A DNA stretch of 64,000 bases, taken from positions 20,832,001-20,896,000 of the forward strand of contig NC_043007.1 of assembly GCF_006345805.1 (NCBI RefSeq), written 5' to 3'. Source of the stretch: Octopus sinensis. Lineage: Eukaryota. Each line of letters opens with the position of its first letter. Position 1 is the first letter of the stretch. Positions 1 to 64,000 of this stretch are shown here, piece by piece. A program made the translations under genes and the position numbers. The notes under the pieces are model-generated. The model had not been told where the DNA came from. It was given only the letters and a program-made list of their open reading frames with translations, and ran no database searches.

Positions 1-688
1 AAGATCGTATCATATCTTTCAATAATGTACAGCTAATCTGACCAACTAAGGTCTCATCAAAAACTTTTAAAGCTTCAATAAATACTGGGTACAGGCATTG
101 GACAATTTCTCCTACGATTGGAAATTCAAAATTTACGGCGGAGGCTTTCCTTAAAATTCTTTTTAAGGTTTCGATAACAATCCGAACATCAACAAACGAA
201 CATGTAATTTGATATTTACCAAAAGCAGTCGGGTTTTCGTGGATATAATGCAAAATGGACGTCTTAAACATATGAATGATGTTATTTTGGATTGAATGGG
301 GGCACAAGTCTAGACATAGAATAAAAACATCACAGAGCGGTGCCAGCTGTTCGTAAGGTATACTAAAACCGAGAGGTAAATTATGTTGGAATTGTAAAAG
401 TTTTGAATAGAATTCAGTGACGATTTCACCTATAATAGGTTTAATCGCATCACTTGATACAACACATCCAATGTTGTTGTCTTGATATGTTTTAATTATC
501 CGATCGAGCGAAGGTGTGGTTTGAACCAGCTGCTCCATACTGGTGCTCGAAGATACACGTTTCGATATCCGAGTTAAGAGCTGTACAATGATATCTGTAA
601 CAAGAGAATGGTCGATAGCATCACCGGAATCGTTCACAATATTTAGAGTCACTTGAAAAAGGTTTATTTCTGAATTCAGAATATCCAT
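1..688 (-). CDS. First coding exon of an unidentified, probably alpha-helical (ARM/HEAT-like) protein; partial, runs off the left edge
   Basis: gccATGG start at 688. Hand translation gives 229 codons with no stop down to base 1 (MDILNSEINLFQVTLNIVNDSGDAIDHSLVTDIIVQLLTRISKRV...EALKVFDETLVGQISCTLLKDMIRS). It is missing from the ORF track because the stop lies outside the window. No family recognised. Confidence 0.75.
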   Translation of the reverse strand, partial: MDILNSEINLFQVTLNIVNDSGDAIDHSLVTDIIVQLLTRISKRVSSSTSMEQLVQTTPSLDRIIKTYQDNNIGCVVSSDAIKPIIGEIVTEFYSKLLQFQHNLPLGFSIPYEQLAPLCDVFILCLDLCPHSIQNNIIHMFKTSILHYIHENPTAFGKYQITCSFVDVRIVIETLKRILRKASAVNFEFPIVGEIVQCLYPVFIEALKVFDETLVGQISCTLLKDMIRS

Positions 689-1031
689 GGCTTTAATTTT
701 TATCAAATATTCGCAACACAAAATATATTGTAAACACGCCTATATTTTCTGAAAATAAATATATAAATGAAAACTAGTAATTAGTTTTCATACTTTATAA
801 TCATGACGACAGTAAATTCTTTTCATTCAGCAGAAGCTTGGTTAGGGTAAAAACAAATTAGAATTCGCAACACGTGTGATCGTGAAGAAGGAGTTCCTTG
901 AATGTGACACACGTTGCTAACCATGTGGTGGAACTCTTCAGCGTGAAGACCAGAATTAAACAGACTTCCGTCTTTCTAGCAACAACAACACTAATTGGTT
1001 TAAGTTGTTTTGTAATTGACGCAAGGTCCGC

Positions 1032-1152
1032 ATTGACACTGTTGATTAGTAGCCTAGTTTTACTTTAAGCAGACGACTAATGGCAGGGAATTGACACTGC
1101 TGGTTAGTAAGCCTCGCCTAGTTTTACTTTAAGCAGACGACTAATGGCAGGG
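1032..1152. repeat. About 60-bp tandem duplication
   Basis: attgacactg...tagttttactttaagcagacgactaatggcaggga occurs twice. Confidence 0.85.
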
Positions 1153-4100
1153 AGGTAACTGCCATTAAATACATTGACTATAAGAAGTAATGTACATCGA
1201 TATAAAGGTGTCGATAGGAAAAAGGAAACTAGACTTAAAACCAAAAGGGCCGATCTTACAGTACAAGTACCATAACTGCCAATTAGAAACCCGCGTGGGT
1301 TTGTTTACATTTCTGAAGAAAAAAGAAACCCTTTTCTCCTACACCTAACCCTAATCCGAACCCGAACCCCCCATATATAAAAAAATTCACGGAGGGTGAC
1401 GATCTTCTTCAAACGTAAACAAACACACGTGGCAGTTATGGTACTTGTACCGAAAGATGGCCAGAACATCAGAGATTGTTGAAAGATCTGTAGATCGAAA
1501 TAAACACTTGATAATTTTTTTTTTATATTTATGCTTTGAGTTCGTTTTCCCTTGTATTTTATTTGTCGTGTGTGGCTCGTAAGCAAGCTACTTACCACAC
1601 AGCCACTCCTACGCCTAATTTTATAAATATTTTTAATAATTTCTGAATCCCTATACAAAAATCATATCTAATTTTGACTCTGCCATTGAGTTCTATCTAC
1701 ACATTGGATGTACACCCAATCACTGCATATACATGCAATAGGAAGCCTTGTCAAGACTTAACTAAGCTTTCCATTCTCTCAGAGTGGATCTCAGCTCATT
1801 TCCTTATTGTCCTGCTTGTCAACTTACTTAATCTATGCTGAAGACAGGAAACCTCGTTCTGATGTCTTTTTTTTTTTACCTGTATCATTAAATCACCAGC
1901 TTAACTTCACCATATAATTTGGCACAGAGTCCATTCAATTTCAATTAACCTAGTTTTCTGATAAACCAGTAGAACAGTTTGTTCCTGGGATTTACCCCTC
2001 AGCTAAGTTAAAACAAGGATGTCCTTCACATGCTTAAAATCCCCATCCACAAACGTAACATATAATTAAAAATAATTATCTTTTTTTCAATTATACCTTA
2101 GTCTAACTAATATACCCATTATACCTTAAACTGGATAAAAAAAAACTTTTGCTGCTCTTCATTGAAAGGTACTTAAAGTTTTTTCCATACTTTATATTTA
2201 CAACTTCAAAAAATCCCAGGCACAGGGTGGGTGTGTGGTAAGTAGCTTGCTTCCGAACTACTTAGTTCCGGGTTCAGTCCCACTGTGTGGCACCTTGAGC
2301 AAATGTCTTCTATTATTGCCTTGGGCCGACCAAAGCCTTGTGAGTGGATTTGTTAGATGGAAACTGAAAGAAGCCCGTCATATAGATCATCATCATCATC
2401 ATCGTCGTCGTTTAACGTCCACTTTCCATGCTAGCATGGGTTGGACGATTTGACTGAGATCTGGTGAACCAGATGGCTGTACCAGACTCCAATCTGATCT
2501 GGCAGAGTTTCTACAGCTGGATGACCTTCCGAACGCTAACCACTCCGAGAGTGTTGTTTATATATATGTGTGTGTGTTTGTCCCCATAACCTAGCAGTTC
2601 AGGAAAAGAGACCAATAGAATAAGTACTAGGTTTACAAAGAATAGGTTCTGGGGTCGATTTGTTCAACTAAAGGCGATGCTCCAGCATGGCCACAGTCAA
2701 ATGACTGAAACAAGTAAAAAAATACATAGTATGAATCATTATCCTCTTCATCATTTTAACATTCACTTTTCCATGGTTGCCATGGATTGGACGGAGTTTA
2801 TTGAGTGCATTGGGGGAGATATTCTATGGACAGATGCCCTTCCTGTCATCAATCCTCACCTGTTTCCAAGCAAGGTAATGTTTCCCCGTGTCTTGATACA
2901 TTCTTATAGAATACTAGCAGTATCGCCCGGCGTTGCTCAGGCTTGTTTTGACCCTTTAGAATTGGAATTTTTGAAAAGTAAAAATTTTTGCATTATGTAG
3001 CTTGTTATTCTCTTTAAGTGAACATTTTTCTGGTTGAAATACACTGAAAAATGGCGACACAGCAGTAAAAAAAATCGTAAAAAATAGGGATTTTCATAGA
3101 AAAAAAGCACCTTTTTGATGTAAATAATTTTTGGTGTTAACATGGTCCGATTTGAATTTTTTTCTTCTGTGGAATGAAGAGCAAGCCTTCTTCTATCATA
3201 CTCTCAATTTTGGTCAACTTGCACCACAGGGTCTTGGAGGAGATAGTGTTAGTTGAAGGCTACCAAACCTGCCATACACAGACAACTTCAGCTTTATATA
3301 TATTGATTGGAAATGAATGACACTGCTTTCAAGATAGTGACAATCATTTACAACCGTCACGCGATGTCAAGACACAAACGCATACACACACACACATGCA
3401 CGCAAACGTGTGTGTGTGCGTGCATGCATACATATATACATACATGTTTTCCATGCTGGCATGGGTTGGATGGTTTGACAGGAGTTGACCAGCTGGAGAA
3501 CTGCTCCATTTGTCTATTTTTGTAGGGTCTCTACAATTGGATGCCCTTCCTAACGCTAACCACTTTACAGAGCATATCGGGTGCTTTTGCATGGCCACTT
3601 TTTTTGTGGCACCACAATGGATACTTTTACATGGTAGTGTTAAGGGCGCTTTCACATGGCACCAACAGTGCTTTTAAGTGGCACCGGAATTGGTGCTTTG
3701 ATGTGGCACCAACATGGGCATGTTTACATGTCACCAATGCCCACAAGCCCACAAGACTGGGACCTCTCAGTTGAAGAAGGGATGTAGAGGACATGTCTGT
3801 ATGTATGGACAGCCATGATTTTACTTAGATTGATGTGTCTTCTCTAGCGCAGCAAACCACAAGATCCTCCAACACAACCAAACCACCAAACACACACTGT
3901 CATAATCAACAGAGTACCAATTTCCAAATTCTTCTATTTCTGGTTGGCTGTTTTGAATACATTTTAAAGCTCCAACCTCCAATTTTCTAAAGGAGAAAGA
4001 GAGCCAAGAAGAAAGAAAACAGCTGTTCTTATCGAATTTCAGATTTTGGAGTGTTTTGCAAGGTCCAGCAACAATGTTGTAAAAAGGTTTTAGCAATAGT

Positions 4101-5006
4101 TTGAGATCATCTTTAACATATAACAATCAAATTCATATGGAATTATTATAGATGGAATTTCAAAAATATATATATACAGGAACATTCAGCATGGCACAGA
4201 ATGTGACACAGCCAGTCCTTTAAAATACAGGTACAACTCATTTTTGCCAGCTGAGTGGACTGGGTCAATGTGAAAAAGTGTCTTGCTCAATGAAACAATG
4301 CTTCACTGAGAATACACACACACATAATAAACATATGTGTGTTTGTTTGCATAATAATCTACTTTAATATTGTATTCTTTATTCAAACATTTCAACATAT
4401 TCAAGCATTAAAAAGAGTAGAAGGAATATTGTTTAATTAATTCAATCAATTCATCTTCTTTTGATTAAAAATTTATTACATAAAAAAAAGATCAATTCAT
4501 TAAGTTACAATTTTTTTTCTCAACATTATTTTTCCACATTTTACAGACAACGACAATGTCACATCATTGTCCTTTATTATGTATTGTTATCTAAACTTGC
4601 ATTAATTCTAGACCATTGTTTCTGAATCTGAGATCCTGAGCTGGAATTTTACTGTTCTTTAGGTTTTTTGGGAGCCCAGATGACCTCATCTTCAATAATG
4701 GGTTCCCTTGTACCTTGAAGCTGTTTTGCCATCCGGTCAGCTACTGTGAGAGTATCAGATGACCAGGGGTGATTTAGAGTCTCCATGAAGTATTCCACCC
4801 AGCTTGCATTGTCCTCCTTCTATCAGCAAAATCTACCCATTCTTATCTTTTTGAATATAACATATTCTACATATCAGACAAAAAACCATGCAAGTTAGAA
4901 CTCGGTCTTTTTTCTCTTGACTTGAAGGTTCTGATTCCTCAGAAGTGTAAACAACTTCAGGTTTTTTTATAAGTCAACCAGGTTTGCAGCAGTATTTGTT
5001 TTATTT

Positions 5007-6647
5007 TTACCTGGTTACTTTTAAAATTGCATTTTTTTTCTTTGTGGTCCTTATTTTCATTGCTGTTTTAGTATCCCTTGTGGTCCTTATTTTCATTGCT
5101 GTTTTAGTATCCCGTTTAGTTCTCGGCTTTTGTTTCCCTTTCGGAAGGTCATTTTTTCTTGACTTTATTGCTTTTTGCTTGGTTTTCAAGAGATTGTATA
5201 ACTTTTTCTGAGTTACCAATGAATCTTTCTTGGCTTGGTTATATTCTAATTTCAGCTGGTTGCTTTCTTCTTTCTTTAAATGCAGTTTTAGCAGCTTCCA
5301 GCAATGATACACAACATCATCACACGGAAGACTGAACTCAAAGTTTCTTCTGTACAAGATTTGTTCATCAGGACTAAGTGTTGTCTCTATTGCCTCAAGT
5401 GCTAAAAGCACTTTCGATTTCGTTGGTGAATGTCGAGGTGTGATGACCTCAGAGTTACTTTGACCATTCAAAGATGAAGTTCCACTGCTTTGCAAAATTG
5501 ATGTAATCACAGAAGAAGAAAGAGGTTGTGGTGATGGCGACATTGATTCTTTGGAAGTGGATGCATTTTTTAATTCAAACGGATTAAAAGATGAAGCTTC
5601 CTCAAGTTCAGTCTCATTACTTATATTAGATACATTTAATACCAGAGAAGATGCTACCGGTTGAGAAGTTAATCTATGGTGCGTATCAGATAATGAAATT
5701 GAAGAAACATCTAAATCAGTGATAGATGTTGGTGAAATGTCGGTAGCCTCATGGTCAATATGTTGATTTAAGGGCCAGATACCCGCAAGTGCAAAGTTAC
5801 TTACAACGGATAATTCATTTAAAGCATTTATATGAGCTTTCTTGAAAACTCTAGCAAAAGTTATTTTATCAACAGAAACACCGTTAGTTCGGATCCATTC
5901 TTCACATGCTTGGAGCCACTTGGCTTTCAATGGTTCTGCATATATATTGGTCAATGGTTGTAGAATTTGATTGCAACGCGATGGCAAACAAAAAAGAATA
6001 ACATTGTTTACTTTGCACAAAGTGCTACAACAAATATCTTTATGCGATTTATGATCATCCAACAATAATACAACGTTGCCCCGATTTTCAAGGGTCGGGA
6101 GAGACGGAATGAAACAATCTTTCAGCCACGAGTAAAAGGTGTTTTGTGTCATCCCTCCACAATCTGAATGAATAGCTTTTGTACCAGCCGGGAGATCAAT
6201 CGTTATAGAAACACTGAAAGTCTTAGCAGGGTACACAACAAACGGCAAAAGGGTTCTTCCGTCAGCACATACAGCCATCAGTACAGTTATTTGTGAATAG
6301 CCTGGAGAAGTTAAACGATAGTCGTCTTTCATTAAGACGTCCGTTGCAAGTTTCCCAGTTTTTGAATGCAATGGAAAGCTAATCTCATCACAATAATAGA
6401 TTTGTTCTGACTGTGTAATGTCTTCTTCCAAAAGCATTTCTTGGAAGCGTTTCAACCAGTCACGCGTATGATTTTCTTTTGCGGTCATTGGTTTTTTATT
6501 GCCCTTCAATTTGTTGACCGAACCTATATTTAGATCTTGGTGTCTCGACATAAATCCATACAACCACGACTTTCCTGGTAAATTATCCATGAACATATCG
6601 ACTTTCCATTCACATTGATCCAGATATTGTTTGACACATTGACGGAT
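5007..6647 (-). CDS. pogo/Fot1-type transposase-derived gene, coding exon 3 (rest of HTH-CENPB, DDE_1 domain, S/T-rich linker, basic tail)
   Basis: Acceptor tttttctataatag|ATC extends the 529-aa ORF by IRQCVKQYLDQCEWKVD. Motifs PGKSWLYGFMSRH, YYCDEISF, VLLLDDHKSH and LQPLT...EPLK. The joined CDS is 1911 nt (636 aa). Confidence 0.9.
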   Translation of the reverse strand: MRQCVKQYLDQCEWKVDMFMDNLPGKSWLYGFMSRHQDLNIGSVNKLKGNKKPMTAKENHTRDWLKRFQEMLLEEDITQSEQIYYCDEISFPLHSKTGKLATDVLMKDDYRLTSPGYSQITVLMAVCADGRTLLPFVVYPAKTFSVSITIDLPAGTKAIHSDCGGMTQNTFYSWLKDCFIPSLPTLENRGNVVLLLDDHKSHKDICCSTLCKVNNVILFCLPSRCNQILQPLTNIYAEPLKAKWLQACEEWIRTNGVSVDKITFARVFKKAHINALNELSVVSNFALAGIWPLNQHIDHEATDISPTSITDLDVSSISLSDTHHRLTSQPVASSLVLNVSNISNETELEEASSFNPFELKNASTSKESMSPSPQPLSSSVITSILQSSGTSSLNGQSNSEVITPRHSPTKSKVLLALEAIETTLSPDEQILYRRNFEFSLPCDDVVYHCWKLLKLHLKKEESNQLKLEYNQAKKDSLVTQKKLYNLLKTKQKAIKSRKNDLPKGKQKPRTKRDTKTAMKIRTTRDTKTAMKIRTTKKKNAILKVTR

Positions 6648-7363
6648 CTATTATAGAAAAAGAAACAAATTTCAATTATTTTTCTATTTTCAATCAAGTA
6701 AAAATTAACCATTCTTAACAAATGTTATCTTTAAAAAAAAATTTAATTTTCTATAAAATAAGTATTGGACTTAAAAAACAAGTATTGAAGTCAATTTGTT
6801 TGATTAGATCCTTCAAGGCAGTGCCCCAGCTTGGCCGCAGTCCAATGATTGAAATAAGTAAAAGATAAAATATCATGAATAAATTTAAGATAAAGTGCAG
6901 GCATGGCTGTGTGGTTAAGCAGCTCATTTTGCAACCGCACAGTTTCAGGTTCAATACTACTGTGCAACACCTTGGGTAAGTGTCTTCAACTATAGCCCCA
7001 GGTCAACCAACGCCTTGTCAGTGAACCTGGGAGATAAGAACTGTGTGGAAGCCAATAATATACATACACGTACACACACACACACACACACACACACATA
7101 AACACACGCACATGGGGGAGTATCTTTATGTTTGTTTACCCACCACTCGACAACTGGTGTTGGTTTGTTTATGTCTCCATAGCTTAGCTAAAGACTGTCA
7201 GAATAAGTATCAAAAATAAAGAAAAAAACAAATACTGAAATCAATTTGTTTGATTAAAGCCTTTAAGGCAGTGCCCCAGCTTGGCAGCAGTCCAATGATT
7301 GAAATAAGTAAAAGATAAAAGATAAAATATCATGAATTAATTTAAGATAAATAGAAAACATAC

Positions 7364-7485
7364 CGCTTCCCCCGTTAACTTGAATCCACATTTTGACATA
7401 TCTTTGATCCAACACTTCAAACATTTCTCTTCGTCTTTTGTTAGTACAGGTTTTGGGCCTCTGACAGGCAAAGCTGATCTTTTTC
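7364..7485 (-). CDS. pogo/Fot1-type transposase-derived gene, coding exon 2 (start of HTH-CENPB/Tc5 domain)
   Basis: Acceptor tctctttag|GA and donor GCG|GTATGT. The 122 nt read (G)KRSALPVRGPKPVLTKDEEKCLKCWIKDMSKCGFKLTGEA. Phases 1 and 0 match the flanking exons. Confidence 0.85.
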
Positions 7486-8315
7486 CTAAAGAGAACATAA
7501 ATGTTGTCAGGGAAGAAATGCAAAAAAGATCTAAGAATTAAATTAAATTAAATTTGTTTGGGTTATTTCGTGACTAAGTGCAGGTGAGGATATGTGGTAG
7601 AAAGTAAAGAAATATTTTAATCAACCCAGCGGGAATCTTAAACATTTCATTATTTTGAATGCAAAATAAAGGTGGCGAGCTGGCAGAAACGTTAGCACGC
7701 CGGGCGAAATGCTTAGCAGTATTTAGTCTGCCACTACGTTCTGAGTTCAAATTCCGCCAAGGTCGACTTTGCCTTTCATCCTTTCGGGGTCGATTAAATA
7801 AGTACCAGTTACGCACTGGGGTCGATGTAATCGACTTAATCCGTTTGTCCTCTCTGTGTTTAGGTCCTTGTGGGTATTAAAGAAATAAGTATTTCGTCTG
7901 CTTTTACGTTCTGAGTTCAAATTCTGCCAAGGTCGACTTTGCCTTTCATTCTTTTCAGGGTAGGGTGGGGGTGGGGGGTTTAATAAAATAAGGACCAAGT
8001 TGAGTACTGCGGTTGATGTAATCCCTCCTCAAAAATTCCTGGCCTTGTGCCAAAATTTGAAACTGTGTTAAATTGGATCGACAAGTGGTGGTGAGCTGGC
8101 AGAATTGTTAGCATGTCGGACAAAATGCTTAGCAGCATCTCATCCGTCTTTACATACTGAGTTCAAATTCTGCCGAGGTCAACTTCACTTTTCGTCCTTT
8201 TGGGTTGATTGAGCACTGGGGTTGATGTAATAATAATAATAATAATAATAATAATGAAATTATTGTGTATAGTGCTCAGGTGCATTACAACGCATCAAAG
8301 GTGCATGTACAGTAC

Positions 8316-8690
8316 TTACTTGTACTTGTGACGGCGTTCACCCAGGGCGGGTTGAGCCAGCTTCTTCTCTGTTCCTAACGGCATCACGAACCATGGCTGC
8401 CCACGCTCGACGGTCCTGTGCAAGGTCACTGGAGATAGCAAGCCATTCACGGTTCCATCTGCGCAGGCCGACCACCTGCAGACCTGAGAGCTCAGAGAGG
8501 TCCTCCTTTATCGTCGTTGCCCAGGTCTTCAGCTGTTCACCCTTGCATTTGCGCCAGCTGGGAAGTGGAGGTGGGAGGAGATCATCGCGAATCAGCTCAC
8601 CCTCTGGACACCGGGCCGCATGACCGAACCACCTTAAGTGCCGTTGTAGAAGCACCGAAGGGAGAGGCCGGAGATTCAGGTGACGGCTTG
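8316..8690 (-). mobile_element. RTE-clade LINE 3' fragment inserted into a CR1 3' end
   Basis: LRWFGHAARCPEGELIRD...KTWATTIKEDL...AQDRRAWAAMVRDAV followed by a caagtacaagtaagta tail. tgtacagtac is present on both flanks (8306-8315 and 8689-8698). Confidence 0.85.
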
Positions 8691-8944
8691 TACAGTACAT
8701 AGGATTATGTAGAAAAGTCAGGAAAGTGAACAGTGTATGAGTCATGATATACATGTGTGCATGTGTATGGAGGGAACGGGTATCAGGTGTAGTGTTGGCA
8801 AATTTCAGGAATCATGAAGGTTTTAAAGAATTCAATAAACTTACTGCCTCCTCAAAACTTTCTGGCTTTGGACCAAAATTTGAAACTTACTATGAATGCA
8901 TCATGACAAAAAAAACAAATAGTTGGGGGATACAAAAAGTCATT

Positions 8945-9215
8945 TGAACAATAAAATAATATTTACATTATTTACCTTTGATGGATATTTGTCCTCATCT
9001 TGTTTGCTGTTAACACAACATTTCGGCTGATATACCCTCCAACCTTCTTCAGGTGTCTTGGGGGGGCTCTTAACCACTACGCCATATGCCCAGGTTCGAA
9101 ATTTCCCCAAGACATCTCTAACGAAGGCTGGAGGGTATATCAGCCGAAGCATTGTGTTAACAACAAACAAGATGAGGACAAATATCCATCATATGTAAAT
9201 AATGTACATAATTCT
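8945..9215. mobile_element. Inverted pair of Penelope pLTR-like repeats, second hammerhead-bearing family
   Basis: The minus copy (about 8945-9063) and plus copy (about 9075-9215) share cccaagacac-CTGANGA-aggctg...cagcc-GAAA-ygttgtgttaacaacaaacaagatgaggacaaatatcc. A third copy lies at about 56095-56210. Confidence 0.65.
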
Positions 9216-9718
9216 TCATCTCTTAAATATAGAATACTAAAATAATGTCGTAAATTTTAAAAATGCATCTTATATAGGTGCAGGAGTGGCTGTGTGGTAA
9301 GTAGCTTGCTAACCAACCAGATGGTTCCTGGTTCAGTCCCACTGCGTGGCGTCTTGGGCAAGTGTCTTCTGCAATAGCCCCAGGCCGACCAATGCCTTGT
9401 GAGTGGATTTGGTAGACGGAAACTGAAAGAAGCCTGTCGTATATATGTGTGTGTGTGTGTTTGTGTGTCTGTGATTGTGTGTCTGTGTTTGTCCCCCTAG
9501 CATTGCTTGACAACCGATGCTGGTGTGTTTATGTCCCTGTCACTTAGCAGTTCGGCAAAAGAGACCGATAGAATAAGTACTGGGTTTACAAAGAATAAGT
9601 CCCGGGGTTGATTTGCTCGACTAAAGGCGGTGCTCCAGCATGGCCGCAGTCAAATGACTGAAACTAGTAAAACAGTAAAGGAGAGTAATATATTGACAAG
9701 AAGTGAAACATCACCTAC

Positions 9719-9866
9719 CTGAAAGTCTATCGGCTAATGTTGATTTCGGTATGTTATAATGCAAGGATGCCTTCCTTAAAGTCATTCCAGCTTTGACTGC
9801 TGTTATAGCTGCTTTTATGGTCTCGTCAGTGTAGGATAACTTGCGTGTGATCCGACGTCCAGGCAT
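9719..9866 (-). CDS. pogo/Fot1-type transposase-derived gene, coding exon 1 (HTH-psq domain)
   Basis: ATG at 9866 with an in-frame TGA upstream. Encodes MPGRRITRKLSYTDETIKAAITAVKAGMTLRKASLHYNIPKSTLADRLS-G, a typical psq HTH, and ends at a phase-1 donor CAG|GTAGGT. An acceptor (ttttaattag) near 9900 implies a further 5'UTR exon. Confidence 0.85.
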
Positions 9867-12800
9867 ATTGAAGGAGTAAAATCAGCAGACAGACCAATTC
9901 TAATTAAAATAATTAATGAAAAATAATCACATCCAGTAATAATTCTGGGTGCAATAGGAAGCATATTTTTAAACATGCAACAGTGGGAATTGTAGATTAA
10001 AAGGGATTTCACTTTGTGGGTGAGGGTGGGTGGGTGGGTGATGGGTCATGAAGTTTGTTAACACTTATTATGACAGTTTATTATAGGCATAGGAATGGCT
10101 GTGTGGTAAGTAGTTTGCTTACCAATCACATGGTTCCAGGTTCAGTCCCACTGCGTAGCACCTTGAGCAAGTGTCTTCTACTATAGCCTCGGGCCAACCA
10201 AAGCCTTGTGAGTGGATTTGGTAGACGGAAACTGAAAGAAGCCTGTCATATATATGTATGTGTGTCTGTGTTTGTCCCCCCAACATTGCTTGACAACCGA
10301 TGCTGGTGTGTTTACGTCCCCGTAACTTAGTGATTCCGCAAAAGAGACCGATAGAATAAGTACTAGGCTTACAAAGAATAAGTCCTGGTGGGGTTGATTT
10401 GCTCAACTAAAGGCGGTACTCCAGAATGGCCACAGTCAAATGACTGAAACAAGTAAAAGTGTAACGAGTTTATTCAATAACTCCAGCAAGGACATCATTC
10501 TGAGCTCCCCGAAAAGGCTTTAAAATGAACTTTTTCTTAATTGGAGTCAACCTGCTTGAAATTTGAACGCTGGTTATGTATGCATTTCCTGATCAACTTT
10601 CTAGAAGTAACCACTTGAACCCAAAACCCTCTCAACAGCTCTCCTATAACAATCAATGCCAGCCCAACCTTCACAGTACTATGTCCATTAATGCAGGCAT
10701 CATCATCATCATCATCATCGTTGTCATCATTTAACATCCACTTTTCCATGCTTGCATGGGTCAGATGAAATTTGTTGAGGTGGATTTTCTATGATTGGAT
10801 GCCCTTCCTGTCACCAACCCTCTAATTAATGAACTTTTTCTTAATTGGAGTCAAAACCTGCTTGAAATAAAGTAATATTTTCCTATGGCCAGACATGTCT
10901 TCACAGAAGATTGGAAACAAAAGACACTGATATTACAATGGTGACACTCACTCACAACTGTCACACAATACCTAGACAAGGATGAAGCACACACACACAC
11001 ACACACACACATGTACACACGCACATACATTTATTGCTACTTATTTTAAAATGATGGAAAAATTAAGGTTTGAAAAGTTGTTTGTTTATGACCCCATAAC
11101 TTAGCAGTTTGGCAAAAGAAGCTAATAGAATAAGTACGAAACTTTAAGCTAAACTTTAAGGCTTTGCCTCAGCATGGCCAAAGTCCAATAACTAAAACAA
11201 ACAAAAGATGAAAAGAATAGTGTTTCTAGGTTTGAAAATAGCTTAGATCCTTCTCTCCTTTTTAAACCAGTTTTTAATGCACATGTTTACACAGTGAGAG
11301 TAAAGAGTTTGAAGAATTGATCATTTTATACTTTTGTTTCAGCTAGTCTTCTTAAAATATACATTTCAGCTCAACAAGACATTGATTTACTGTATCTCTA
11401 TTCCACTGGCTTACTGAGCACGTATTGATTTCCTTTCTTTTATTTCAGCAACATTTCCTGTTCACACTACATGCATAACTCAAAAAAGAATTAAAGACTA
11501 AAGCTTTTCTTTCACCTCTGACTTTCCAAATACATTTATATGCACCACACTACCTCTACAACACACGTTAACTTAATCCAGTTTTTAGGAATATTGTTAT
11601 TGAAAAATTGCTGCTTTTTCTCAGTGTGAATTACTGTTTCTTCAAACTTGTAGATTATATAAATTTGGGATTGTGTGTGTGTATTTGGCATCTTTTTCTA
11701 GCATGTGGCATTACTTGGTAGCTGCCCTTATAATTTTATAATTCTATTTATAAAACTATTGAAAAGGTTGCAAGACGCAACGAAAATTTTAGGAAAATAA
11801 AAATAAGAAAAAAGTGGAAATTTTACCGGTGAGTGTGTTATATTATAAGACACAAAAAGAAAATTACTCTCCCCAGACACAACAGAATATGCTTCAACAC
11901 ACGAACTCATAAAGAACCTTGCAAACCAAATCCAAAAACGAAATCTATTTAAAATCATATAATTTGTAAATACATAAAAAGATTAAACCAAATCCAAGGG
12001 GTATGTAGGTATGTACATATATGTATGTATATATGCGCATATATATATATATATATATGCGACAGGCTTTTTTCACATACATACATACGTTTACATAACA
12101 GCCTACTAACAACTCTACCTGTGTATCTATAAACTATGGGTAAGAGGGGACTCTATACTCCTTAAAACCCTGAATTCCCGAAACTAGGGCCCCTTTGTAT
12201 ATAAGAAGAACTGTAAAAAAAATTATGCTTTATCAAAACCTTTACTCACTAGCGTTAGCTAGAGTGTGTGTCGTCCAGGGCGGCCCTTCTGTTTGCCGCC
12301 CCCGGATCCCACGACCCCCCCCCCATACACACACACACACAAAAAAACGCATATTGTCTACAGCAGAGCCCAAAGTGGTGCACCTTTAGATTTACCGCCC
12401 GGGGCGGACCGCACTCCCCCCGCTATGCTAGTGCCTTTACTAAAAGAACTGATTTTAAAGTGGGAATTTCGTGAAAGAAGAATGTTGTTTATCGCGAATT
12501 TCTGGCCTGTACATTAAGGCGTTTTGGGCCGGTTTTCGGTGCCAAAATATATTGAAGTTACGAGTGGGAAATTAAAGTAAAAGACGCCAAACTATTATTT
12601 AATAATAATTGATATTGATTTTACTGTAAAAATGTTCTTTTTATTTAAATATTTATTTTGCCAAAGAAAATTGCAAACTGATAACTTAAGTTTCGATCAA
12701 TTTTCGCAACTCCATAAAAGTAATTAGTTGTTATGATAATTTTATATAGTAATTTATTATAATTTTATAGTAATTTATTATAATTTTATATAGTAACTAA

Positions 12801-14519
12801 CTTATTTTCGAAAAACAAATTGGACTATATTCAGTGCTGCAGATGAATAAATCGAACTCAAACAATTTAAAACTTTTCTCTCTAAGCATAAAATGGTAAA
12901 TATAAATTGAGCAATTAGAAAAAATATATAAACAGTGAAAAAAAAAAACCCAATTACAAACATAGAATTAAATGATTTCTTTGTTCCTGCTTTTATGAAA
13001 ACGTGGGACTTTCTTGCAGACTGTGATCCACAGGTGTACCTGTGGATTCAGGTGGGTCCTAGAACTGGATCCAGTCCCACAAGCCCGTCGTTGTAAATGA
13101 AATGACACAACTTGAGGAAATAATCTCTTAATAAAGTTCTTGATGTATTTAATACAATACAGTTATTTTGGGTTGGTTAACGATTTAATTTAGAAAAGTG
13201 AATTTAATAAACTGTGTCACAAATCCCATGAAATTCCATCTCGCACAACAGGTCGGGTACACGTACCCCAAGTTGAGAACCCTTGGTTTTTTCATACAGG
13301 TTTGTCGCCATGAATAACAATCACATTAAAACAGAACTTTGCTCATTTCGATTCTATTCCACGACAGAAAACTTTAGAATAAAAATATTTTACTTACAAA
13401 ATAAATAAGCTGAGCCTACCAGTATGCGGACATAGAATGTTACCAAATCTTGCACTACTACTGTTCTGTGTAAGATGAATATTTTTTATATATTAAATAC
13501 ACGGAGTAGATGCTGTGATAGAGAATATATAATCATGATAACAGCCTTAGAAGTATGAGGAAGACCATAATTCTTCCCTGTCGGTAATTCGACCGGTGTG
13601 CGAACATCGTCACCAGTTTGCGGACATCCACCTAACCTCTCTCTATATAAAGTTGTCTGTGTGTGATAGGTTTGGTAGCCTTCAACTAACTCTATCTCCT
13701 CCGAGACCCTGCGGCGCAAGTTGGCCAAAATTGAGAGTTTGATAGAAGAAGGCTTGCTCTTCCTTCCGTAGAAGAAAAAATTCAAATTGGACCATGTTAA
13801 CACCAAAAATTATTCACATCAAAAAGGTGCTTTTTTTCTATGAAAATCCCTATTTTTTACGATTTTTTTTTACTGCAGTGTGGTCATTTTTCTGTGTATT
13901 TCAACCAGAAAAATGTTCACTTAAAGAGAATAACAAGCTACATAATGCAAAATTTTTATTTTTCAAAAATTCCAATTCTAAAGGCTCAAAACAAACCCGA
14001 GCAACGTCGGGGGATACTGCTAATTAATACATTAAAACTCTTGCGATCATCTTTACTCTGAAATAAATGAGAGCATATAATATTATTCATTTTAATACAC
14101 ACGCAAGTAACCGAATAAATGTCTTGAATATGTAAGATATAATCAATAAATATAATTATACAACTTGGTTGTTTACCATAAAAAAAATTAGAGTTATTAA
14201 AAGTTGCGCTGTATCTTAATATATTCTGTATTAAGAATTAAATGCGTTAATCAAACTGATTTATTCATTTTAAAGAACATATAAAGTAAAAGGTAAAATC
14301 CTTATTTATTCTCATCCCAATGAAAAGTAATATCTCATCTTATTTTGAATATCAGAAGTTTGTCGGAAAAACAAAAAACGCGGGACAGGGTGTGCCTGTT
14401 ACAAGTGGAGTTCTCAAGAAAGGATTCCTTAATCGTTAAATTTGATACTTTTCTTTTAAAGATCATAATCTGAAGTATAAATTCATCAAAGTAGAAAAAG
14501 AAAATTTCATGGTATAAAC

Positions 14520-15480
14520 ATATTTGGAGGGAATCGGGCTTGTCTGCTCCTGAGAAGGTGGAAGACTGTCGGAGTCAGAGAGCTTAGGACAACATAATCT
14601 CGAAGGCCACCTTCGACTCCCTCTTCATCCAGTTGGACCAGTTTTCAAGGTGCCGCTTACTGTCAGCTAGCGCCAAATACTCAGGTGACTGGATTGATGC
14701 CATCCCTGTGGCTAATGTTGGTAGCCTACTCAGCTTGGACGAACTTTGTGTCTCCATTGTCCTCAGAGTGGGAGCTGACGTATGCACGGGTTTGATCTGT
14801 CGTTGTGGTAGGTTCTTCGACTCCTCAGGCCTCCATGGTCTTTCTTGCCGCCTGAATGCTGGTCGCTTCATGCCTCATATGGAATTGAACCTGATACTCA
14901 AGAGGAGCTTGGCCCGGGTAAATATCTCCTCCATCTTGGAACCATCTGGATTGTCCTGATGTGATGAGAAGAGACCTGACGGCCTCACCCTGTGCCCCCG
15001 GTCGCAAGGCAGATGCCTTGCCTGGGACAAGCGACTCCTTTGCTTCTTCTCACATCCTGGATGCTGTGGTCAGGGTGAGATCCACAGCTTCTGTGGTTGA
15101 GCGGAAAAAAATCCTGAAATACCGCGATCTGTTGGCCAACTACATTTTCCATCCTGTGGGCATTCGAGACGTTTGGTGGGGTCAGGCCACTAACTGCAAG
15201 ATTCCTGTCTTCACTGACAACTTGCCATGCAGAGGTAACTGGTGAGGCTCGTGGGGGCGCTTGGCTGTTCCAGCGCATCAGCCTCGTCATCACCCGTGGC
15301 AACGCTGCAACCGTGCCGGTGAGTCTCACTAGCCATTAGAGATGTTTCCCAGCACCCCCAACTTTTCAACCTAAGGTAGTGAAATTTTTTTTCTCTTTTT
15401 CCTTTTTATCTTTTTTCTCTTTTTCTCTTTTTCTCTTTTTAATCTTTTCAATTGTGTTCTCTAGTTTTCTAGTTTGATTT
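14520..15480 (+). mobile_element. CRE-type non-LTR retrotransposon 3' fragment (restriction-like endonuclease), degenerate
   Basis: SGDWIDAIP...LRVGA...CRCG...GLHGLSC...LEPSGL*CDEKRPDGLTLCP...AWD...E..K..KY..L...QRISLVITRGNAA, with stops and frameshifts. Followed by a pyrimidine-rich tail at 15385-15480. Confidence 0.8.
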
Positions 15481-15649
15481 TGTAAAATGGTAAACACTGC
15501 GAAGGCAATAAAAAGTATATTCTACTACTTTAGATTCCTGTAGACAAGCAAAATGGAAAAGAGGATATAAAGTTCTCTGGGGGCAGCAAGACTACTCACA
15601 GCTTCAGGTCAAATTTGGCAATCAACTCTCTCAATGAAGACTACGCACC

Positions 15650-17060
15650 TTCATTGGTCAGTTAAAGTTGAGACAGTGTCACGTGACAACTTGCTGGGGC
15701 TGACTGCTGGAGCCTAACAGCAGGTATTTAAAGGGAAAAATTTGACACGTCAAAACGGTAGAGGAGTAGGGGCTGAAACTGGACGTGGTTCCTCCTGATG
15801 ATGTCTTGAGCTAACTGGATCCTATAAAGGAGCTGTTGTGGTAGCAGACCACAAAACACAGTTGAAATTCCAGCCTCACTTGATCATTTTCACAGCTTCC
15901 TTTATTTAGACTCATATCGCTGATAATTATCAGCAATAATACACCCAAGCAGTTCAGATCTGGATATCACTAGACCCCTAGGGCTAAATTTTTGCCTACC
16001 AACTCAGCGTCCACTTTAGTTACATTGATGTGATTGCAATTATCTTCCTTCCTAAGCCAGGCCACATCCTCAACTTCAGCATTACTGCCACTGTCCTTTC
16101 TCCAATTTGAGAGAGTTGATTGCCAAATTTGACCTGAAGCTGTGAGTAGTCTTGCTGCCCCCAGAGAACTTTATATCCTCTTTTCCATAGCAGACCACAA
16201 AACACAGTTGAAATTCCAGCCTCACTTGATCATTTTCACAGCTTCCTTTATTTAGACTCATATCGCTGATAATTATCAGCAATAATACACCCAAGCAGTT
16301 CAGATCTGGATATCACTAGACCCCTAGGGCTAAATTTTTGCCTACCAACTCAGCGTCCACTTTAGTTACATTGATGTGATTGCAATTATCTTCCTTCCTA
16401 ACCCAGGCCACATCCTCAACTTCAGCATTACTGCCACTGTCCTTTCTCCAATTTTCTTTGCCCAGCTCTCTCCATTAGCCCCCTTTTTCACATAGCTCTG
16501 TGATAGGATAGTGATATTTTAGTGCTGACTGCACATTGAAAACACCTCCTGAAAACATAGATTATCTTTCGAGTCAGGAATCTCACTCCCCTTCTGAAAC
16601 ATCAATTTTCTTGACCTAACTTTATCCAATCTTAATACCAACAGTCTTCCCTATCACAGAATCTGGTGGTTTCACAGCCAACCCCAAACTCTTAAGATGA
16701 TTATAACCTGTACAGACATCACTACTGTCTCATCCACTAAGATATATTCTTTGTAGGAGTTAATGGCCCATTTCACTCTGTTCATATTTTTTGGTACTGT
16801 CTTGAAGATTGCAGTCATGATCCTTGGTGCCAAGTTCTTCCCAAATTGCAACTTAGTCAAGTAGTACACCATACCCTGTTCTTACCAGCGAATGTTCCTG
16901 CAATTTCTTGACTACATGAAGTTGTAGATAGGCTGACTATCATGAAAGCCTCATCATTTGTCTCCACTCTCACAAGATCTCCCCACTTACATCTATAGCC
17001 TCACCACCCATGTGATGTGTACACATGGTCATTCATCTCCAAAAAGCCTAACTTTGGGCT
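15650..17060 (-). mobile_element. Degenerate Gypsy-like LTR retrotransposon pol fragment
   Basis: YLTKLQFGKNLAPRIMTAI...INSYKEYILVDETVV resembles the RT motifs L.FGL..AP.IM and YxDD.L, with the catalytic YxDD lost. Many stops. Confidence 0.5.
15842..16453. repeat. About 265-bp direct duplication with an inverted templated insert at the junction
   Basis: 15842-16106 is repeated at 16188-16453. The bridging 16104-16188 is the reverse complement of 15553-15634. Confidence 0.85.
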
Positions 17061-17914
17061 TGATCTTATTCTTTGTTGATTGAACAACAGTCCCCGGTGG
17101 CAGCACTTTACTTTCCACTTCTTCCCCCAAGAATACCTTCCTTAATTTATCTTTTCATCTTAAATTTGGCTCTCATCCTCTATTTTAAAAAGCTCTCACA
17201 GCAGCTTACCTTATTCTTCAATACCAGAGGCTTCCCTTACCCAAATCATTTAACATCAATGACAATTCATCATCATCATCATCATCATTTACCGTCCGTT
17301 CTCCATGCTAGCACGGGTTGGATGGTTCGAGTGGGGATCTGGGAAGCCAGAAGGCTGCACCAGGCTCCAGTCTGATCTGGCAGTGTTTCTACAGTTGGAT
17401 GCCCTTCCTAATGCCAACCACTCCGTGAGTGTAGTGGGTGCTTTTTACATGCCACCGGCACAAGTGCCAGGGGAGGCTGAAACCAACAATGTGAGATGAA
17501 GGCCTTCCAACAGAAAAATAATCAGAAAAGACAGCCCAGAATTGAGAACAGTAGAGAAAAGTCATTGATGGCCTACAATCCATAGAGTGAAGAGCTCTAG
17601 TAAGTATTATGTTTGTAATGTTACATATTCATTAAAGTTGGTTGGTTGGTTGGATGAAATAAGGCCATGGGAGAAATGAAGCCTGTAGGCATTTGTTTAC
17701 TGATCCCCACATGACAACCATCAAATGACCGAAACCTGTGGAACAGTGGCTCTGAACTGGGGTCTATATAGCCCTTGGGGGTCTATATAAGATTTTATTG
17801 TTAAAGTTTACATACAATAAATTGGTTATACTTCGACAATACAAAAAATACTTTAATCTTTTATACAATTCCTAATAACATTTAATTATAAAAATACAGT
17901 ACACTCACACATGT

Positions 17915-18690
17915 ACAGAGTGTGGTGAATATATTGTTGTCTAAATTACGCAAAAATGAAAATAACGCTGACATCTCATTTTAACAGATATATTTACCAA
18001 AATTACTTTAAAATATCTTGAAATACTAAAGAGTAAATTTATTCAATAAAATCACCATTGGCTTCAACCACAGCCTCCACATGACTTTGGAATCTCCTGC
18101 AACTCTTCTGGACAGTCTCCTTATTTAAGTTGGTGAATGTTGCCATAATCCTTGCCTTCAGTTCATCTTTGGTGCTACAAGGAGTTTTGTTGGTCTCTCG
18201 CTCAACTGTGGCCCCACACACAATAATCAAGGGGGTTGCAGTCTGGGGAGTTAGGTGGCCAGATGTTAGGGGTGATGTGATCGCAGATATTGTCTGACAG
18301 CCATAACTAGGTTCTCCTGCATGAGTGGCATGGTGTAGAGCCCTGTTACCAGAGATAGAGTCTTCCACCAGCCACCCTCTTGATCCAGGACAGCACTACC
18401 TTCTCCAGACACTTGATGTAGAACTCCATGTTGAGTCTGACACCATGTGGGAAGATGAATAGAGGCATAACATTGCCATCACTAGTGATCACCCCAAACA
18501 CCATGATGCTGACTGGATGTTTGATTTTTATCACTCTCAGTACATGTTTTGGGGACATGGAAATTCTACAGTTATTCTGTGTGTTCACCATCTGTTTGTA
18601 TTGGAGCTTCAGGCACAAATGCCAACCAGTACAGTATATCATTTTCAAATTTCTGGCAGAGTGAATTGCATCAGGGTGCTGTTTTTCTCA
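17915..18690 (-). mobile_element. Tc1/mariner (DD37D, maT-like) transposase remnant
   Basis: KHPVSIMVFGVITSDGNVMPLFIF...YIKCLEKVVLSWIK...WQQ..(P)CH...WPPNSPDCNPLDY...ELKARI...V..ANGDFIE, spread over frameshifted frames. Confidence 0.85.
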
Positions 18691-18808
18691 CAGACGGTGC
18701 CCAACAGACCCTACTATACTGTGTATCAACAAAATCTAAGATAAATTATGCACATAAGCGAAATTAAAAACATAGAGTGGCAACAATTTACCCATGGCAC
18801 CATGTAGG

Positions 18809-18872
<64 letters not shown>

Positions 18873-19546
18873 AATCTCTTGATTATCGCGGGTATTATGT
18901 TCCAAAACCCCTGCAATAGGTGAAAATCCATGAAGTAGAAACAGTACTGTACTGCATATTTTTTTCATTATTTTCATAATTTGTATATATTTATTTTAAT
19001 ATAGATGCAAAACAACACCAAATAGGAATCAACATAAACTTAAATAAACCATGATGGGTGAACTGCGATATGGCAAGAGATTACAGCATATATATATACA
19101 TATACATATACCTTGACTGGCTTCCGTGCCGGTGGCACGTAAAAATCACCATCCGATCCTGGCCGTTGCCAGCCTCGCCTCGCACCTGTGCCGGTGGCAC
19201 ATAAAAGAACCCGCTACACCCTCAGAGTGGTTGGCGTTAGGAAGGGCATCCAGCTGTAGAAACACTGCCAGATCAGACTGGAGACTGGTGCAGCCTCCTG
19301 GCTTCCCAGATCCCGGTCGAACCGTCCAACCCATGGAAAACAGACGTTAAACGATGATGATGATGATGATGATATATATAGGTGTAGGAGTGGGTGTGTG
19401 GTAAGTAGCTTGCTTACGAACCACATGGTTCCGGGATCAGTCCCACTGTGTGGCACCTTGGGCAGGTGTTTTCTACTATTATAGCCTCGGGCCTACCAAA
19501 ACCTTGTGAGTGGATTTGGTAGACGGAAACTGAAAGAAGCCCATCG

Positions 19547-19577
<31 letters not shown>

Positions 19578-20045
19578 TTGTGTGTCTGTGTTTGTCCTCC
19601 CAACATCGCTTGACAACCGATACTGGTGTGTTTATGTCCCTGTTACTTACCGGTTCGGCAAAAGAGACTGATAGAATAAGTACTAGGCTTACAAAAAGTT
19701 ATACAGCAGATAAACTTACTGTCATCTACAGTTAACTCTGGGATTTCGAGAACAAAGTCTGTGTTTGAAACCCCTTAGTGGAAATGTAGCCCTATACGAA
19801 ATTAGTTAATATGAACATGTCCAATATAGAAAACTTAACAACTGATATTCTGAAGTTAAGTAGGTTAAGTCAACAAATGAAAATATTTTCCTGAAATGAT
19901 AACATCAGGTTTGAAGCACAAGACAGCAGCTGGTAGTTCTCAGCAACAATCAACCATAATTCACAGCTAAGCAGGAAAAACAAAAAAAAAGGGAAAAGAA
20001 CTGCAAAAAAAGCCCCACAAAATAATTTTTTTTCTAGGTTTTTAA

Positions 20046-20999
20046 ATGGAGCCATACCTACTTGCTATTTTAATTATCATAATAATTGCCTTGATTGTTA
20101 TATGTTTGTGTTTACTACGCTGCTACATAATTCGGCACAGAACATGTCCCAGTCGTGCTGACCTCACTGGTAAAATAGCAATTGTAACTGGAGCAAATAT
20201 TGGCCTTGGTAAGGAAACTGCATTGGAGCTGTCTCTAAGGGGAGCCAAAGTAATACTAGCCTGTCGCAATGAATTCAAAGGTAAAGAATGTGCTGCCGAA
20301 ATTCGTCGTCAATCTAACCAAGAGGTAGTATTTCATAAACTTGATTTAGCATCTCTGAAGTCTGTGCAAAAATTTTCTCAGACAATAATTGAGCAAGAAC
20401 CACGTATTGATATATTGGTAAATAATGCTGGAGTTTTTCGATGTCCTTATATGCAAACAGAAGATGGTTTTGAGATGCACATGGGAGTGAACTACCTGGG
20501 GCATTTCTTACTGACTAATCTTTTACTGGATCTACTTAAGAAATCTTCACCAAGTCGTGTTGTTTGTGTCGGGAGTTTCCTTTACGCTAGAGGAAACATC
20601 AACTTTAAGGATTTCAATTCTGAAAGAAGCTATGATCGAACCCTTGCTTATTGTAACAGTAAACTTGCTCTCAGCTTGTTCTGTCGAGAGCTTAGCAAAC
20701 ATCTAAGAGATACAAGTGTAAACGTGTACTGTGTCAATCCAGGAATTGTAAGAACAAATTTACTTCAACATTCCGTTCCCGTTTTCATTCGGTACATACA
20801 GCCTTTATTTCCAATGTTTTTAAATGCTAAAGAAGGAGCACAATCAATCATCAATTGTGCCATTTCAGAACAACTTGCTGAAGAAACTGGGTTCTATTAT
20901 TCTGGTTGTCGACGGAAAGAATGGCACGATAAAGCTTTGAATGAAGAAGTTGCCAAAAGACTCTGGGAGTTTAGTGAAAGACTAACTGGATTGTCCTAA
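20046..20999 (+). CDS. Retinol dehydrogenase 11/12/13-like short-chain dehydrogenase/reductase, single coding exon
   Basis: 317 aa with an N-terminal hydrophobic anchor, TGANIGLG (TGxxxGxG), LACRN (basic residue typical of NADP(H) preference), NNAG, catalytic YCNSK and the C-terminal A..LW..SE.L motif of the RDH11-14 group. Confidence 0.93.
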   Translation: MEPYLLAILIIIIIALIVICLCLLRCYIIRHRTCPSRADLTGKIAIVTGANIGLGKETALELSLRGAKVILACRNEFKGKECAAEIRRQSNQEVVFHKLDLASLKSVQKFSQTIIEQEPRIDILVNNAGVFRCPYMQTEDGFEMHMGVNYLGHFLLTNLLLDLLKKSSPSRVVCVGSFLYARGNINFKDFNSERSYDRTLAYCNSKLALSLFCRELSKHLRDTSVNVYCVNPGIVRTNLLQHSVPVFIRYIQPLFPMFLNAKEGAQSIINCAISEQLAEETGFYYSGCRRKEWHDKALNEEVAKRLWEFSERLTGLS

Positions 21000-22983
21000 C
21001 AGGTACGTAAAAAACAATATTTTCTGTTTATTTAATTTTATTATATATTTCTTTACTACCCACAAGGGGCCAAACAAGGACAGACAAACGGATTAAATCG
21101 ATTACACTGACCCCAGTCCGTAACTGGTACTTAATTTATCGACCCCGAAAGGATGAAAGGCAAAGTCGACCTGGGCGGAATTTGAACTCAGAACGTAACG
21201 GCAGACGAAATACCGCTAGGCATTTCGCCCGGCATGCTAACGTAAAGACAGGTGAAATACTTATTTCTTCACTACCCACAAGGGGCCAAACAAGGAAAGA
21301 CAAATGGATTAAGTCTATTACATCGACCCCAGTGCGTAACTGGTACTTATTTATCGACCCCGAAAGGATGAAAGGCAAAGTTGACCACGGAAGAATTTGA
21401 ACTCAGAACGTAACGGCAGACGAAATACGGCAACACACACAAATATATATAAATATACATATATACGAAAGGCTTCAATCAGTTTCTGTCTATCAAATCC
21501 ACTCACAAGGCTTTGGTCGGCCCAAGGCTATCGTAGAAGACACTTGTCCAAGGTGCCACGCAATGGGAATGAACCTGGAACCATGTGGTTGGTAAGCAAG
21601 CTACTTACCACACAGCCACTCCTGCGCTAGTAAACAATTTCAAAATAAACTTTCAGCTTCAATGAAAAACATTATTCTACTTTTGTTTTATTGCTGAGTT
21701 TAATGGATTACTACCAAACATAAAATTATTTCTATCTAATATGCCAAGCTCTGTCAACTTCAGTAGTTTCCCTTTCTGGATCATAAAACGAAACATTGCC
21801 CAATTAAAAAATAAACATTAACAACAGAAAGTTATGAGAAAACGAAAACAATAAATGCTTTGGAAAAAACGTTTTGTATTTATTGTGTATTATTGCTCAC
21901 AATTTTTTTTTGTGTAGGTTCGCTATGTTTAGCACAAATTACATTTGTCAAAATTTGAACGAAAACTGATGGTGTGTGAGTCTAAAATGAATTTTCAAGA
22001 TTGAAATGAGAATTAAAACTCTGCATTTCATCAGGTAAAAAATTAAATACGTAAGAGTTTTACTATCAGGCGTAAAGAAAACATTTTTTTAAAGATTTCA
22101 TGCCAAAGCAGACAACTGAATGTTCTGTTTTTTTTTTCCTAATCAGACAAAAAGGTGATGGTTAAGAAAAGAGTTGAATGTGAGACAAATCGAAAATACA
22201 AATTTAAAATTAAGTTGTATATTTTCTTACATAAACCTCAGTTATTTTAAGTCTTGTAAACAAGGTAAAAATTTAGAACGGTAGTTTCACTTTCGTTGGC
22301 GGAAGTAAAGAATTCGCACACCCAGTATTTAGGGGTTTTATTACGACGCAAAAGGGTGGAGTACATATTCTTTACCTCCGACCTTTCGCCTCTCCTCCCT
22401 AACCTGACTTTGATAAGGGTTTTGATATCAGGGTCTGAATGGTTTTTCTCCCTGCACTTCTATCAAAGTTTGCTCCAGATTTTTTTCCATTTTATAAAAC
22501 TCCATTATAAAGTAAAATAATGTGAATAATGTGAATATTGTGCCATATTTGTAATTTTTTTGAGGCATTTAAAAATTTTTTGTGGGGGGTATGTTGCTTG
22601 CTTTTGATTTTTCCGATTTTGCTGGAGTTTTTCAAGATGGAATAGAAATTACGATAATGATACAACTAACTTCAATGCCCCAATACTCCAAACAAGCCGT
22701 TTAAGAAAAAATAAAATAAAAAGAGAGCGCTGGGGAAGAATTTTACGGCCTTAATAGAATATTTATAAGATGAAATTATTTTAACAACTGCAGCATGGAA
22801 GATGTTTATAAGCATTTAAGAACACACAAAAAAAACCATTAGAATCACTTCGACATTTAAATTTAATGTGTCAAAATGCAGCACGAAGTTTTGTCAGTGA
22901 ACAGGTCGCGGTTTCAAAGAGACGAAAATATTTTGACACGTTTTTCTGCTTTCTTTTTTATTTATTCTTCCTGTTTTGTGGGA

Positions 22984-23035
<52 letters not shown>

Positions 23036-24866
23036 TTATTGTATACAGTGCTCAGGTGCACCATTGTTTTGCAATTCATGCATTTGTTATAGAGTGTAAT
23101 TATAAGACTGTTATAAATGTTAGTCATGGTTGTATTGTGTGTCGAACACCTATCACATCTCTCAATGAAATACGTATCTGATATCCTCTTCATGTTTAAG
23201 TGAATCTAACGGTTTTTTTTCTTTTTGTGTGTGTGTGGTCTTAAATTGTTTATAAACATCTTCCACGCTGCAAAAATACTTTTGTTTCAGCACACGATCT
23301 TAGATCAAGTCACTTGCTGTGCAAGTACATCTCCGAAATTATATTTTACTTTCACGAAAGTGAAACCGAATGTAAACAAGGACTGCTGCTTTGTGTGTGT
23401 GTGCGTGTGTTATGCACAAGACATTCAATCCTCACCGTTTTAATGAAGGAAAGTGTGTGTCGACTATAAATAGTTAATTAAAGGTTTCAAAAATGTGATG
23501 TATAAAAAGCTCCCAAAAAAGGATTTCTACTAGTTTTTTTTCTTCTTTTAATACAGTCTATGGTATTTATATAAAAAATTTCTCAGCACAAACACATTAT
23601 ACGTGCAAGATTCACACAAATAAATACATACGCACATCTCGAGAGCTGAATGTTGTGGGTCGTAATTAACAGCAACGAGCCTTATAAAAATAAAGAATTT
23701 TTGTATCAATCAATAACTATTTCCCCCCATCTTTCTCGCTAATACGACTAGTAATTTTATGAATATTGATACTTTCCCATTTAAGTATAAGCACACTACT
23801 TATGATTTATTTTTTAATTATTATTATTGTTATTATAAAATTAATCAGTGGCGTAATTAAGTACAGTAAACAGCTTGCACTACTGCTAATTAAGTGACCA
23901 TCATCATCTGTTTTGGGATTAAGGTTTTTTTTTTTTATTTCATTGTTCAATCGGCTAGAAATAACAACCAAATCTCTATCAAATTACAGTCAGATAGCCA
24001 TACAAGAACGGGATGGTCACGGTTAGAATCCTTTTTCTGCGCAAAGATTAAATTACTCCACAGGGGAAGTGTCAATATTCATAAAAAGAACACAGTAAAA
24101 ACGATCAACAAAATATGTAGTGCGATTGTAGGACAGGCAAAACACCATGGGAAAGACAAATGATGTCCTGAACAAATACCCACAATTAAAGTGCAAAGAA
24201 AAGAGATGAAACCCTTTTTTGTAACCCTTGGGCTATAGATTTTCGACATCCATTCAGGTTTTTTAAAAATATTTTTCGAGCAAAACGAAAGTAACGTAAT
24301 ATGTATTCATTAAAGAAAGAATACTATAATATTTAGTAATCTTTCACTTTCTGTAATTATACAAAAGTAAAATCAAATAATTAATAAATTAATCACTAAG
24401 TGCTCTAATGAATATTCTTAATCATCTTAATTATAGAGTGTGTTTTTTTTTTCAAATAACCGAAGGGATGTCCAACTTTACATTCAAAACAATTTTTGTG
24501 GAGAGAGATAGCCCTGCACACTTGCTGCGCTATATATATATATAGGTACTACTAGCGAACAGTGGTCCCGGTGCGCGCACCTGTATATATATATTATATT
24601 ATATTAAATTACCATTGACTGTTAATTATATAGTTTTGGAATGTTTTAAGTGAAAACATGTGAAGACTAGAAGATCGTCCTTCCACCGATATGTTTTTTT
24701 TTTTGTTGTTTTATGCCTCTTTAATTTCTTTTCTTTTTTTATAATTCCGTAAATGAACTTAGGTGGAATTTTGGGTTTTTGTTTACATATTTCACGATCG
24801 TTTTATATTTAGTTGTTGATTCAAAAGAGGGTCTTCTCGTGCTTATTTTACAGGTATTTCGAAATC

Positions 24867-25373
24867 TCAGAAACCGTCTCCATAACAGCTCGTGAAAGCA
24901 ACCACAACGATAACAACCACAACTGCCACGGTGGTGGTGAGGACACCCATCACGAAGAAGAAAAACTTCTGCATGCTCAGCATCCTCACATAAGCCGAAT
25001 CATAATGGTCCACGAACACAAGTAGTACTCCCATGACAAACATTAGGCTAAAAAAACAATTCCAGCTACAAAAATGAGATATTTTCTCTGGCAAACTTTT
25101 GTCCTTGAAATCTGAGTTTTTCGATTTGTCGTTCTCAGAATCCAGCGACTCTTTTTCTTTATCGGCCGTATCGAATTCACTCTGGCCCAAATCTTCATTG
25201 ATGTCGTAATCGGCAAAAGCATTAGGATTGCTTTCTTCATCGATGGAAAAAGTGTTTTCTTCGGGTTCACTCCCAAAATCTTCATAAAAATCCGAGCGGC
25301 CATACTGAGATCCATACCCGATCGGGTTTCGTTGGTGAAGATAAGGGTGGTACTGATCTGTCATAAAATCCAT
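24867..25373 (-). CDS. Uncharacterised membrane protein: acidic N-terminal region plus two C-terminal hydrophobic segments (168 aa from the ATG)
   Basis: ATG at 25373 (the track start at 25418 is a TTG). Acceptor ttaccattacag| at 25386, in frame, so an upstream coding exon is possible. D/E/S-rich region, then WNCFFSLMFVMGVLLVFV and FFFFVMGVLTTTVAVVVVIVVVAF. Confidence 0.7.
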   Translation of the reverse strand: MDFMTDQYHPYLHQRNPIGYGSQYGRSDFYEDFGSEPEENTFSIDEESNPNAFADYDINEDLGQSEFDTADKEKESLDSENDKSKNSDFKDKSLPEKISHFCSWNCFFSLMFVMGVLLVFVDHYDSAYVRMLSMQKFFFFVMGVLTTTVAVVVVIVVVAFTSCYGDGF

Positions 25374-25959
25374 CTCGATCTGTGGCTGTAATGGTAAAAG
25401 GTTTGATTCAAATATCAAACAATTAGCAATTCAAAATGTTTGTGTCAGAGATATAAACCGTGTTATTATGATGTTTACGGTGTCTTGAAATACGTCTCTT
25501 CTTTTAGATATGACCGTTTAACCCCCTACCTCTCTTGCTTTCCCTGTTTCGAAATTTCCTCAATTTCATCAATAAATATTGACATATTAAAATTTATATA
25601 CCGTTTCCATTTATGAATCACACCTCAAATTATATGTAAATGTTTACATTTGCTAAATGAAACTGCTAGGAAACTATATCAAAGGCTGTTGATTTCTATT
25701 GATTTAGAATCGGGGATTATATTTCTTGCTTAGAATTCGATATGCCGAGGAAATAATTTATCGAAGCTTCCAGCAGATTAAATAAATAAGTTGAATGAAA
25801 TTATCTCTTTATGTGCAACATCAGAAACTAAGGCGATGTTTTTATGAGTTCTGATAAATCTTGTTTTTTTTTTGTTTTTTTTTTGGTTTTTGGTTTTTCC
25901 CATCGCCAATCTCCGACTTCGCTTGTCTCTGCGGCCCCTTCCATCTGTCCTTCTGCAAC

Positions 25960-26300
25960 GGCACTTGCGCTGGTTTGGCCATGCAAATACCATGTAGGCG
26001 TCCGATGGGTGAACTGAGCCGTGATGTCCTTCTCCCAACTCCACTTCCCAACTGGCGGAAACGCGCGGGCGGACAGCTGAAGACCTGGGTTACGACGATC
26101 GAGGAGGACCTCCCCGTGCTCACGGGACCACAGGTGGTCGGCCTGCGTCGATGGAACCGTGACTGGCTCGCTATCTCCAAGGAACTGGCGCAGGACCGTC
26201 GTACGTAGGCAGCCATGGTTCGAGATGCCTCGAGGGTGGTAGAAGAAGCCGACTCAACCTGCCCAGGGTGAATGTCGCCACAAGTACATGTAAGTAAGTT
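25960..26300 (+). mobile_element. RTE-clade LINE 3' fragment, same family as 8316-8690
   Basis: GELSRDVLLPTPLPNWRKRAGGQLKTWVTTIEEDL...AQDRRT* with a caagtacatgtaagtaagt tail. Confidence 0.85.
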
Positions 26301-26358
26301 GTGTGAGGCCCTGGTCAAACCTTATCGGGCAAACTTTACAGTACGATGGCAATCATTA

Positions 26359-26742
26359 GGCGCAGGAGTGGCTGTGTGGTAAGTAGCTAGTTTACCAACC
26401 ACATGGTTCCGGGTTCAGTCCCACTGCTTGGCACCTTGGGCAAGTGTCTTCTACTATAGCCTCGGGCCAACCAAAGCCTTGTGAGTGGATTTGGTAGACG
26501 GAAACTGAAAGAAGCCCGTCGTATATATGTATATATATGCGTGTCTGTGTTTGTCCCCCTAGCATTGCTTGACAACCGATGCTGGTGTGTTTATGTCCCC
26601 GTTACATAGCGGTTCGGCAAACGAGACCGATAGAATAAGTACTGAGCTTACAAAAGAATAAGTCCCGGGGTTGAGTTGCTCGATTAATGGCGGTGCTCCA
26701 GCATGGCCGCAGTCAAATGACTGAAACAAGTAAAAGAGTATT
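26359..26742 (+). mobile_element. SINE family A (tRNA-derived head, internal (TA)/(TG) tract, AAAAGAGT tail), representative copy
   Basis: A box TGGCTGTGTGG and B box GGTTCAGTCCC. Other copies at about 2226-2731+, 6896-7327+, 9275-9690+, 10085-10460+, 19380-19695+, 21425-21630-, 27157-27545+, 31185-31625-, 31692-32072+, 51185-51556-, 59085-59340-, 60965-61366-. Octopus tRNA-SINE families (OK/OR1/OR2) are known, but I cannot assign the name. Confidence 0.85.
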
Positions 26743-27559
26743 AGTTAATCTACGTTTAATATGCGATCCACAGATCCAGCGCTTCAGATATATGATACCT
26801 CTGTTTAATTAAGGACCCCGGCATGTAATAATTTATCATGGGGTGCAGTGTGAGAATCCGAGTACGCCTTCCCTAATCTATTCATGTTTACCTGCAGGTT
26901 TTAGTGATGGTCACAATAGATGCGAACTACATAGACACGGTTGAGCCACCACGCGGTCACGCCCTGCTAGAATTAGCAGCCAAATCTATGTCAGGCTATT
27001 GCAAACAACAACCTGTCCACTTAGAAAGAGAAAAACCAATTTGGAGAATTTCATAGCTGTACTTTTATATATACAAGGGACAAATGAAAAGTTTTTATAA
27101 CCAACAGAGATAATAACTATATATATAACATGTATGAGTATGATACATATATAATAGGCGTGGTAAGTAGCTTGCTTAGCAACCACATGGTTCCGGGTTC
27201 AGTCCCACTGCGTGGCACCTTGGGCAAGTGTCTTCTACTATAACCTCAGGCCGACCAAAGCTTTGTCAGTGGATTTGGTAGACGGAAACTGAAAGAAGCC
27301 CATCGTATATATATATATATATGTGTGTTTGTGTATATGTTTGTGTGTCTGTGTTTGTCCTCCCAACATCGCTTGACAACCGATGCTGGTGTGTTCACGT
27401 CCCTGTAACTTAGCGGATCGGCAAAAGAGACTGATAGAATAAGTACTAGGCTTCCAAAGAATAAGTCTTGGGGTAGATTTGCTCAATTAAAGGTGGTACT
27501 CCAGCATGGCCGCAGTCAAGTGACTGAAACAAGGAAAAGAGTAAAATTGTAATACAAAA

Positions 27560-28830
27560 CCACATTATAAAACAAATACAAAACTGAAGAAAGCACAAAC
27601 ATGAGCGTAGAAAGAAGGAAAAAAAAGGAGGAAGAAAGGGAAAAAAAAACCATTAATTCAACACCAAGTGTCTCAGTTGGTTGCACACCACAAGGTTCTA
27701 AGGAACCTACTGAAGCAAGCCAACACACTCAGGGTATTGCTGCAGGCAATGGCAAGGCTAAAGCATAGGAACAGCCAAACACCCCTAAGGACATCAGCTG
27801 ATGCCTCGGTAAGGCGAGCCTCCAATGATGTCAAGAACTTCACCATTAGGGGCCCAGCCCCTCTAAACTTCCCAAACACCACAGGCTGGAAGAAATGTTT
27901 CACTGACAAGTCATGATGCTTAAGGATTTTGTTCCTTTCAGTTACAGAAGCAGTGACCCTCCCATTTACTGCAGCATGCAGGATTTGGGAGGGAGCAAAG
28001 GAGCCACACACTATGATGTCTCAGATGAGGCACCTGCCTCTTACCCAGAGACAAAGGGTAAGACCATCTGGTCTCTTACCATCACTTCTGGATAATCTTG
28101 CTGGCTCCAGAACTGAGGGCATATTAACCCAAGCCAGGGCTTGCTTAATGATAAAGTTTAGCTCGATGTGACGAGTGACATAACCAGCATTTAGGCAGCA
28201 GACTGACTGTGAAAACCTGTAGAGTCAAGGGACCTATTTCTTTACTACCCACAAGGGGCTAAACACAGAGGGGACAAACAAGGACAGACAAATGGATTAA
28301 GTCAATTATATCAACCCCAGTGCATAACTGGTACTTATTTAATCAACCCCGAAAGGATGAAAGGCAAAGCCGACCTCGGCGGAATTTGAACTCAGAACAT
28401 AGCAGCAGATGAAATACCTATTTCTTTACTACCTACAAGGGGCTAAACACAGAGAGGATAAACAAGGACAAACGGATTAAATCGATTATATCGACCCCAG
28501 TGCATAACTGGTACTTATTTAATCGACCCTGATAGGATGAAAGGCAAAGTCGACCTCGGCGGAATTTGAACTCAGAACGTAGTGGCAGACGAAATACCAC
28601 AAAGCATTTTGCCCAGTGTGCTAACGTTTCTGCCAGCTTGCCGCCTTTATTGGAGTCAAGAAACCTTCCACAGTAACATCTCAGTCCCCTACAGATGTTA
28701 GCTCCCACTCTGACTGTAGTAAAGATGCAGGGCTCATCTAGACTGAGGAAATCACCAATGCTGGCAACAGGCAGGGCACCAATCTAGTCCCCTGAGAACT
28801 TCACACTTGCAAAAAGTAGGCAACACCTTG
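27560..28830 (-). mobile_element. Second CRE-type element copy, interrupted by a CORE-SINE dimer
   Basis: The minus strand gives GANICRGLRCYCGRFLDS (to about 28655), then resumes after the SINE with the same RLE region (ERNKILKHHDLSVKHFFQPVVF...SLAIACSN). Pyrimidine-rich tail. Confidence 0.75.
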
Positions 28831-29043
28831 AAAATTGATGAGATTGCCATTTGTTAAATAACTTGAACCAAAGGATGTTGTTGAAGCTGAAATAATTTCA
28901 TCGTAGTAGAGTAATTATTTCCCTGTATTAACACACAAAACTGTTAAATGCATATTTCATTTATCTCTTTTACTAAAGGGTGTCTACTGTTAATTGTCAA
29001 AAAAGTTTCTTCGCACTTCATTGTAGACTACTAAGAAGAAATA

Positions 29044-29556
29044 CCGTAAATCCTCAAGTATAATCCGCATTTCCCCCCAAAATTTAAAGGTCAAAATCCC
29101 TAGTGCATACTATATACGAGGTTAATAATGAAAATTATTTTCTAAGCAATGTCCGAGTCTCTATTTGCTGTCCAGCAATGTTTTTATTCAGACGCATTTT
29201 GTGATGTCGGGCGTGAAAATACCTTAAGCTAAGCCTGAAAGCAATGAAGTCATAAAAGAATCATCCATAATTTGTAGTAAGCAACATTTATTAAATGTTA
29301 TTACTGTAATTTCTTTATTTTCTGCAAACAAAATGCACAAGAAAGCTTCATGTTTGCATTATGTTATATATACAATAATAATAAAGGACGTTATCGTATA
29401 CATTTTTACAAACCAAAGATGTTATATAGACCTCTTTGACTCAAGTTCGAGAAGGGGTGCGTATTACATACAAGGTTTAGGTTTTTCAGAGGTACAGTCC
29501 CCTAAAAATGCCCTGCACATTATACTCAAGGGCGGACTATACTAGAGGATTTATGG
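29044..29556. mobile_element. pogo/Tigger-like MITE
   Basis: TA|CCGTAAATCCTCAAGTATA ... TATACTAGAGGATTTATGG|TA. A smaller, more decayed Tigger-like MITE lies at about 18869-19087. Confidence 0.7.
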
Positions 29557-31392
29557 TAAATATTGAAAAATTTATCTCTGCTAGTGTTGTGGAAGGATTC
29601 CAACCATCCACCAAGTGACTAAAAGTGAGCTGACTCATTGTTATAAAATAGAGAATTGTGGTTGATTGGCAGTTCAGATTGATTAGCAGTTCACTGTGAG
29701 CCGTTGATTGAGAGCATTGAGTCTCATATAATAGTGGTTGTATTGTGCTGAGTAAATGCTTCCACCTACCCACCACTTCGTTAAATTATATACCCAACAC
29801 TAGGACATAAAAACTAGTCATAGAACTTTTATTCTAATAGCTTCTTTCCTTGAGTGGAAGCGCGTGGCTTAGTGGTTAGGGTGTCAGCATCATGATTGTA
29901 AGATTGTGGTTTCGATTCCTGGACCGGGTGATGCATTGTGTTCTTGAGCAAAACACTTCATTTCACGTTGCTCCAGTCCAAAAATGAGTAATGCTGCGAT
30001 GGACTGGCGTCCCATCCAGCTGGGGAACACATACACCATTGAAACCGGGAAACTGGGCCCACGAGCCTGGCTAGGCTTTAAAAAGGGCGCATTTATTTAT
30101 TTTTTTTCTTTCTTAGGACTGCTGCTCCCTGGAACTCACCACCATCCTTTTGTTTCCCTCTGGTTTATGATATTCTGTCTTTAAACTTTCTCTCAATTGA
30201 TAATTTTTGAATTTGTAAGCCCCTTCTTTTCCTTCTTTAAAGTCCCTTATGCTACAGTGGCCTCAAACTTTGTTTAGGACAAAATTGTATTTTAAAACAA
30301 ACTAGCAAAAAAAGAACAAGGGAAAAACAAGAAAGAGCAGGGGTGCCAGTTGAAGAGGAAGATCCACAGAACTAACAGGGGCTTTGAATTAAAAAGTTCT
30401 GAAGTGACACAATCAAAAGCTAGTACTCTGCAAGTAACAAGGACAGTTAGATCAAAACTTAAGAAACAATAGAGCTTCTCTTTTGAAATCATATCTTTTA
30501 CAAAAATTCATTAAATACAACAGAAGCAATATTAGATTAAATAGCTATCTATGTATCATACTTAATGTAAAGACATTGTGAAAATTTACTGCAATATTTG
30601 TCTGGAGATAGTATCTCTTATGGAACATGCTGTGTCTAAAATACAAACTATTTTGGTAGCAGATGAAAATCATCCTACAGCAGAATGTGAGAATGCTAAA
30701 TATGCATATGGATTTTGTCAGCAACACTGACACAATGGCAACTGTATGCTAAAGCAAAATCTGTAGCTATTAATATAGAAAAAACAGTGACTGGACAATC
30801 ACTGATGTTGCAATTAGTTGCTTAACTGAATAAAAACCCATTATATGCAACAGAAGCAGTACCTGTTTTAATATAATTTTTACCTAGTAGTGAAGGTACA
30901 TTTCCTAGTAATCAGGAAGTTTGACCTAAGGTCATAAGGTCAAGGGTTTAATTCTTGGACTGTGCAGTGGGTTGTGTTCTTGAGCAAGATACTTCATTTC
31001 ATGTTGCTCCAGTCAAGCAGTCTAGTCAGCAGTAACAAGAACCAGCTAGGGTGCTGGTGGAGCCTGCATTCCAGGTGTTACATTGAAGATGCTCCACTGT
31101 CTCAAGGGTGATGGGCCTGAAAGGATATCTATGTCAGCTCATGACTACAAAGCATCTAAAAAAATTACTCTTTACTCTCTCTCTTTTACTCTTTTACTTG
31201 TTTCAGTCATTTGACTGCAGCCATGCTGGAGCACCGCCTTTAATCGAGCAACTCGACCCTGGGACTTATTCTTTGTAAGCCTAGTACTTATTCTATCGGT
31301 CTCTTTTGCCGAACCGCTAAGTAACGGGGACATAAACACATCAGCATCGCTTGTCAAGCAATGCTAGGGGGACAAACACAGGCACACAAACG

Positions 31393-31463
<71 letters not shown>

Positions 31464-33062
31464 TACGACAGGCTTCTTTCAGTTTCCGTCTACCAAATCC
31501 ACTGACAAGGCTTTGGTCGGCCCGAGGCTATAGCAGAAGACACTTGCCCAAGGTGCCACGCAGTGGGACTGAACCTGGAACCATGTGGTTCGTAAGCAAG
31601 CTGCTTACCACACAGCAACTCCTGTGCCTATTAGTGAATGTATGGTACATGTTACTAAGCCATGCTCACTGATGATAAAATAATATAAATTAGGTGTAGG
31701 AGTGGCTGTGTGGTAAGTAGCTTGCTTACGAACCACATGGTTCCGGGTTCAGTCCTACTGCATGGCACCTTGGGCAAGTGTCTTCTACTGTAGCCTCGGA
31801 CCGACCAAAGCCTTGTGAGTGGATTTGGTAGACGGAAACTGAAAGAAGCCTGTCGTATATATGTGTTTGTGTGTCTGTGTTTGTGCCCCCAACGTCGCTT
31901 GTCAACCGATGCTGGTGTGTTTACGTCCCCGTAACTTAGCGGTTAGGCAAAAGAGACCGATAGAAAAAGTACTAGGCTTACAAAGAATAAGTCCTGGGGT
32001 CGATTTGTTCGACTAAAGGCGGTGCTCCAGCATGGCCACAGTCAAATGACTGAAGCAAGTAAAAGAGTAAAAAGAATAACTTAGCAATTTGACGAAAGAG
32101 AACGACAGAATAAATACCAGCCTGAAAAAATAAAATAAGTACTAGGGTCAATTCATTCAACTAAATATCCTTCAAGGTGGTGCCCCAGCATGGCCACACT
32201 CTTATGACGATTGAAGCAAGCAAAAGATAAAAGATAAAACTGATATGTCTGCCTTCTTAAGTGGTACAAATGAGTTACTTCCCCTGAAATATTATCATTA
32301 GGAAAAGAAGAGAAAGAAAGAAACAGAAAATAAAATGACGATAGAAAAATACGAAATAAAACAAAATTGAAACAGGTGGAAATTGTTAAATCGACAGGAA
32401 AAGGGAAAGGAGGTGAAAAAACTAGCAATGTGGTAAGGAGAAGGATGGTGCAAGAACAAGATGATATAAGATTATATAAAAAAGAACAAAAACGAAGGCA
32501 AAAAATAGTTAAGTGAATCACGCATATTCTAAGATATCTGCATGGATTTGATTGCAGTTAGATTTTCGCTCAGTTAGTCAAGTATGACCCAGTTACACAA
32601 CTGGGTCATAGTATCATTATTTGTGCAAGAAGCTTCAAGAATATGGAATTGTAAGGTTAAAATAATATCGAGAACTTGATTTGCTATATCAGTATTATAA
32701 AAAAATGTAGATTTAACAGTAACTTAATATTACTATCATATATATATATATATATATATATATCATCATCATTATCATCATCATTTAGCGTCCGCTTTCC
32801 ATGCTATCATGGGTTGGACGGTTCAACTGGGGTCTGGAAAGCCAGAAGCCTGCACCAGGCCCAGTCTGATCTGGCAATGTTTCTACGGCTGGATGCCCTT
32901 CCTAACGCCAACCACTCCGTGAGTGCAGTGGATGCTTTTTACGTGCCCCCGGCACGGAGGCCAGTCAAAGCGGCGCTGGCTACGGCCACGTTCGGATGGT
33001 TCTCTTACGTGCCACCGGCACTGGTATCACAGCTACAATTTCCATTGATGTTGATCGAAGCT

Positions 33063-33154
<92 letters not shown>

Positions 33155-33799
33155 TATATATATATATACATGTATGTAATATACATATATATATATCAAG
33201 TCAAGTGAAATCATCGTGGCCAATGCTGGTGTCATATCACTAGCACATGTGCCAGTGCCACTAAATGCAATATGCCATGCTTGAGAAGAGTCATCAGGCC
33301 AAATGAAATTGAAGTCATGGCAGATACTGTTACCAAGCAACTGGCACCTCCTGTGTCAGTGGCACATTAAAAGCACCTGTTAAACACTTGGAGTGGTTGG
33401 CATTAGGAAGAGTATCCAGCTGTAGAAACCATGCCATCAGATTGGATTCTGGTGCAGCCCCTCGGCTTGCCAGCCCTGGTCAAGCCATCCAACCCATGCC
33501 AGTATGGACAATGGGCATTAAATTATGATGATGATGTAACATATATGTATAGAGAGAGAGACACACATGTACACACAAATATATACATTCATACACACAT
33601 ACATACATACATATATATTCGTAAATGTTAATGTGTGTGTGTATATATATCTATATATATAAAGATGAGAATGTGTGTCTGTCTGTCTGTGTGAATCCCT
33701 AAAACTTGAGAACTAAACAACCAATTTCATTCAAATTTTACACGTGCCTTGCTTGGGGTCCATGTAGTTTCATGGGCAAAAAAATTTTTAAGTGAAAAA

Positions 33800-34470
33800 A
33801 TGTGGTAGACCAAATTGCATAACATGCCCAAACCTAGAAGGATCAGAATTCCTCTTCAAAGAGGGACAAAAATTCAAAATCAAATCTGACTTTACTTGTG
33901 CTTCAGAAAACCTGATTTATGTATTAAGATGCTCGGGCTGCCACCAAAACTACATAGGGTCCACGGGATTATCTTTCAGATGCAGATGCACTCTGCATCG
34001 ACAGCAGATTGCATTCCCAGAATACAGAATGATACCCTTTAGTGAACATATTGAGAAATGCGCAAAGCAACTGCTGTCACAATTTGTAATCTTTCCATTC
34101 TATCAATGTGCCATTGGAACACCAACACAAGTTAGATTAAATAAGGAAACCATCTTCATTGAAAAATATAAGCCAAAACTTAACTATTTCTAACATTTTT
34201 GAATAAGGAAACTCACCTCATTGAAAAAGATATGAAGCAAAACCTAACCACTTGTAACATTCTATTCCTTCTAAACCAGATCATGTTAAATTAATCAGGC
34301 ATAGTCATTCCCAACATGTTTGATTATCTCCCTTATAACGGAAAAATCCCTGATTACTTTCCCCTGCCTGGAACTCCATATTTCACAATATAGCGAAGAC
34401 ATGACAAGATATAGGTAAAGAAATTTGAAGAATTTGAAAAGAAAATACGAAACCGGTTATTTCTCCCAAA
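33800..34470 (+). mobile_element. Penelope-like element 3' fragment: GIY-YIG endonuclease plus decayed pLTR
   Basis: CGRPNCITC...FTCASENLIYVLRCSGCHQNYIGST...H...E...I....PKLN (LIY-YIG motif with the PLE Cys/His pattern). A decayed hammerhead with GAAACCGGTT lies at 34420-34463. Confidence 0.85.
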
Positions 34471-34538
34471 ACTATGTTACTATACGCAAAATTTTATACC
34501 AATTTTCTAACATAACGATTTAAATATATTCTTTAACC

Positions 34539-34542
<4 letters not shown>

Positions 34543-34589
<47 letters not shown>

Positions 34590-34905
34590 AATTATTGTAT
34601 ACAGTGCTCAGGTGCACCACAACTTGTCAGAAAGTGCATATAAAGTACATGTAGTAATGTAGAAATGTCTGGAAAGTGAACATGCTTGTGTGTGTATGGA
34701 GGGGAGAAAATCAAGTGTAGTGTTGGCGAATCTCAGGAAGCATGGAAGTCTTGAAGGATGCAGTGCTCCGACAACTAACAACCGATGCCGGCAGTTTGTT
34801 CCACGCTTCAGCAACTCTCAGCGTGAAAAAATGTTTCCTGAAGTTATGGGAGCTGTGCTGTTTTCTTACTTTGTAAATATGTCCACGGGTGTTAGATGGG
34901 TGTTA
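34543..34905 (-). mobile_element. CR1-clade LINE 3' end with (TTA)n tail
   Basis: The minus strand reads TRGHIYKVRKQ...RKHFFTLRVAEAWNKLPASVVSCRSTASFK. Related 3' ends occur at about 8230-8830 (split by RTE) and about 22985-23062. Confidence 0.8.
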
Positions 34906-34954
34906 TAACACAAGCCTTCTGTAGTTTTTTCCCTCTCTTTTGTCTTTTATATAT

Positions 34955-35161
34955 GTGACCGCGTGTGTACCTTTGGCGATCTTTTTTCCTCCGTCTTCCC
35001 TTCTCTGGATCTTTCCTTTTCCTATGTTTCTGACGAAGAGCTCCGCTCGAAACGTTAAACCCTCCTTCTTCCCTTCCTTCCTGAGCGTCCAATAATACTA
35101 TGTTTGTTCCACGTCCTCGCGTTGTTGTGTTTTCTCTTTGTGTTTCCATGTTTGGATAAAC

Positions 35162-35163
<2 letters not shown>
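34955..35163 (+). mobile_element. Non-autonomous hammerhead-bearing repeat (Penelope pLTR-like)
   Basis: About 210-bp unit. A second copy lies at 36169-36368 (core mutated to CAGACGA) and a 5'-truncated copy at about 49185-49290. All three end in a (TA)n tract. Confidence 0.6.
35026..35060 (+). ncRNA. Minimal type-I hammerhead ribozyme motif inside a Penelope-type repeat
   Basis: GTTT-CTGACGA-A-GAGC-tcc-GCTC-GAAAC-GTT-AAAC: stem I GTTT/AAAC, intact CUGANGA and GAAA cores, 4-bp stem II, and a palindromic loopless stem III (AACGTT), the form described for Penelope-like elements. Confidence 0.65.
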
Positions 35164-35196
<33 letters not shown>

Positions 35197-35204
35197 TATA
35201 TATA

Positions 35205-35267
<63 letters not shown>

Positions 35268-35382
35268 AATTTTTTAAAATCGAGGGAAATAAATTAATAT
35301 TAATTTTAATATCAATTTAAAACCAGTAGTCCAGCATTCAAAAAATCTGAGGAGTCAGAGAAAATTCAAATATATGTGTATA

Positions 35383-35650
35383 TTGGCAGGGCTGGCCTGC
35401 TAGGTAGCCGGCCAGAATGCTAGAAATAGATCATCAACGATCAAACTACAAGGGAAATTCTCTAGAGGAAGAATTCAGCGAACACCAGTATGCATTTAAG
35501 TCTGTTTTTTATTTAATTTTTCATATGTCCTGCCCGCCAAATTTGGTTCTGGTGTTCGCTGAATTCTTCCTCTAGAGAATTTCCCTTGTAGTTTGATCGT
35601 TGATGATCTATTTCTAGCATTCTGGCCGGCTACCTAGCAGGCCAGCCCTG

Positions 35651-35654
<4 letters not shown>
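35383..35654. mobile_element. Foldback MITE with perfect 106-bp inverted arms, flanked by TA
   Basis: 35383-35488 is the exact reverse complement of 35549-35654, with a 60-bp spacer. Confidence 0.8.
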
Positions 35655-35686
<32 letters not shown>

Positions 35687-36120
35687 TTGCCCCAATTTCA
35701 AAGGTTAATAAAAAATAAACACATGAAGATGCATGAAAAAACTTTGCATTTCTATGAAGTTCATTAAATGCCATTTTATCTTTCTGTTTCAGGTAGTACC
35801 CACCTATGGCCTGGAGTAGAGAGCATCGTTTTCCCTTGTATTTTCATGTGTTGGTTTTATTATTTTTTTTATTAACCTTTGAAATCAAGGCAACCTTTCT
35901 GCCGCACCCTGTATATATTGTGTTAATTGTCCTGTACTCCATTTTTTGTTGTTTTTAAAATAAATGTCCAGTTCCTTTGGTTTGTGTCTATGTTTTCGTT
36001 TCTCTTTGTGTTCGACGTCCCTTTGGTGTCCTGTACTCATATATGCGTGTATATGTACATGTAGAGGTAGGTACGTACATATATGTTTATATATATGCAT
36101 ATGTTTTATTTCATTTATTA

Positions 36121-36171
<51 letters not shown>

Positions 36172-37424
36172 ACCGTGTGTGTACCGTTGGCGATTTTTTT
36201 CCTCCGTCTTCCCTTCCTTGGATCTTTCCCTGCCCTATGTTTCAGACGAAGAGCTCCGCTCGAAACGTTAAATCCTCCTTCTTTCCTGAGCGTCCAATAA
36301 CATTATACTTGTTCCACGTCCTCGCGTTGTTGTGTCTTCTCTTTGTATTTTCAGGTTTGGATTAACTATATATATATGCAAGCAAGTAAGCGCACTTATA
36401 CACACATACATACATATGCCGTCGTCATCATCAACATAATAATTTAACATGTTTTCTAATGCTGGCATGGGCTGGACGGTTTGACAGATTCTGGCTGGAT
36501 TACCTTTCTAACACTTAATCTCTTTCCTGGAATGTTTTTGCGTAATACCAGCACTAGTAAGGTTTAAAATATGCGCTTTCACTTTTCCAAGTTCAAATTA
36601 TTTCTCCACTACGTAAACAATTCAGGAAAATCCTTGTTTCATTTAATCGCCGATTTTCATTGGTGACTATCTTTTCCGTTTTCATTCCATAGTTTCATAT
36701 TACAACTTGAACGCAGTGTGTTTTAGTGCGAAAGAAGTTATAGTCTTCCAAAGTAATTGTATCTCCTACGATAAAAGCACCCGTCGTACAATTAAACGAA
36801 AGTAAAACGAAAATACGAGAAGTTTTCAATTTTGTTGGCACTTTTTCCAAGTAAAATATCAGTTGTTTACTATATAAATATTATTTCCATAAATACTTTC
36901 TCAGAACCGATGTTGCGATGAACCAGGTAAGAGATTTCCTCGTTGGTTCGTGAATTTACTAAACTTTCCATCAACATTTTAAACTTTGGTTATTTATTTA
37001 AATATATCTCAGGAAAATACAACTTTTTTTAAATGCTCCTAATATTTTCATTAACAACTTTCGTTTTAAATGCCTACATTTTTTTTTTTTTTTGCTAAGT
37101 TACCTGTTCAAGTAATGTACGAAGTTATTTCCATGTGTTTTGTAAATATTTTAAGTATTAAGGTTTAATTTTATTACATTATCGGGGTAATTTTTTTAGT
37201 TTATGTTTCCGATTCCACCTTGTCAGCCAACAGGTATCATTAATTGGCGACCGATGGAGAAACACACACACACGTGTGTATGTGTGTGTTTCTCAATCGT
37301 GTGCGTGCGTGTGTATGTGTGTATGTGCGCGTGTGTATGTATGACATGAGGGGATACTGAAAAGTTCCTGGCGTTGGGTAAAAGAAAATACAGGAAGATC
37401 AGTTAATTATGATTTTATTTAACA

Positions 37425-37828
37425 CTAGCAGTATCGCCCGGCGTTGCTCGGGTTTGTAAGGGAAATAACTATATAAGCATTTTTAGAGATGTAAAGTATA
37501 ATAGCCATCTCAATATGGCTAACCACAATGGGGGGGGGTGTTACTATAGCTTTTTACGTTCTGAGATTTAATAATACATTTTTAGAGAGTTACTTCCCTT
37601 ATATAATAGCAAAACAAATGCATTAAAAATGGGAAAAATTGATGGTAAATTTTTTTTTAAATCGTAGACTCATCGTAGACGCGCGCTAATACCCAGAAGG
37701 GCTCGATATGAATCACGACTATAAGATACCCGTTTTTGGTTACACTGCACCGCAAAATGTGGGAGTAGTTAGGAATCTAAATCGTAGGAGACAGACACAC
37801 ACACAACTACATTTTTATATATAAAGAT
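37425..37828 (-). mobile_element. Non-autonomous Helitron-like element, second subfamily
   Basis: Same 3' end (cccgagcaacgccgggcgatactgCTAGt on minus) and a TC..TATATATAAA 5' end, but an unrelated interior. Confidence 0.7.
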
Positions 37829-38149
37829 ATTCCCTTATGTATAAAGCTGAAGTTGTCTCTGTGTGTGTGTGTGTGGCAGGTTTGGTAGCCTTCAACTAAC
37901 ACTATCTCCTCCAAGACTCTGCGGCGCAAGTTGACCAAAATTTCTTTTTTTTTTTTGGAAATTTTTGCCCGCCGCACTAAAAAATTTCCCCCTGATTCAA
38001 CCTATTGATGGGATCCAGACAGTATCACTGCTCTAGCTCAGAACTTACCTGGGAGTAAATGGCAATTAAGAGATGACTCCATGTTCTCAAGGACTCCTGG
38101 ACTCTTAAACTGGAGCGTCACAACCGGATACAATTTTATGTCATGCCCA

Positions 38150-39184
38150 GAACATACATACATGCGTGCATGCATACATACATACATAGACACACATACA
38201 TACATGCATACATACATACATACACACATACATACATATATATATACATACATACACACACATACATACAGACACATACATACATACACACACACATACA
38301 TACATACATACACACACACATACATATATACACACACACATTCATACATACATACATACATACATACATACATACATACATACATACATACATACATGCG
38401 TACGTACGTAATACGTACATACATACGTACTTACATACATACACACACACATTCATACATACATACATACGTACGTACTTACATACATACACACATACAT
38501 ACATACACACACATTCATACATACATACATACGTGCGTACGTACGTAATACGTACATACATACGTACGTACTTACATACATACACACGTACATACACACA
38601 CACATTCATACATACATACATACGTACGTACGTACGTAATACGTACATACATACATACATACATACACACACAGATACATACATACATACATACATACAT
38701 ACATACATACATACATACATACATACATACACACACATTCATACATACATACATACATACGTACGTACGTATGTAATACGTACATACATACATACATACA
38801 TACATACATACACACACAGATACATACATACATACTTACATACATACATACATACATACGTACATACATACGTACGTACGTAATACGTACATACATACAT
38901 ACATACACACACAGATAGATAGATACATACATACATACATACATACATACATACACACACACATTCATACATACATACATACGTACGTACGTACGTAATA
39001 CGTACATACATACATACATACATACACACACAGATACATACATACATACATACATACACACACAGATACATACATACATACATACATACATACATACACA
39101 CACACATACATACATACATACATACGTACGTACGTATGTAATACGTACATACATACATACATACACACACAGATACATACATAC

Positions 39185-39215
<31 letters not shown>

Positions 39216-39320
39216 CGTACGTACGTAATACGTACATACATACATACACACACAGATACATACATACATACATACATACATACATACATACATACATACA
39301 TACATACATACATACATACA
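38150..39320. repeat. Compound (TACA)n microsatellite with recurrent TACGTACGTAATACG and CACACAGA variants
   Basis: About 1.17 kb. It accounts for all the MYVC/HTYI ORFs in the track. Confidence 0.95.
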
Positions 39321-39987
39321 ATATTTTTACTATCAACGAGGCTTTACAACTTTTTTTAGAAACCAACCCCCTCTTTACAGGAAGAGTCCAAATAATTAAA
39401 AACTTAAGAGAATCGTACATACTTGCATGTATGCGGGGGACTGCCATATCGATTCTAGCTACCTAATCCCATTTACGATATATTGAGCAACTTGAGACGA
39501 GTTTAGAAGATACTTGCCCAAGATACCGCGCAATGGTATCGTTCTTGTTTATGTATTTAATACAGGGTGTATAAATTATGTTCATTCGAAATAATTATAT
39601 GGCAAAGAAAAAAAAATATCGCAAGTAGGGGAGGTAATTCTGATCGCGTTTCGGTTTTATTATGACTTCATCATCGCCTGGTATAAACGTCACTGTACTT
39701 AACGAAATATGAAGAGAGATAGTGAAGGCGCATGGCTCACAGTCCTGAAGCAGTGAGTTCGATTCCCAGATCGGGCTGTGTGTGTTGTGTCCTTGAGCAA
39801 GACACTTTATTTCACGTTGCTCCAGTTCACTCAGCTGTAGAAATGTGTTGCGACGTTTCCATTGTATAACATCAGTGGTGTAGAGAAGAGAGACTGCTGG
39901 TCTTCCATAAACAACCTTGCCTCGCAGGGTAACTTTCTAGACGCACTCCCAGAGTCATTCATGACCGAAGGCGGGGGGGGGGGGTCT

Positions 39988-40387
39988 TTTCGGTTTGAAC
40001 GGCAGTTTTTTTTTAATAATTTCTATGTAAATAAACACTTTTAAACTTTGTATACTGGTAGAATGTGTTTATAAAACATCTTTTTCTCTTGGCTTTATTG
40101 AAAAAATTCTATAGTTTGGTAGATACTTGTTGTTTTTTTTCTTCAATTTCTGCAATTTCAACCAATCAATGACGTCTATTGAGGTGAAAACATTCTGTGC
40201 CGTATGAATATGTCCCTCGTTTAAGAAACAGATTGGGTTTATTTACATTTGTGAAGATAAAAAGATACCCTTCCCCCCACCCCTAACCCTAAAACAGATT
40301 GAAATGCAATAGATCGATACTAGGGTCATAATTGTGGGTGACAATTTCATATGACACCGCTAGAAATAACTGCCGTTCAAACCGAAA
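39988..40387. mobile_element. MITE with TIR TTTCGGTTTGAACGGCAGTT, copy 1
   Basis: TIRs at both ends and internal CCCTAA repeats. A highly similar copy 2 lies at about 52385-52819. Confidence 0.8.
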
Positions 40388-42204
40388 TGATCCGAAGTGG
40401 GTATTTTACCCTTAAAAGGCAATCACTGAGTAAATGCCAGAGATCAACAATGCTTAGCACAGAAAAATAGAATTGTTTAGAGATTAAATTACTTTCTAGT
40501 GTTGGGTTTCTAGGTTATTAACCGTTGTCATTATGCGAAAAGCACGTATAATTATGGTTAATTAGCATAGTTTGAATAATTAAACTTATTATTAGTAATT
40601 GCACCCGGAACTAATGTGATTAAACCTGTGTTTAGTTTACTAGTTATAATGGTACGTTTGAAGGCGGCAAAGCTGGCAGAAACGTTAGCACACCGGGCGA
40701 AATGCTTAGCAGTATTTCGTCTGCCGCTACGTTCTGAGTTCAAATTCCGCCGAGGTCGACTTTGCCTTTCATCCTTTCGGGGTCGATAAATTAAGTACCA
40801 GTTACACACTGGGGTTGATGTAATTGACTTAATCCGTTTGTCTGTCCTTGTTTGTCCCCTCTGTGTTTAGCCCCTTGTGGGTACTAAAGAAATAGGTATT
40901 TCGTCTGCCGTTACGTTCTGAGTTCAAATTCCGCCGAAGTCGACTTTGCCTTTCATCCTTTCGGGGTCGATAAATTAAGTGCCAGTTTCGCACTGGGGTT
41001 GATGTAATTGACTTAATCCATTTTTCTGTCCTTGTTTGTCCCCTCTGTGTTCAGCCCCTTGTGGACAGTAAAGAAATATATAACGGTATATTTGCTGAAT
41101 TTCTGATACTCTCCCCATTCCTGTTTCTTTGTGCCATAATTCTTCCTAGTTCAGGCACAAAGTCTGAAATTTGTTTTTAGGTATGATCTAATCGATTACA
41201 TCGATTCCTTGGTACTTATTTTGTCGATCTCGAAAAGATGAATGGAAAAGTTGACCTCGGCGAAATCTGAACTCGGAACGTAAAACCGGAAGAAATAGTG
41301 ACAAACATTTTGTCCGGAGTGCTAACGATTCTTCTCTGTTCTAGGCACAAAGCCCGACATTTTTTTGGAAGGGAGGGCCAGTCGATTAGATCGACCCCAG
41401 TATGCAACTGGTACTTAATTTATCGACCACGAAAGGGTGAAAGGCAAAGTCAACCTCGGCGGAATTTGAACTCAGAACGTAACGGCAGGCAAAATACCTA
41501 TTTCTTTACTACCCACAAGGGGCTAAACACAGAGGGGACAAACAAGGACAGACAAATGGATTAAGTCGATTACATCGACCCCAGTGTGTAACTGGTACTT
41601 AATTTATCGACCCAGAAAGAATGAAAGGCAAAGTCGACCTCGGCGGAATTTGAACTCAGAACGTAACAGCAGACAAAATACTATTAAGCATTTCGTCCGG
41701 CACGCTAACGATTCTGCCAGCTCGCTGTCGCCGCTTTTGTCCTATTATAGTTTCAAATTTTGGCGCAAGGCCAGCAATTTCAGGGAGGTGCTAAATCGAT
41801 TTCATCGAACCCAGTATTCAACTGGTACTTATTTCATCGACCCTGAAAGGATGAAAAAACAAATCTGACCTCAACGGAATTTGAACTCAGAAAGTAAAGG
41901 CGGAAGAAATGCTGCGAAGCATTTTGTCCGGCATGCTAACGATTCTGCAAACTTGCCACTGCCGTCATTTTCCTATAATGAAAGCTTTTCCACAAAGGTG
42001 TATTATATAAGTTTTACTATTTCAAGCGTTGTTGCCTCTTCTTTGATCATAACTTTCAGGTATTTTATTCTGATGTTCAGAATATGATTTTAAAGGTAAA
42101 GTTCTTTGCATGTCCAACTCTTGGTTAGGTTTCTACTCTTACGAATATTTTGATTCTTAGAAATTTTCTTAGATATTAGCAATGACCGTGGATTTAGAAT
42201 ATGT

Positions 42205-42548
42205 AACTGAGACCCGCTTCGGTCACGACACTGACCATGGGATTGCACCGAGAAAGTTACCCTCCCAGGAACATGTCCGGGCAAGGTTGTTTATGGAAGA
42301 CCATCAGTCGCCCATGGATACCGGCCTCCTCTCTCCGCGCCACCAATGTTATCCAAGGGAAAGGCAAAGGGGCCGATACAGTTTGGCACCTGTGACGTCG
42401 CAACTCATTTCTACAGCTGAGTGAACTGGAGCAATGTGAAATAAAGTGTCTTGCTCAAGAACACAACACGAAGCCCGGTCCGGGATTCGAGCTCACAATC
42501 TCACGATCGTAAGCTCGACGCTCTAACCACTGAGCCATGCGCCTTCAC
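42205..42548 (-). mobile_element. SINE family D (tRNA-like head, TTGAGCAAGACACTT..TTGCTCCAGT core)
   Basis: Related copies at about 29855-30095+ and 39725-39972+. A further tRNA-headed SINE with a different body lies at about 55097-55388+. Confidence 0.7.
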
Positions 42549-43466
42549 TTAGAACATGTAATCGTTACGTTGTAGGTGCAGTCTTGGGTGCCCTGCAGCC
42601 CGCGAGACTTTCTGAATGGTACGCCTAAAAAATAAATATTCTTCTTCAATTGTTTTAGTATTGTGGCCCTGGTGACGAGCTGTGCTTTATGCTGCCCGCT
42701 CCTCGAAGAAGCTTGCCCACTCGTTATGTTTGTTTCAAAACTAATGAAAAGTAAGAAGATAAGGTATCTACATACTGTGTAGCATCAAAGAGAGAAAATA
42801 ATTCACCTATTATAAAATAAATTGTTATAACAACTTACTCAATAAGTTCAAGCTTTCTTTTTCCCTAATCTGTCAATATATAATACATATTAACCCTCCA
42901 GACGATATGCATTTTTGTGATATAGCGTATCATTTCTTTTCCTCGTGACAATTTTACGAAGCAGCAATAATGTATGCCCATGCACATAACTTTATGCTAT
43001 TTTATGTAGAGAAATGTTGGTGTTGCACATCTCTTTGATTTTCGCTTAGTGAATTAGCGAAGACGAACTTATTGAAAAGCAGACGTGCAAAAGATTTACG
43101 TCTCCATGGAAGAAAATGCAATGTTAATTTTAATACTAGTTTCTTTCTTCTATTAAACATTTATAATGCATTCAGGAACAGTTTCCTAAATATTTCCAAT
43201 TCGTGTAGCACTTCAAAAAACGGACGTTTCCAGTGAAAATGTTATAGCAACGCAAAAACCTATTAAACAAGGCCAGTATCCTTCTTTTGAAACTTTAATA
43301 AAATATACCAAATGTTCATTTTTTATTCTAAACTCCTTTTAGATGCTTAAGTACTGTCGTAGGATCGGTATAGGAATTTTAAAATGGGAATATTTATGGA
43401 ACGTCACTCTCACGGAAATATAGAAAAATATACCCCTAAGAAAACAAACTCTTTTGCGCAATTTCT

Positions 43467-44012
43467 TTAGTCAGGAATCATCGGAATGCCATTCTTCCGA
43501 TAAAAGGTATCCCTTAATATACACCTGTGTCCATGTAATGATTTGTTGATGTTAAAACTTTTGGAGAGTTCTGCAATGTTCCAACCATATTCCATAGCTG
43601 ACGTTGGAGGAAAAATAAATTTGTCCTCTGGATTTTCAACATACCTTTGCTTCAGATAGTTTGCACGCCCTTTACCGTCTCTCGACACTCCGTCATACAA
43701 TAAATCTTTTGTTGCTTTATCAATTGGTAACATTAGTTCAAATTGTTTCGTGTCCAATTCCGGTGTTTCTTCAACCAAATGTTCTTCAGGTGGTTTGGCA
43801 ACTGCCTCTGCTGGCTTCTGTTCTAACTTCGGATCACCAGTAGCGAACATAAGTTTTTTGCGAAGGATATCACTTGCTCGGCCTTTTTCAGTTTCTTTCA
43901 CTCCCGTCAGTTCATTCTCTCGTCTTTTTCGATGCCAAGTGAGACGTAAAGTTTGTTCCTTTGCAATACTGTCTTCCCAGAATTTGATATTTGCAAAATT
44001 TGTTCGAGCCAT
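43467..44012 (-). CDS. SPMIP1: Sperm microtubule inner protein 1 (ATP6V1FNB)-like, single coding exon
   Basis: 181 aa. N-terminal FWEDSIAKEQTLRLTW and C-terminal M.P....T..LLYDGVSRDGKGRANYL..R....PE.KF.FP.TS...YGW and FYRKNG match my recollection of human ATP6V1FNB/SPMIP1. Confidence 0.8.
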   Translation of the reverse strand: MARTNFANIKFWEDSIAKEQTLRLTWHRKRRENELTGVKETEKGRASDILRKKLMFATGDPKLEQKPAEAVAKPPEEHLVEETPELDTKQFELMLPIDKATKDLLYDGVSRDGKGRANYLKQRYVENPEDKFIFPPTSAMEYGWNIAELSKSFNINKSLHGHRCILRDTFYRKNGIPMIPD

Positions 44013-44494
44013 CTTGAAAAAATAATAGACACTTTCCTGTTACTTCTCCTTACTTTTTAGAATGTCCTAACACACCGTAATTTCGATTAAAGCCAAGGGC
44101 TGTTTTCCTTAATATTTTAATTTCGTATAACAACCAACCATAAATTATTTATTCATATACTTGATATGTCTTCATATCTCTACATGTATATACATGTCTT
44201 TTAATATGGCAATTATTCAATCATCTAAATATAAACGATTATTTGTAATAACATCTGGCTGCCCCTACATCAATTTCAAGTTTCACATTTTCAGTGCCTC
44301 TTAAACAAACTTTTTTTCATGATGTTCGCCTTAATCCATGCAGTTTACTGTTTGTTACCAGTGACAACCAGCAACTCTTAAGCACCGCCCCCAAAAAGTA
44401 CGTCGCAATTTTTTTCGGGTAAGGGAGGTAACTCCAGCTTGCCGAAGTTAGATCTCGCGCGATTTTGGCTCGGGTTGACATTGCACGCAGGAAA
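44013..44494. promoter_or_regulatory. Probable bidirectional promoter region between SPMIP1-like and FBXL5
   Basis: Divergent ATGs 482 bp apart. Repeat-free and locally CpG-rich near 44400-44500. Contains an X-box-like GTTACCAGTGACAAC (44354-44368) and a TCGCGCGA palindrome (44455-44462). Confidence 0.55.
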
Positions 44495-44581
44495 ATGGCG
44501 CCGAAGTATCCTTACGAATTGGATGTGTTTACAGTGCCGCACAGCAGGATGAAGGCACTGGTACAGCAATACTGCGAAATG
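44495..44581 (+). CDS. FBXL5: F-box/LRR-repeat protein 5, coding exon 1
   Basis: MAPKYPYELDVFTVPHSRMKALVQQYCEM then ATG|GTAAGA donor (phase 0). It resembles the human FBXL5 N-terminus [22 protein letters not shown]. Not in the ORF track. Confidence 0.93.
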
Positions 44582-45315
44582 GTAAGAAAGATCATTTAAC
44601 ACCTCGTTTATCTAAGGACGGAATATCTAAGCCCAAATCCAAACGGTCTTCACACACGACTGCATCAAACCAGCGACCGTCGCTTCAGTATTTTTGTTAT
44701 TTCGAATTATTTTCAATTCGCACAAATCGTTAAAAAAAATCTTTCTGTAAAGCTTTTTACCGATAAATTTATATATTATTGGGGCGATCCTTCGGTATAT
44801 GTCCCGTTACGCCTATTATTGGATAACCCTTATAATTTTTTTAAATACAGTTTTTTTAAAACTTCGATTTTTTGATTTAAAAAAGAAGAGACTATCAAAA
44901 TATTTTCTGTTTACTTTAATTAATTTAATTAATTAATGTCTTAATAATAAATCTTTGGAATTGAAATATGAATTTTTGACATTCTGGTACAACAAATAAG
45001 AACATTAGATTACGTATTTTCCTTTAAAACAATCAAACTCGAGTCATGAACGATGTTTTGATAAATTGATCGCCTCACTCTTATATCCTACGCATGGCTT
45101 TTATAAGCGATTGTACTTTGTTACGTAAAATAAAGTAGCTTATCTCTTTCGCAGTATTTTCTTATTTCCGCATCAATACTAACTACTCACTGGTATTATG
45201 CAATATGCCAGGGTCGTTGTTGTTTTAAGTACCTATATGTCCTGTACACCAGCCCAGGGTGTGACATTTTGAGGTTATCAAAATAAAAACAACGGAATTT
45301 GGAAATAGCGATGCA

Positions 45316-45398
45316 GTACTTTCGTATATAACTTTAGGGATGCCAGGTATTTACCTGGCATTCATACCTGGCATCCCTAAAGTTATATACGAAAGTAC
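45316..45398. repeat. Perfect 35-bp inverted repeat with a 13-nt loop
   Basis: 45316-45350 is the reverse complement of 45364-45398. Confidence 0.9.
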
Positions 45399-46002
45399 AT
45401 ATGGAGTTCTTATCGAGGTCGACTTTGCCCTTTCATCCTCTCGGGGTCGATAAATAAAGTACCAGGTTCGCACTGGGGTCGATGTAATCGACTTAATCCC
45501 TTTGTCTGTCCTTGTTTGGCCCCTTGTGGGTAGTAAAGAAATATATATACGAGCCAATTACAGGTGATTGTGGCTGGTTATACAACTAAGCGCCGGCCAA
45601 TTCTATCCCAAATTCCGCACTTAAAGACGTAGTAAATATAAGCCCAAATTCAAAGGCTTTTTAGCTGCTATTTTTATTTCTATTCGTTCATCAGTCGCGT
45701 AATCATAAACTTGGAGAACTACAATAAAACTACCCAACGACTTCATCCACTGCAACTTAAAACTCATGTTTATCACTCTATCATCACCAGCTTATCTCCA
45801 CCACGTCTACTAACAACTACTAATCTCTTTGCTGAAACACCCCCAAATACTTACAATCTGCCGCTTCTCAGAAATTCGTAATCCTAACAACCCTGTCTCC
45901 ATTGGCAACTGTTTCACTAATCTCACAGCTACCTTGACACGCCAACATCCTTCCTGGGTCACTGCTCAGATCTCACATTCATAACATCAACCATGCTCCA
46001 AT

Positions 46003-46112
46003 TTTCGCCTTTTCAACCCTTTCGGCCTCCCCACAATCTTCGCCTTTTCAACCCTTTCGGCCTCCCCACAATCTTCGCCTTTTCAACCCTTTCGGCCTCC
46101 CCATAATCTTCG
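46003..46112. repeat. 35-bp minisatellite, three copies
   Basis: ttcggcctcc recurs at 46021, 46056 and 46091 (unit tcttcgccttttcaaccctttcggcctccccacaa). Confidence 0.9.
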
Positions 46113-46852
46113 CAGCTTCTTAACACTTCACGGACTCAAAAACTCCTGTTCCTGCCCGACACCCATCTCCTCACCTAAACTACGTAGTTTTTATACAGAC
46201 GAGACTGTATTGGCGCCATCTCTTTTGCTCGGGACCAACTCGTTTTTAATTAACACGCACATTTGCTTCGGAATGTCCAGAGAGCTGGTTGCGTGTTGTT
46301 TTTCTTCTATGTCCACGGAGATTTAAGTAACACGAGCCAAGTCAACCTGTTAATAAATACCACTCCAATTATGTGTTGAGTGCTACTTCCATTTATTTGT
46401 TCACTCATGTATACAGACATACACACACACACATCTTGTAATGCTGCCTCCGGTGTTTGTAAATTTACATTCGCACCAACTACTTGTGTGGTGTTTGTTT
46501 TCATTGCCGTCCTTTACGTCCACTCATTATTCCGATTAGCTTTTTGCTGTTGATGCCGCCAAAATGAACAATATCATCGTTAAAGGCGTGAAATTGTCAT
46601 GATTTTTGGAATTCGAAATATTTTTTCAAAACAAATGCATTTTTCAAGATGTGCGAAACAGCATTAGCCCCAAAATGCCTCTCCCCCCAACCTAGCAGCT
46701 TTTTTGTTGTTGACGCCACCAAAATGAATAATATTATCGTTAAAGGCGTGAAATTGTCATGATTTTTGGATGATAACTGATGAAGAAAAGATGTTCAACG
46801 TCTTGAGTTTGAATTTTCTGTTTGTTTCTTTGTCACCCTTCTGTCATTTTGG

Positions 46853-47612
46853 GGGGCTAATGCAGTTTCGCACATCTTAAAAAATGCATTTTTTTGGAAA
46901 AAAAATGTTTCAGATTACGAATATGAAAAAAAGAAAATGTTTAACTCACCTCCCCATTTAAAATTTTGAACTTTTTCAAAACTTTTTTCCCCTTATGTTT
47001 TAGATGACAGAGATTTCAAATATGCAAGAAACCACGTTTTCAAAATTTTAAATTCAATAAGCATATAGATATGTGTATGAAGAGATAGATAGATATGAAT
47101 GTCTTCCTGGGGTTAAAAACAATAACACCGTCTTCTGTAGGACCACCACATTTAGTTGACAAATATAGTTTACGAATAAGGAAAAATAGATAACCAGATA
47201 AATAAATAAATGGATGAAAATGTTCAAAATTTAAAATTGGAGGAGGGGATGAAATTTGAGACCCCTTATTAAACTTTATAACAAATTATTAAACATTATT
47301 TGTCATAAAATGGTGTATATTTTCATTTACATTGGATTATTAAAGGCAAACAGAAGTAAAATGCAAACTCTTTTCACTTTAATGATTTTGTCTGTATTTA
47401 ATTTCGATTTGCATATGTTCGTCAATATGCTACGATCTCTTTAAAGTAGGCAAAATCAAAAATTTTAATGGGAGAGAGAAGGGTGAAATTAAAAAAAAAC
47501 ATTTTTTTTAGCATATTCATAATCTCCGACATCTAAAATGTAGGAATCTGAAAAAAGTTTCTTTTTAAAAAAATGCATTTTTCAAGGAGAGGTGCAAAAC
47601 TGCATTAGCCTC
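46853..47612. mobile_element. TIR element (GGGGCTAATGCAGTTT...AAACTGCATTAGCCTCC), non-autonomous
   Basis: About 45-bp imperfect TIRs. An additional isolated right end lies at about 46630-46671. Confidence 0.55.
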
Positions 47613-47621
47613 CATTTTTAA

Positions 47622-47658
<37 letters not shown>

Positions 47659-49328
47659 AACTTAAAGAATATGCACACCCAGGGTTTAGGGTAGGGTCAC
47701 ACCAAAAACGGATGGTGTGCATGGCAAAGGTAAAGAATACACTCTCCCAATGTTTAGGGTTAGGGTTACGCTGAAAATGGGTGGTGTGCGTATTCTTTAC
47801 CTCCGCTATGCACACAACCCATTTTCGTGTGTGTGTATATATATATATATATATACGATATTGTTTGTGTGTATCGTCTTCCATGATTATGATGGGCTGT
47901 GCAAGACTGTAAGCCGGAATGTATTAATTCTTGTGATCAGAGTCAGCTTACAGATTCTCACTTTCTCGTTGCCGTCCCCTGTTTCACTTAATTTACATCA
48001 GTTTATGCTAGGTTTCAGTTAATTAGCTGCAAATGGAATTGCCTGCTTTCTATTGATAATGATATCCTCAAACTAGAGTTGACCTTGGTCCTACATTTTG
48101 TGTCTTTTCCCTCCCACCTCTCTTTGGGGTGTATTGCATGAACTTTGCATCTTAATACCTTTGTCTTTGCAAAAGTTTATCAGTGAGTAACTAATACAGC
48201 CAAGTTGTTTAATGCAATAGCTCTCACAAGAACTAAATTCATACTTGGTTGTTTATCAAACTAATTGTTCCCGATGATAAAAGTTGCACATTAATCTGTA
48301 AAAAAAAAAGAATTTTTATTCTTGCATTGCTTTGTGCATTTTAGTTGAAGCCAAACATTTAGCCAATCAGCAGCATTGTTACAAGACCGCAATGACCTCA
48401 ATAAAGCAATTAACCAATCATAACTGCTGTATTGTATGGTTGAAGACTTAGATGTTATCTGCTGATAAAATACCTCAGAGGAAGCTGTTTGCGTAATACA
48501 TGTCATTCCTTTGACAAAAATCAAGCCAGATTAGTTGATTTCTTGACAAAGTGGCTGAAATTAATTGCAAAGAATGTAAAATAATGACCAAGAGGCTGAT
48601 GAAGTTGGGATTAAATTTTGTGGTCTAGAATCATAAAAATTTGTTGGTGCAGGTATGGCTGTGTGGTTAAGCAATTTACTTCTCAGTCAATTCTACATTG
48701 TGGTACCTTGGGCAAGTGTTTCCTTGTATATCCCTCGGCTAACCAAAACCTTGTAGATGGATTTGGTAGACAGAAATTGAAAGAAGCTCATTATAAAATG
48801 GCGGTGCCCCAGCATGGCTACAGCTCATAAGCTGAAACTAGAATCAATCAATCAATCAAATACTTGAGGAGACTTATTGAGTCAAGTACATCAACATCAA
48901 AATAAAAAATCAAATGGAAATTGTAGTTGTGATACCTGTGCCGGTGGCACATAAAAAGCACCATCCGAATGTGGCCGCTGCCAGTCTTCCCTGGCAACTG
49001 TGCTGGTGGCACGTAAAAAGCACCTACTACACTCATGGAATGATTGGCATTAGGAAGGGCATCCAGTTGTAGAAACTCAGACTGGAGCCTGGTGCAGCCT
49101 CCTGGCTTCCCAGACCCCAGTCGAACTGTCCAACCCTTACTAGCATGGAAAACAGACGTTGAATGATGATGATGATATATATATAAACGTTAAACCCTCC
49201 TTCTTTCCTGAGCGTCCAATAATATTATATTTGTTCCACGTCCTTGCGTTGTTGTATTTTTTTGTGCTTTCATGTTTGGATTAACTTTATATATATGTAA
49301 TTAATAAAGAAGCATATCAGAAAAGAAG

Positions 49329-49363
<35 letters not shown>

Positions 49364-49882
49364 GGGTGGTGTGTGTGTTCTTTACCTCCTCTGTAGTTGG
49401 TTGCAGGAAAGTCATCTGATTTTAGAATATCCACCTTGACAAATTCCATCCAACCCATGCAAGCATGGAAAAGCGGATGTTAAATGATGATGATGATACA
49501 TATTACATTAAAAATACATTGTCTGGATTGCCGTGGCAAGGAATGCCTTCTTGTTGTTTACTGAAATGCATGTGAAGTTTTTAAGAAAATAAAAAAATAA
49601 CTGTAGCTTTGTTACAAGTAATACATTGTGTTTGGAATAATAAATTTATGTAGACAGGTTTTAAAATAAATATTTAAGCTCTTACCCACACTATTTTTTT
49701 TTTTTTTTGTAATTGTGTGAGTTTCCCTGAGTATAAATCTTGCTTTTGTCTTGGTAAACAACTTTCACAATTTTAAAATAGATTTCTCTTTCTATATAAG
49801 ATACAGTTTTTCAAAAAAAATTTTTTTATATATTTTCTGTGAGAAGAAGGTGGTAAGCTGGCAGAATTGTTACTATGCCGAA

Positions 49883-50640
49883 GGCGGCGAGCTGGCTGAA
49901 TCGTTAGCACGCCCGGCGAAATGCTTAGCGGTATTTCGTCTGCTGCTACGTTCTGAGTTCGAATTCCGCCGAGGTCGACTTTGTGTTTCATCCTTTCGGG
50001 GTCAATTAAATAAGTACCAGTTACGCATTGGGATCGATGTAATCGACTTAATCCGTTTGTCTGTCCTTGTTTGTCCCCTCTGTGTTTAGCCCTTTGTGGG
50101 TAGTAAAGAAATAGGTATTTCGTCTGCCGCTACGTTCTGAGTTCAAATTCCGCCGAGGTCAACTATGCCTTTCATCCTTTCAGGGTCAATTAAATAAGTA
50201 CCAATTATGCACTGGGGTCGATGTAATCGACTTAATCCGTTTGTCTGTCCTTGTTTGTCCTCTCTGTGTTTAGCCCCTTGTGGGTAGTAAAGAAATAGGT
50301 ATTTCATCTGCCACTATGTTCTGAGTTCAAATTCCGCCGAGGTCGATTAAATAAATACCAGTTACTCACTGGGGTCGATATAATCGACTTAATACATCTG
50401 TCTGTCCTTGTTTGTCCTCTCTGTGTTTAGCCCCTTGTGGGTAGTAAAGAAATAGGTATTTCATCTGCCGCTATGTTCTGAGTTCAAATTCCACCGAGGT
50501 CGACTTTGCCTTTCATCCTTTTGGGGTCAATTAAATAAGTACCAATTATGCACTGGGGTCGATGTAATCAACTTAATCTCTTTGTCTGTCCTTGTTTGTC
50601 CTCTCTGTGTTTAGCCCCTTGTGGGCAATAAAGAAATAAG
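49883..50640 (+). mobile_element. SINE family B (CORE-type) head-to-tail multimer
   Basis: Head GGCGGCGAGCTGGC..GTTAGC, B box GTTCAAATTCC, central GCCTTTCATCCTTTCGGGGTCGAT. Other copies at about 7670-8230+, 21045-21432-, 28233-28650-, 40658-41082+, 41375-41730-, 45414-45545+, 63940-64000+. Confidence 0.85.
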
Positions 50641-51036
50641 AATTGTTAGCATGCTGGCCAAAATGCTCAGAGGCATTTTGTTCATATTTATTTCTGAATT
50701 CAAATTCTGCCAAGATAGATTTTGCCTGTCATCCCTTCATGGTCGATAAAGTAAGTCCTGGTTGAACACTGGGATTGATGTAAATGGCTTAACCTTCCCC
50801 CGTTGTCACAACCAATGGAGTGCCACAACACTGATCAGCTAGAAATAGCAGCTAAATCTCCCTCAAATTACACCTGTCTTTAAAAACAGAATACAAAGAA
50901 AATATGGATTACGTAGTTGCAGATACATTTTGCTTGGAAAACGTTGGAAAGGTCAAGGATAGAATGTCCTTGATTAATGGTCAGTTCAATTAAGGTAAAC
51001 CTGGAGCTGAATTATGTTCATGTGGTTTGCCTAAAG

Positions 51037-51818
51037 CAGTGGTTCTCAACCCTTTTTTTTTTTTTACCTATTGACTCCTTAGATTACTATTTTTATTCTG
51101 GTGGACCCTCCCATAACCATTCCATGTTTAAAAACTAGTTTGATGGATACTTCTTTCAAAATTCTTGTTCATCACATTCCCTTTTTCTTTTACCTGTTTC
51201 AGTCATTTGACTGCGACCATGCTGGAGCACCGCCATTAGTCGAGCAAATTGACCCCAGGACTTATTCTTTGTAAGCCTAGTACTTATTCTATCAGTCTCT
51301 TTTGCCGAACCGCTAAGTTACAGCGACGTAAACATACTAGCATCGGTTGTCAAGTGATGTTGGGGAGACAAACACAGACACACATATATATATGTATATA
51401 TATATACATATATATGACGGCCTTTTTTCAGTTTCTGTCTACCAAATCCACTCACAAGGCTTTGGTCAGTCCGAGGCTATAGTGGAAGACACTTGCCCAA
51501 GGTGCCACGCAGTGGGACTGAACCCGGAACCATGTGGTTGGTAAGCAAGCAAGCTACTTTAGGTTTGCAATAACACTCTCTGAAAAAACACGTTTCAGTG
51601 GCTGAAAATATGTTGGAACCATGTTAAGCAATAGAGAAAGAAACTTAACCGATTTTTTACAATAAATACATCTAAAGCAAAGTTTGTTCTTTAACCCCTA
51701 AAATACTACTGTGAACCCCCAATTTACTGTCGTACTTGTATGGAACCTCCCCCCCCCAAAAAAAAGCACCCTATGTGGACCTCCCCATGGTCATGTGAAC
51801 CTTAGTCGAGAACCACTG
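51037..51818. mobile_element. hAT (Charlie-like) non-autonomous element with an internal SINE insertion
   Basis: CAGTGGTTCTC...GAGAACCACTG TIRs and a near-identical 8-bp TSD (gcctaaag / gccgaaag). SINE at about 51185-51556. Confidence 0.8.
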
Positions 51819-52925
51819 GCCGAAAGGAAGAACTCGTTGCTTGGCAGCTAAGATTAGCTAATTACTCATTAGTCAGTAATTTTGCATTTTATCCATTGTC
51901 TATATCTTTCTTTTTTTCTTCTTTCCTCTCTTTCTCCTCCCTGTAGCAGTAATTAAATCCTAAAACTAATTTATCAGATGCCATGAAAAAATATGAAAAT
52001 TATAAAAGTATGAACTGTACTCAGCTTAATTCATTATTTTCTTCTTATATTTCATAGTTCTTCTTTCAAATGGATTCATTATTATTATTGTGATTTAGAT
52101 TCGAAGTATTGTATCTCACCCATTGTGTGACCGGTCCTAAAAGTATACATAAAAAGTTTGTCGACATCAGGATTTAGAATTAAAGGAATGTCAGACCATT
52201 CATTACAAGTGGTTTCATGTTAAAAACAAACAAGTTTGTCATTGGCAGCCGGATTTAGAAATGGAACAGTATAATAGCAGTCATTGTGATTAATTCCTGA
52301 TTAAGGAAGTTCCTCATTACCAACCATATTTATCTTGGGAAAATCTGTGTCGTTATCACTTTGTTTACTGTCGTTGTGAGGGAAGGTTTCCGTTTGAACG
52401 GCAGTTCTTTAAAATAATTTCCACGTAACTAAACACTTTTAAACTTCGTATACTGGTAGAATGTGTTTATAAAACATCTTTTTCTCTTGGCTTTATTGAG
52501 AAAATTCTATAGTTTGTAAGATATTTGTTGTTTTTTTTTCTTCAATTTCTGCAATTTCAACCAATCAATGACGTCTATTGAGGTAAAAAAACATTCGGTG
52601 TCGTATGACTATGTCCCTCGTTTAAGAAACAGATTGGGTTTATTTACATTTGTGAAGAAAAAAAGATACCCTTCCCCCAGCCCTAACCCTAACCTTAACT
52701 AACCCTACCTCTAACTCTAAAATAGATTGAAATGCAATAGATCGATACTCGGGTCATAATTATGGGTGACAATTTCATATGACACCGCTAGAAAAAACTG
52801 CTGTTCAAACCGAAAAGGTCCCATGCTTATCTGGTTCACTTGGGTATTTTAATTCCTTTCGCTTGTGTTATGCTTCGGGGAAAATCTGCTTCAAGTCATG
52901 CAACGGCTCGTGTTTTCTATTTCAG

Positions 52926-53261
52926 TTGACCCTGACCAATTTCTCCAGTGCTTGCGAAGTGATGCAGCTACTGAAACAGTTGGGAACGACATTCAACGAA
53001 TTTAAAGAGCACGAAACCATTGAAAACAAATACATAATGCAGAAACTGCAGCACAAGTTGCAGCAGTTGTCGATTACCAACAATGTTGTGTGCAACTGCC
53101 ACAAAGACTATAAACTCTCTCAAATGCTTCAACTCCTTGAAGACGGACTTTCCAAATGTTCCAAGACGGACCAAGATCGGCTCAACTATGGCCTTAAACT
53201 GCGCATGGCGCTGGATGATTTTACCAAAGACTTCATTCCCCATATGCAAGAAGAAGAAGAG
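52926..53261 (+). CDS. FBXL5: F-box/LRR-repeat protein 5, coding exon 2 (hemerythrin-like domain)
   Basis: Acceptor ttttctatttcag|TTG, 112 codons LTLTNFSS...FKEHETIEN...NCHKD...FIPHMQEEEE, donor GAG|GTACTG. I could not identify exon 3 in the window. Confidence 0.93.
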
Positions 53262-53613
53262 GTACTGATATTTATTTCCTTCATACATATTTTACATTCG
53301 TTTGTTTTTTAAATGCTATTCTGAGTTGAGTGGGTATAAATTCTGGTATTTATAGTTGGCTGTTCTTCCTACTACTGAAATGTCAAGTGGGAAAAGCTTC
53401 TTATTTTCACTTTGGTAGATTGCATCAACTAGTTTTCCATTGAACTAACATATTAGTTCTTGTTAATTTATTCATTTTTTTTTTTGCTTCATGGCATTAA
53501 GTAGATGACACATTTTTCTCTAGACAGGACGATGATTTATCTTGGGTAGCTTTTTTTCCAGGTATTTTGGTGTCTATTCTCCACAGTTAGGTAAAATGAA
53601 ACAGGAAAATTAA

Positions 53614-54117
53614 CCCTTTTGTTACCAACCTGGCTGAAACCAGCTCTGGCTCTTACTACAAATCTCTTGTTTTCATAAGTTTTGAATTAAAATCTTCCAC
53701 CAAACCTTAGTCACAATTTATGTTCCTAACACTAGCTGAATGATAACCAAGTTATTTTACTAAATTCTTTGTTATATTTAAGGTAATTGAATGAAACCCA
53801 GAGCATCTCAAAATAAATATAGTAACGAAAGGGTTAAACAATGTGAATAAATAAACATTGCATTTGACAGAGTAGTCTGAATGCTAAAGGGTTGACCCCT
53901 TTCGCTACCAACCTGGCTAAAACTGGCTCTAGCTCTTGAGTACAAATCTCTTGTTTTCATAAGTTTTGCATTAAAATCTTCCACCAAACCTTAGTCGCAA
54001 TTTATGTTCCTAACACTAGCTGAATGATAACTAAGTTATTTTACTAAATTCTTTGTTATATTTAAAGTAACTGAAAGAAACACAGAGCATCTCAAAATAA
54101 ATACAGTAACGAAAGGG
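53614..54117. mobile_element. Two piggyBac-like MITEs (about 220 bp each)
   Basis: TTAA|CCCTTT(T/C)GTTAC...GTAACGAAAGGG|TTAA at 53614-53833 and 53896-54117. A third copy lies at about 58011-58228. Confidence 0.75.
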
Positions 54118-55039
54118 TTAAAACCCTTTAGCATTAAAATTACTCTGACATGTATCATCATCATCATTTGATGTCTGTTGTCCATGCTGGCTGGCATGGG
54201 TTGGATGATTTGACCCCAGCTGAGGAGCTGCACCAAATCTGACTCCTGTCTGATTTGGCATGGTTTCTACAGTTGGATGCCCTTCCTAATGCCAATCACT
54301 TTACAGAGTGTGCTGGGTGCTTTTACATGGTGCCACATGGGTTCCACATGGGTGCTTTTACATGGCACTGCATGAGCGCTTTTATGTGGTGCTGCACGAA
54401 CACTTTTATGTGACACCACCAGAAGGACCATTCTTAACACTTCTGCTGCAGAGTGTAGGTCTTCCTGAGTACAGCATTATATCATTATCTCAAAGCCACA
54501 ATATTTCAGTGGTGTGATTGTTTATTTTTAGAACGACATTCTAAGATAAGTGTGAGAGGCTGGATCTGATTGGTTTGAACATGAAACAGGTTGAATATTT
54601 GGGCCAGATGTGGCTAGTTGAAGGATTAAGTAGATGACACAAATTTTTTCCCTAGACAGGATGATGGCTTCTCTCTGATAACTCTTATCCGGAGGTTTTG
54701 GTGCCTGTTCTTCATAACTAGGTCAAATGAGATACACTAAGATTAAAATATATATATATATATAAGAATTTTTTGTGTAATAAGATAAAAAAACCAAGGC
54801 TGTATAGATGGTCTTACAGCTGTTTCTAGGATGTTCTAATATCTATAAATGCTCTAATATCTATACAGCCTTGGTTTTTTTTATCTCATTATGCAAAAAA
54901 TTCTTATATACACACGCTGACATAGAACCAATTTTGAACCCTTTATTCTCAATATTACCGAATCTGGAACTTAACTATGGTCTGTCTATAGCACTTATTC
55001 AGCATTACCTGACACCTTTGGGTCTCAATGACACCATTA

Positions 55040-55086
<47 letters not shown>

Positions 55087-56887
55087 ATGTGTGTGTGGAG
55101 GCGCAATGGCCTAGTGGTTAGGGCAGCGGACTCACGGTCATAGGATCGCGGTTTCGATTCCCAGACCGGTCGTTGTGAGTGTTTATTGAGCGAAAACACC
55201 TAAAAGCTCCACGAGACTCTGGCAGGGGGTGGTGATCCCTGCTGTACTCTTTCACCACTCTCCCACTCTTTCTTCTGTTGGCCTGCTCGCTTAGCCAGTG
55301 GGGTGGCGTCATTCGAAGGCTAAAACAATGCGAACACATTGTGACCAGCGATGTGTAACTACATCTGATGGACTGGTCAGTCACGTGATATATATATATA
55401 TATATACTGCCTTTAGAAACCTGATGAAATCAATTTCCTCTACAAACAAGTTGAAGCTGGGAAAATAATAAGCTTACAGATATCAAACAATAACTGGTTA
55501 TGATCAGAATTATAGATTTTAATGGCTTGACTACAACAGCTCATAGCAATAAAAGTAGATGCTTTTCCTTTGGGACGTAGTGTAGTCCCCTCGGAATAGA
55601 AATTGGGATTGCTAAGTTTTGTATCAAATAATAATTTATATTACCTATCACAAATCCAAATACCGTCCTTCCATATTTTCTTGGCTTTTAATCAGTTACC
55701 TAAATAAAAATTACAACACGTGTGGCTGTATGGTTAAGAAGCTTGCTTTCCAGCCATGTGATCTTGGGTTCAATCCCACTGCATGGCACCTTAGACAAGT
55801 TTTTTCAATAGACCCTGTGCTAACCAAAGCCTTGTGAGTGGATTTGGTAGGGGGAAACTGAAAGAAGTCCATCGTGTGTGTGTGTGTCTACATATATATA
55901 TCATCATCATTGTTTAACGGTGATTCAAGAAAAACTAGTGACAGACACCCATCTAAAAGAACGCACAGGTATACCAATAAGAAACTTGATGGAAATGTTG
56001 ACCTTCTGTGTAGAAACTACCTACTTTAGTATGGACACTGATATATATCGACAGGAATATATATTGGCAGTGGCGAGAAAACACTTTAAGAATGAGAGCC
56101 CAGGTTCGAAATTTCCCCAAGACACCTGATGAAGGCTGGCAGGTATATCAGCTGAAATGTGTTAACAAACAAGATGAGGACAAATATCCATCAATTGTAA
56201 ATAATGTAAATTATTATTTCTTTCTATAACTTCTTTTCATTATCATCATCATCATTTAACGTCCGTTGTCTATGCTGGCATGGGTTGGACGGTTTGACTG
56301 GGCTGGCATGCTGGAAGGCTGCACCAGACTCCAGTCTAATTTGGCATAGTTCTCTATGGCTGGTTGCCCTTCCTAATGCATATGGGTTCTTTTATGTGCC
56401 ATTTGCATGACACCAGTATCTACCATGACTGTGATTTTGCTCAGCTTGATGGGCCTTCTCAAGCATGACATAATGCCAAATATCTTGGTCATTGCCTCCG
56501 TGAGGCCCAACACTTGAAATGAGCTTGGCCACTTTGCCTCCATGAGGTCCATCGCTCAAAAGGAACTCAGCCACCTCTCCATGAGGGTTCTATGTATTGT
56601 TCTCTTCTGCTGTTTAGCATGAAATGTTATGCTGTACATAGTTCTGAGTTCAAATCTTGTGAAAGATTACTTTTTCATCCTTCTGAGGATTGGTAAAATA
56701 AGTACCAAACAAGTACATCATCATCGATTCCTTGATATTACTGTCTTGTGTCCTAAGCTTCATAGAGTTGGTTATCTAGTTCCCATGGCATAGAAGTGAC
56801 TGAACTCACAACATTCTCCTTCAACTGGCTGTCTGTCTCTCTGTCTCACAGAATTACTCATTTACAGCTGAGTGTACTGGAGCAACA

Positions 56888-57264
56888 TCTATATATATAA
56901 ACGGCAAAATGGTTGTCTGTATGTTGTGTGTGTGTGTGTCCTTTATACAAATCCATAATTTTTCAGTTAGAGGGCTCGCACTTTCTATGGTCATTCAAAA
57001 CCGTCCAAGGGTGCTCGTGCACATCTTTACATTTCCCTAATCACCCCGCAAAGCCATAAAAAAATCAATAGAAGTGACTTTTTTGTGAATTTTCTATCCA
57101 AAACCCAATCAAAATGCCTGAAACTTGATACGCCAATTGAATGCCAGCTAGCTGTATGTGATTGGTCGGAGATTTGGACAGTAATCGCATGTATGTGCGC
57201 ACGCACGCAGCTGTATATGCATGCACTAGCACTATGACCCGGCATTGCCCAGTCATAGTGCTAG
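56888..57264 (+). mobile_element. Non-autonomous Helitron-like element, third subfamily
   Basis: A|TCTATATATATAAA ... hairpin ... CTAG|T. A 5' fragment of yet another interior type lies at about 33648-33790. Confidence 0.65.
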
Positions 57265-58689
57265 TGAAATATATTTTACTCAAGAAGATAATGCACCACC
57301 CAGTCTGGGAATTGAAACCATGATCTAGCAATTGGGTGTGCAGCATCCTTACCACTAGGCCATATACCTTCACTCACACAAACAAGTACCGGCTCGCTTT
57401 AGTCATCTGTGCTTCCCCCCACCACCACCACTTTCTTTGCTTTGTGTCTATGTTGGCAGTGGTAATGTTTGGGTAGTGAAGGGGTAGAAATGGGAGTGTG
57501 TTTGTTGTTAAACTGCGTTTCCTTAATTAGGCTAACGACAAAAGAGAAAAATGCTTCTCTATAATTGCTTCACCTAAATTGAAATTAGCAGCTTTACCAT
57601 CTCACAAAAGTGACATATTGGATTTTCCAATCCTGATTACCGTCTGGAAAAATGCAAAACCAACACTAAAAATAAACTGCTACATTATCGAAATCTCAAA
57701 GCTACGAAATAATGCACGATTAATTCAAAACAATGTGAATCATTAAGTATTATATTTGAGTAAATGGGAAAAAAAAAAGGCATGAGAGGGGCAATGTATA
57801 ACCCTGGATAAAATAGAATTTAATTTAATAAATATATTCTCTGACAAATTGATATTTTAATAAAATGACATTGAGTTATTTCCTCTGCTTATCGTTTATG
57901 CACGTGTAACAAAGAAAAAAAAACCATTTTGGTTCACCCATCTGCCAGTTTTGAGGATAATCAAACCAAAATAATGAGTATTTCTGCCAAATTTGGGGAA
58001 AATCCTTGAACCCTTTCGTTACTAACCCGGTTGAAACCATTTCTGGCTCTGAGTACAAATGTCTTGTTTTCATAAGTTTTGAATTAAAATCTTCCACCAA
58101 ACTTTAGTCACAATTTATGTTCCTAACACAAGCTGAATGATAACTAAGTTATTTTACTAAATTCTTTGTTATATTTAAAGTAATTGAAAGAAACAGAGCA
58201 TCTCTAAATAAATACAATAACGAACGGTTTAAGTTGTTTTCCAGTAATTTTGCAAACACAGACAAACAGACTATGATGAACAACTACAATATCCCGGTTT
58301 CGTTTACGTATGCAGGGCAATAATCTGATTGCTAAAGGGTTAAATCAGCCAAATTCTATTCTCAACAAAATTTTTCCTTGCACCTAAGAAACAGTTATAT
58401 TTCTCTTGCATTAGAAATTTTGAAGTAAACTTATTTTGAACTGAATGTTCAGCCATGCATTAAAAGTATGAATTAGAAGTGACACACTATTTTCAGCTGT
58501 CAAAGTAGAATAAAGTACTTTTATCTCAATATAATACAATAAGTGGACTTGTAAGCTTGCACTCAGCTATCCAATATTCTAAATTTTTTTTTTGTCATAT
58601 TTTTCTGTAATTGTCCCTGTCCTGGGTCACGGGCTAGTTATTTCACTTCAAGTTTTTCTATGAAATAGCTAGAACTTTAGCGGGAAAGG

Positions 58690-59075
58690 GTGCGCTGAAA
58701 GCGTAGCTGCTAGAATAAGAATAGCCTGGGCAAAGTTCCAAGTGCTTTTACCTCTGCTGGTGACAAAAGGCCTCTTGCTCAGAATAAAAGGTAGACTGTA
58801 TGACGCATGTGTACGAACAGCCATGCTATATGGCAGTGAAATATGCATATATGGGCTGTGACTGCTGAGGACATGTGTAACCTCGCAAGGAATGAAGCCA
58901 GTATGCTCCGATGGATGTGTAATGTCAGTGTGCATACTCGACCGAGTGTTAGTACCTTCAGAGAAAAGTTGGACCTAAGAAGCATCAGATGTGGTGTGCA
59001 AGAGAGATGATTGTGCTGGTATGGTCATGTGGCGAGAATGGATGAAGATAGCTGTGTGAAAAAGTGCCACACTTA
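58690..59075 (+). mobile_element. RTE/BovB-like LINE fragment, degenerate
   Basis: ACVRTAMLYGSE... and CWYGHVARMDEDSCVKKCH motifs, with frameshifts. Confidence 0.8.
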
Positions 59076-59149
59076 TATCTCAAGCTTATCAGTCTCTTTT
59101 GCCAAACCACTAAGTTGTCAAGCAGTGATGGGAGAACAAAGATACATAC

Positions 59150-59186
<37 letters not shown>

Positions 59187-60157
59187 TACATATATCCGAT
59201 GAGATTCTGTCTACCAAATCCACTGACAAGGCTTTGGTTGACCCTAGGCTATAGTAGAAGACACTTGCCCAAGGTGCCACACAGTGGGACTGAACCCAGA
59301 ATCAAGTGGTTGGGAAGCAAGCTTCTTACCACACAACCATGTGAATAAATAAGCATTAGATTTAACAGAGAAATCTGACTGCTTAAGGGTCAAATGACTA
59401 CAACAGCACAGTTTCAATTCACAGTCTCAGACCAGGTCACTTGCTAGACAAATACCATTCTCAAGTTCAGATTTTTCTTTCACTTGATTAAATCAGATTT
59501 ACACCTGCTCGTTTTTCTTTAACGAACAAGAAAGGATTCCAAAGTCTTCGTAATTAGATAATTTGATATCTTACCAAAATATAGATACGAGTTGCATTTT
59601 ACCACTGACAGTATTTTTTTTTTGTTTTGTTATGTTTTTAGAATGTTGCAAAAGCAGTGCCGTCATAACAATTTCAAATATAACAACAGAAAGTATTTGC
59701 TTGCAGATTGTGCAGTTACTGCGCGTACATAGTAGTCACCCACAGTCTTCAACCCATTTCTTCCATCCTGTTAAAATCCTGCAGTTTTTCATGTTTACAA
59801 CAATCTCTTCCTTTTGTCACATAAAAAAATATCTGTTGTGCTTTGATTGTTTTATTTATTTTCGTTGTAATTTTCTGCGCTTGTCACCATCTATTTTGTA
59901 TTCAAATCCAACCACAAAGATAATAACAACTTGTAGCTGTACACAAATTTCAAGCCATAAGTTTATTATGCTGTAGATTTTAATGTCTAGAAGTCTTGTG
60001 ATATGAAAGAATTTTTGTCTTGCGAATTGAATGTTATTGCAAACAGTTATAACCTTAATTTCAGAATTTGGGTTCACGGCATCTTAAAACCCTAACATGT
60101 AAGAGGAAGCTCTTTATAAACAATGAGACAAATTTCTTTAACAGGACATTTACTATA

Positions 60158-60526
60158 TCTCTATATATATAAAGCTGAAGTTGTCTGTGTATGACAGGTT
60201 TGGTAGCCTTCAACTGACACTATCTCCTCCGAGACCCTGTGGCGCAAGTCGACCAAAATTGAGAGTATGATAGAAGAAGGCTTGCTCTTCATTCTGTAGA
60301 AGAAAAAATTCAAATCGGACCATGTTAACACCAAAAATTATTTACATCAAAAAGATGCTTTTTTTCTCTGAAAATCCCTATTTTTTACGATTTTTTGACT
60401 GCTGTGTCGCCATTTTTTGGTGTATTTCAACCAGAACAAGTTACATAATGCAAAATTTTTACTTTTCAAAAATTCCAATTCTAAAGGGTCGAAACAAACC
60501 TGAGCAATGCTGGGCGATACTGCTAG
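60158..60526 (+). mobile_element. Non-autonomous Helitron-like element, full length
   Basis: A|TCTCTATATATATAAAGCTGAAG ... GC-rich hairpin cctgagcaatgctggg ... CTAG|T, with no TSD. Same family at 2914-3306 (-), about 13639-14024 (+), about 37830-37940 (+, 5' part) and about 62247-62420 (-, 3' part). Confidence 0.75.
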
Positions 60527-62457
60527 TTATAGTAAAATGAATTTCGCCATTGGTGATGTTTTGCAAAAAAACTTTAGATTCAGATGGTTTATTAGATTAA
60601 CTTATAAATTATAATTTTAGAACTGTAGTTCAGATTAACTTCCTCCTCATTTCAACCTCATATTTCAATGATCAAATAGGTTGTTAACCTTGGAACTAAA
60701 ATAAAAAAAATAAAAACAAAACAAACCATTTTACTACAGACAATATTTAAACGTATTTCTTCTGGCCCTGAGCGTTATGATTAACCTATCAACTTACAGT
60801 TCTGAGCACTTCCCAAATTGTCCAGATATGAATCAAGTAGTTTATTTACATCATTTGATAGCAGTATATATACACACACACATACACACACATGTTGTGT
60901 GTGTCCATTCGTTAGTATAGAAGGAATGGTTTTTATAGTGTCCATTTGTTAGTAAATGGTTTATCTCTCTTTTACTTGTTTCAGTCATTTGACTGTGGCC
61001 ATGCTGGAGCACCACCTTTTAGTTGCGCACATCGACCCCCGGAACTTATTCTTTGTAAGCCCAGTATTTATTCTATTGGTCTCCTTTGCTGAACCGCTAA
61101 GTGACGGGGACGTAAACACACCAGCATTGGTTGTCAAGCAATGCTAGGGGGACAAACACAGACACACAAACACACACACACACTTATATATATACATATA
61201 TACGACAGGCTTCTTTCAGTTTCCATCTACCAAATCCACTCACAAGGCATTGGTCGGCCCGGGGCTATAGCAGAAGACACTTGCCCAAGATGCCACGCAG
61301 TGGGACTGAACCCGGAACCATGTGGTTGGTAAGCAAGCTACTTACCACACAGCCACTCCTGCGCCTAGTTTAGTAATATTTTTTACACAAACTACTCTGC
61401 AATTACTTACTGTATATATTTTTATCTCTTAATGTACTTGTTTACAAATTGGGAGTGTACCTGCTTCCAGCTACTTCAAACTGGTAAATAAAATAATATA
61501 CTAAACTTGCCTGATGGTGGAAATACTAACTCATTATCAATTAATGCTGTTTAGACTGAAAATTTATTTTTTAAATAATTCAGCTGTCTAGCATCGTTAA
61601 CAGTCATCATGGATTTATTTTGCTAAGTTTATAAAAACATTTTCTCCATTTTTTTTCTCAGGCTTTAAACCAATCCTATTTTCTTGGTTATGTGTGATTT
61701 TAACAATAGAAACGGGTGTCATACTTCGGACACCTGACAGAAACTGAAGTGTTTCATTTTTCATTTAACGTAAAAAAGCAACAACTTTAAGTCAACAAAG
61801 ATGTCTGTTGTTTCAGTTTTCTAAAGTCAAGATTTTCCCCCCTTCTCGTTTAGTGTATTGCGTAGTTATAAAGCTAACCCTGAGGTTACTGACCTATTTC
61901 CTTCCACCTCGCATTCATATCTCTGTGTGTAAAACTGGTACAAATGCAACTAAAACTTTCATTTACTGTTGCACTGATTTTAGTATCTAGGTGTCTTCTT
62001 CACCTCCCACTTTCTCTCTCATGTGCCTTCACATTTAGCTGCACTCAATATTGGTGATGTTAGAGCAACATTGCACTATGTCTAATTAATAGGCCCCTTT
62101 TAGACGAGTTTTAAACCCGGATCTAATGTTTGTATCTTTTTTTTAAATCTCATCTGATATTTGAGATTAATATAATCCTGATTTTCAAATATCTTTATCA
62201 TCATTATCATTTAACAAAGATTTTTCTATATTAACATTTAATGTATACTAGCAGTATTGCCCGGCGTTGCTCTGGTTCGTTTTGACCCTTTAGAATTGGA
62301 AATTTTGAAAAGTAAAAATTTTGCATTATGTAAGTGAACTTTTTTTCTGGTTGAAATACACCGTAAAATGGCGACACAGCAGTCAAAAAATTGTAAAAAA
62401 TAGGGATTTTCGTATGACAAAGTCATACACACATAAATATACATATGTGTATATATG

Positions 62458-62513
<56 letters not shown>

Positions 62514-62934
62514 GCTTCTTTCAGAGTCTATACTAGAAGACACTTGCCCAAGGTGCCACACAGTGGACTGAACCCAGAACCATGTGGTTGGGGAGCAAGC
62601 TTCTGACCATAGCCATGCCTGCAACTAGCAGAAATTACTGTGGTACTTGTTCAATGTACTGCACTGTGGGGGTTGAGACTGGAACCATGTGATTGCAAAG
62701 CAAACTCCTTAACTATTCCTCTATCTGTGTCTCTATCCAAAATATTTATTTTTCACATCCTGTAGGTCATGGTTAATTTTCCCCTCTGTATAGTTTCCTG
62801 CATAAAGCATTTTTTTAATATATATATATATAAAGAAATCCCATTGCTCTGAAATTCTGAAAGCTGAGGTTAATAGGAGGGTTAGCAAAAGGGGAAGGAA
62901 TCAAATTGAATTTGAAATCAAATTCGATGACTGG

Positions 62935-63370
62935 CATTCATGCTAGTGGAGCACTAAGAGTACCATCTCAGTGTGATCGTTGCCAGAGCAGCTAACTGGC
63001 TTCCGTGCTGGTGGCATGTAAAAAGCACCATTGAAGTGTGATAGTTGCCAGTGTTGCCTTACTGGCACGTGAAAAAAACATTCGAGCGAGGTCGTTGCCA
63101 GTGCCGTTGGACTGGCTCCTGTGCTGGTGGCACATAAAAGGCACCATTTGAGCGTGGCTGTTGCCAGTACCGTCTGACAAGCCCTCGCGCTGGTGGCACG
63201 TAAAAGCACCCACTACACTCTCGGAGTGGTTGGCGTTAGGAAGGGCATCCAGCTGTAGAAACTCTGCCAGATCTGATTGGAGCCTGGTGTAGCCATCTGG
63301 TTCACCAGACCTCAGTCAAATCGTCCAACCCATGCTAGCATGGAAAGCGGACGTTAAACGATGATGATGA
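62935..63370 (+). mobile_element. Short retroposon family C with (GAT)n tail
   Basis: GTGGTTGGCGTTAGGAAGGGCATCCAGCTGTAGAAAC...GGACGTTAAACGATGATGATG. Other copies at about 2386-2545-, 3440-3790-, 17270-17480-, 19118-19375+, 32762-33050-, 33205-33535+, 48925-49175+, 54155-54420-, 56240-56580-. Confidence 0.8.
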
Positions 63371-64000
63371 GGAGGAGGAAGGAAAGGCTATATCTGAAGC
63401 TCCTAATATTAAAGGAACTAGTGAATTTCCAAGTCCTCTGCTTGTAGCAGGAATGACATTGACTGTCAGCTAGGGAACAAGAATTAAGGAAAGACCATGT
63501 TTGTTTGTTTACACAAGAGCAAGTGACTCATCTGTATATCTGAGATATCTTTCAACATTGTTTGTGTTAATTCCACTCCCATAATTCGGAGTTCCTGGAC
63601 TATTTCTAATAAGCACAGTGATTTATCTGAAGCTACTGAACTTAGTACAGCTACCAACATTTTTTTTTTTCCTGCCACAATCGTATGTCTGAATGAGTTC
63701 ACATTATGGCAATGTGGAGCAGTAGAAGAATTTGCAGAACTGTTGTGAAATCCAAATCACAAACTGGAAATTCAGAAAAACAAACCCGTGTATCTTTTGG
63801 TTGAATGTGGAATCAGGAATTTCGATACTCTCTGGATTAGTAATGGCAACTCATTTACCATTTGTTTTTGAATGTTTATGGGAATTTGCATTTTCTTTAT
63901 GCTTCTCAACCAAAGGCACAGGTTGTATGTTGAAGGCAGAATCATTAGCACGCCGGGCAAAATGCCTAGCGATGTTTCGTCTGCTGTTGCATTCTGAGTT

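What the first reader, a model, noticed from the sequence alone, without database searches (positions are those of the whole stretch)
5007..9866. Intron-containing, intact pogo/Fot1-type transposase gene: candidate domesticated cephalopod DNA-binding protein
Seen: three exons join in phase (148+122+1641 nt) into a 636-aa HTH-psq / HTH-CENPB / DDE_1 protein. Both introns are GT-AG, split the DNA-binding region and have accumulated SINEs and Penelope-type repeats, while the CDS stayed open. An acceptor near 9900 implies a further 5'UTR exon. I found no TIRs. Established: pogo transposases were repeatedly domesticated (CENP-B, JRK, TIGD, POGZ, fission yeast Abp1/Cbh). Inference: this is an old host gene, possibly an independent cephalopod or mollusc domestication.
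Basis: partly seen in the sequence, partly recalled or inferred. Interest (0 to 1): 0.8.

Follow-up and report, generated by a model that had tools for sequence, protein, structure and literature searches.

The report
Domesticated pogo transposase gene in Octopus
This is a single-copy, intron-bearing Octopus gene descended from a pogo "jumping gene" enzyme. It is kept by selection but has lost a catalytic residue, and its ortholog is already listed in a published catalogue, so it is a real but fairly ordinary case of transposase domestication.

Summary
Minus-strand exons 9866-9719, 7485-7364 and 6647-5007 join in phase through GT-AG introns. The 636-aa product is identical to RefSeq LOC115217325 isoform X1 (Octopus sinensis) and carries HTH_psq, HTH_Tnp_Tc5 and DDE_1.

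The gene is single copy in the 2.72-Gb genome; the next best hit is 26-28% identical. It has no TIRs. It lies between the same neighbours in O. bimaculoides, and O. vulgaris carries the same three-exon gene; intron positions match in all three species.

Between O. sinensis and O. bimaculoides dN/dS is 0.20 (p about 2e-16). Both CDS indels are multiples of three.

The third catalytic Asp is Thr (D177/D287/T323, "DD35T") in O. sinensis and O. bimaculoides; it is Asp in 107 of 122 relatives. The nearest relatives (30-36% identity) are intronless DDD elements with TA-flanked TIRs, often with a C-terminal PHD finger that Octopus lacks. Catalytically dead gastropod homologues are a separate lineage (AU test).

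Domestication is therefore well supported, but only within the genus Octopus. The "Penelope" repeat is a LINE-like RT tail.

It is not new: Mukherjee & Moroz 2023 list the O. bimaculoides ortholog as a transposon-derived HTH-Psq factor. Function is inferred (DNA binding) and untested.

The parts
9719..9866 (-). Coding exon 1 (ATG at 9866-9864; residues 1-49 plus the first base of codon 50; most of HTH_psq)
   Evidence: It matches the RefSeq protein exactly and is 100% identical in O. vulgaris.
7486..9718 (-). Intron 1 (2233 nt, GT-AG, phase 1), filled with interspersed repeats. The O. bimaculoides intron at the same position is only 1193 nt.
7364..7485 (-). Coding exon 2 (residues 50-90; end of HTH_psq and start of HTH_Tnp_Tc5)
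6648..7363 (-). Intron 2 (716 nt, GT-AG, phase 0). Positions 7-611 are short interspersed repeats, and an internal segment is duplicated in O. sinensis.
5007..6647 (-). Coding exon 3 (residues 91-636 plus TAA). It encodes the rest of HTH_Tnp_Tc5, the DDE_1/RNase H-like core, a disordered Ser-rich linker, a helical C-terminal module and a basic tail.
6387..6389 (-). Codon of D177, the first catalytic Asp (retained). The neighbouring conserved Asn is Tyr (N175Y).
6057..6059 (-). Codon of D287, the second catalytic Asp (retained)
5949..5951 (-). Codon of T323, which occupies the third catalytic Asp position, 35 residues after D287. It is Thr in O. sinensis and O. bimaculoides and Asp in 107 of 122 relatives.
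5865..6293 (-). Pfam DDE_1 match (residues 209-351); omega 0.13 against O. bimaculoides
5283..5411 (-). Conserved C-terminal helical motif (residues 503-545, LLALEAIE...ILYRRNFE...DDVVYHCWKLLK). It is shared with transposon relatives from tunicate, crinoid and gastropod.
   Evidence: (block pLDDT 80-88).
5042..5113 (-). Perfect 2 x 36-nt tandem duplication in the basic tail. It adds 12 residues, is absent from O. bimaculoides, and is missing from the 624-aa RefSeq isoform.
9867..9945 (-). Conserved leader upstream of the ATG, with a candidate 3' splice acceptor (AG at 9901-9900) preceded by a T-rich tract. A possible boundary of an unverified 5'UTR exon.
8338..8811 (-). Open frame inside intron 1. 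It is the 3' tail of an abundant RVT_1-bearing, LINE-like retrotransposon and is not part of the gene. It lies in the 9284-7672 stretch that has no aligned counterpart in the O. bimaculoides intron.
8942..9228 (.). 111-nt inverted-repeat foldback (84% complementary) in intron 1; MITE-like
   Evidence: only a sub-threshold miRNA-family hit.
20046..20999 (+). Divergently oriented, intronless adh_short gene (317 aa). This is the conserved upstream neighbour used as a synteny anchor.

Best explanation
The locus is an immobilised pogo-superfamily transposase gene that the host maintains. Its Fot-like architecture is HTH_psq + HTH_Tnp_Tc5 + DDE_1 with DD35 spacing.

Shown:
- It is a single-copy, three-exon gene.
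- It lies at an orthologous position between the same neighbours in O. sinensis and O. bimaculoides, and O. vulgaris has the same three-exon gene.
- It has no terminal inverted repeats.
- It evolves under purifying selection over its whole length.
- It carries Thr in place of the third catalytic Asp, plus further substitutions around the active site.

Inferred mechanism:
- The protein no longer cuts and pastes DNA.
- It acts as a nuclear, sequence-specific DNA-binding or chromatin protein. The paired N-terminal helix-turn-helix domains would do the binding.
- The RNase H-like core and the conserved C-terminal helical module would be kept as structural or oligomerisation and partner-binding surfaces. 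The basic tail would serve as a nuclear-localisation or DNA-contact segment.

Inferred history:
- A TA-flanked, intronless, PHD-finger-bearing element of a marine-invertebrate pogo clade inserted between the adh_short gene and its neighbour.
- It then lost its TIRs and PHD finger and gained two spliceosomal introns in the DNA-binding region.
- It was fixed before the O. sinensis / O. bimaculoides split.
For: - Exact match to RefSeq isoform X1.
- Pfam domains above curated cut-offs.
- Single copy. The whole-genome six-frame search gives only this locus at high identity, and the next hit is 26-28% identical.
- Orthology. O. bimaculoides has the same exon phases and intron positions, the same adh_short and downstream neighbours, and colinear blastn blocks across 24 kb. 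O. vulgaris has the same three exons.
- Selection against O. bimaculoides. NG86 dN 0.040, dS 0.197, omega 0.20, ranging 0.12-0.45 across regions. The binomial test on 57 non-synonymous versus 70 synonymous changes gives p = 1.9e-16. CDS p-distance is 0.065 against 0.091 for noncoding DNA. Differences by codon position are 28/27/67. Noncoding DNA has 8.1 indel events per kb, 21 of 23 not multiples of three, whereas the CDS has two indels of 3 and 36 nt. The simulated probability of no stop codon after 122 random substitutions is 0.0008.
- Selection against O. vulgaris. CDS divergence is 0.31% against 1.26% for pooled intron and flank DNA.
- Catalytic site. The columns are D/D/T. The third is Asp in 107 of 122 relatives and Thr only in Octopus. 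N175Y, P281N and F327A/V also depart from consensus residues held by at least 85% of relatives, yet 31 of 37 highly conserved core positions are kept.
- Structure. The AF2 model shows two HTH bundles, an RNase H-like core (148-378), a disordered stretch (388-499) and a confident helical C-terminus. The Foldseek top hits are Mos1, Sleeping Beauty and the SETMAR transposase domain.
- Relatives. The sister sequences P0006 and P0007 are intronless, DDD, flanked by TA plus 30-nt TIRs, and PHD-bearing.
- Literature. Omega is in the range reported for vertebrate domesticated pogo genes, 0.06-0.21 (PMC7386202).
Against: - No direct expression or splicing evidence was accessible. DNA binding, nuclear localisation and loss of catalysis are all inferred.
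- Orthologs were shown only within one genus. The O. sinensis / O. vulgaris comparison has just 6 substitutions (4 non-synonymous, 2 synonymous) and says nothing about omega by itself.
- dS (0.197) is about twice the noncoding JC distance (0.097). Measured against noncoding divergence, omega is nearer 0.4.
- Low Ka/Ks alone is also expected for an active transposase. The argument therefore rests on the combination with single-copy synteny, missing TIRs and the DDT site.
- Two of the three catalytic carboxylates remain, so residual nuclease activity is not excluded.
- The AF2 model is of moderate quality (mean pLDDT 65, 8-sequence alignment).
Confidence: 0.8

Rival explanations
1. It is simply a low-copy transposon copy, active or recently dead, whose ORF is still open by chance or because the transposase is selected for transposition.
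For: The domain set is that of a full-length pogo transposase. Low Ka/Ks can also reflect selection for transposition, a caveat noted in PMC10027918. The genome holds other pogo-like ORFs.
Against: - There is a single copy at the same syntenic site in O. sinensis and O. bimaculoides, and O. vulgaris has the same gene.
- There are no TIRs.
- Two spliceosomal introns lie at identical positions in all three species, whereas the four relatives whose loci were fetched have none inside the transposase region.
- The third catalytic Asp is lost.
- The simulated probability of an ORF staying open after neutral substitutions alone is 0.0008, and only in-frame indels are seen.
Confidence: 0.03
2. The protein keeps a DNA-cleaving or nicking activity, using D177, D287 and a substitute ligand. 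It would then work as a host nuclease or recombinase rather than as a passive DNA binder, comparable to the residual activities of DDN SETMAR.
For: Two catalytic Asp residues and 31 of 37 highly conserved core positions are retained. The DDE_1 region is the most constrained part, with omega 0.13. The predicted core has the fold of the Mos1 and SETMAR catalytic domains.
Against: - Thr cannot supply the third carboxylate.
- Several other conserved residues next to the active site are replaced: N175Y, T316N, H317Q and F327A/V.
- No TIR substrate exists at the locus. A search for a TIR like that of the closest relative found nothing in the genome.
- By established knowledge, catalytic-core constraint is also seen in inactive CENP-B and TIGD proteins.
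Confidence: 0.1
3. It belongs to an ancient molluscan domestication shared with the catalytically dead gastropod homologues: Aplysia LOC101853723 (GAN) and Biomphalaria LOC106063552 (DDN).
For: Gastropod proteins are among the best database hits and have also lost the third Asp. The C-terminal helical motif is shared.
Against: - The gastropod proteins fall in a different, well-supported clade interleaved with DDD elements.
- Forcing Octopus and gastropods together costs 169 lnL units (p-AU 8e-70). The group was defined after the tree had been seen.
- The Biomphalaria gene is intronless and lies close to a second copy inside another gene's span.
- The Aplysia transposase part is one exon fused to two unrelated upstream exons.
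- The substituted residues differ: Thr against Asn.
Confidence: 0.03
4. It is a transcribed but functionless relic, and the Gnomon model merely threads an ORF through repeats.
For: NCBI names it 'uncharacterized'. No functional data exist. The isoform lacking 12 aa may reflect an assembly or polymorphism issue.
Against: The same evidence of constraint as above. Three independent annotations agree on the exons.
Confidence: 0.04

Closest known systems
Vertebrate pogo-derived genes POGK / POGZ (Passer-derived; DN35D / DD35D) and TIGD, JRK, CENP-B (Tigger- or pogoR-derived)
   Same: They are immobilised single-copy pogo transposase genes that keep the HTH DNA-binding region and the DDE_1 core. Ka/Ks is well below 1 (0.06-0.21 in PMC7386202, against 0.20 here). 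The catalytic triads are often degenerate, and the 35-residue spacing matches POGK and POGZ.
   Different: The origin is independent and they are not orthologous. The Octopus protein has HTH_psq rather than CENP-B_N or BrkDBD. It has no KRAB or zinc-finger fusion. Its substitution is at the third position (D to T). Two introns were gained inside the DNA-binding domain. It is known only from the genus Octopus.
Octopus 'HTH-Psq' transposon-derived transcription factors catalogued by Mukherjee & Moroz 2023 (PMC10027918)
   Same: It is the same gene. The O. bimaculoides ortholog XP_014778256 / LOC106874873 is one of the listed entries.
   Different: The catalogue classifies by domain content and by family-level Ka/Ks. 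It gives no per-gene synteny, orthology, catalytic-site, intron or parent-element analysis.
TLEWI, the intron-bearing, TIR-less, low-copy Tc1-like genes of pteriomorph bivalves (bioRxiv 10.1101/656579)
   Same: It is a molluscan IS630-Tc1-mariner-group transposase gene with spliceosomal introns, no TIRs and low copy number, proposed as co-opted.
   Different: It belongs to a different superfamily (Tc1-like DD36E against pogo DD35D), a different host class, and keeps its catalytic signature, whereas the Octopus gene is DDT.
TIR-flanked, PHD-finger-bearing pogo elements P0006 / P0007 (loci L024, L025) and their relatives in tunicate, crinoid, urchin and bivalve
   Same: These are the closest sequences outside Octopus, at 30-36% identity. 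They have the same HTH_psq / Tc5 / DDE_1 order, the same DD35 spacing and the same C-terminal helical motif.
   Different: They are intronless and DDD-intact, with TA plus 30-nt TIRs and a C-terminal PHD finger. The Octopus gene has none of these features and sits on a stem of about 1.0 substitutions per site.

Membership tests
pogo superfamily transposase (functional element) | N-terminal paired HTH DNA-binding region plus a Pfam DDE_1 catalytic core | tested here: met
   HTH_psq, HTH_Tnp_Tc5 and DDE_1 all score above the gathering cut-offs. The predicted fold matches the Mos1, SB and SETMAR cores.
pogo superfamily transposase (functional element) | Intact DDD catalytic triad | tested here: not met
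   The residues are D177 / D287 / T323. The third column is Asp in 107 of 122 relatives and Thr only in Octopus.
pogo superfamily transposase (functional element) | Terminal inverted repeats with a TA target-site duplication | tested here: not met
   There are no flanking inverted repeats beyond (CA)n tracts and chance 11-mers. The relatives L024 and L025 do have TA plus 30-nt TIRs.
pogo superfamily transposase (functional element) | Multiple dispersed copies in the genome | tested here: not met
   There is only one locus. The next hit is 26-28% identical and falls outside the gene's clade.
Fot / Fot-like family of pogo (as defined by Gao et al. 2020) | DNA-binding region of HTH_psq and/or HTH_Tnp_Tc5, with no CENP-B_N, BrkDBD or HTH_ABP1_N | tested here: met
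   [quoted passage not shown] The criterion comes from PMC7386202.
Fot / Fot-like family of pogo (as defined by Gao et al. 2020) | 35-residue spacing between the second and third catalytic positions (DD35D) | tested here: met
   D287 to position 323 leaves 35 intervening residues. Passer elements share this spacing, so it is not diagnostic on its own.
Fot / Fot-like family of pogo (as defined by Gao et al. 2020) | Phylogenetic placement with named Fot1 or Fot-like reference transposases | not tested
   No named reference sequences were available in the tools. Gao et al. report Fot-like elements outside animals only. Dupeyron et al. report oyster Fot1-like and basal DD35D invertebrate groups.
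Domesticated (co-opted) transposase gene | Single-copy orthologs at a syntenic position in several species | tested here: met
   Synteny was tested in O. sinensis and O. bimaculoides: same neighbours and colinear flanks. O. vulgaris has an ortholog with the same three exons. Deeper taxa could not be tested.
Domesticated (co-opted) transposase gene | Purifying selection on the coding sequence (dN/dS < 1; frame preserved while neutral DNA decays) | tested here: met
   Omega is 0.20, p = 1.9e-16. Only in-frame indels occur. The CDS is less diverged than noncoding DNA.
Domesticated (co-opted) transposase gene | Loss of the hallmarks of mobility (TIRs, catalytic triad) | tested here: met
Domesticated (co-opted) transposase gene | Expression and a demonstrated host function | not testable with these tools
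   No RNA-seq or functional data could be reached. The only indirect evidence is the set of RefSeq and ENA gene models and isoforms.
CENP-B / TIGD / JRK group | CENP-B_N-type first HTH and descent from pogoR or Tigger transposases | tested here: not met
   There is no CENP-B_N match at E <= 0.1. phmmer against PDB chains finds nothing at E <= 1. The spacing is 35, not about 30. The origins follow PMC7386202.

The most novel reading that the evidence does not exclude
The gene would be an Octopus-lineage-specific regulator captured from a pogo clade that may not yet have been described: a PHD-finger-bearing, DD35D clade of marine invertebrates. After capture it lost the chromatin-reading PHD finger and its catalytic Asp, and gained two introns de novo inside its DNA-binding domain. 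It would now bind decayed remnants of its extinct parent element, or other lineage-specific sites, and so wire an octopod-specific regulatory network.
Probability: 0.15. Interest if true: 0.55.

Novelty: already known. Interest (0 to 1): 0.27.

Why it matters
Recurrent co-option of pogo transposases into DNA-binding proteins is well established (CENP-B, TIGD, JRK, POGK, POGZ, Abp1/Cbh). Cephalopod examples have been catalogued, this gene's ortholog among them.

The value here is a clean per-gene case. It has a datable lower bound (before the O. sinensis / O. bimaculoides split), a degenerate DDT active site and post-capture intron gain. It has also lost the PHD finger that many of its mobile relatives carry.

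If the protein proved to have lineage-specific targets, it would be a tractable example of how transposases feed cephalopod regulatory novelty. As it stands it is a solid but unsurprising member of a known phenomenon.

Tried and rejected
- Profile search of the 5.8-billion-protein set with a 20-sequence alignment, to name more relatives. It returned only the two Octopus proteins, probably because low-complexity words dominated the prefilter.
- Whole-genome search of O. sinensis with the closest mobile relative (P0007), to look for the parent family. The server failed or was busy five times. The absence of the parent clade therefore rests plus the tree.
- Search of the genome for a TIR like that of relative L025, allowing up to 3 mismatches. 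No hits; uninformative, as expected for fast-evolving TIRs.
- tRNA-head test of the intronic 'SINEs' with ARAGORN and Rfam. Nothing was found, so they are described only as short interspersed repeats.
- phmmer against PDB sequences: no hit at E <= 1.
- Shared-intron test for an ancient molluscan origin. Rejected: Biomphalaria is intronless, and the Aplysia transposase part is a single exon.
- O. sinensis versus O. vulgaris dN/dS. There are too few substitutions (6) to be informative.
- Named Fot, Tigger and Passer reference sequences for a family-level tree. They could not be recovered from the held supplements.
- The idea that the introns arose from SINE insertion. Both introns carry an interspersed repeat within a few tens of nt of the donor site. 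With more than 10,000 first-look candidate matches in the genome this may well be coincidence, so it was not pursued.

Full report
**Where the window is.** The window is G000:C11:20832001-20896000 of a 2.72-Gb, 13,516-contig assembly. NCBI's name for the encoded protein places it in Octopus sinensis.

**Observation.**
- On the minus strand, 9866-9719 (148 nt), 7485-7364 (122 nt) and 6647-5007 (1641 nt) join into a 1911-nt frame with a single terminal TAA.
- Both introns are GT-AG, with good donor and acceptor contexts.
- The 636-aa product is letter-for-letter the RefSeq model LOC115217325 isoform X1.
- Pfam gives HTH_psq at 13-53, HTH_Tnp_Tc5 at 66-130 and DDE_1 at 209-351, all above curated cut-offs.
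- Intron 1 (phase 1, in codon G50) splits the psq domain. Intron 2 (phase 0, A90|I91) splits the Tc5 domain.

**Copy number and mobility hallmarks.**
- A six-frame search of the whole genome finds the three exons of this locus. After that, nothing is better than 26-28% identity.
- The best of those other pogo-like ORFs fall outside the gene's clade in a tree.
- No inverted repeats flank the gene. The hits are (CA)n tracts, an intronic foldback and three chance 11-mers.

**Orthology.**
- O. bimaculoides LOC106874873 is 623 aa and 89-91% identical. It lies in a locus with the same divergent adh_short gene upstream and the same large gene downstream.
- Blastn blocks are colinear over about 24 kb. 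Its exons are 148 and 122 nt plus a terminal exon, with identical intron positions and phases.
- O. vulgaris CAI9730615 differs at four residues and has the same three exons. Its neighbours were not examined.
- Intron 1 is 2233 nt in O. sinensis but 1193 nt in O. bimaculoides. Repeats have therefore continued to enter or leave the introns while the frame stayed intact.

**Selection against O. bimaculoides.**
- Nei-Gojobori dN = 0.040, dS = 0.197, omega = 0.20.
- By region, omega is 0.12 in the HTH region, 0.13 in DDE_1 and 0.14-0.45 in the tail.
- There are 57 non-synonymous and 70 synonymous changes, against a neutral expectation of 78% non-synonymous. The binomial test gives p = 1.9e-16.
- Differences by codon position are 28/27/67.
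- CDS p-distance is 0.065, against 0.091 in 2.8 kb of aligned intron and flank.
- Noncoding DNA carries 8.1 indel events per kb, 21 of 23 not multiples of three. The CDS carries two, of 3 nt and 36 nt.
- Random placement of the observed number of substitutions leaves the frame open in only 0.08% of simulations.
- Caveat: dS is about twice the noncoding distance, so omega relative to noncoding DNA is nearer 0.4.

**Selection against O. vulgaris.** Only 6 CDS differences exist (4 non-synonymous, 2 synonymous). That is uninformative for omega, but the CDS is about four-fold less diverged than the surrounding DNA.

**Catalytic site.**
- In a 122-sequence core alignment the three catalytic columns read D177, D287 and T323.
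- The third column is Asp in 107 sequences, Asn in 11, and Thr only in the two Octopus proteins included. O. vulgaris does not differ at this residue.
- Nearby conserved residues are also replaced: N175Y, P281N, T316N, H317Q and F327A/V.
- Even so, 31 of 37 positions conserved in at least 85% of relatives are retained.
- The spacing is 35 residues.

**Predicted structure.**
- An AlphaFold2 model was built from an 8-sequence alignment (mean pLDDT 65).
- It shows two helical HTH bundles, an RNase H-like alpha/beta core (148-378) and a disordered Ser-rich stretch (388-499).
- It also shows a confident helical C-terminal module at 502-588, followed by a basic helix.
- Foldseek's best PDB matches are the Mos1, Sleeping Beauty and SETMAR transposase domains.

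**Relatives and origin.**
- An exhaustive HMMER search of 1.84 billion representatives gives 10,612 hits. Outside Octopus, nothing exceeds about 36% identity.
- The named top hits are scattered: Biomphalaria, Styela, a crinoid, an urchin, Aplysia, a sea star, Mercenaria and a nemertean. That is a transposon-like distribution.
- In ML trees the Octopus pair sits on a stem of about 1.0 substitutions per site, within a clade (SH-aLRT 99) that holds P0006 and P0007.
- P0006 and P0007 are intronless ORFs with DDD triads, flanked by TA plus 30-nt TIRs. Pfam confirms a C-terminal PHD finger in P0007 and in the Styela protein.
- A PHD-like Cys4-His-Cys3 terminus is present in 29 of the 149 top relatives.
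- The Octopus protein ends before that finger. It does keep the family's C-terminal helical motif at residues 503-545.

**Gastropod homologues.**
- The catalytically dead gastropod proteins (Biomphalaria DDN, Aplysia GAN) belong to another clade.
- Constraining them with Octopus is rejected, with delta-lnL 169 and p-AU 8e-70. The group was chosen after the tree had been seen.
- They share no introns with the Octopus gene.

**Family label.** By the criteria of Gao et al. 2020, the domain pair HTH_psq + HTH_Tnp_Tc5 and the DD35 spacing fit Fot / Fot-like. Placement against named references was not tested. Dupeyron et al. 2020 report oyster Fot1-like and basal invertebrate DD35D groups.

**Introns and the leader.**
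- Intron 2 is mostly short interspersed repeats, with 10,578 first-look candidates in the genome.
- The 157-aa frame at 8338-8811 in intron 1 is the tail of an abundant RVT_1-bearing, LINE-like element. Nothing shows it to be Penelope-type.
- No tRNA-like head was detected in the short repeats.
- The 79 nt upstream of the ATG, including the AG at 9901-9900 and its T-rich tract, are nearly identical in O. bimaculoides.
- NCBI lists four accessions with the same X1 protein. Both facts fit an upstream non-coding exon, which remains unverified.
- A perfect 2 x 36-nt tandem duplication (5042-5113) adds 12 residues to the basic tail in O. sinensis and O. vulgaris. It is missing from O. bimaculoides and from the 624-aa RefSeq isoform.

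**Prior knowledge.**
- Supplementary file 5 of Mukherjee & Moroz 2023 (PMC10027918) lists XP_014778256 / LOC106874873 under 'HTH-PSQ' among transposon-derived transcription factors of O. bimaculoides. The paper argues for independent Octopus domestications of pogo-derived factors.
- Its evidence is domain content and family-level Ka/Ks, without per-gene synteny or active-site analysis.
- A full-text search for the LOC and XP identifiers finds no paper that discusses the gene in its main text.

**Verdict.**
- The interpretation (a host-maintained, domesticated pogo transposase, independent of other molluscan cases) is supported. Its depth is established only for the genus Octopus.
- The mechanism is inferred from architecture and by analogy with CENP-B, TIGD and POGK: sequence-specific DNA binding by the HTH pair, with an inactive RNase H-like scaffold.
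- The case is a well-documented instance of a known phenomenon, already catalogued in the literature, and is of modest interest.

Noticed in passing
L025:322-4120 and L024:1835-7706 (relatives); P0005, P0007, P0020, P0044, P0057 and others: The closest mobile relatives form a pogo clade (HTH_psq + Tc5 + DDE_1, DD35D, TA + 30-nt TIRs beginning GAGT). Their transposases end in a PHD finger: Pfam PF00628 in P0007 and the Styela protein, and a Cys4-His-Cys3 terminus in 29 of 149 top hits. A full-text search found no paper linking pogo transposases with a PHD finger.
   Followed up: partly
L022:6001-9453 and L022:503-2797 (Biomphalaria glabrata): The best non-Octopus hit is an intronless 1150-aa ORF made of two tandem transposase units, both DDN. 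A third DDE_1 ORF lies 3 kb upstream, and all sit inside the span of an ERGIC/ERV-family gene.
   Followed up: no
L023:6001-12431 (Aplysia californica LOC101853723): This transposase-derived protein has lost all three catalytic residues (G/A/N). It is encoded in one exon fused to two upstream exons that add a 93-residue N-terminal extension. It looks like a separate host-transposase fusion.
   Followed up: partly
window 8942-9052 / 9118-9228: A 111-nt inverted-repeat foldback (84% complementary) lies inside intron 1. It gives only a far sub-threshold Rfam miRNA-family hit (36.7 bits against a gathering score of 230). It looks like a MITE or palindromic repeat.
   Followed up: no
window 7345-7260 and 6890-6800; window 9690-9600: Both introns carry similar short interspersed repeat sequence, in the same orientation, within a few tens of nt of the 5' splice site. 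Intron 2 also holds an internal duplication of its first ~90 nt in O. sinensis only. Exon 1 ends CTTTCAG|G and intron 1 ends CTCTTTAG|G, a weak direct repeat. Whether repeat insertion had any role in intron origin was not tested.
   Followed up: no
window 38000-39500: A roughly 1.5-kb low-complexity tandem array, seen only as repetitive six-frame translations (YIHTYIHT... on one strand, CMYVCMYV... on the other), creates long spurious ORFs on both strands.
   Followed up: no
window 25842-26321: Its translation resembles the reverse-strand reading of the tail in intron 1, so it looks like another copy of the same LINE-like 3' tail; similarity was judged from the translation only.
   Followed up: no
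window 20046-20999 (+): An intronless 317-aa short-chain dehydrogenase (adh_short) gene with an N-terminal transmembrane-like segment. It is divergent from the pogo-derived gene and 92% identical at the DNA level to its O. bimaculoides ortholog.
   Followed up: partly
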